From the NCBI GenBank assembly GCA_051439425.1, contig JBFRWD010000056.1, positions 1-21,468 on the forward strand: DNA of 21,468 bases, in the 5' to 3' direction. The notes beneath the pieces were generated by a model, which saw only the letters and a program-made list of their open reading frames with translations, did not search any database and was not told the DNA's origin. How positions within the stretch are numbered: the first letter of the stretch is position 1; each line of letters begins with the position of its first letter. Below are positions 1 to 21,468 of this stretch, piece by piece. A program made the translations under genes and the position numbers. Source of the stretch: Synechococcus sp. GTDB lineage: Bacteria; Cyanobacteriota; Cyanobacteriia; Thermostichales; PCC-7336.

Positions 1-9
1 GGGGAAAAA

Positions 10-513
10 ATGTTTGTTGTTTTACTGGCTGGTTCCTTCTTTGGAATCGCCGCGATCGCAAATGAACTCCATGCAGAAATCAGTCCTCTTTCTACCATGC
101 GAGCAGAGCCCGTCATGCTCGCCACAAACGACTACAACGAAACCCTCGTCTGGTACCAGCAACACTTGGGTTTTCGCATCAAACACGAGTGGACAGTTTC
201 TGAGTTCCCCGACTTGGAGCTGGCCTACTTAGAGAAAAACGGATTCATCATCGAAGTGGTTGCCTCACCGCAGACAAGCGACCTCGAAGCTTCAGATGAC
301 TTCGCAGAACGACTGCAGCAGCCAGGAATCGGACATTTTGCCTTTTTCGTCGATGACGTAGATGCTGCGATTGCCAGCTTGGAGGCTCAGGGCGTTCAAC
401 CAGTCTTACCTCCCACCAGCTTCCCCAATAGCGGTCGTCGAGTTGCCTTTTTTGAAGATAACAACGGCCATCTCATCGAATTCCTAGAAGATCTCCCCCC
501 GAGCGATCGCTAG
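10..513 (+). CDS. VOC (glyoxalase/bleomycin-resistance) family protein, possibly with an N-terminal signal/anchor; may start upstream of the window
   Basis: VOC motifs WYQQHLGF, IIEVV, GIGHFAFFVDDVDAAIASLEAQGV and RVAFFEDNNGHLIEFLE. The frame is open to base 1 (ggg gaa aaa), so the true start may lie upstream. Confidence 0.85.
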   Translation: MFVVLLAGSFFGIAAIANELHAEISPLSTMRAEPVMLATNDYNETLVWYQQHLGFRIKHEWTVSEFPDLELAYLEKNGFIIEVVASPQTSDLEASDDFAERLQQPGIGHFAFFVDDVDAAIASLEAQGVQPVLPPTSFPNSGRRVAFFEDNNGHLIEFLEDLPPSDR

Positions 514-551
514 TCCTACACGGACGGAGAACTGTAGAACACTACCTTGGA

Positions 552-1466
552 ATGCAAGCCATGACTATCTCCACTCCTCTACAAACCATGCAAATGACGT
601 TCAATCTAGGAGGTGACCTCCCTGTCAATCGCCTTGGCTACGGGGCCATGCGCCTCACTGGACAGCCAGGTAATTTTGGTCCTTACGCTGATTGGGAAGG
701 AGGAAAACGACTTCTGCGTCGAGCCGTCGAACTAGGTGTCAACTTCATCGACACTGCTGAAGCCTATGGCCCAGGTGAGAACGAATCCATCATTGCCGAC
801 GCCCTATTCCCTTTTTCGCCAGCAACCGTCATTGCAACGAAAGGGGGTATCCATAAGCCAGCTCCGGATCGCATTCAAGCAGACGGTAGCCCTGAAAGTT
901 TGCGGCGGGGAGTGGAGGGAAGTCTGCGACGATTGCAGCGCAATCGCATCGATCTTTACCAACTGCATCGCCCCGATCCAAAAGTCCCCTTCGCTGAATC
1001 TGTCCGGGCACTGGCAGCGCTACAGCAAGAAGGCAAAATTCGACATATCGGATTATCAAACGTCTCTCTCGAACAGTTGCAAGTAGCTCAAGACATCGTT
1101 CCAATTGCGTCGGTTCAAAACCGTTTCAGTCCCGTCGACCGAACTCACGAAGCTCTGCTGGACTTCACGACTACCGAGAACATTGCCTTTATCCCTTATG
1201 GCTCCTTGGGGGCACACCCCCTCAAGCGCGGCGCACCGCTGGCCAAGGCTGAAGGGGCGCTCGCTCGCATTGCTCAGCAACACGACGCGACTCCTACTCA
1301 GCTAGCACTGGCCTGGATGCTTCATCGAGCCCCGAATATCATCTTGATTCCAGGAACTACAACGATTGGGCATCTTGAGGACAATGTTGACGCTGCAAGT
1401 ATTCAGCTCTCCAAATCAGAATTCTTGCAACTGGATCGAGCCTACCAAGAGCTGGCTGGCGGTTAG
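552..1466 (+). CDS. Aldo/keto reductase
   Basis: RLGYGAMRL, FIDTAEAYG (catalytic D/Y), IATKGG (K), IDLYQLHRPD (H), GKIRHIGLSN, QNRFS and IPGTTTIGHLEDN are typical AKR motifs. Start could be 552, 561 or 588. Confidence 0.93.
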   Translation: MQAMTISTPLQTMQMTFNLGGDLPVNRLGYGAMRLTGQPGNFGPYADWEGGKRLLRRAVELGVNFIDTAEAYGPGENESIIADALFPFSPATVIATKGGIHKPAPDRIQADGSPESLRRGVEGSLRRLQRNRIDLYQLHRPDPKVPFAESVRALAALQQEGKIRHIGLSNVSLEQLQVAQDIVPIASVQNRFSPVDRTHEALLDFTTTENIAFIPYGSLGAHPLKRGAPLAKAEGALARIAQQHDATPTQLALAWMLHRAPNIILIPGTTTIGHLEDNVDAASIQLSKSEFLQLDRAYQELAGG

Positions 1467-1600
1467 ACCTCAGAGAGAAGCAGATTAAAATCGTGCACCA
1501 AATGTTTATACAGCATTGAGCGTGATATTTGCTTGCTCATTCCTAGTGCCCCCAATACCGTTGTAGATAAGTGATTTTCCGCTGAACTCCCATCATAAAT

Positions 1601-2824
1601 ATGGCCATCGGGCAAACTAGTCTTTTCACTCCACCGTCACCTTTAGCCGAACGCCTGCGTCCTCAGCTGTTAGATGAAGTCATTGGACAAGGCCACTTGC
1701 TCAAACCCGGCCGACCGCTGAGAGCATGGCTGGAGAGGGGGGCTCGCCGTTCCGTTTTACTGTGGGGGCCGCCGGGAGTCGGAAAAACGACAATCGCCCG
1801 CTTAGCATCCAGCTATAACAGTCAGTCCGCCTATCGAGAATTAAACGCAGGCTTGAGTGGGGTCGCTGATATACGCAAGTGCGTTGAGCTGGGACGAGAA
1901 CGTGGCGTACTGCTCCTGGCCGACGAGCTACACCGTTGGAGCCGATCGCAAACAGAATGCCTGCTAGAAGCTGTCGAAAAAGGCTGGATTACCCTGATTG
2001 GAGCCACCACCGAAAACCCATTTGTCTCCATTGAACGAGCCTTGCTGTCCCGCATGCAAGTGTTCGAATTACGAGGACTAGGACCACAAGGACTATCCAA
2101 AGCCTTCGATCGTGTCCTTTCCCACCCAGAAGGCCTTAAGGTCACGTTTGACGATGATGCCAAAGACATCGTGCTGCAAAGTTGCGGCGGAGACATTCGC
2201 AGACTCTACACTCTGCTAGATGCCTGTAGCGAACTAGGCGATCGCATCACCGCCGACATTGCCAATGAAGTCTGTACATCTATATATGTGGGCTGTGACG
2301 ATACCGTCTATTACGAATTGGTCTCCGCCCTCCAAAAAAGTATTCGCGGAAGCAGCCCCCAAGCGGCAGTATTCTACTTGGGGCGCTTGCTGGTCGCCGG
2401 GGCCGATCCCGTGCGGGTGGCTCGCCGAGTCTTAGTCACTGCCAGCGAAGACATTGGCTTGGCCGATCCCCAGGCGCTCACCATAGCCAATTCCGCCTGT
2501 CAAGCTGCAGCAACTCTCGGTATGCCTGAATGCCGCTACGCGCTAGCAGAAGCTGTGCTGTATTTGGCTCATGCTCCCAAGAGCAATCGGACGGCGGTGG
2601 CGATCGAGCGCGCCATGCAAGCTGGTCGCTATCCCCATCCCGTCCCACAGCATCTGAACCGCGATCGCGCCAAAGACTATCGCTATCCCCACGACTATCC
2701 AGGCGCGTATGTCGACCAAAACTACTTTCCTCACACCTTAAAGGAACGCGACTTTTTCGAGCCTTCCCACCGAGGATGGGAAGAGAGATATATCAATTGG
2801 CATCCTGCTGATATCCACGAGTAA
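1601..2824 (+). CDS. rarA: Replication-associated recombination protein A (RarA/MgsA AAA+ ATPase)
   Basis: PLAERLRP, Walker A GPPGVGKT, Walker B LLADELHR, LIGATTENP, SALQKSIRGS, ASEDIGLADPQAL, GMPE, PKSN and YRYPHDY match RarA/MgsA. Confidence 0.93.
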   Translation: MAIGQTSLFTPPSPLAERLRPQLLDEVIGQGHLLKPGRPLRAWLERGARRSVLLWGPPGVGKTTIARLASSYNSQSAYRELNAGLSGVADIRKCVELGRERGVLLLADELHRWSRSQTECLLEAVEKGWITLIGATTENPFVSIERALLSRMQVFELRGLGPQGLSKAFDRVLSHPEGLKVTFDDDAKDIVLQSCGGDIRRLYTLLDACSELGDRITADIANEVCTSIYVGCDDTVYYELVSALQKSIRGSSPQAAVFYLGRLLVAGADPVRVARRVLVTASEDIGLADPQALTIANSACQAAATLGMPECRYALAEAVLYLAHAPKSNRTAVAIERAMQAGRYPHPVPQHLNRDRAKDYRYPHDYPGAYVDQNYFPHTLKERDFFEPSHRGWEERYINWHPADIHE

Positions 2825-2938
2825 GCCGCGACGAATCATAAAATGGCCATTATCCACCTCCTCTTGCGCCACTTTGCTTGTGTGCATTTGCCATTTCCAG
2901 ACAGCGAGTTTCCCTTCGGTAGAATACGTCCTGGCGAA

Positions 2939-2968
2939 TTGACACTCGCTTGAAGAATCGCCTATAAC
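2939..2968 (+). promoter_or_regulatory. Candidate sigma70-type promoter for the 3123-9221 cluster
   Basis: TTGACA (2939-2944), 18-nt spacer, TATAAC (2963-2968), about 155 nt upstream of the 3123 ATG. Sequence match only. Confidence 0.4.
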
Positions 2969-3122
2969 AATGGAGCTATGAAAGACGGAAAAGGTCCGGT
3001 TCGAGCCTCTTCCCCGGACTGGTGAGTCGAATAGATGTTGTATTGGCATATCATTGCCTACACTATGAAGCCTCCCCTTCGACCGTTCTGTCCATTGCAT
3101 CCTCAGTCAAGGGGCTATAGAG

Positions 3123-3740
3123 ATGCTAGTACCCGTCAAATATTTCTGCCGATTAAAGATACTCACTTTGCTGACTGGGGTTGGCTTAATGGGGATGGTG
3201 GCCTTTTTTAATCCTCCAGCGGTTTCTCAGCAAGCCGAGCTCCGTCAACTAGAGGAGTTTCTAGCCCCACCTCCCACCGCATTTCCTGAGCCGCAACAAT
3301 TACCAGCAGCAGCTCCGCTTCCGGCAGTGGTCCCCGAACAGTTCTCTACTCCTGACAATACTGCTGCCCCGGTTCGAAATAATCCGTCCAATCCTCAAGT
3401 CCCTCAAGAACGTCCTTCTCAAGTCAGCAATCCTCGCAACCCTTCTCCCGCTCGCCCTGGAACCGAGCGGGTTGAAAGCTCGAATGTTGCAGTCAGGGCG
3501 ACTAGTATTCCCCGCCTAGAATTAGGACCGGAATATGGAGAGGGGAACTTCATTGTGTTGATGACATACGATGGAGAAGATAGCCTTACACTTGCTCGAG
3601 AGTATTCGGCAGGTGCGTTTGTCAAACAGGTTGAGGGGGATCCGTACATTCAATTGGCGGTATTCGATCAACTAGAATATGCGCGTCACTTGGCGAGTCG
3701 TCTGCGCAACCAAGGGCTGTCAGTACTGGTAGCCAATTAA
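3123..3740 (+). CDS. Secreted Pro-rich protein with a C-terminal cyanobacterial SPOR-like (peptidoglycan-binding) domain
   Basis: Basic then hydrophobic N-terminus ending PAVS/Q (signal peptide), P/N/Q-rich linker, and a C-terminal YIQLAVFDQLEYARHLASRLRNQGLSVLV resembling the SPOR pattern Q-L-G-x-F...A...L...G. Confidence 0.65.
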   Translation: MLVPVKYFCRLKILTLLTGVGLMGMVAFFNPPAVSQQAELRQLEEFLAPPPTAFPEPQQLPAAAPLPAVVPEQFSTPDNTAAPVRNNPSNPQVPQERPSQVSNPRNPSPARPGTERVESSNVAVRATSIPRLELGPEYGEGNFIVLMTYDGEDSLTLAREYSAGAFVKQVEGDPYIQLAVFDQLEYARHLASRLRNQGLSVLVAN

Positions 3741-3979
3741 TAGTTAGGCATACTAGAGCACATCTAGTCCGAATAGGCTTTATGGCATCTTTATTGCACC
3801 ATATTTGCTGTTGCGAGAGACCTGCGTGTCTGTGGGCGGACTTGCCTCCACTGAAACTATTGACATGCAATTTGAGCAAGTTACTGCATGCGAGTCTCAA
3901 GACGGGATAACCTAGTGGTTCACCGCTAAGAATTACATTGGGTTCGGGAGCGACCTAGCAAAATCTGCAACATGCCTCT

Positions 3980-6187
3980 ATGACTGAAATTGGTCAACTG
4001 CTAAAAAGTCGGTATTTGATTTCAAACCTTCTGAGTGGAGGAGGGTTTTCAGTCACTTATCTAGCGAAGGATACTCACCTACCTGATTACCCGGATTGCG
4101 TTGTCAAGCAACTCCGACTGTTAAGCAACGATCTGCAGCAGGTAGAGAAAGTTCGAGAGTTTTTCTTCAACGAAGCCAAAATGTTGAGGAAACTGGGAGC
4201 CATTCACGGTCAGATTCCCGAGCTGCTTGCATACTTTACCGACGAAGACAGCGAGAACTTCTACATCGTTCAAGAACACGTTCCGGGCAAAACACTCAAG
4301 CAAATCCTGGGAACCGACCTCAGGCTGACAGAGCCAGAGGTTATATACATTCTGAAAGAGGCTCTCGAAGTCCTTGAATTTGTCCACTCCTACAATGTTA
4401 TCCACCTCGATATCAAACCCGACAATTTAATTTTGCGAGAGAGTGATTTCAAGATTGCTCTGATCGATTTTGGGTCGGTTAAGCAAGTCCGCACCCAGAT
4501 GGCGACATCCAACAGTCTGACCCCCCAGACGACCACTCTAGGCACGCCCGGATACATGCCATGCGAGCAGTCGTTCGGTCGCCCTAAACTCAGTAGCGAC
4601 TTCTATGCTCTGGGCATGGTTGCAATCCGAGCCCTGACGGGAATTCATCCGAAAGAGTTGGAGGAGGATTTAGCAACGGGTGAAGTGATTTGGAAAGAAA
4701 GGACTCACATCCGGCCCGAACTCAAAACCCTCATCGATCAAATGGTGCGCTACCACTTCAACCAGCGCCCTCAGTCAGCTTCAGATATTTTGATAGAGCT
4801 GGCTAAGCTTTCATCCTTCTATTCCGAAGATGTCACCTGTTGTTCGGCTCGTTTGAAACGGATGGTGGGTGGCAGCGACGAGCCTTCCCAAACCCCAATT
4901 AGCCATGACCCAACTCGGCCTAGCGATGCCATGAGGGCACGTTATGAAATGCCGACCATCGTGGCGTCTGAGCCTGCATCTCTAACAGATGCTCAGCAAG
5001 AATCTCATCAACATGCTGCTGCGTCGTCTCCCTCTTCTTCACCAACTCCTGCACTTTCGCCTACTTCCTCCTCTTCATCGTCCCCTTCGAAGCCCTCCCT
5101 TACTTCCATGCCACCAGGGTTAATCTCGAAGTCCGATCCCCAAGTAACGCGCGCACCATCCACAGCTAGCACACCCCGTTCCCAGCGAGCATCTGCCCAG
5201 CCGGTATCTACTCCGATTCCACAGGACTCCTTAGCCCCTGTGAATGCCTATCCAGATACTATTCTTGTTCCTCCTCAAACAAGAGGAACTGCTCCAGTAA
5301 ATTCTGACACGCCGCCTTCCGGTGCGGCCGATCCGAGGTTTAAGGGAGATCGGTTTACTGACTCGAAGGAGGTGGAATATCTCCCTGACAGCGATAAGAG
5401 CTTGCGCCGTCAGTTCAAGATCAAAGTGGCTCCAGTGTTAGTCGTGACAACGGCAATTGGGTTGGGAATGCTGGCCACTTGGGGGGGAGGCCTCTATCTC
5501 GAACACCAGGCTTACACGGCAGAAGATCGCCAGCAATTGCGTCAAGCTCGTGAGTTGGCAGATAGCGATGTGGATCGGGCGATTGAAATTGCTAGAGGTA
5601 TTCAATCAAATTCTCCGTTCTATCCAGAAGCAGTCGATCTACTTGAAGATTTGCAGGGCCAGCAAGTTCTCGCTCGGGAACGGGAGTTGCTTACTCAGGC
5701 GCGTGACCTATCGGTGACAGATTTGGAGGCCGCACTGACCACTGTTCGCGAAATTCCGTCGTCTTCGCCACTGTATGAAGAGGCTCGTTTGGAGGGGTTG
5801 GAATGGCAGGGACAGCTCTTGGAGCAGGACTTGGCCGGCAGTAGTCAAACGTTGGCTACTCTGGCGCCGCAGATTGAGATTCGCGCTGACGTTCTGTATT
5901 TGCAATATGACGGTTCCTCCGATGAAAAATTGATCGGAGAAGAGGGGATTCGACGGGTTGCGATCGCGACCATGTCTGTCGTGCGCTCCCGCTATACCGA
6001 TTTTGACCAGCTGGTTGCATATCCCGAAGGAGAAAACATACAAGGGATGCTCGATCTCGATCTGTGGACGTCTTACGAGCAGGGTGAAATTAGCCTGGAG
6101 CAGCTCCTGTCACAAATCAAAGTGGGAGACCGTTCCTCTAATACTCCCGACCAAGTAGCAAGCTACACTTCAGGACGCTGGGGATAA
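3980..6187 (+). CDS. Transmembrane Hanks-type Ser/Thr protein kinase (cyanobacterial Spk/Pkn type) with a periplasmic repeat domain
   Basis: LSGGGFSVTY, CVVKQL, EAKML, HLDIKPDN, DFG, GTPGYMPCEQ and SDFYALG. These are followed by an S/P/T-rich linker, one TM helix (VAPVLVVTTAIGLGMLATWGGGLYL, about 5426-5500), two 51-aa helical repeats and a C-terminal domain. Confidence 0.95.
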   Translation: MTEIGQLLKSRYLISNLLSGGGFSVTYLAKDTHLPDYPDCVVKQLRLLSNDLQQVEKVREFFFNEAKMLRKLGAIHGQIPELLAYFTDEDSENFYIVQEHVPGKTLKQILGTDLRLTEPEVIYILKEALEVLEFVHSYNVIHLDIKPDNLILRESDFKIALIDFGSVKQVRTQMATSNSLTPQTTTLGTPGYMPCEQSFGRPKLSSDFYALGMVAIRALTGIHPKELEEDLATGEVIWKERTHIRPELKTLIDQMVRYHFNQRPQSASDILIELAKLSSFYSEDVTCCSARLKRMVGGSDEPSQTPISHDPTRPSDAMRARYEMPTIVASEPASLTDAQQESHQHAAASSPSSSPTPALSPTSSSSSSPSKPSLTSMPPGLISKSDPQVTRAPSTASTPRSQRASAQPVSTPIPQDSLAPVNAYPDTILVPPQTRGTAPVNSDTPPSGAADPRFKGDRFTDSKEVEYLPDSDKSLRRQFKIKVAPVLVVTTAIGLGMLATWGGGLYLEHQAYTAEDRQQLRQARELADSDVDRAIEIARGIQSNSPFYPEAVDLLEDLQGQQVLARERELLTQARDLSVTDLEAALTTVREIPSSSPLYEEARLEGLEWQGQLLEQDLAGSSQTLATLAPQIEIRADVLYLQYDGSSDEKLIGEEGIRRVAIATMSVVRSRYTDFDQLVAYPEGENIQGMLDLDLWTSYEQGEISLEQLLSQIKVGDRSSNTPDQVASYTSGRWG

Positions 6188-6333
6188 GGTCGTATACTAA
6201 CTCCGATACATAAAATATTAGATCGGTGTATAGTTTGGGAACGAAAAAACCACAGCTTCGCCCTCCTTTAGTACGGCATCTGAGGTCATGCCTGTCAGTC
6301 GCGTGCCTTACCACTTGGCCAGTGAAGTGGATT

Positions 6334-7023
6334 ATGGCTCGTTCGCTGGGGCGTTTAGCAGTCTGTAGTTTTTCTGGGGTCACAGTTATCGCATCGCCTG
6401 CTGTTGTTTGGGCACAGCCGGACGAACTTCAGCAATTGGAGGATTTCCTTAGTCCACCGCCGACAGAGTCGCTTCAATTGCAGACTGCTCCAGCTCAGCC
6501 TCCTTACCCCGCTCAATCTTTGCCGGCTCAACCTCTTCCCCCAGCCTCCCCGATTCCTCATGCTATTCCTACAACCTCTGCCGAATCTACGGTGGTTACT
6601 CCTCCTTCTAGGCAGCAGCCCTTACCCAGTCAGCCCCTAGTCCAGCCTCAACTAGCAGTTCTGTCCCTCAATAGCCACAGCCCCGGAACATTAGGTAATC
6701 CTAGACAATTGCACGAGGGGTACTACCAGGATTTGTTTCAGTTTGAGGGGCAAATGGGAGAATTGATTCTGCTCAATTTAATTGGTAGCGACGATCCCAG
6801 AATGGAATTGGACCCTCGCTTGCAGTTAATTGCTCCTGATGGCTCAATCGTGGCTGAGGATGATAACGGTGGATATGACTCTGCCAGGGGAGATGCGCGC
6901 ATTGTTCTCATGCTCCCCGACACAGGCTCTTACACGGTTGTGGTCACAACTGCGGATCCTGACGATCGCGGGCGCTACACCCTAGGATTGTTAGAAGTTG
7001 ACGACCCCAGCCAGATTCAGTGA
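6334..7023 (+). CDS. Secreted Pro/Gln-rich protein with a single C-terminal PPC (pre-peptidase C-terminal) domain
   Basis: ATG 6334 gives a plausible signal peptide (MARSLGRLAVCSFSGVTVIASPAVVWA/Q). The C-terminal DLFQFEGQMGE...LDPRLQLIAPDGSIVAEDDNGG...DARIVLMLPDTGSYTVVVT...GRYTL is a typical PPC signature. The ORF-track start at 6226 is probably too far upstream. Confidence 0.8.
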   Translation: MARSLGRLAVCSFSGVTVIASPAVVWAQPDELQQLEDFLSPPPTESLQLQTAPAQPPYPAQSLPAQPLPPASPIPHAIPTTSAESTVVTPPSRQQPLPSQPLVQPQLAVLSLNSHSPGTLGNPRQLHEGYYQDLFQFEGQMGELILLNLIGSDDPRMELDPRLQLIAPDGSIVAEDDNGGYDSARGDARIVLMLPDTGSYTVVVTTADPDDRGRYTLGLLEVDDPSQIQ

Positions 7024-7319
7024 TGATACGCATGCTGGCAAGTACTGCTATCACATCCTGAGACTGACAATTTTTCCCATTCTCTAGCTCTCATCAGATG
7101 TCGTGTGACCGGAGAGTGGGTTGATACCTTCAATCAACCTCTGATAGTACAAAATGCAGTCACTCAATAGGGGAACAAAACGCACTTCATCGTTTTCACG
7201 TCTCCTATTACACTGGGAAATAACTGGCCACCTTATTTCTCAATCGTGTTGTTACGGATTCTCTGACCGATCGAGATACCGTCAAGAACTCATCACTCTC
7301 TAATTGGTTGAACGGATTT

Positions 7320-9221
7320 ATGGATGCAATCACTCTTGCTTGGACAGAAGCAGGCCAGCGAAAGACACAGACATTCGTCGATACCTACTCGACCAAGACC
7401 CCCGGAACGATTCGAGTCGGGCGAGACCCTGCTCAGTGTGATGTTGTGCTTCCCTCTCTGAGCGCTAGCGATCGCACTGTTTCACGACTTCATGTAGAGA
7501 TTGCGTTCAACCCCACCCATTCATCGTTCTACCTGCGCAACCTCAAGCCGCAAAACCCCGTTCAGGTGGATGGTTCTGCCGTGACGAACGAAGCGGTTCT
7601 GCAAGAGGGCAGCACTATTCGCCTGGGCAAAGTGGAAGTGGAAGTGGCGGCGGTAGCTGCTGTGCCCGCGACGATTTTTGTCTCTGCAAGCGAGCGGCCC
7701 ACACTGGTATATAAGCCTGCCGAAGATACGCACGTGGAGGCTGAACGTTCCGCACAACGACACGAAATTCAATCGCGTAATACGCCTCAAGAGCCTCGCA
7801 ATGGAGTGACTGCTTTCGATCAACCTACCGAACTGGAGGAGCAGGCTGAGGTAAGTCACCAACTTAATGTGACGGAATCAGCAGACGAGCAGGTGTCTGC
7901 TGCGGAAAATGGCACTTCCCCCCCGACTAGTCAATCAATACCGGGTCAATCAGTAACGGGTCAGTCGAGTACGGCTGTAGTGCAGCCAGCTCTTAGCCCA
8001 GTCGATCGCGCACAAGATTTTCTCAACTCTATTCCCAAACCTTCGTTTTCTGTCCAGTCCTTACTCAAACCTGCTCCATTAGCGATTGGTGCGGCTGTTC
8101 TTGCTGCGGTCGGGTTGTTGCAATGGCAGCGTCTCAACACCATCACCAGTACTAAAGCATTTGTCAACAGTCGTATTATTTCGATTACTGCCCCTGTTTC
8201 CGGGGAGTTGCGCCTGCAAAACATCAATTCCGGGCAGTTGGTCCAAGAAGGAGTGCTGCTAGCCAATATTTTTGACCCTCGTAACATCGAGCTACAACGC
8301 ACTCAGCAGCGATTAAAAAATGAACTAGAAAATCTAATCTATCGTCAGCAACAGTTGCAAGTGCAGTTGAATGACCGGCGCGAATCCTTTCAGCGAATTC
8401 AAGATGAAGCTAGTACTCAACAATCCCTCCAGCAAGGCTCGACCGAGTTCTTAGAGGCCGAGCTAGATGATGCCATCGCTACGGCCCGAGAAGCTCAAGC
8501 CAATGTTGTGCAAGTTCGGGATTTGGCAGCTGAAGGGACAATGACCGACCAAGAAGTTGAATTGGCTGAAGCTGCCCGGGATAGTGCTGAGGATGTCGTC
8601 AACCAACTGCGTGAGCAATTGGCCTCAGCGCGACGAGGGGATGAAACCGAACAGCAGTCTTCATCGGTTTCAACTGTTGTCGAAAATCGCAGGTCAGCTC
8701 TTCAAAATGAAGTTGCTAATTTTGAGCAAGTATTAGAAAACTTACAGGCTGAATCCGATGACAAACAACGCCAACTGGATTCCATTACCGACCGGCTTTC
8801 TCGTCAAACGCCAGCCAACATTACCAGTCCCACTGCTGGAGAAATCTGGACGGTAGAATACCAACCCGGACTATCCAACACGGTGGTAGTGTCTGGAGAT
8901 GGCATTGTCGAGTTGGCGCAGTGCGAAGGGTTATGGGTTGAAGCTGTGGTTTCATCCCGCGATGCCACCAATATTTCCGTAGGTGGTGATGCCAGCATCT
9001 TTATTCCCGATGGGTTCCGCCACCAGAAACTTGATGGGGTTGTGCGGGAAATCCGCACTTCGTCCGAGCCTGTAATGGTGAGTGCCGATGAGGTGGCTAT
9101 TTCACCCGAGAATTTGGGGCCTGGAGAGGTGGCAGTCATGGTGGATTTGAAGTCACCTGAAAACTCTGGGAATTTCTGCAATATTGGCCGCACGACTGAA
9201 GTTCGCTTCTCACGCAGTTAG
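7320..9221 (+). CDS. FHA domain fused to a HlyD-like membrane-fusion (periplasmic adaptor) protein
   Basis: N-terminal cyanobacterial FHA (ITLAWTEAG...GTIRVGRDPAQCD...TVSRLHVEI...NPVQVDG...IRLGK), S/T/Q/E-rich linker, TM helix (APLAIGAAVLAAVGLLQW), lipoyl half ITAPVSGEL...GQLVQEG, long coiled coil, second half ITSPTAGEIW, and beta-barrel LWVEAVV...C-NIGRTTEVRF. Start at ATG 7320 is preferred over TTG 7308. Confidence 0.85.
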   Translation: MDAITLAWTEAGQRKTQTFVDTYSTKTPGTIRVGRDPAQCDVVLPSLSASDRTVSRLHVEIAFNPTHSSFYLRNLKPQNPVQVDGSAVTNEAVLQEGSTIRLGKVEVEVAAVAAVPATIFVSASERPTLVYKPAEDTHVEAERSAQRHEIQSRNTPQEPRNGVTAFDQPTELEEQAEVSHQLNVTESADEQVSAAENGTSPPTSQSIPGQSVTGQSSTAVVQPALSPVDRAQDFLNSIPKPSFSVQSLLKPAPLAIGAAVLAAVGLLQWQRLNTITSTKAFVNSRIISITAPVSGELRLQNINSGQLVQEGVLLANIFDPRNIELQRTQQRLKNELENLIYRQQQLQVQLNDRRESFQRIQDEASTQQSLQQGSTEFLEAELDDAIATAREAQANVVQVRDLAAEGTMTDQEVELAEAARDSAEDVVNQLREQLASARRGDETEQQSSSVSTVVENRRSALQNEVANFEQVLENLQAESDDKQRQLDSITDRLSRQTPANITSPTAGEIWTVEYQPGLSNTVVVSGDGIVELAQCEGLWVEAVVSSRDATNISVGGDASIFIPDGFRHQKLDGVVREIRTSSEPVMVSADEVAISPENLGPGEVAVMVDLKSPENSGNFCNIGRTTEVRFSRS

Positions 9222-9341
9222 GCTGGCTGAATTGAGGAGTTACCAAGTTCTGGCATGTGGCTGCTGGTTGAAAAATTCTGCTGGTTACGCGACTCGGCTA
9301 GTTAGGCAACTCAATAGTTCAGGGTTCCATAGAGACTCAAG

Positions 9342-10574
9342 TTAACCAAACTGCTGCTGAAGTTCTTCCGTCGTGATTGTGATTGTGCGCTCTTGGCCAT
9401 TGCGATTGATAAGGAATTCAACCTCTTCACCTACAGCCCGTCCGGAGATTGAGCTTTGAACCTGGGCCGCAGTACTGACAGACTCTCCGTCTAGCGCGAC
9501 AATCACATCCCCCGATCTCAGTCCTGCGGATGCTGCTGGGGAGCGCTCCAGAACATCAATCACCACAACACCTGATTCCAAACTGGGGTCAATTGTCAGG
9601 GAACTGGGGTTGGGAGATCTGGCAATCTCCTCTAGTAATTCGGCGTCAAGGGTGTTCATACGAATACCCACAAAGGAGCGCACGACTCGCCCGGCCGAAA
9701 TGAGCTGATCGATGACGATCTGAGCCTCATTGACTGGGATAGCAAAGCCGATTCCTTCTGCCCCTCGGACGATTGCTGTATTGATACCCACCACTCGACC
9801 ATCAATATCAATCAGCGGGCCACCGGAATTTCCGGGATTGATGGCAGCATCGGTCTGGATGAAGTCAATCCGGCGATCGCCGACACGGATTTCCTGGCTG
9901 GTGCGACCCAGTGCACTGACAATACCTGCCGTGAGACTGTTGCTTAACCCCAGCGGACTACCCAGGGCAATCACCCATTCCCCCGGCCGCAGCAAACCAG
10001 AGTCTCCGAACTCTACAAATGGGAGCGGATTATCGTCTACGTCGAGCTGGATAACGGCGAGGTCTGTTAAGGCATCTCGACCCACAACCGATCCGGTGAA
10101 TTCTCGACCATCGGATAGAACGGCTGCCACCATGTCGGCGTTACCTACCACGTGGGCATTGGTGACAATGGTACCGGTTGCATCAATAAGAAAGCCCGAC
10201 CCAGAGCCCCCAATAAAGTCTTGCCTGGGGTTAGAGAACCTGTTTTGTCCCCGATCGTTAGGGCCAAATTCTTCGAAAAACTGTTGGAGGCGATCGGAAT
10301 TTTGCCCCCTACTATCAGGCACGATGGGCTCAATTTGGACGACGGCGGGCGCAACCTCTTGTGCTGCATCGGCAATGAAATTGCTGCCGTAGGTTCGGCC
10401 AGACTCGTCGGGCTCGTTGTCTAAGTCGAAGACCGGTCCCGAATCAGCCTGAGGTTCCTCTGTCTCGGGGGCAGTCGGTTCGGGTTCCTCGGGAGGTGGA
10501 GAACTACAAGCTGCGATCGCCGCCACCAAGGCGAATGCTAGAGGCTTGACCAACCGAGAGGAGGAAAAAGGCAT
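9342..10574 (-). CDS. HtrA/DegP-family serine protease (trypsin domain + one PDZ), predicted lipoprotein
   Basis: Lipobox IAAC; GSGSGF, TNAHVV (His), TDLAVI (Asp), IQTDAAINPGNSGGPL (Ser); PDZ with SPAASAGLRSGDVI. Confidence 0.95.
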   Translation of the reverse strand: MPFSSSRLVKPLAFALVAAIAACSSPPPEEPEPTAPETEEPQADSGPVFDLDNEPDESGRTYGSNFIADAAQEVAPAVVQIEPIVPDSRGQNSDRLQQFFEEFGPNDRGQNRFSNPRQDFIGGSGSGFLIDATGTIVTNAHVVGNADMVAAVLSDGREFTGSVVGRDALTDLAVIQLDVDDNPLPFVEFGDSGLLRPGEWVIALGSPLGLSNSLTAGIVSALGRTSQEIRVGDRRIDFIQTDAAINPGNSGGPLIDIDGRVVGINTAIVRGAEGIGFAIPVNEAQIVIDQLISAGRVVRSFVGIRMNTLDAELLEEIARSPNPSSLTIDPSLESGVVVIDVLERSPAASAGLRSGDVIVALDGESVSTAAQVQSSISGRAVGEEVEFLINRNGQERTITITTEELQQQFG

Positions 10575-10775
10575 GTGCAATCGTCGATAGCTGAGCCGAC
10601 GCTTGAAGACTGTGGCGAGAACTAGAGGAATACTATCTTAGTTGATAGACAATTCCATCGTCCGAATTGGCAGTATCGATCCCTAGCAGTAGAGGTCGTC
10701 GGATACAACGCCGAATTCCGTGCCGGTTGGGAGCAGATGCTTGCCAATAGTACGCAAGACTCACGATTTCGAGAT

Positions 10776-11663
10776 TTATCGGTTAATCCATACCGCCATA
10801 CCCTGGAGAAGTCGTAAGGCCCGTTGGCGAGCACTGGGTTGGGTAAGCAGTCCTTGAGACGGACTCAACAGAAAGGCTGTGAAGAAACAGGCAAAAACCA
10901 CCAGCACAATTGCAGCCCCGGAAGGAACATCCAGGTAATAGCTGGCGTACATTCCGGCAATGCTGGCAAAGGCTCCAATTGCCCCTCCCAGCACCATCAT
11001 TTGATGCAGTTCCTTGACCAGGAGGTAGGCCGTCATGGCAGGGCCAACCAACATGGCAATGACCAACAAAATTCCAACCGTTTGCAGGCTGGCCACTACG
11101 GTTAAGGTAATTGCCGTGATGGTTCCAGCGTAGTACCACCGCACGGGCAAACCTGCGGCTTGTGCTCCAACAGGGTCGAGACTATAAAGCAATAGCTCTT
11201 TATAGAACAAAACAGTGGCGATGCAGATGGAGGCAGCGATCGCTGCTGTCAACCACAACTCCGACTGCGTCACCCCCAGAATATTGCCGAACAGCACGTG
11301 AATGAGATCGATCCGATTGGCCCCTGGCAGAACGCTAACTAACGTGACGCCAATTGCTAAAAACGTCGATAGCACTAAGGCCATGACGGTATCGATCTTG
11401 AGTTTGGATTGCGATTCAATCCAGGCCAGTAATAGGGCACTCAAAACACCGGCAACAACGGCTCCTACCGATAGGGGTAGACCGAGAACATAGGCCACTG
11501 GTAAACCCGCCAGCACCGAGTGGGAAATGGCATCTCCTAACATCCCCATTTGGCGAACCAGCATGAAGCTGCCCACAACAGAGCACAGGATGCCTAACAT
11601 GACGCCGATTGCGATCGCCGTCCGCATAAATTCCAGCTCCAGTGGGGCGACGAGCCAATCCAT
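10776..11663 (-). CDS. mntB: Mn/Zn ABC transporter permease
   Basis: ABC-3 family motifs GDAISHSVLAG, HVLFGNILGV, DPVGAQAAGL, VGILLVIAMLVGP and YYLDVPSGAAIVL. Mn specificity is inferred from the promoter motif. Confidence 0.88.
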   Translation of the reverse strand: MDWLVAPLELEFMRTAIAIGVMLGILCSVVGSFMLVRQMGMLGDAISHSVLAGLPVAYVLGLPLSVGAVVAGVLSALLLAWIESQSKLKIDTVMALVLSTFLAIGVTLVSVLPGANRIDLIHVLFGNILGVTQSELWLTAAIAASICIATVLFYKELLLYSLDPVGAQAAGLPVRWYYAGTITAITLTVVASLQTVGILLVIAMLVGPAMTAYLLVKELHQMMVLGGAIGAFASIAGMYASYYLDVPSGAAIVLVVFACFFTAFLLSPSQGLLTQPSARQRALRLLQGMAVWINR

Positions 11664-11713
11664 AATTACCTGCGAAAAGCGACCCAAAATAAAATCAAGA
11701 GTTTACGGAAGTA

Positions 11714-12448
11714 TTACACGGCGGCAGCTTGTAGCGGTTGGCCGTAAGCCCGGGTCAGATTATCGACAGTCATAACGTCTGTCCGAGGACCGATCGCCAC
11801 TAAGTTCTTGTTGAGCAACACCAATCGGTCAAAATGATTCAGACTCTCGCCTAAATCGTGATGAACCACCAGTAGCGTTTTAGCTCGCTCTTTCAGTTCG
11901 CGGAAGATATCGAAAATAATGTCTTCCGTTCTGCGATCGACCCCCGTAAACGGCTCGTCTAGGAAAAAGACATCTGCTTGTTTGGCCAAGGCTCGTGCCA
12001 AAAATACCCGCTGCCGTTGCCCTCCCGATAGAGCGCTAATTGGGCGATCTCGCAGATCCCACACATCGACTCGTTTTAATGCCTGTTCTGCCAACTGAAG
12101 CACTGCTTTTCCCGGTCGCCGAAACAGTCCGGTTTCTACCGTCTGGGCGGTCATGACAAAGTTCCAGACGGAAATAGGGTAATCCCAGTCGATTTGCGAT
12201 TGCTGGGGAACGTATGCCACCCGAGATCGCTGGCGAGTCAAGGGGCGATCTCCTAACAGGACAGTTCCATGGCTAGTCGGAATCAAGCCGAGCATTGCTT
12301 TGAGCAGCGTACTTTTTCCCGCTCCATTTGGCCCCAAAATACCCAGAACTTGACCGCCATCGGCAGTGAAATTCACATCGTCCAGGGCGTGAATACCTCG
12401 GTACTGAACGAACAAGTCTCGCACGGAGAGGCGATCGATATTCAGCAT
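11714..12448 (-). CDS. mntA: Mn/Zn ABC transporter ATP-binding subunit
   Basis: GPNGAGKST, AYVPQ...DWDYP, LSGGQRQRVFLARAL, LDEPFTGVD and HHDL; strong AGGAGG Shine-Dalgarno 7 nt upstream of the ATG. Confidence 0.9.
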   Translation of the reverse strand: MLNIDRLSVRDLFVQYRGIHALDDVNFTADGGQVLGILGPNGAGKSTLLKAMLGLIPTSHGTVLLGDRPLTRQRSRVAYVPQQSQIDWDYPISVWNFVMTAQTVETGLFRRPGKAVLQLAEQALKRVDVWDLRDRPISALSGGQRQRVFLARALAKQADVFFLDEPFTGVDRRTEDIIFDIFRELKERAKTLLVVHHDLGESLNHFDRLVLLNKNLVAIGPRTDVMTVDNLTRAYGQPLQAAAV

Positions 12449-12620
12449 TGCTCTACCTCCTTCTGAGTGGCGTCAGACCGAACTCGGTCGTGTGTGAAGT
12501 CCGAGGAATCTACCTGTTCGGTATATCGAGTTGCTCAAATTCGACACAGCGTGCAATGACTGAAGGAACCTTAAGCCCAGCAGTACTGACAGCAACAGAT
12601 GGTGTCGTAGCCCAGACAAT

Positions 12621-12717
12621 AATGACGAGAAAATGACCCAAAAATGAATCAAATATGAAAACAGCATACCAAACTCACCGTTCATTGTGCAGAATAAAGA
12701 TGAAACGATTATGAAAA
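12621..12717 (+). promoter_or_regulatory. ManR-like direct-repeat operator array in the divergent mntAB/mntC promoter
   Basis: ATGA cores at 12622, 12633, 12644 and 12655 (exact 11-bp period) and at 12700 and 12711. GATGAAACGATTATGAAAA (12699-12717) matches 15/19 of the Synechocystis mntCAB ManR site TATGAAAAGAATATGAGAA as I recall it. Confidence 0.7.
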
Positions 12718-12836
12718 CGTGATTGGTATTGGGTCGACACACTTAGAGACCATATTGGTGTGGCCTGGGCTGCTGCTTCATTTCATTGCACCAATCGAAG
12801 GTTGAGCCTTTGGGCAAGGGATATAGGAAAGGTTTT

Positions 12837-13802
12837 ATGGCATTTGAGTGGCAACGTTTTAAACGCTCCATAGCACTGATTTCTGGGATGGGGGCTGCGG
12901 CAATCGCACTTGGTTGTTCATCTGGAGGAGCAGACAACTCGGCGACAAGCGTAGGTAAACCTTTGGTGGTGGCGTCCTACAGCGTGTTGTGCGACATAAC
13001 GTCTCAGATTGCTGAAGACACAGTTGAGTTGGACTGCCTGATTGATTACGACCAAGATCCGCACACCTATGAAGGGACGCCATCAGACCGACGGGCGATC
13101 GAGCAGGCGGATTTAATCCTCTATGCAGGCATGAACTTTGAACCCTCCATTATCCAGATGGTGAGCGCGAGTTCAAATCCCTCCGCCCAAATTGCCGTTC
13201 ACGACCAGTCGGTGCAAAATCTCATTGAATACAATGCTGACGGGCAGCCGGTGCCAGATCCTCACATTTGGCACGACGTAAACAATGGGCTACGCATGGT
13301 GGAGACCATTCACGATGCATTAACAACGCTTTCTCCTGAGAACTCCGGGGTGTATGCCGAGAATAGCGAAGACTTGCAGGCCCAACTGCGTGAACTAGAT
13401 GCTTGGATAGTCGAACAAATTCAGACCATACCGGAAGCGCAACGACAGTTAGTAACCACCCACGATGCGATGAGTTATTACTCTCGCGCCTACGGTTTGA
13501 CAGTTGCCGGAACGTTGTTGGGACTGTCTCCCGAAGAAGAGCCTACAGCCGCTCGGGTTAGCGAACTGGTCACGAGCGTCCGAGAAATCGGAGTTCCAAC
13601 TCTGTTTGCAGAGCTAACGACCAACGATCGCGTCTTGCGCACCGTGGCGGCAGAAGCTGGTGTGCAGATTTCGGATAATGTTTTGATTGCTGATGGGGTT
13701 GGAGCACAGGGAACTCCTGAAGGCAGCTATCAAGGAATGTTGGTCTATAACACTTGCACGATTGTGGAAGGGTTGGGGGGAGAATGCGAATTAGGCCCGT
13801 AG
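12837..13802 (+). CDS. mntC: Mn/Zn ABC transporter substrate-binding lipoprotein (TroA/PsaA cluster A-I)
   Basis: Lipobox ALGC after ATG 12837 (AGGAAAGG upstream); QDPHTYE, PDPHIWH, VTTHDAMSY and IADG metal-ligand motifs; divergent from the ATPase/permease genes. Confidence 0.85.
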   Translation: MAFEWQRFKRSIALISGMGAAAIALGCSSGGADNSATSVGKPLVVASYSVLCDITSQIAEDTVELDCLIDYDQDPHTYEGTPSDRRAIEQADLILYAGMNFEPSIIQMVSASSNPSAQIAVHDQSVQNLIEYNADGQPVPDPHIWHDVNNGLRMVETIHDALTTLSPENSGVYAENSEDLQAQLRELDAWIVEQIQTIPEAQRQLVTTHDAMSYYSRAYGLTVAGTLLGLSPEEEPTAARVSELVTSVREIGVPTLFAELTTNDRVLRTVAAEAGVQISDNVLIADGVGAQGTPEGSYQGMLVYNTCTIVEGLGGECELGP

Positions 13803-14099
13803 TATGGGGTCTCAGAGAGATGAAACGTAGACAATCTTTAAATATGTTTAGTCATCGACTACAGATATTGTTGGTTTTCTCGCTAGAAATATCCTGCCTA
13901 TATCTGTGCGCATAGAATTGGGAAGAGGGTTCGAGGTCAGGGCTGTAGAGCCTTGCAGGGCTTTTCTCTCCGCGAAAAAAGACGCCAGTGATGGTACGAC
14001 TCTTGGCTGGTTTTTCAGAATATAGTCTGTATTAAACTTAATAATCGTTTGGTTATGAACTCACCTTTTTGGCGGGATCGGAGCTGCCAAAGGGTGTAG

Positions 14100-14142
14100 G
14101 TAGTAACAGCTACAACCTCCCCACATAACATGTTGATAGGTT
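14100..14142 (+). promoter_or_regulatory. NtcA-activated (class II) promoter of nrrA
   Basis: GTA-GTAACAGC-TAC (14100-14113) is GTA-N8-TAC, followed 23 nt later by TAGGTT (TAN3T, 14137-14142) with an upstream TG. NrrA genes are known NtcA targets. Confidence 0.85.
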
Positions 14143-14304
14143 TGCAACCGCCGCCCTGGGCGCACGTTAAAGCTACTACGATTGAGTTTGAGAATTGTCT
14201 GAGATGCAATCACGATTGCCTCTCTTTCATATCAAGAACTGCGATTTTCAATCGTTCTAGAAATAGCAGTGGTGCAGGGGTTCAACTCGATAAGGAGTTC
14301 TGAA

Positions 14305-15066
14305 GTGACGTCATTGCACATTCAGATAGTCGATGGAAATCCTCATTTGCAGACGCTGTTGAGCTGGCAACTTCAGCAAGCTGGGCATGTTGTCCATGCC
14401 TGTAGTAGTGCGGAGCAGGCAAAAGCTGCTTTACGTAAGCGACTGACCCATATTTTGGTCGTAGATGGTGATTTGCCTAATAATGCCGGAAAGGGGTTAT
14501 GTGCATGGGCCTATCAGCAGCTTGATATTGCAATTTTGATGCTGTCTACTAACGATGGGGATTCCGATATCATCAGTGGTCTGCAAGCGGGGGCTGATGA
14601 TTACATGATCAAGCCTATGAGTATGCAGGTATTTGCTGCGCGTGTGGAGGCTCTGGCTCGGCGTCTGAATCGCAACACTCCGCCATCTAGCCTTAACTAT
14701 TCAACGCTCAAAATTGATTTGGTGCAGCGGCAGGTTACGGTTAGCAATCGTGCGATTGAGCTGACTCCTCAAGAATTCAGCCTTCTGTTTGTGTTGGCGC
14801 AGGCTGCTGGAGAGCCGCTGTCACGATCCGAGCTGTTGCAGCGAGCGTGGCCGGATGCGATCGACAATCCCCGCACGGTGGACACGCATATTCTGTCGTT
14901 GCGCAAAAAGATAGAGGCCAATCCTCAACAGCCTCACCTGATTCAGACGGTGCGAAATGTGGGGTATCGCCTCTATCCAGATGGGGCACCGGTCTCTAAT
15001 GGCGCTTCCCCTCCTCCTCTGGCACAGGTGGCGCGAGTGGCTCAACCAGCGATCGCTCGCCATTAA
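14305..15066 (+). CDS. nrrA: OmpR-family nitrogen-regulated response regulator NrrA (Rre37/Sll1330/All4312 type)
   Basis: Distinctive IVDGNPHLQTLLSWQLQQ N-terminus and LTPQEFSLLFVLAQA...LSRSELL.RAWPDAIDNPRTVDTHILSLRKK...QTVRNVGYR. AAGGAG lies 7 nt before GTG 14305, and an NtcA box lies upstream. Confidence 0.88.
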   Translation: MTSLHIQIVDGNPHLQTLLSWQLQQAGHVVHACSSAEQAKAALRKRLTHILVVDGDLPNNAGKGLCAWAYQQLDIAILMLSTNDGDSDIISGLQAGADDYMIKPMSMQVFAARVEALARRLNRNTPPSSLNYSTLKIDLVQRQVTVSNRAIELTPQEFSLLFVLAQAAGEPLSRSELLQRAWPDAIDNPRTVDTHILSLRKKIEANPQQPHLIQTVRNVGYRLYPDGAPVSNGASPPPLAQVARVAQPAIARH

Positions 15067-15126
15067 TTCTGCTTCTTAGGTTGCTGACTACCTTGCCAAT
15101 CTGGGCAAGGCTAGAGTTTTACGGTT

Positions 15127-15651
15127 TCAGGTTTGTCCGATCGGGGGAAACTGTCCGTTTTTGTGAGCGATCGCCAACTCCCAATAATGCTTTGCATGAA
15201 CGATTAAGTCAGCAATCTCATCATCTGCCAGCCTGCGGCGAGGCTTTGCCGGTGTACCCACCACCAACGTTCCGGGCTCGACTGACTTGGTGACAATGGC
15301 CCCAGCCCCCACAATGCTGCCTGCCCCAATCCGTACCCCATTCATCACGATCGCCCCCATCCCAATCAAACATCCCCGTTCAATATGGGCCGAATGAACG
15401 ATCGCTTTATGGCCAACCGTGACAAACTCATCCAACACCACCGGCTGCCCTTCGTCACAATGAATCACAGCCCCATCCTGCACGTTGCAGCACTCTCCAA
15501 CTGAAATCGACTCGATATCCCCTCGCAACACGGCCCCAAACCAAATATTGCTGCAGGCTGCAAGTGTGACATCTCCGCAGACCACAGCAGTAGGCGCGAT
15601 CCAACTTTGGGGATCGATGTGAGGAGCTTTTGGCGATGAGGCGGCGGACAT
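15127..15651 (-). CDS. Gamma carbonic anhydrase-like protein (YrdA/CaiE family, left-handed beta helix)
   Basis: IWFGAVLRGD, NVQDGAVIH, VTVGHKAIVH (three His ligands), hexapeptide repeats and GTPAK. Confidence 0.92.
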   Translation of the reverse strand: MSAASSPKAPHIDPQSWIAPTAVVCGDVTLAACSNIWFGAVLRGDIESISVGECCNVQDGAVIHCDEGQPVVLDEFVTVGHKAIVHSAHIERGCLIGMGAIVMNGVRIGAGSIVGAGAIVTKSVEPGTLVVGTPAKPRRRLADDEIADLIVHAKHYWELAIAHKNGQFPPIGQT

Positions 15652-15755
15652 ATTGCGACACACTTACGTTCTGACAATTCATCATGCGATCGAAATTCTG
15701 CATCCCATACGGGAAGAAGTTTTTAGGCGATCTCAAATACGGTAGTACTAAAAAC

Positions 15756-15974
15756 AGTTGTGTTGCAAAATTCGGCTTGACTCAAGCGAGGTGCTAGTCT
15801 GAGCCCTTGTGCCCTGCCTAATTCGCTTAATTGATGCCAGCAGATACTCCGTTCAAATATCGTCATTCCCCTCTGTCAATCATCATCATGGCAGTGAGGT
15901 GGTACGTGAGGTATCGACTGAGTTATCAAGACGTTCAGGAACTGTTGGCTGAAATGACCTCGGTACTGTCTCAA
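15756..15974 (+). mobile_element. IS6-family insertion sequence remnant (left end + 5' transposase fragment)
   Basis: AGTTGTGTTGCAAA (15756-15769) resembles IS6 inverted repeats (IS257 GGTTCTGTTGCAAA, IS26 GGCACTGTTGCAAA). A transposase-like ATG lies 78 nt inside. A second IR-like GGTACTGTCTCAA lies at 15962-15974. Confidence 0.7.
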
Positions 15975-16010
15975 CAGACTCATCAATGTGGAGAGCTTGT
16001 ATTTCGATAA
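15834..16010 (+). pseudogene. Truncated IS6-family transposase (58 codons; only about the first 40 are homologous)
   Basis: Manual translation: MPADTPFKYRHSPLSIIIMAVRWYVRYRLSYQDVQELLAE, matching the IS6 N-terminus PFKxRH...II...VRWYxRYxLSYxDxxExxAE. The sequence is unrelated after that and ends at TAA 16008-16010. It is absent from the ORF track, which appears to omit ORFs under 60 aa. Confidence 0.8.
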
Positions 16011-16021
16011 GCAATATTCGC

Positions 16022-16642
16022 TTAGGTCTCCAATCCGGTTCCCGTTAAACAGGTGCCTTCTAACGTAGCCCCTGCGATCGCGCCCCTATCGAGGGTTGCA
16101 CATAAAAGATTGGCGTACGATAAATTCGCCCCAGTTCCAATCGCACCGACCAAGTTTGACTCTTCCAAATTCGCTCTGAGCAAATCTGCCCCAGACAAAT
16201 TGGCATTGCTCAAGTCCACCTGCTGCAACACCGCTTCAATTAAATTCGCTCCACGCAAATCGGCCCCCCGAAAATCAGATAGCGTAAGTGTCGATTTACT
16301 CAATGTCGCGCCGGACAGAAACCCTCCGGAAAAACTCACCTGCACTCCTGCCGCGTCCAGCAACAAAGCCCCACGACAATCTGCCCCGCGAAAATCTGCG
16401 TTGGACAGCTTTGCTCCCGTTAAATCGGCCCCTCTTAAATTGGCCCGGACGGTAGCACCCGTGAGGTCGGCCCCTGCTAAGTTCGCACCGGTCAAATTCG
16501 CACGGGACAAATCGCAGCCTGCCAATTGAGCCCCTGCAAGGTTCACGCCTGCCAATTCGGCATCGGCTAGATTCGTAACTTCCCCTCGGAAAATCGCCGC
16601 TATGTCCAGATCGCTGGCTGGTGCTATCGGTTGCTCTGCCAC
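16022..16642 (-). CDS. Pentapeptide repeat protein
   Basis: Continuous A(D/N)LxG/x repeats (ANLTG ANLAG ADLTG...) over most of its length; GTG start 35 nt downstream of the DICT gene stop. Confidence 0.93.
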   Translation of the reverse strand: MAEQPIAPASDLDIAAIFRGEVTNLADAELAGVNLAGAQLAGCDLSRANLTGANLAGADLTGATVRANLRGADLTGAKLSNADFRGADCRGALLLDAAGVQVSFSGGFLSGATLSKSTLTLSDFRGADLRGANLIEAVLQQVDLSNANLSGADLLRANLEESNLVGAIGTGANLSYANLLCATLDRGAIAGATLEGTCLTGTGLET

Positions 16643-16677
16643 TAGTTACCCTCAACCAAAACGGTGCCCGCTCCTTA

Positions 16678-18129
16678 CTATGCCACTTCCGACTTTGGCT
16701 GACCCGTCTTTAACTGGGGTCCATTTGCCTGTGGATCGGTCATTGGTGGATCGATGGCCTCTTCCAGCCATACTGTTGGGCTTTGGCTGGGTTGCTGAGG
16801 TAGCTGCAGCATACCAACCTCGGCCAAGCGGACTACGGTGGTGAGAGCCGTCACCAGTTCGGGATCAAACCGAGAGCCACTGAGTGCCTCACATTCCGCC
16901 AATGCATCGTTAAGGGACATGGCTTCGCGATCGCCACGGGGTTGAGTCAGATCTTGGAAAAACGCGACCAAACCGAGAATGCGGGAGCCCAGCGGAATGT
17001 TAGTGCCTTTGAGACTATCTGGCAGACCGCCGCCGTTCCAATACTCCAGTTGATGCTTGACAATCGCAATGACTGACTTCAGCTCGGGCATGGATGAAAG
17101 CAACTGCGCCCCAATCGAACCGCGATCGCGCCAAAACGTAGGGCTACGCTCGTCCAATTCGGACGCGGGGAGAGTAAAAACCTCGGCGGGTGCTTCTGAC
17201 AAACCGATACGAAAGAGTAGACCGGCTAGACGCAAACGGCGCAGCTCAATTGTGGGAATATCTAAAATCTGTCCGATAGTCTCCGAGAGGGCGGAAACTT
17301 GAAGGGATGCAACGGAGTTAAACGGGTCACGCTTGTCCACCCGCTGTGCCATACGCAAAAATGCCTGCAATTTATTGGCCGTAATATTTCGGTTGAGCCG
17401 TTTTGCCTGTCCCTCTAGATCCCATAGCTCGCGGTTTTGACGGTGGGTGGCAACCAGCTGCTCCTGGCTACTTTGCAAGTAGGTGACAATGCGCGAAACC
17501 ACACCACTCAAATCTGCAGGGGGGCAATCGGTACAGGTACCAATGTCTGCCATCTGAGTTTTCAATTGGGCGGCGAGTTCGGGATTGTAGGGTTCAATTC
17601 GAGATATTGCGATCTCTGCTGCTTCGCTGACTAAATCTTGCTCGAAGGTCCAGAGACCGTAAAACTTGCGCTCGACATCTTGGCCAGGCTGCATCCCCTC
17701 CCAGTATTCCGCCGACTCCAGCTCGTGGCACAATACCATCGCTGAATAGTTAGGGGCCAAAATAATGAGATTCCACTCCTCCACCCAGCTATCCGCCGGA
17801 TCTAAGTCGACGAGCGTAACATTATCCAGCTCACCAGTCTGGTGGGTGTGAAATCCGCTATCGGCAACCGCAGCAACGATAACGTGCCGAGATTTTTGAG
17901 CGATCTCTAAATAGCGATCGGCTTCTTGCAGGTACCACTTCCCCCGCTGAAACGTGACCAGCACCAGTGGATTGCTATCATCGCTACCCTCAGAGGTCTG
18001 TAGAATGTGATCCTCTAGAGCATGACAGAGGGCCACCAAAGTATTTTTGAAATAGACGCCAAAGCTGGAGGGTAGACGCTCTTCAGGTAAAGACGCCTTC
18101 AGCTGATTGAGAGTGGACTCCGGACGCAT
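16678..18129 (-). CDS. DICT sensory domain + degenerate HD-GYP-like domain protein
   Basis: N-terminal YFKNTLVALCHALED...TFQRGKWYLQEADRY...EWNLIILAP...LCHEL...RKFYGLWTF is the DICT pattern. The C-terminal RLAGLLFRIG...HQLEYWNGGGLPDSLKGTNIPLGSRIL...GSRFDP is an HD-GYP fold with substituted motifs. Confidence 0.85.
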   Translation of the reverse strand: MRPESTLNQLKASLPEERLPSSFGVYFKNTLVALCHALEDHILQTSEGSDDSNPLVLVTFQRGKWYLQEADRYLEIAQKSRHVIVAAVADSGFHTHQTGELDNVTLVDLDPADSWVEEWNLIILAPNYSAMVLCHELESAEYWEGMQPGQDVERKFYGLWTFEQDLVSEAAEIAISRIEPYNPELAAQLKTQMADIGTCTDCPPADLSGVVSRIVTYLQSSQEQLVATHRQNRELWDLEGQAKRLNRNITANKLQAFLRMAQRVDKRDPFNSVASLQVSALSETIGQILDIPTIELRRLRLAGLLFRIGLSEAPAEVFTLPASELDERSPTFWRDRGSIGAQLLSSMPELKSVIAIVKHQLEYWNGGGLPDSLKGTNIPLGSRILGLVAFFQDLTQPRGDREAMSLNDALAECEALSGSRFDPELVTALTTVVRLAEVGMLQLPQQPSQSPTVWLEEAIDPPMTDPQANGPQLKTGQPKSEVA

Positions 18130-18440
18130 TGCTATGGACGGTGCTAGTGGTGTTGATTGTAGGATGTCATATTATTCCAGACCAACGGAACTACAACCAG
18201 CAGATTGACACGATTATTTGATTTCCATAGATGAAAGCACCTGTCTCGATGGCGGCGAAATATAGTAATTCGCTGTAAGGTCTGGAGGGTTGAGACCGCG
18301 AGAACAACTAATTTTCAAGGGAAAGTGGTCTGGGAAGTCTCCATAGCGGATTGCCGATCGCGATAGGTACCAGCGCATGTTGGGGGAGTTTGCGGATGTT
18401 CGGGTCGAGACAAATGGAATGGGGGAGGAAGTTTTGCCGA

Positions 18441-19253
18441 TCAAATTCCTAGCGAAATAACGGTGGGAACATCATGTAATCCTGAAGACGTGCCCATTTC
18501 GTTAATGGCGTGCTCTTCATCGCTGAGGTTGGATGTGCCGGCAAATTGAATGCACTTGCCTTGTTCCAAGGCGACGATGGTCCGAGTAATCGAGTAGATC
18601 GAGCACTTGAGCCGTGCAGCCAGTTCCCACAAGGTGCAATTGTTATCAATCACATTTGGCAATCCGGAAAAATTTGTACCAAATGTCAATTGAGCCAGCA
18701 TATCCGGGTTGATGACGGTAGGGACTGAACTGGGGGAAATTGCTTTCCAGCCTTTTTGATCCCAGCGCTCAACTAGCTTCGCCACATCTGGCCACACTTT
18801 ATTGATGTTGATAGAAACTAGCGGTGCTTCCTCAAACGTGTCAAGCGACTGCCAAGTCATCTTGTAGTTGTTAACGGCAGAGTTGCCTTCGTGGTTGAGT
18901 TCTTGCAGTGCCACCTCAAATAAGATTTCGCAGACACTACTGCCCAGAATTTTGATTGCTCTGGGTTCGGCGATCGCGTTTTTCACGATCAGCTCGTTCA
19001 GAACCAAGTAATTCCATTCGTTTTCTGGGTAACGAAACTCCCCTTGAGGAAGGTTCGAGCGATAGCGCGCCACTTGTCGTTGCCAGCGCTGGAGGGGAAA
19101 CATGCCGCCAGCGTCTGCCACAAGGCTGCCTGCCAAAAACAGTAACCTCCAGGCGGTTCCGTTATTGTTTGTGATGTTGAACACGCCAGTGAAATCAGGC
19201 TGAGAGCACAGCTTCAGATAGGTACTGAGTGTGGAGCAGATGGCAGTAGGCAT
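18441..19253 (-). CDS. PatA-family N-terminal (PATAN/DUF4388-like) domain protein lacking a receiver domain
   Basis: FTGVFNI...WRLLFLAGSLV...GGMFPLQRWQRQV, W-x-Y-x-x-L, EILFEV, W...G...ISP...P and TLWELA match the PATAN + linker region of PatA-type regulators. It stops where the REC domain would start. Confidence 0.72.
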   Translation of the reverse strand: MPTAICSTLSTYLKLCSQPDFTGVFNITNNNGTAWRLLFLAGSLVADAGGMFPLQRWQRQVARYRSNLPQGEFRYPENEWNYLVLNELIVKNAIAEPRAIKILGSSVCEILFEVALQELNHEGNSAVNNYKMTWQSLDTFEEAPLVSININKVWPDVAKLVERWDQKGWKAISPSSVPTVINPDMLAQLTFGTNFSGLPNVIDNNCTLWELAARLKCSIYSITRTIVALEQGKCIQFAGTSNLSDEEHAINEMGTSSGLHDVPTVISLGI

Positions 19254-19274
19254 GACAGGTGAACCTCAGGGCGA

Positions 19275-19354
19275 GCCAATGTCGTTAAGTATATTTAGCG
19301 ACATTGGCGTGAAAACTTCGTGAAAATAGCGACGTATATTCGCTGACGTCGCTA
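19275..19354. repeat. Two related inverted repeats flanking an 11-bp direct repeat, upstream of the PATAN gene
   Basis: GCCAATGTCGTTAA-gtatat-TTAGCGACATTGGC (19275-19308, 13/14 match); CGTGAAAA twice at 19308 and 19319; TAGCGACGT-N10-ACGTCGCTA (19327-19354, perfect 9 bp). Confidence 0.75.
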
Positions 19355-19667
19355 CTAATAGTTCCCAGAAGATCGTGATATTTTCATGCAGTGTGCTGGG
19401 ATGAACAGTGATAATACGGAGAAAACTCCCCGATTCTCTATGTGTCTTTCGCTAAATGAAGTCTCCGTAAGAGACACAAATGAGACATCGGCCTTTCTTT
19501 TGGATTCGAACGGCCGATCCCAGTGTTTTTGACGATAGTATTGGCGCACAATGAAATCAAAACTAGGCGTTCTATTTGTTTATGAAGCCTCCGTAATTTC
19601 CGGATAACCGCTGATTTGGCTGAAGCGGTGAAATAGATTAAGGGGGCTAATCTTAAAGAAATAAAGT

Positions 19668-20897
19668 TTGGATAAACCATTGCTCGGCATTTCTTCCACC
19701 GATCGATCTGTTGCCTTCAATTTGCGCGAGACAGTATGCGAACTGCAGTCCAATCTTGTGGCATGGAGGCGGCACTTCCATCGGTATCCCGAGCTAGGGT
19801 TTGAGGAACGTAAGACTGCAGCATTTATTGTCGATCGCCTCTCGGAGTGGGGCATTGAACACGAGACTGGTGTAGCCGAGACGGGGATTGTTGCCATCGT
19901 GCGTGGAGAGCACGATGGCCCCACTATAGGATTGCGGGCTGATATGGACGCTTTACCAGTGCAGGAGGAAAACAAGGTTGAGTATTGCTCCCGACATGAT
20001 GGGCGCATGCATGCCTGCGGCCACGATGGACATACAGCGATCGCATTAGGAACGACCTATCTTCTGCACCAACATCGGGCGCAATTGCAGGGGACGGTCA
20101 AAATTCTGTTCCAACCGGCAGAGGAGCGACCAGGGGGGGCCAAACCCATGATTGAAGCTGGGGTCTTACGCAATCCGGATGTTGAGGCAATGGTCGGACT
20201 TCACTTGTGGAACAACCTGCCATTGGGGACAGTGGGGGTGAAGGAGGGACCTTCGATGGCCAACTCCGATGAGTTCTGCATCCATATATTTGGTAAAGGG
20301 GGGCATGGAGCTATTCCCCACCAGACAGTGGATGCGATCGCCATTGGTGCTCAGGTGGTAACGGCACTGCACACCATCGTGTCGCGCAACGTTAATCCCC
20401 TCGAATCTGCCGTGATCTCGATTGGCAAGTTTGAAGCGGGCAATGCGTTCAATGTGATTGCCCCACGCGCTGAAATGTGGGGTACGGTGCGCTGCTTTTC
20501 GAAAGAGATGGCAGAGTGGCTACCGCAGCGGATCGAGCAGGTGGTGGAGGGTATTTGTCAGGCGCATGGCGCAACGTATTCGCTCGACTATCATTCGCTA
20601 TACCCAGCGGTTAATAACGATGTAAAGATTGCCGAGCTGGTTAAGCAGAGTGCGATCGCCGTGTTGGGGGATGCGGCTCGGGCGGTGCCGGAAATGACGA
20701 TGGGGGGGGAGGATATGTCGTTCTTCTTGGATGCGGTTCCAGGGTGTTATTTCTTTTTGGGCTCGGCCAATGCTGCCGCCGGACTCAATTATCCCCATCA
20801 CCATCCTCGGTTTGATTTTGACGAAACAGCACTGGGGGTTGGGGTGGAAATTTTTCTGCAGGCGATCGAACGCTACACCTGCAGCCGGCTGGAGTAG
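19668..20897 (+). CDS. M20D amidohydrolase (N-acyl-L-amino acid amidohydrolase, Acy1/HipO-like)
   Basis: WRRHFHRYPELGFEE, LRADMDALP, MHACGHDGH, FQPAEE, GKGGHGA, GEDMSFF and PHHHPRFDFDE. The exact start (TTG 19668) is uncertain. Confidence 0.93.
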   Translation: MDKPLLGISSTDRSVAFNLRETVCELQSNLVAWRRHFHRYPELGFEERKTAAFIVDRLSEWGIEHETGVAETGIVAIVRGEHDGPTIGLRADMDALPVQEENKVEYCSRHDGRMHACGHDGHTAIALGTTYLLHQHRAQLQGTVKILFQPAEERPGGAKPMIEAGVLRNPDVEAMVGLHLWNNLPLGTVGVKEGPSMANSDEFCIHIFGKGGHGAIPHQTVDAIAIGAQVVTALHTIVSRNVNPLESAVISIGKFEAGNAFNVIAPRAEMWGTVRCFSKEMAEWLPQRIEQVVEGICQAHGATYSLDYHSLYPAVNNDVKIAELVKQSAIAVLGDAARAVPEMTMGGEDMSFFLDAVPGCYFFLGSANAAAGLNYPHHHPRFDFDETALGVGVEIFLQAIERYTCSRLE

Positions 20898-20922
20898 TTT
20901 CTCCCAGCGGTAACGGGCTACT

Positions 20923-21468
20923 TTATATCCTCTTAGCTTGATAGCCAATGTGAGCGAGGTTGAGGTGAGGGTGCCAGGCGTCAGCCAAACGGTCGAGTAG
21001 TCGATCGCGCTCCTCGCTGAAATGGCCCTCTACTATCGGTAGCGACCTCAATCCTTTCGTGGCTCTCACTCGATTCAGCCAATGCCTGCGCCAAGCGTGG
21101 TTATCAAACAGTCCGTGCAAGTAGCTGCCCCATACGCGATCGTCTGATGAGACACAGCCCAATTCGGGACGTTCGAACATCGGGTTGGCACCTGCGCCAA
21201 ATTGCGTGCGACCTTGGTGAATCTCGTATCCGGCGATGGCCATTTCCCCCATCCAGCGGCTGCTGGTGGAAACCTGCTGGGTCACCTTATCGCCCGTAAA
21301 CGTAGTCTCTAGCGGCAACAGCCCCAACCCACTAACCGTTTTGGCCTCCCCTTCAAACCCCTCAGGGTCGGCGACTGACTGCCCTAACATCTGCATCCCA
21401 CCACAAATACCGGCGATCCCCCCTGAAAACCGCCGCACCTGCTCCGCCATTCCCGATGCCTGCATGGC
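20923..21468 (-). CDS. cobQ: Cobyric acid synthase, C-terminal glutamine amidotransferase part (5' end beyond the window)
   Basis: GICGGMQMLG..V.DPEG.EG, GLGLLPLET.F...K, GYEIHQG and VWGSYLHGLFDN..WRR.WLN are CobQ C-terminal motifs; the frame is open to the window end. Confidence 0.93.
   Translation of the reverse strand, partial: AMQASGMAEQVRRFSGGIAGICGGMQMLGQSVADPEGFEGEAKTVSGLGLLPLETTFTGDKVTQQVSTSSRWMGEMAIAGYEIHQGRTQFGAGANPMFERPELGCVSSDDRVWGSYLHGLFDNHAWRRHWLNRVRATKGLRSLPIVEGHFSEERDRLLDRLADAWHPHLNLAHIGYQAKRI

Follow-up and report, generated by a model that had tools for sequence, protein, structure and literature searches.

The window, i.e. the whole analysed stretch of 21,468 nucleotides, derives from a 96%-complete assembly of Synechococcus sp. 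(G000) and contains four consecutive open reading frames on the plus strand (3123-3740, 3980-6187, 6226/6334-7023 and 7308/7320-9221), separated by intergenic gaps of 239, 146 (38 with the GTG start of gene 3) and 296 bp. The individual features are located as follows:

3123..3740, plus strand: gene 1, predicted secreted protein of 205 aa with N-terminal motif, Pro-rich linker and cyanobacterial SPOR-like C-terminal domain
3228-3278, plus strand: shared N-terminal motif of gene 1
3459-3737, plus strand: SPOR-like domain of gene 1
3980..6187, plus strand: gene 2, single-pass Hanks-type Ser/Thr kinase of 735 aa (Pfam Pkinase, E 2e-30)
3980-4819, plus strand: kinase domain of gene 2 with K43, E65, HLDIKPDN and DFG; non-RD
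about 5420-5500, plus strand: membrane helix of gene 2, following a Ser/Pro-rich linker
C-terminal to this helix, plus strand: ectodomain of gene 2, two helical TPR-like repeats and a domain of ~100 aa, fold without assignment
6334..7023 (alternative GTG start 6226), plus strand: gene 3, predicted secreted protein with Pro-rich linker and PPC domain
6412-6462, plus strand: shared motif of gene 3
7320..9221 (start 7308/7320), plus strand: gene 4, FHA domain, linker, membrane helix and HlyD adaptor
7320-7655, plus strand: FHA domain of gene 4 (Pfam, E 2e-12)
codon 7671-7673, plus strand: invariant Thr122 in the disordered linker of gene 4
about 8061-8126, plus strand: membrane helix of gene 4 (hydropathy)
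about 8130-9218, plus strand: HlyD/membrane-fusion adaptor of gene 4, family of GT2 synthase partners (HlyD_3, E 3e-11)
9342..10580, minus strand: convergent htrA/hhoA protease gene (context), at the place of the GT2-PilZ synthase in G002

The four same-strand genes and the domains attributed to them in the first-pass annotation proved to be real. Pkinase, FHA and HlyD_3 are matched by Pfam, while the SPOR match of gene 1 (E 0.022) and the PPC match of gene 3 (E 0.011) fall below cut-offs that are passed by relatives, namely by 11 of the 14 profile-search matches scanned for SPOR and by the G002 orthologue and a C60 paralogue for PPC. The SPOR model is partially matched by 8 of 10 aligned members (gene 1 at positions 3-32; best E 0.0014), and distant relatives score above the cut-off and bear SPOR names; a PDB sequence search with this domain gave chance-level matches only. 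Hydropathy indicated one hydrophobic anchor or signal stretch per protein, at residues 11-29, 481-499, 44-62 and 252-270 of genes 1 to 4, respectively. All four genes are under purifying selection, which excludes a pseudogene or relic, although the dN/dS values are rough because synonymous sites are near saturation. A misassembly at the HlyD-htrA junction was also rejected, as the same junction is found in G003 and a run X2 contig (8803-9898) spans it. Promoter and terminator scanning remained at chance level (6 promoter-like sites vs 4.5 ± 2.3), and the locus carries no phosphatase gene.

Kinase, secreted proteins and their distribution

Gene 2 exhibits the sequence features of an active Hanks-type receptor kinase. 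The β3 Lys, the catalytic Asp and the DFG Asp, which form the catalytic triad as defined in bioRxiv 10.1101/2025.01.12.632604, are invariant in all five kinase orthologues, and a pseudokinase was discarded because this triad is intact. The catalytic loop reads HLD, compared with HRD in six and HKD in one of the seven other kinases of the genome, and the kinase domain is 94% and 75% identical to its counterparts in G003 and G002. For the periplasmic repeats ascribed to the kinase, the model of the first 100 ectodomain residues is confident and shows two helical repeats; residues 113-185 and 205-227 of the single-sequence model lie below pLDDT 50. Foldseek returned no PDB match to the ectodomain at E 0.001 or better, and ESM Atlas matches scored at 0.76 and 0.85-0.86 gave no usable family. 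Both the kinase type and its ectodomain were found within family f1 only.

The N-terminal motif common to genes 1 and 3, described at first as private to the locus, is indeed shared (BLASTP E 1e-7) but not restricted to it: among the 18,875 ORFs of a six-frame translation of the genome, a motif HMM retrieved three (next match at E about 2), the third being the unlinked PPC paralogue C60:4007-4618. Relative to G003, the motif is 88% and 94% identical, while the linkers around it reach 58% and 46%. Gene 1 is likely a recent chimera, composed of the 5′ end of a PPC gene and a domain copied from the membrane-anchored SPOR-like protein C80:14275-15291. A motif-bearing secreted protein adjoins the kinase in all five genomes with assembled kinase neighbours (G000, G001, G002, G003 and G005), represented by gene 1 alone in G001 and by gene 3 alone in G002 and G005; such proteins were found in family f1 only.

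A conserved four-gene system, as initially envisaged, is not supported by the distribution, since gene 1 is missing in G002, genes 3 and 4 in G001, and genes 1 and 4 in G005. All four genes are present in only two of the four genomes of the genus, but the order kinase-PPC-FHA/HlyD is found in three of them, recurring in G002 and G003. In the complete genome G002, the first branch within the genus, a synthase follows to give kinase-PPC-FHA/HlyD-synthase, the genes being 18, 246 and 84 bp apart. G001 (99% complete) keeps the kinase, but searches found in it no orthologue of FHA/HlyD or PPC; the kinase thus does not need the adaptor. In G005, which belongs to another genus, the kinase lies immediately downstream of an FHA gene other than gene 4, and in G006 it lies 100 bp from one contig end while a PPC fragment starts another contig. 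Scans of genome and metagenome contigs confirmed 1 of 65 stretches, matching G003:C36 in length and number, and 0 of 208, respectively.

The FHA-HlyD fusion and its polysaccharide synthase family

FHA and HlyD_3 are matched within one open reading frame of gene 4 (protein P0004). The canonical motif of FHA domains for binding phosphothreonine consists of a conserved G-R, S-x-x-H and Asn. All 12 fusion rows, which stand for 11 distinct proteins, carry the corresponding residues G38-R39, S59-x-x-H62 and N83, as well as Thr122 behind the domain; the Gly following the FHA Asn is replaced by Pro, as in related stand-alone FHA proteins. With its binding residues kept and the highest conservation among the domains of the four genes (96% identity to G003, 80% to G002), the FHA domain still qualifies as the predicted phosphothreonine reader that had been proposed. 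Thr122 may be inherited, because non-fused FHA paralogues share it. G000 holds 13 FHA domains and seven conventional Hanks kinases, and the closest relative of the gene 4 FHA domain within the genome adjoins another kinase (cluster on C175). A profile search (A4), an insensitive one, yielded 16 proteins and no FHA fusion outside the group.

Gene 4 contains a single membrane helix, behind which lie the barrel-sandwich, coiled-coil and beta-barrel domains of a membrane-fusion protein; a second hydrophobic peak of P0004, at residues 109-127, falls where the FHA domain ends. HlyD_3 and HlyD_D23 exceed the cut-off, and the MacA and EmrA structures are matched. On the basis of its sequence, the HlyD part is a member of the cyanobacterial XcsB-like adaptors of GT2 polysaccharide synthases. 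In 21 of the 24 loci with a full-length adaptor of this family a GT2 synthase-like gene lies one or two genes downstream, and in relatives REC or EAL signalling domains occupy the N-terminal place of the FHA domain. An adaptor for type I protein secretion was rejected, as the neighbours of the relatives are GT2 synthases. Within the clade of P0004 (SH-aLRT 95; support 95-100, from quick or FastTree searches without bootstrap) all eight other members with known locus directly precede a cellulose-synthase-like gene, a count that leaves out G000, G003 and the context-less P0014; GT2 plus PilZ was confirmed by Pfam for four of these eight synthases. P0004 lies outside the clade of glycoside-hydrolase-linked and stand-alone adaptors, and its grouping with two stand-alone adaptors was rejected by the AU test; it is therefore probably a paralogue of XcsB.

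The cognate PilZ synthase with RxxxR and QxxRW is present in G002 and identical to P0016, labelled Synechococcus sp. PCC 7336 by NCBI, which suggests that the organism is available in culture. It was found neither in G000 (96% complete) nor in G003 (85%), where only a stand-alone-clade synthase lacking RxxxR was detected, and has apparently been lost in the genome of the window. The stand-alone clade does not generally need an adaptor of the XcsB-like family, as 9 of 14 genomes with such synthases show no full-length one. The genome of the window also contains a TolC-like gene (C85). Gene 4 had been proposed to be the adaptor of an exporter or synthase encoded elsewhere; the synthase family is borne out by the synthase-adjacent clade, but the cognate synthase clade was not found in the 96%-complete assembly, so that a partner elsewhere would require a partner change.

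Proposed mechanism and competing explanations

We tentatively propose, at somewhat less than even probability, that gene 4 is an FHA-HlyD adaptor of the cellulose-type GT2 synthase family controlled by the adjacent receptor kinase via threonine phosphorylation. The FHA domain would with high probability bind phosphothreonine. The neighbouring kinase has a slightly better than even chance of supplying it, either in its own juxtamembrane linker or at Thr122 of the adaptor, as PknF does for Rv1747. In G002, the FHA input might, with even chances, gate the PilZ synthase together with c-di-GMP, the adaptor bridging to TolC in the fashion of Alg44 and XcsB. For the genome of the window, re-fitting of the adaptor to an unlinked synthase, with C180:10491-12887 (without the RxxxR c-di-GMP motif) as best candidate, is conceivable but on balance doubtful, and an action of the secreted PPC and SPOR-like proteins on the kinase ectodomain via the shared N-terminal helix is rather unlikely. 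A phospho-switch would thereby be added to polysaccharide synthesis or export. In its most far-reaching form, the proposal describes a cellulose synthase switched by receptor kinase and FHA adaptor, as a second input beside c-di-GMP in G002 and in its place in the lineage of the window, with the PPC and SPOR-like proteins as ligands reporting the state of the envelope. Phosphorylation would here have replaced the second messenger because the new synthase of the adaptor cannot bind c-di-GMP. This extended form is improbable; if true, cyanobacteria would have a counterpart to the wall-integrity kinases and the CESA phosphoregulation of plants.

After synthase loss the adaptor might instead have been co-opted as a kinase-linked trans-envelope scaffold or for another exporter, with no polysaccharide role, which we judge unlikely. 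Compatible with this scenario are the missing cognate synthase in G000 and G003, the stand-alone synthases that occur without an adaptor of this family and the evolution of the HlyD part, which proceeded about three times faster in the G000/G003 lineage than in G002 (unique changes 60:21, p 1.5e-5; p 0.0011 or less with all five outgroups). Generally fast evolution of the G000 lineage does not account for this finding, as rpoB+gyrB, kinase, ectodomain, PPC, FHA and the stand-alone synthase show no acceleration. Membrane helix and HlyD part are 78% identical to those of G003 (dN 0.14, synonymous sites near-saturated), and the acceleration could reflect relaxed constraint rather than re-fitting. 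However, the adaptor is kept whole, with its two conserved cysteines and its C-terminal barrel, and an unlinked partner has precedents in two other genomes whose synthase-type adaptor is not linked to any synthase (L102, L104) and in T. vulcanus, for which PMC12430437 describes XcsA and XcsB as unlinked.

The neighbourhood might also be accidental, i.e. a pre-existing kinase-PPC pair came to be followed by an adaptor-synthase operon that acquired an FHA domain read by another kinase, and the genes act separately. The independent loss of the four genes in different genomes, the 246-296 bp gap before gene 4 with two weak promoter-like sites (not above chance), the FHA paralogue in the C175 kinase cluster and the patchy adaptor-synthase clade, in which the G002 synthase is only 55-59% identical to its nearest relatives and the one named among them belongs to another genus, are in line with such an arrangement. 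We nevertheless consider it unlikely, since the order kinase-PPC-FHA/HlyD persists between G002 and G000/G003 amid different flanking genes, two distinct gene layouts place an FHA gene near the kinase, and 2 of 12 FHA loci have a kinase no more than 5 kb away, where 0.22 would be expected (P about 0.02, though the test is weak and counts the gene 4 locus itself). The full four-protein chain, in which both secreted proteins present the shared helix to the TPR-like repeats of the kinase to signal to the exporter, is quite improbable: the motif protein beside the kinase in every assembled neighbourhood, the motif far better conserved than its flanks and the common restriction of ectodomain and motif proteins to family f1 argue for it, but the third motif protein is unlinked, the sharing is also explained by gene 1 copying the 5′ end of a PPC gene, and G001, G002 and G005 each lack part of the chain. 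Adaptor control by the adjacent kinase thus remains our preferred, if tentative, reading.

Relation to known systems

For bacterial polysaccharide systems that depend on a synthase, the control known is mainly that by c-di-GMP. A further precedent for gating by a kinase and an FHA protein is PpkA-Fha1 in type VI secretion. In mycobacteria, PknF is a membrane kinase near the FHA-bearing transport component Rv1747, which has a conserved Thr in a disordered linker (PMC8339232). The gene 2 kinase likewise lies near the FHA-bearing gene 4 with a conserved candidate Thr in a disordered linker. In contrast, gene 4 has one FHA domain on a periplasmic adaptor instead of two on an ABC transporter, gene 2 is a non-RD kinase with a helical-repeat ectodomain, and the locus is devoid of a phosphatase gene.

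Secretion of cellulose by XcsA-XcsB(-XcsC)-TolC is described in parts of PMC12430437 and PMC8892547 for T. vulcanus (tll0007/tlr0903) and S. elongatus (1398-1400 and 2151/2152); the XcsAB-TolC model is there (PMC12430437) described as not experimentally validated, and the main text of that paper contains 'kinase' 0 times and 'phosphoryl' 0 times. The system shares with gene 4 a single-pass HlyD-like adaptor, relatives adjoining a GT2 synthase with QxxRW and PilZ, and a TolC-like gene in the genome. Gene 4 differs by its N-terminal FHA domain and linker, by the linkage to a receptor kinase, and by its place in a two-gene adaptor-synthase clade whose cognate synthase was not found in the genome of the window.

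By analogy, gene 4 is best read as an Alg44-like adaptor with an FHA domain in place of the c-di-GMP sensor, which would now serve an unlinked partner. Alg44 of Pseudomonas alginate synthesis is described in passages of PMC8892547 and PMC4436075 as combining a cytoplasmic sensor, a single membrane helix and a periplasmic domain resembling membrane-fusion proteins, and as acting on a GT2 synthase. This sensor-helix-adaptor layout is that of gene 4, the two being likened by architecture, not by sequence. As FHA replaces PilZ, the predicted input of gene 4 is phosphothreonine, not c-di-GMP, and a TolC route is proposed for its family instead of the AlgK/AlgE route. The reach of the finding is limited, the fusion having been found in one genus only; together with the REC- and EAL-fused relatives, the FHA adaptor suggests that the cytoplasmic end of the adaptor is a reusable regulatory input, which would generalise the principle of Alg44.

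Architecture and conservation of the gene cluster

Four plus-strand genes of the window are bracketed by rarA and a convergent htrA. Two of them encode predicted secreted proteins that share an N-terminal motif:

3123–3740, plus strand: gene 1, hydrophobic start, motif, Pro-rich linker and small SPOR-like domain
6334–7023 (GTG alternative at 6226), plus strand: gene 3, hydrophobic start, motif, Pro-rich linker and small PPC domain

The kinase encoded by gene 2 is of the Hanks type and carries a membrane helix and an ectodomain of 220 aa, two repeats of which are confidently modelled as helical hairpins by structure prediction; the final 100 ectodomain residues gave no assignment. Gene 4 combines in one frame an FHA domain, a linker, a membrane helix and an HlyD domain, which bears out the annotated fusion of FHA and HlyD in a single protein. 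The motif (Q-x-x-E-L-x-Q-L-E-[ED]-F-L-x-P-P) is not private to the locus as first supposed: it is carried by three of the 18,875 ORFs of the source genome G000, namely genes 1 and 3 and C60:4007–4618 (locus L027), an unlinked, secreted PPC paralogue also present in G003, another genome of the genus.

Gene 1 ends in a domain with 62–64% identity to the C-terminal domain of a membrane-anchored protein (C80:14275–15291) found in 29 of 41 genomes. This domain clusters with the copies of the membrane-anchored protein from within the genus, and the gene 1 N-terminus matches the PPC family. A recent chimeric origin of gene 1 would explain the motif common to genes 1 and 3, which appears still to matter because it is 88–94% conserved versus 46–58% in the linkers. 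A profile of the C-terminal domain yielded 298 representatives, many of them long proteins with the domain at the end; two of the five looked up are named SPOR proteins.

Same-frame FHA and HlyD were found in 3 of the 41 genomes (G000, G002, G003); the protein collection yielded 11 matches including the window's own, one with an HlyD part identical to that of G003 and two partial. The synteny of all four genes held in G003, with flanks as in the window, and broke down elsewhere. In the complete genome of G002 gene 1 was not found at the locus, which reads kinase, PPC protein, FHA/HlyD fusion, a GT2 synthase of 723 aa and then a pair of substrate-binding proteins; in G001 just gene 1 and the kinase are present, and G005, of another genus of the family, has trypsin-FHA-FHA, kinase and PPC genes. 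The RpoB+GyrB tree is ((G000,G003),G001),G002 with G005 as outgroup. The trypsin-like protease-FHA-FHA gene (L051:4373–6415, contig C34 of G005) lies directly 5′ of the orthologous kinase, and in G002 the synthase is followed on its own strand by the SBP_bac_3-like and OpuAC genes (L021:14670–16967), the gaps being 71 and 33 bp. The complete kinase ectodomain was found in 6/7 genomes of the family and in 0/23 of the sister family; the helical repeats alone matched in six more distant genomes.

Further genes of the window are:

10776–13802, minus strand: three-gene transporter locus, conserved in G003
16678–18129, minus strand: DICT-CHASE6_C-HD_5 protein
18441–19253, minus strand: ORF of 270 aa with zero Pfam and NCBIfam matches

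From their translations we take the transporter genes to encode a metal ABC transporter (substrate-binding protein, ATPase, permease). The DICT-CHASE6_C-HD_5 protein is likely a cyclic-dinucleotide phosphodiesterase-type sensor, and the 270-aa ORF is presumably similar to PatA-type regulators over their N-terminal part.

The HlyD adaptor and its likely missing synthase

Of 301 genomes of the phylum, 35 gave a match (E 1e-25) to a profile built from six HlyD parts. In 21 of the 24 loci compared (17 of the 41 profile matches, mostly whole-adaptor ones, plus seven earlier loci) a GT2 synthase-like gene lies one or two genes downstream of the adaptor; G003 and two stand-alone adaptors do not fit this pattern. 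In the clade of the gene 4 product, P0004, all eight other members with known loci sit immediately 5′ of a cellulose-synthase-like gene, a layout that matches published descriptions of cyanobacterial cellulose synthases with HlyD-like partners (PMC12430437, PMC8892547). Genome G033 has two operons, a glycoside hydrolase-adaptor-synthase one and a two-gene one, and P0004 clusters with the two-gene operon adaptors. This grouping, together with the rejection by the AU test of a placement among stand-alone adaptors, suggests that P0004 is probably a paralogue of the characterised XcsB rather than XcsB itself. Close relatives of the G002 synthase include named Thermosynechococcus and Synechococcus synthases; the protein P0016, which carries the label Synechococcus sp. 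PCC 7336, is identical to the G002 enzyme.

The single long synthase detected in G000 by tblastn and phmmer (C180:10491–12887; L054:6492–8888) is 41% identical to the adaptor-linked G002 enzyme and clusters with a second, unlinked G002 synthase, both having a DUF4079 neighbour. It and 15 relatives make up a widespread cyanobacterial clade of stand-alone cellulose-type synthases, which keep QxxRW and often have a DUF4079 gene alongside. RxxxR at the PilZ position is kept in 15/15 adaptor-linked synthases and absent in 16/16 stand-alone-clade rows, and on this basis the latter are predicted to lack the usual activation by c-di-GMP. Pfam PilZ gave zero matches in G000 and G003; GGDEF matches in G000 number 14. 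The HlyD–htrA junction is identical in G003, and one contig from an independent run spans it. Since the assemblies are incomplete (completeness 96% for G000, 85% for G003), absence of a cognate synthase from both is likely rather than proven. The polysaccharide synthase partner proposed in the first-pass annotation thus gains from the GT2 synthases adjoining the adaptor's relatives, but no cognate enzyme was found in G000.

Divergence of the adaptor and possible phospho-control

Between G000 and G003, whose synonymous sites are near saturation, identity is 96% for FHA, 78% for TM+HlyD, 94% for the kinase domain, 88% for SPOR-like and 87% for PPC; between G000 and G002 it is 80% for FHA, 75% for the kinase and 45% for HlyD. 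Unique changes in the HlyD parts of G000, G003 and the collection protein P0014 are each two to four times those of G002 (60:21 for G000:G002, p 1.5e-5; p ≤ 0.0022 in 15/15 tests), and no excess appeared in nine control tests (smallest p 0.17). The HlyD excess and the clean controls indicate that the partner-facing part has changed and the sensor end has been held. Part of the long HlyD branch is common to P0014 and P0015.

We tentatively favour, at somewhat less than even probability, a mechanism in which the adjacent kinase would place the adaptor of a polysaccharide synthase under phospho-control. Doubt is cast on this by the kinase being kept in G001 without the adaptor, by the 13 FHA domains and seven conventional kinases of G000, and by the stand-alone synthase occurring without a full-length adaptor of this kind in 9 of 14 genomes. 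Co-option of the adaptor to a non-polysaccharide role is unlikely, though to be kept in mind beside the changed HlyD part. An accidental neighbourhood of the genes appears rather unlikely. When the loci of G000, G001, G002, G003 and G005 are compared, the steadiest linkage is that of the kinase with a motif-bearing secreted protein (5/5 assembled loci), and the adaptor is present in three of the five. A full four-component chain, complete in gene content in G000 and G003, is improbable.

Signalling features and known systems

In 5/5 kinase orthologues K43, E65, D144 and DFG are kept and HLD replaces HRD; the remaining kinases of G000 have HRD (six) or HKD (one). Non-RD kinases are often independent of activation-loop phosphorylation; no cyanobacterial paper on this was among the top-ranked literature matches. 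The FHA domain of gene 4 retains the pThr-binding residues. A second kinase cluster (G000:C175:3575–9301, L029) contains two FHA proteins, one with the FHA nearest to that of gene 4 and likely representing its donor family. Titles and abstract openings of the top-ranked literature, a set with subscription papers mostly outside, contained no description of an FHA-HlyD fusion or of kinase control of a cyanobacterial synthase. The FHA/HlyD-kinase arrangement is narrow in distribution yet testable.

A kinase–FHA pair is known from type VI secretion (PpkA–Fha1). A Thr just past the FHA (P-x-T122-[IV]) is found in 12/12 fusion rows and also in two non-fused in-genus FHA paralogues; T122 of gene 4 is a candidate site comparable to T152/T210 of Rv1747 (PMC8339232). 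Among other adaptors, that at L116:6231–8075 (G215) has an N-terminal extension of ~200 aa with zero Pfam matches. The N-terminal end is occupied by FHA in gene 4, by a REC (response-regulator receiver) domain in the GT2-partner HlyD adaptor of G307 (L114:127–1953, contig C88), by EAL in that of G122 (L115:5780–7900, contig C33), both 5′ of a GT2 gene, and by PilZ in Alg44 (PMC8892547, PMC4436075).

Follow-up and report, generated by a model that had tools for sequence, protein, structure and literature searches.

Two genes for secreted proteins flank a Ser/Thr kinase gene in the stretch of 21,468 nt analysed here (the window), and both proteins begin, behind their predicted signal peptides, with nearly the same short peptide. 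What could this peptide be for, and how did proteins with different C-terminal domains both come to carry it? To our knowledge, the signals sensed by cyanobacterial receptor-type Ser/Thr kinases are largely unknown. The source organism is a marine cyanobacterium. All genes of the locus discussed lie on the forward strand. The upstream one (3123..3740) encodes a secreted, probably chimeric protein of 205 aa with a signal peptide, the motif, a Pro-rich linker and a SPOR-like domain. It is followed by the kinase gene (3980..6187) and by the gene of a secreted PPC protein with a signal peptide, the motif, a Pro-rich linker and one PPC domain (6322..7023), which probably starts at GTG 6322 or ATG 6334 and not at 6226.

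The initial annotation had reported ELRQLEEFLAPPPT at 3237-3278 and ELQQLEDFLSPPPT at 6424-6465, and the reading frames given for them are correct. The copies agree in 11 of 14 residues, eight of these 11 being written with different codons, and both begin at +4 after a cleavage site read from the sequence (A-V-S|Q and V-W-A|Q), outside the predicted signal peptide. Conservation at the protein level was found as claimed and the shared 14-residue motif is real. The polyproline stretch does not belong to it, P15 and P16 each being proline in only 14 of 24 carriers; the conserved unit runs from Q1 to P14 of the mature protein, QQAELRQLEEFLAP in copy 1 (3228..3269, forward; the segment noted earlier begins at E4) and QPDELQQLEDFLSP in copy 2 (6415..6456, forward). 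In all 24 carriers the core Q-x-x-E-[LI]-x-Q-L-[ED]-x-[FY]-L-x-P spans +1 to +14 past the predicted signal-peptidase site, with no indels from −1 to +14 and six invariant positions, E4 and Q7 among them. The sites were assigned from the n-region, h-region and A-x-A; position −1 is A in 23 carriers and S in one, and −3 is A, V or T in 24/24. The genome of the window (G000) contains three motif-bearing genes, the third being an unlinked PPC paralogue (G000:C60:4010-4618, minus strand).

The motif is conserved to the level of the folded domains, in contrast to the drifting signal peptide and linker. Comparing the first 14 mature residues with the last 110, identity was 0.93 vs 0.87 for the PPC proteins and 0.93 vs 0.84 for the SPOR-like proteins of G000 and G003, 0.71 vs 0.56 for the SPOR-like proteins of G000 and G001, and 0.57 vs 0.55 for the PPC proteins of G000 and G005. 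For the same four pairs, signal peptides reached 0.24-0.32 and linkers 0.30-0.47. SPOR-like proteins conserve the motif above the level of their domain. At the six invariant positions, synonymous differences were present in 211 of 330 pair-cells (11 genes). The amphipathic helix proposed initially is supported by prediction, with an AF2 helix at mature residues 2-12 and a hydrophobic moment of 0.28-0.52; the predicted picture is an acidic amphipathic helix borne by a flexible or disordered Pro-rich tether.

Of increasingly permissive patterns, eight (as far as [LI]..L..[FY]L.PPP) matched nothing but the two window sites in 64,919 six-frame ORFs from this genome; FL.PPP, the most permissive, had 8 matches there. 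With a motif HMM, three strong matches were obtained (38-43 bits), the next best scoring 9.3 bits. Pattern and profile searches showed the motif only in the host's cyanobacterial family, and a search of 1.84 billion representatives returned seven matches, six of them PPC or SPOR-chimera proteins and the seventh a repeat artefact. Matches to a degenerate DNA pattern were rejected: five of ten loci were non-cyanobacterial and four of seven in another run were non-carriers, being short off-frame reads or ORF-internal and without a signal peptide. Weak class-level matches in G100 and G258 were dismissed likewise (off-frame or ORF-internal, no signal peptide), and that in P0025 on similar grounds. 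None of the three outcomes named beforehand as refuting the motif, namely absence of conservation in orthologues, a position inside the signal peptide and frequent occurrence in unrelated low-complexity proteins, was encountered. A general secretion or sorting tag, also suggested there, is unlikely because the genome has only three motif carriers; among 100 crude secreted candidates 16 start with Q, and one of these 16 has the motif.

The two proteins had been called otherwise unrelated, which does not hold for their N-termini. Signal peptides alone match across the PPC and SPOR-like families (Z about 11 for SPOR-like of G001 against PPC of G002, Z 9.4 for SPOR-like of G000 against PPC of P0008), and the linker word AQP-x-RF is common to both. 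This homology suggests that the SPOR-like gene probably arose as a chimera, in which a PPC-gene 5′ end was joined to a duplicate of a membrane-anchored SPOR-like gene. Most likely the helix of one gene is a copy of the other's, the SPOR-like gene having most likely gained it by partial gene duplication. The SPOR-like domain (3456..3737, forward) is paralogous to the C-terminus of a motif-less, membrane-anchored core gene (G000:C80:14278-15294, minus strand), a paralogue present in 6/6 family relatives and 21/23 sister-family genomes. The chimera is kept in G003, G001 and metagenome proteins. In the tree the chimeras lie in a polytomy, and a single origin is not rejected (p-AU 0.37).

Display from two different anchors, as first proposed, is supported by the domain assignments. 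FtsN, DamX and RlpA serve as architecture comparisons for SPOR-domain proteins (PF05036). The window domain has an Atlas score of 0.95 to a cyanobacterial SPOR cluster (PF05036 on 58% of members), and the core paralogue has an FtsN-like layout of cytoplasmic part, TM segment, linker and SPOR-like domain. The window copy, a putative peptidoglycan binder, differs in being a soluble chimera and in having a Pfam SPOR match below the cut-off (E 0.022, score 15.5 against 21, profile positions 4-32 only). The modelled PPC beta-sandwich (residues 74-194, 6634..6996, forward) matches the collagenase PPC domain 5sv5_A with Z 14.2 and rmsd 2.2 over 103 aligned residues; the window protein scores 17 bits with PF04151 against a gathering score of 25.9, and relatives reach 50.9 and 34.1. 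Unlike other PPC proteins, it stands alone without a peptidase domain, bears an N-terminal helix and is gene-paired with a kinase. In G000, G003 and G002 the PPC gene is followed by a gene for an FHA-HlyD-type membrane fusion protein, a possible phospho-Thr reader (7308..9221 in the window, forward), which is absent from the loci of G001 and G005. Promoter and terminator scans of the locus gave chance levels (6 vs 3.7 and 2 vs 4.1).

The kinase (735 aa) is a non-RD Hanks-type enzyme with a cytoplasmic kinase domain, a Pro/Ser linker, one predicted TM segment and a predicted periplasmic ectodomain of 207 residues, and it is the only one of its type in the genome. Membership of PF00069 is clear (Pkinase E 2e-30, 106 bits against a cut-off of 31.7; VVKQL, HLDIKPDN and DFG present). 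The TM segment, read from the sequence at about residues 483-507 (5426..5500, forward), has RRQFKIK just before it; the positive-inside rule is the established basis for orienting such segments. Behind it lie two predicted TPR-like helical hairpin repeats (5513..5812, forward), of a type widespread in cyanobacteria (307/401 genomes), and an unnamed C-terminal domain predicted to be alpha/beta (5813..6133, forward), present in 17/401 genomes and a marker of the PPC-paired kinase type. The repeats match no TPR family above cut-off and their TPR-like fold matches are generic (Z 7-8.7). For the C-terminal domain, no Pfam match above cut-off and no Foldseek match at E 0.001 were obtained; the best PDB sequence match had E 0.2 and the best Atlas score was 0.86, and the VIA structure list was filled by the repeats, with which the domain had been folded. 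A whole-ectodomain search at E 1e-18 found G000 alone among 401 genomes, with seven candidates per genome scored and the search swamped by repeat proteins, which makes this outcome uninformative. The motif might mimic a helix of the kinase itself, L-E-[EQ]-Y-L at the start of the C-terminal domain, to which it shows only a partial pattern match.

With the PASTA kinases PknB, PrkC and Stk1 and the cyanobacterial STK classes (PMC2176072), the kinase shares the order of kinase domain, linker, TM segment and external domain, and FHA proteins nearby. It differs from PASTA kinases by HLD in place of HRD and an ectodomain without a Pfam family, and it has no PASTA match; the best NCBIfam match, NF033483, covers only the kinase domain (113 bits against a cut-off of 450). 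The available part of that STK survey gives 14 extra domain types, contains neither "PPC" nor "ligand" and names no ligand (PMC2176072). No account of the motif or of a kinase-PPC cassette was found in the literature searched, at record level and in the available part of PMC2176072.

The C-terminal domain of the kinase occurs at 18 loci in 17 of the 401 genomes, and 15 of these loci carry a gene for a secreted Pro-rich PPC protein immediately downstream, which supports a genomic tie of the motif to this kinase type, as had been conjectured. At the other three, the homologous 5′ end is cut by a contig end (G263), the PPC gene is cut at the contig edge and pairing is not assessable (G006), or there is no PPC gene (G001); G327, outside the profile, also has one. 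As an adjacency control, eight loci with the repeats alone were compared, and in none did a PPC gene lie within 1.5 kb; the control is weak in that these loci are not kinases. The unnamed ectodomain and the kinase-PPC cassette defined here are spread over four families, and the N-terminal peptides of the partners are lineage-specific. In two other lineages, among close relatives, the first 14 residues of the partner are kept, 14/14 identical against 16/25 for the signal peptide in G333/G263 and against 21/30 for the linker in G217/G291. Partners of G076 and G054, of one genus, share 3/14 with a domain identity of 0.61, and those of G334b and G327 share 5/14 with 0.59; a conserved N-terminal peptide is therefore not universal to the cassette. 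Partner N-termini outside the family had no detectable match to the motif (4 of 10 scored, p = 0.43, 0.07, 0.25 and 0.05). In the host's order (30 genomes), five genomes have both motif and kinase domain, 24 neither, one (G006) the kinase only and none the motif only, a co-occurrence that rests on five related genomes, kin and not independent. G001 (99% complete, 140 contigs) has no PPC-domain match and keeps the motif on a chimera directly upstream of the kinase, a single event in which PPC was lost and the kinase stayed beside a motif-bearing protein.

Our preferred reading, to which we give slightly less than even credence, is that the motif is a putative tethered helical ligand of the periplasmic part of the adjacent kinase, presented from two anchors. 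Sec export and cleavage would free Q1, and the face L5-L8-F11-L12, flanked by the invariant E4 and Q7, would dock on the genome's single such kinase. Where and when the helix is offered would be set by the C-terminal domain, PPC or, on peptidoglycan, SPOR-like. Docking would alter kinase activity, either by activation or by inhibition, with a possible readout by FHA proteins, the adjacent FHA-HlyD protein being one candidate. Complex prediction from alignments of the ectodomain and the mature peptide gave 0.69, 0.73 and 0.69 against 0.54, 0.15 and 0.00 for unrelated-peptide controls; the highest control lies closer than the required gap of 0.20, so that the prediction counts neither for nor against binding. 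Against the tethered ligand it counts that gene pairing may reflect binding of the PPC domain and not of the helix, that the resemblance of the repeats to TPRs is generic (Z at most 8.7), that the co-occurrence comes from kin and G001 is one event, and that the unlinked C60 paralogue retains the motif with no such kinase within 12 kb around it.

That paralogue fits as well with docking of the helix to another envelope partner (an outer-membrane or S-layer protein, a membrane surface or another copy of itself), which would localise the PPC and SPOR-like domains, the kinase, if it senses anything here, binding the PPC domain. Short acidic amphipathic helices are generic docking elements, and in distant cyanobacteria the partners share the PPC domain while the N-terminus varies. 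We nevertheless consider this explanation unlikely, if worth serious attention: kinase and motif persist in G001 where the PPC domain is undetected, among the genomes searched the motif never occurs in the absence of the kinase domain, and the chimera adjoins the kinase and not the locus of the core paralogue. Less probable still is a processing or export element, that is, an early-mature signal, a protease site or a tether cap, the gene pair perhaps encoding substrates of a trypsin-TM-FHA protease. The fixed register relative to the cleavage site would suit such a role, as would a trypsin-TM-FHA gene directly upstream of the kinase in G005, G333, G226 and G263 (the last by similarity only) and a few kb off in G076 and G054. 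G000, however, has no full-length homologue of this protease and only three motif carriers, and no PF05096 glutaminyl cyclase was detected in it (96% complete). The HtrA/PDZ link that the initial annotation had entertained fared no better, since HtrA adjacency is limited to G000 and G003 and the 19-kb loci of G001, G002 and G005 contain no HtrA homologue.

Could the motif on the SPOR-like protein be a relic of partial duplication or gene conversion, now without function? The 5′ ends are homologous and were maybe exchanged more than once, and G002 lacks the chimera; yet six residues are invariant although synonymous sites have largely diverged, a codon pattern that largely refutes a relic. The window pair, moreover, no longer matches in signal peptides (Z about 0) or linkers (Z about 1.5), and in the SPOR-like family the motif outconserves its domain, so that we regard this as very improbable. 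Hardly any weight is given to convergence of the two motifs or their derivation from the L-[ED]-E-L-P-L-I-P stretch that follows the TM segment in the core SPOR-like protein. MAFFT does pair the LEELPLIP-like stretch of the core protein with LEEFLAPP, but the agreement covers 3-4 residues only, signal-peptide similarity and the AQP-x-RF word indicate common descent from the PPC gene, and in a second genus (G005) a motif-bearing PPC gene was found and no chimera.

Taken together with the tethered ligand, the locus may represent an undescribed receptor-kinase/ligand cassette, a wider claim that we make more hesitantly: a Hanks kinase whose periplasmic domain is new would read a lineage-specific tethered helix, and in this family the helix would have been grafted, possibly more than once, onto a SPOR-like domain with putative peptidoglycan binding and onto an unlinked PPC paralogue, so that one receptor has up to three inputs. 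Gene-paired receptor-peptide cassettes are known in Rap-Phr, Rgg-SHP, ComD-ComC, AgrC-AgrD and AimR-AimP. As in these, a receptor gene adjoins that of a secreted partner (15/18 loci, with one partial, one not assessable and one exception), the peptide is short and lineage-specific, and the proposed receptor has TPR-like helical repeats, RapI being among the generic fold matches (Z 7.7). Unlike them, the receptor would be a Hanks-type kinase in the membrane, its ectodomain periplasmic, and a genome can have the peptide on as many as three genes. Nor is there a small precursor freeing a diffusible peptide: it would stay N-terminal on a 200-aa protein with tether and anchor domain (carriers 185-262 aa).

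If the cassette reading is true, a bacterial receptor kinase has a protein ligand that was rewired by 5′-end shuffling, and a signalling input could be moved to a new anchor by swapping the 5′ end of a gene. If it is false, the motif still stands as a clear example of an N-terminal module that is under selection and shared through domain shuffling. The 14-residue peptide and the ectodomain (207 residues) form a specific candidate pair, and both are readily produced and assayed. P0023, a relative of the kinase, points by its source name to Synechococcus sp. PCC 7336, a strain in culture.

The initial annotation had noticed similar N-terminal peptides on two secreted proteins flanking a Hanks-type Ser/Thr kinase (3980-6187). 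They were confirmed on the ORFs of a SPOR-like protein (3123-3740), here called the chimera, and of a PPC protein (6322 or 6334-7023), all three genes lying on the plus strand. Eleven of 14 residues are common to both peptides and eight of these 11 are encoded by differing codons. One contig of run X1, which may be where this DNA comes from, spans the stretch with zero differences. In the related strain X2, GTG at 6322 is ATG and ATG at 6334 is CTG, and the PPC start at 6322 is therefore favoured. A set of eight patterns, relaxed as far as [LI]..L..[FY]L.PPP, hit only these two sites in the genome's 64,919 six-frame ORFs. A motif HMM from nine carriers gave strong matches of 38-43 bits, including a third on a PPC paralogue (G000:C60:4010-4618(-), G000 being the window's own genome), with the next best at 9.3 bits. 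This paralogue (L054:4010-4618, minus strand) has no such kinase nearby and is also present in G003 (L049) and as P0026. Apart from these, the genome yielded a single PPC-like domain (G000:C117:5210-6604, minus strand), in a protein with a trypsin-like region and without the motif.

Conservation was assessed in 24 carriers, nine from genomes, 13 from whole-protein searches and two from a motif search, excluding the window's own entries P0001 and P0011, the duplicates or near-duplicates P0003, P0015 and P0024, the N-terminally truncated call P0010 and the frameshifted P0027. The last, a motif-carrying SPOR-like chimera, leaves the reading frame of P0028 in its later part. The motif proved conserved in relatives: Q-x-x-E-[LI]-x-Q-L-[ED]-x-[FY]-L-x-P stands right after A-x-A in all 24, without indels, and Q1, E4, Q7, L8, L12 and P14 are invariant. 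The proline tail first ascribed to it is not fixed, P15 and P16 each being proline in 14/24. At invariant positions, synonymous differences were counted in 211 of 330 pair-cells. The first 14 mature residues are conserved as well as the folded domains, or better, with identities of 0.93 vs 0.87 (G000/G003 PPC), 0.93 vs 0.84 (G000/G003 SPOR), 0.71 vs 0.56 (G000/G001 SPOR), 0.57 vs 0.55 (G000/G005 PPC) and 0.64 vs 0.65 (G000/G002); identity of signal peptide and linker drops to 0.24-0.47 in the compared pairs. In the AlphaFold2 model of the PPC protein, residues 2-12 form a helix (pLDDT about 76 across residues 1-10); the linker is modelled with low confidence, and a beta-sandwich follows that matches the collagenase PPC domain (Z 14.2). 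Gln was the commonest first mature residue in a crude scan too (16/100 candidates), and a search of the genome for a PF05096 glutaminyl cyclase gave no match; pyroglutamate at Q1 is possible.

The motif profile matched 5/30 genomes of the order, every one in the window's family. Across the 401 genomes of the class only two extra matches appeared, both weak and rejected as carriers. Seven proteins passed a motif search of 1.84 billion representatives: six PPC or SPOR-chimera proteins and one rejected as a repeat artefact. When contigs from genomes and metagenomes were scanned with patterns, 5/10 and 3/7 hits were true carriers, all of these two families. Sources of matching DNA include marine sediment metagenomes, and the kinase relative P0023 is attributed by its source to Synechococcus sp. 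PCC 7336.

The two proteins had been called otherwise unrelated, which does not hold for the N-termini of their families. With the motif excluded, signal peptides match between families (Z about 11 for G001-SPOR/G002-PPC, 9.4 for G000-SPOR/P0008-PPC; about 0 for the window's own pair), and an AQP-x-RF linker word is common to G001-SPOR and PPC proteins. The SPOR-like domain has a core paralogue (G000:C80:14278-15294(-)) that lacks the motif and contains a TM segment and a cytoplasmic part; it was matched in 6/6 family relatives and 21/23 sister-family genomes. The motif-bearing gene was found only in genus g1 (G000, G001, G003) and metagenome proteins. From these sequences, the SPOR-like gene appears to be chimeric, its 5' end coming from a PPC gene and its 3' end from a copy of the core gene. 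Motif sharing would thus be inheritance, and its selective retention is what needs explaining. In the domain tree the chimeras form a polytomy and a single origin was not rejected (p-AU 0.37); 5' ends were possibly exchanged repeatedly. The core gene (L055:7279-8295, minus strand; also L046, L047, L048 and L050-L053) encodes a conserved membrane protein of FtsN-like layout, with an acidic cytoplasmic patch, TM segment, L-[ED]-E-L-P-L-I-P word and SPOR-like domain. Pfam and NCBIfam searches at E 0.01 gave no match, and it is a candidate cell-division or envelope protein of the order.

The kinase carries a Pkinase domain that has HLD instead of HRD (non-RD) in 5/5 family members read; a relative in G327 has HRD. 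One TM segment is predicted, and the 207-residue external part is modelled (pLDDT 93.5) as helical hairpins plus an alpha/beta domain. The hairpins are only generically TPR-like and widespread (307/401 genomes). The alpha/beta C-terminal domain, for which no Pfam family was found, occurs at 18 loci in 17/401 genomes of four families. Its first helix (5813-5845) shows a recurring L-E-[EQK]-[YFH]-L pattern resembling the LEEFL of the motif. At 15 of the 18 loci a secreted Pro-rich PPC gene directly follows the kinase; in G263 a homologous PPC 5' end is cut by the contig end, in G006 the contig stops 104 bases past the kinase, and in G001 an unrelated gene takes this place. G327, outside the profile, likewise has a kinase followed by a PPC gene. 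Kinase-domain and PPC trees, made by a quick method, have several small clades in common, the pattern expected of co-inherited genes. G334 carries two cassettes in tandem (L107:2657-7619), both kinase genes being in two frames through assembly error or decay.

Within the family, G000 and G003 contain chimera, kinase, PPC gene and unlinked PPC paralogue, G002 and G005 kinase and PPC gene, and G001 chimera and kinase, a search for the PPC domain giving no match. On metagenome contigs L077 and L083 the chimera lies directly upstream of the kinase; a third contig ends before that point. Motif and kinase domain are both absent from G004 and 23 sister-family genomes. A single such kinase, next to a carrier gene, is therefore present in every motif-bearing genome; these genomes are kin, and G001 is a single event. 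The distant partners have two PPC domains each and their own N-terminal peptides, identical among the close relatives G333/G226/G263 and G217/G291, conserved in part between G334b and G327 and not between G076 and G054. Four of the ten were scored against the motif and none was convincing. By eye only, the partners of G271 (L108:7037-8137; EIERRLEDFGRPP, starting QNGPSEIERRLEDFGRPP) and G054 (L105:3281-4444, starting QSGCGTSEIQQLAC) look motif-like.

The earlier interpretation is supported in part: the conserved peptide stands, and the proposed link to HtrA finds no support, HtrA adjoining in G000 and G003 only. The most likely reading, put forward tentatively, is that the kinase ectodomain serves as docking site for the freed N-terminal helix, which a flexible tether holds; that the peptide acts as a ligand is possible, if somewhat doubtful. 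Docking on another envelope partner is rather unlikely; the unlinked paralogue, with no such kinase nearby, speaks for it, and the presence of the kinase in each motif-bearing genome against it. A processing or export element is improbable; the motif's fixed place after the predicted cleavage site speaks for it, and the total of three carriers in the genome against a general tag. Beside identities at the level of folded domains, a relic is very improbable, and with signal peptides matching across families convergence is hardly credible.

Docking itself and every later step are inferences. The C-terminal domain would set the place of display, PPC anchoring on some surface or polymer and the SPOR-like domain probably on peptidoglycan. 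Kinase output may be read by nearby FHA proteins, FHA-HlyD at the window and trypsin-TM-FHA at several other loci. The likeness to gene-paired receptor-peptide cassettes lies in this proposed way of working; the present system is not a member because its peptide is tethered and a Hanks kinase, free of PASTA repeats, takes the role of receptor. No description of motif or cassette was found in the open literature searched or in passages of PMC2176072.

At 7308-9221 an N-terminal FHA domain is fused to an HlyD-type membrane fusion protein; in G003 and G002, too, this gene follows the PPC gene. An export system could in this way be controlled by phospho-Thr. The trypsin-TM-FHA proteins (L044:4358-6412, L110:9570-11234, L111:4080-5726, L112:4467-6131, L104:1012-2709, L105:7178-8992) combine a secreted trypsin-like domain, a TM segment and a cytoplasmic FHA domain. 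In several lineages they adjoin the kinase-PPC cassette or lie close to it. G000 has no full-length homologue; by eye, catalytic His and Ser both seem to be missing from the G005 copy. A 270-aa ORF at 18441-19253 (minus strand), without Pfam match at E 0.1, may resemble a PatA-type N-terminal domain.

Follow-up and report, generated by a model that had tools for sequence, protein, structure and literature searches.

The 21,468-nucleotide window (the whole stretch of Synechococcus sp. contig JBFRWD010000056.1 analysed here) encodes a 633-residue protein, hereafter the FHA-adaptor, in which a cytoplasmic FHA domain, a predicted phosphothreonine (pThr) reader with its pThr-binding signature intact, is fused to a periplasmic membrane-fusion protein (MFP) domain. 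By comparison with HlyD-like proteins encoded 5' of BcsA-like synthases, its periplasmic part is placed among the HlyD-like (XcsB-type) adaptors of cyanobacteria. The gene shares an operon with that of a receptor Ser/Thr kinase, an arrangement that suggests polysaccharide export is under the control of kinase signalling. We favor, with a probability of roughly 0.6, an Alg44-like, XcsB-class synthase adaptor that is gated by a kinase/FHA pathway, and we infer that the FHA ligand is made by the neighbouring kinase and that polysaccharide export is the output of the pathway.

To our knowledge, the synthase-dependent exopolysaccharide systems that have been studied well (cellulose BcsA, alginate Alg44, Pel and PNAG) are without exception switched post-translationally by c-di-GMP. 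Through a pThr-reading adaptor that is encoded together with a dedicated receptor kinase, and in a congener also with a synthase, Hanks kinases would provide a second type of input.

Architecture of the FHA-adaptor

From its N-terminus the protein comprises the FHA domain, a disordered linker of ~130 residues, a single transmembrane (TM) helix and a membrane-fusion fold of the EmrA/MacA kind (Table 1). The FHA domain is recognized by Pfam (PF00498, residues 31-103, 48 bits against a cut-off of 20.7), and its signature (GR, SxxH, N), described as intact in an earlier note on this DNA, is so throughout: G34-R35, S55-R56-x-H58 and N79 are unchanged in 10 of 10 fused homologues and align with the GS, SRQH and N of the FHA structure 3gqs. 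The AF2 model folds residues 3-113 into a beta-sandwich of 10 strands (block pLDDT 74-93). This is the best-conserved portion of the protein, with 96% amino acid identity between the window's genome (G000) and its sister genome (G003).

Table 1. Coordinates of the FHA-adaptor, its parts and the genes upstream of it in the window.
Feature	Position	Strand	Basis and remarks
ORF205, secreted, with a signal peptide, a spacer rich in Pro and a small domain at the C-terminus	3123..3740	+	motif QLEEFLAPPP
Receptor-type Hanks Ser/Thr kinase, 735 aa	3980..6187	+	Pfam Pkinase 106 bits
Secreted PPC-like (pre-peptidase C-terminal type) beta-domain protein, signal peptide	6334..7023	+	orthologues match PF04151; start uncertain (GTG 6226 or ATG 6334)
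FHA-adaptor gene, 633 aa	7320..9221	+	ATG start; ORF 7308-9221
FHA domain, residues 1-113, cytoplasmic	7320..7658	+	Pfam, alignment, model, fold match
Linker, residues 114-245 (132 aa), disordered, hypervariable	7659..8054	+	pLDDT <50, alignment
Single TM anchor, residues 251-273	8070..8138	+	hydropathy (residues 248-269), model helix (251-273)
Periplasmic membrane-fusion (adaptor) domain	8139..9221	+	Pfam, model, Foldseek

The linker had been called S/T-rich and about 130 residues long; the length holds, but the S/T content is only modestly raised, at 21% against 16.7% across the whole protein. It starts with an invariant motif, VPxT(118)[IV], and its length differs among homologues, with in-frame indels. 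The TM helix and the membrane-fusion architecture that had been read from the letters were both recovered, and in the AF2 model the FHA domain, the TM helix and the lipoyl, hairpin and barrel parts are all predicted with confidence. The modelled periplasmic part consists of a lipoyl/beta-sandwich (residues 274-318 and 499-545), an alpha-helical hairpin (321-495) and a beta-barrel (546-631). Pfam matches it to HlyD_3 (residues 501-597, 44.4 bits, cut-off 22.2) and HlyD_D23 (residues 426-579, 34 bits, cut-off 30), and the top PDB folds returned by Foldseek are EmrA, EmrAB-TolC and MacA (E 1e-16 to 1e-13; EmrA 4tko at 1e-16, MacA 3fpp at 1e-13). No PilZ match was found by Pfam in the FHA-adaptor.

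Both periplasmic cysteines singled out previously are present, C535 in LAQCEGLWV (nt 8922-8924) and C620 in NFCNIGR (nt 9177-9179). The pattern proves to be a true family signature, a co-varying pair: both cysteines occur in 39 of 43 sequences, neither in 4 and a single one in none. This signature (C..WV and FCxxG) was derived in the present analysis and not taken from the literature.

Recurrence and conservation of the fusion

The same fused ORF recurs in independent assemblies (nine full-length proteins, each from a separate one), and the FHA-HlyD fusion is therefore not an assembly chimera, a concern that the earlier note had raised. A 2578-nt contig from an independent sequencing run covers positions 6245-8809 of the window, and run X2 carries a 15-nt in-frame insertion at 7938, within the linker. 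The fused proteins P0011 and P0012 represent a lineage at 45% identity. Between the window's genome and its sister, dN is 0.028 and dS 1.16 for the FHA domain, and dN is 0.14 and dS about 2.3, a saturated value, for the MFP domain; the folded domains are under purifying selection.

The fusion is confined to a small clade. A metagenome scan with an alignment query gave 23 loci, all of them the FHA part alone and none the fused form, and a single-protein scan of genome contigs returned solely the contig of the sister genome. Among titles and the opening lines of abstracts, we found no paper on a fusion of FHA with a membrane-fusion protein or HlyD in polysaccharide export.

A receptor kinase module upstream

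The FHA-adaptor is the final gene of a module that encodes a secreted protein, the receptor Ser/Thr kinase, the secreted PPC-like protein and the adaptor itself; the kinase, which lies two genes 5' on the same strand, and the PPC gene had both been overlooked in the earlier note. In the kinase, a catalytic domain (approximately residues 1-280) in which K43, D144 in HLD, and DFG are all present is accompanied by an S/T/P-rich linker with the conserved motif PT[IVL][VM]AS[ED] (alignment of five orthologues), a TM helix (residues 480-501, nt 5417-5482) and a periplasmic domain of ~230 residues (model pLDDT 83.9). This last domain has no PDB match at E<=0.001, and in the protein atlas its only match, at 0.75, is to an unnamed cluster.

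ORF205 is without a Pfam or NCBIfam match, and its orthologues lie immediately 5' of the kinase gene in the sister genome and in a further congener (G001). It has the motif QLE[ED]FL[AS]PPP in common with the PPC-like protein, whose orthologues in G003, in a complete genome of the same genus (G002) and in G005 match PF04151; identities run from 62 to 76%. The kinase-PPC module accompanies FHA proteins: the FHA-adaptor in G000, G003 and G002, and a protease-FHA-FHA protein in G005.

On its 3' side the FHA-adaptor is followed by a convergent HtrA protease gene, and the ABC genes at 10776-13802 are of the ZnuABC/ABC-3 importer type; the earlier observation stands that neither an exporter nor a glycosyltransferase adjoins the adaptor in the window. 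Rfam gave 0 matches on the whole window, and thus no riboswitch is seen in the 297-nt gap 5' of the FHA-adaptor; a promoter and terminator scan of positions 2800-9500 gave counts at or below the shuffled expectation.

Relatives beside BcsA-like synthases

A likeness to synthase-associated adaptors had been suggested from the C-terminal pattern, and both synteny and phylogeny bear it out. In a profile search of 301 genomes, 27 of the best 30 loci have a BcsA-like synthase within the 1.5-kb flank, the HlyD-like adaptor gene sitting immediately 5' of the GT2 synthase gene in each; the exceptions are the window, the sister genome and G136, where the arrangement is a tandem one. Four genomes (G033, G029, G009 and G038) have unfused relatives (25-32% identity), each encoded immediately 5' of a GT2 synthase of 722-771 residues, with PilZ in three of the four synthases. 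In the complete genome G002 the kinase, PPC protein, FHA-adaptor and a GT2-PilZ synthase follow one another on the same strand, separated by 18, 231 and 84 nt. In the tree, the three FHA-fused proteins group as a single clade (SH-aLRT 100) that is nested within the synthase-adjacent clade (support 95), and the five other HlyD proteins of G000 lie outside the latter. Profile scores within G000 fall from 471 bits for the FHA-adaptor, the sole candidate there, to 80 bits for the next protein. The next-best HlyD protein of this genome (contig C126) was considered as a synthase adaptor and rejected, as it adjoins a C39-peptidase ABC exporter.

Other signalling domains occur in fusions of the same family. 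EAL-HlyD proteins in G250 and G287 are encoded beside GT2, PL14 lyase and sugar-nucleotide genes, and P0087 is a REC-HlyD protein with a receiver domain in the place of FHA. The EAL, receiver and FHA variants suggest, as a general rule, that synthase-coupled adaptors are a platform for swapping signalling domains.

Possible partners in this genome and alternative readings

The earlier note had proposed a search of the genome for an orphan GT2 synthase and TolC, and both were found. The sole BcsA-like synthase of G000 (type b) lies by itself, as an orphan, on contig C180 (13.2 kb), away from the adaptor, a TolC homologue lies on contig C85, and we infer that these two are the partners of the adaptor in this genome. 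A complex prediction that paired residues 45-645 of the C180 synthase with residues 246-633 of the adaptor reached 0.00, under the mark for a verdict. In four of four genomes of the genus type b is an orphan, and it occurs twice in G001 (99% complete), in which a query with the FHA-adaptor found no fused gene and no XcsB-like adaptor; type b thus does not strictly need the FHA-adaptor.

The PilZ domain of type b in G000 is degenerate, its c-di-GMP motifs RxxxR and D/NxSxxG being lost. This permits a tentative and somewhat unlikely extension, in which the kinase and FHA-adaptor constitute a c-di-GMP-independent switch of a synthase-dependent machine for polysaccharide secretion: the adaptor would have left its original, PilZ-bearing synthase and would now gate type b, and, because the PilZ motifs of the latter are lost, pThr signalling would have taken over the part that falls to c-di-GMP in every synthase-dependent system so far characterised.

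Other readings can perceivably be drawn from the same loci. First, the synthase could have been lost in the G000/G003 lineage and the adaptor re-purposed for another inner-membrane partner (an EmrA-like arrangement with an MFS or ABC exporter) or for an envelope process, still under kinase/FHA control. Synthase adjacency is indeed gone in both genomes, the MFP branch leading to them is long (1.01, against 0.16 for G002), which could reflect a change of partner or function, the top folds are those of EmrA and MacA of drug-efflux pumps, and P0020 joins the same FHA module to a different, generic HlyD domain that lacks the Cys pair. However, the Cys pair and other family-specific columns are kept in the FHA-adaptor, no exporter gene adjoins it and the other family members are nearly always synthase-linked, which together make re-purposing rather improbable.

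Second, the true partner could be a GT2-PilZ synthase of the G002 kind (type a) that is encoded elsewhere in the organism and absent from the draft assembly. The assemblies leave some room for this, with completeness at 96% (182 contigs) for G000 and at 85% for G003, and synthase genes lie on short contigs or at contig ends, the type-b copy of G003 being cut by one. Against it, a search of G000 with the type-a synthase gave only the type-b gene (42% identity) and an unrelated GT2, type a was likewise not found in G003, and what comes next after the adaptor, on a contiguous contig in each of the two genomes, is the convergent HtrA gene and no synthase. We give this explanation a slim chance.

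Third, and with about as little to recommend it, the FHA domain could serve as a scaffold independently of phosphorylation, as do the cytoplasmic FHA-like domains of the T3SS proteins YscD/EscD, and the adjacent kinase could be unrelated. Homologues do show a weak Pfam match to Yop-YscD_cpl, and no phosphatase gene lies within the window. Yet the canonical pThr-contact residues are invariant in what is the most conserved region of the protein, the kinase-PPC-FHA gene order is kept across lineages that are 44-46% identical, and in another genus the kinase module has a different FHA protein as its neighbour. Finally, that the FHA-adaptor is a decaying remnant of the loss of its adjacent synthase is scarcely credible, given an ORF intact in the nine full-length homologues, a dN far below dS in both folded domains and a linker indel that is in frame.

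A model for kinase/FHA gating of the adaptor

In the synthase-adaptor reading that we prefer, a periplasmic MFP anchored in the inner membrane would link a processive GT2 synthase of polysaccharide with a channel in the outer membrane, and its cytoplasmic N-terminus would have acquired the FHA domain as a phosphothreonine reader. The C-terminal domain of the kinase may sense an envelope or periplasmic cue, possibly via the two secreted proteins with their common docking-like motif. The kinase would then phosphorylate threonine, the candidates being its own juxtamembrane PT[IV][VM]AS[ED], its activation loop and T118 of the adaptor. Binding of pThr by the FHA domain would alter how the adaptor oligomerizes or how it engages the synthase and TolC, and would thereby gate polymer export. 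The closed genome of the congener G002 makes this idea directly testable.

Comparison with known systems

In a published review, XcsA-XcsB-TolC is a proposed tripartite cellulose export system, HlyD-like genes are reported in cyanobacterial bcsA operons (e.g. Synpcc7942_1399/2152 and Npun_F6499), the adaptor and synthase genes of Thermosynechococcus are described as unlinked, and the words FHA and kinase do not occur (PMC12430437). The FHA-adaptor is likewise an HlyD-type protein with a TM anchor N-terminal to its adaptor domain, a likeness to XcsB (Tlr0903) in type of protein. Its homologues are encoded immediately 5' of BcsA-PilZ synthases, a TolC is present in G000, and there its gene is unlinked from the synthase gene, as in Thermosynechococcus. 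It differs from XcsB in ~245 extra N-terminal residues (FHA and linker) and in its operon with a Ser/Thr kinase. For the XcsA-XcsB-TolC model, still unvalidated, this offers a natural point of entry: if XcsB can bear a cytoplasmic domain, the adaptor is by implication a component under regulation.

EmrA and MacA, adaptors of TolC-dependent tripartite pumps, are the best structural matches, but the FHA-adaptor has no adjacent MFS or ABC partner, and its family's Cys pair and synthase synteny are distinctive. Membership of EmrA/EmrK (NCBIfam TIGR00998) was rejected, the match (E 9e-14) reaching 51.1 bits against a curated cut-off of 390.8.

PpkA-Fha1/TagH is the threonine-phosphorylation pathway of type VI secretion (T6SS), in which a Hanks-type receptor kinase that has a periplasmic domain acts together with an FHA protein, also in control of a trans-envelope machine; here, however, that machine would be a polysaccharide synthase with its adaptor. 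The weak match to T6SS TagH itself (TIGR03354, E 7.9e-9) was rejected at 35.8 bits, below the curated 120.25.

Alg44 of Pseudomonas, a PilZ, TM and MFP-like protein, is the co-polymerase of the alginate synthase Alg8. It has the same three parts as the FHA-adaptor, namely a cytoplasmic signal reader, a single TM helix and an MFP-like domain in the periplasm, the last likewise next to a GT2 synthase. The FHA-adaptor would read pThr through FHA, in contrast to c-di-GMP through PilZ, and the partner type of its family is BcsA-like and not Alg8; the EAL-HlyD proteins, judged by their neighbours, look closer to Alg44 systems than the FHA-adaptor does. The analogy is strengthened by these relatives, because they hold EAL or receiver domains at the position of FHA. 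The earlier note had proposed an Alg44 analogue with its c-di-GMP input replaced by Ser/Thr phosphorylation. The architectural analogy is sound and "replaced" is too strong: in G002 the synthase beside the FHA-adaptor keeps an intact PilZ domain (RxxxR, NxSxxG), and phospho-signalling would therefore have been added there, not substituted.

The fused protein and its occurrence

The observation in the earlier note that one gene joins an FHA domain to a HlyD-type membrane-fusion protein (MFP) is confirmed. Across 10 aligned fused homologues, the residues of the FHA signature (G34-R35, S55-R56-x-H58 and N79), which match their counterparts in the solved FHA domain 3gqs, and the cysteines C535 and C620 are invariant, and the linker is hypervariable in both length and sequence. 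Said to be S/T-rich and about 130 aa long, this linker does measure 132 aa, but its enrichment is modest (Ser plus Thr 21% versus 16.7% in the whole protein). An AlphaFold2 model from 65 sequences (mean pLDDT 80.8) places lipoyl, hairpin and barrel elements behind the TM helix, and Foldseek matches the fold in the PDB to EmrA (4tko, E 1e-16) and also to EmrAB-TolC, MacA, AcrA and MexA, so the C-terminus is predicted to fold as an MFP.

Features and their coordinates, in window nucleotides unless a contig, a locus or residues of the fused protein are named
Feature	Position	Strand	Remark
ORF205, secreted protein	3123-3740	+	first of three genes 5' of fused gene
QLE[ED]FL[AS]PPP motifs	3249-3278; 6436-6465		after signal peptide
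Hanks kinase, 735 aa	3980-6187	+	Pkinase 106 bits (Pfam)
PPC-like (pre-peptidase C-terminal type) secreted protein	6334-7023	+	orthologues match PF04151
Fused ORF	7308-9221	+	likely start ATG 7320, 633 aa
DICT + CHASE6_C + HD_5 (HD-GYP-type) protein	16678-18129	-	7.5 kb downstream
FHA	residues 31-103		Pfam 48 bits, cut-off 20.7
HlyD_3	residues 501-597		Pfam 44.4 bits, cut-off 22.2
HlyD_D23	residues 426-579		Pfam 34 bits, cut-off 30
FHA sandwich	residues 1-113		AlphaFold2, confident
Disordered linker stretch	residues 115-244		AlphaFold2
TM helix	residues 251-273		AlphaFold2
Lipoyl/beta-sandwich	residues 274-318 + 499-545		AlphaFold2
Long alpha-hairpin	residues 321-495		AlphaFold2
Beta-barrel	residues 546-631		AlphaFold2
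BcsA-like synthase, 798 aa	C180:10491-12887 (locus L022)		same genome
Second FHA/kinase cluster	L019:3575-9301 (contig C175)	-	same genome
Trypsin-like protease of G005 (680 aa, two FHA domains)	L094:4373-9341		directly 5' of orthologous kinase and PPC genes
EAL-TM-HlyD fusion, 757 aa	L091:5230-7503	-	
EAL-TM-HlyD fusion, 706 aa	L092:4780-6900	+	

An assembly chimera is ruled out by nine full-length homologues (590-667 aa, 100% coverage, 45-100% identity; three further matches of a word-indexed search are fragments, making 12 proteins) from NCBI, ENA and Logan assemblies, together with a contig of 2578 nt from an independent run, which spans window 6245-8809 at ~96% identity. A decaying remnant is made very unlikely by purifying selection on both folded domains: relative to the sister genome G003, amino-acid identity is 96% for FHA (dN 0.028, dS 1.16), 78% for TM plus MFP (dN 0.14, dS about 2.3, saturated) and 49% for the linker (dN 0.42, dS saturated). 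Closely related strains differ in the length of the linker: independent run X2 carries a 15-nt in-frame insertion at window 7938, within the linker.

Only a small cyanobacterial clade, most of it uncultured, has the fused form; it includes three genomes of the genus (this one, G003 and the congener G002) among 41 relatives searched. HMMER, run exhaustively against 1.84 billion representatives, returned 749 matches at E<=0.001; of the top 150, only two fragments and the cluster of the query itself covered both halves, the remainder matching either the FHA or the MFP part. Our literature search found no paper describing an FHA-HlyD fusion, and public annotations of the protein read only 'HlyD family' or 'FHA domain-containing'.

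A probable synthase-type adaptor

Relatives of the MFP part that stand unfused come from cyanobacteria (Acaryochloris, Leptolyngbya, Gloeomargarita, Nodosilinea) and carry no annotation beyond HlyD or efflux adaptor; in four genomes (G033, G029, G009, G038) the homologue lies directly 5' of a GT2 synthase of 722-771 aa, with PilZ in three of the four. When 301 genomes of the class were searched with a 10-sequence adaptor profile (222 matched at E<=1e-10), a BcsA-like synthase was present within the 1.5-kb flank at 27 of the 30 best loci, the exceptions being the window, G003 and G136. On contig C7 of G136 (L093) the order, on one strand, is adaptor, ammonium transporter, second adaptor, MgtE and then a GT2-PilZ synthase. 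A quick IQ-TREE search (40 rows, one duplicate row removed; all supports are SH-aLRT from this quick search only) groups the three FHA-fused proteins as a single clade (100) inside the synthase-adjacent clade (95), from which five other HlyD proteins of the same genome are excluded (83). The C-terminal Cys pattern pointed out in the earlier note proves to be a true family signature: both cysteines occur in 39 of 43 aligned sequences, neither in four and a single one in none, and this both-or-none distribution argues for a disulfide.

A kinase module upstream

Overlooked at first reading were the same-strand upstream genes, which include a Hanks kinase and two secreted proteins. The kinase has an S/T/P-rich linker, a single TM helix (its residues 480-501) and a ~230-aa periplasmic domain; the window's PPC-like protein itself has no Pfam match. 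Gene order is the same in G003, and in the closed genome of G002 kinase, PPC, FHA-adaptor and a 723-aa GT2-PilZ synthase follow one another on the same strand, 18, 231 and 84 nt apart. In G005, of a sister genus, the kinase-PPC pair lies 3' of another FHA protein, a trypsin-like protease, and in the congener G001 only ORF205 and the kinase are left of the module. This repeated linkage of the kinase module to FHA proteins is our main argument for inferring that the kinase supplies the ligand of the FHA domain. Two candidate docking sites are suggested by conservation: PT[IVL][VM]AS[ED], kept in four of five otherwise unalignable kinase linkers, and T118 of VPxT[IV], right behind the FHA domain, which is invariant among the 10 fused homologues. 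QLE[ED]FL[AS]PPP has exactly two matches in a six-frame scan of the whole genome, namely the two secreted proteins flanking the kinase gene, recurs in the G003, G001 and G002 orthologues, and possibly serves both proteins as a docking or sorting peptide.

The second FHA/kinase cluster encodes FHA proteins of 325 and 647 aa and a Ser/Thr kinase of 635 aa, the 325-aa protein sharing 38% identity with the first 240 residues of the fused protein; the same set also occurs in G001 (L096). The DICT protein, which may be a phosphodiesterase or sensor of c-di-GMP, adjoins a pentapeptide-repeat protein.

A candidate synthase partner

The G002 synthase adjoining the FHA-adaptor (type a) retrieved from the window's genome only the C180 gene (42% identity) and an unrelated GT2. 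The C180 enzyme has the D,D,D,QxxRW hallmarks, and its orthologues (type b) are a second, orphan G002 synthase (52% identity), two G001 copies and one in G003; in this genome, G001 and G002 a DUF4079 gene in divergent orientation is conserved next to them, with no adaptor alongside. All five type-b sequences read KPxxxEW at the RxxxR position, and the four readable there (the G003 copy is cut) have [S/R/A/K]xSExG at the D/NxSxxG position; five type a/c synthases retain both motifs. Pfam detects no PilZ in the C180 copy at E<=0.001 and detects it only weakly in two others. Judged from these residues, type b is probably a c-di-GMP-blind cellulose-synthase-like enzyme.

The window gene encodes the only XcsB-like adaptor of its genome (471 bits versus 80 for the next protein, which serves a C39-peptidase ABC exporter), and a TolC homologue lies on contig C85. 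We infer that the adaptor pairs with the PilZ-degenerate C180 synthase. Against this pairing, the window query found no such adaptor in G001, although type-b synthases are present there, and the MFP branch of the window protein and its G003 counterpart is long in the quick tree.

Comparison with known adaptors

The adaptor family bears further cytoplasmic signalling domains, EAL and receiver, the latter in P0087 (575 aa). The EAL-HlyD proteins adjoin a PL14 polysaccharide lyase and a GT2 without PilZ, and the G250 locus also has UDP-glucose/GDP-mannose dehydrogenase and mannose-6-P isomerase-type genes; by analogy, the set looks alginate-like and its adaptor like an Alg44 analogue with EAL in place of PilZ. 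In P0020 (528 aa) a 52%-identical FHA module, VPxT motif included, is joined to a HlyD domain that is of another, generic type and lacks the Cys pair, so FHA-adaptor fusions arose on two or more occasions. Related FHA modules also stand at the front of PrsW proteases, SH3 proteins and pilin-like proteins.

An adaptor directly 5' of a BcsA-like synthase is the arrangement described for XcsB homologues in a review (PMC12430437), in which the XcsA-XcsB-TolC model is presented as still unvalidated and the words 'FHA' and 'kinase' are absent. Being directly testable, the fused adaptor is of real interest for the polysaccharide secretion field. The earlier note had proposed an Alg44 analogue in which c-di-GMP input is replaced by Ser/Thr phosphorylation; the Alg44-like adaptor with a phosphothreonine reader stands in part, but to speak of replacement overstates the case, G002 having both inputs, which would coexist there as read from its genes. 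Set beside the known systems, the window protein is, with partial support, a synthase-type adaptor of the XcsB/Alg44 kind equipped with a predicted phosphothreonine reader and its own kinase module.
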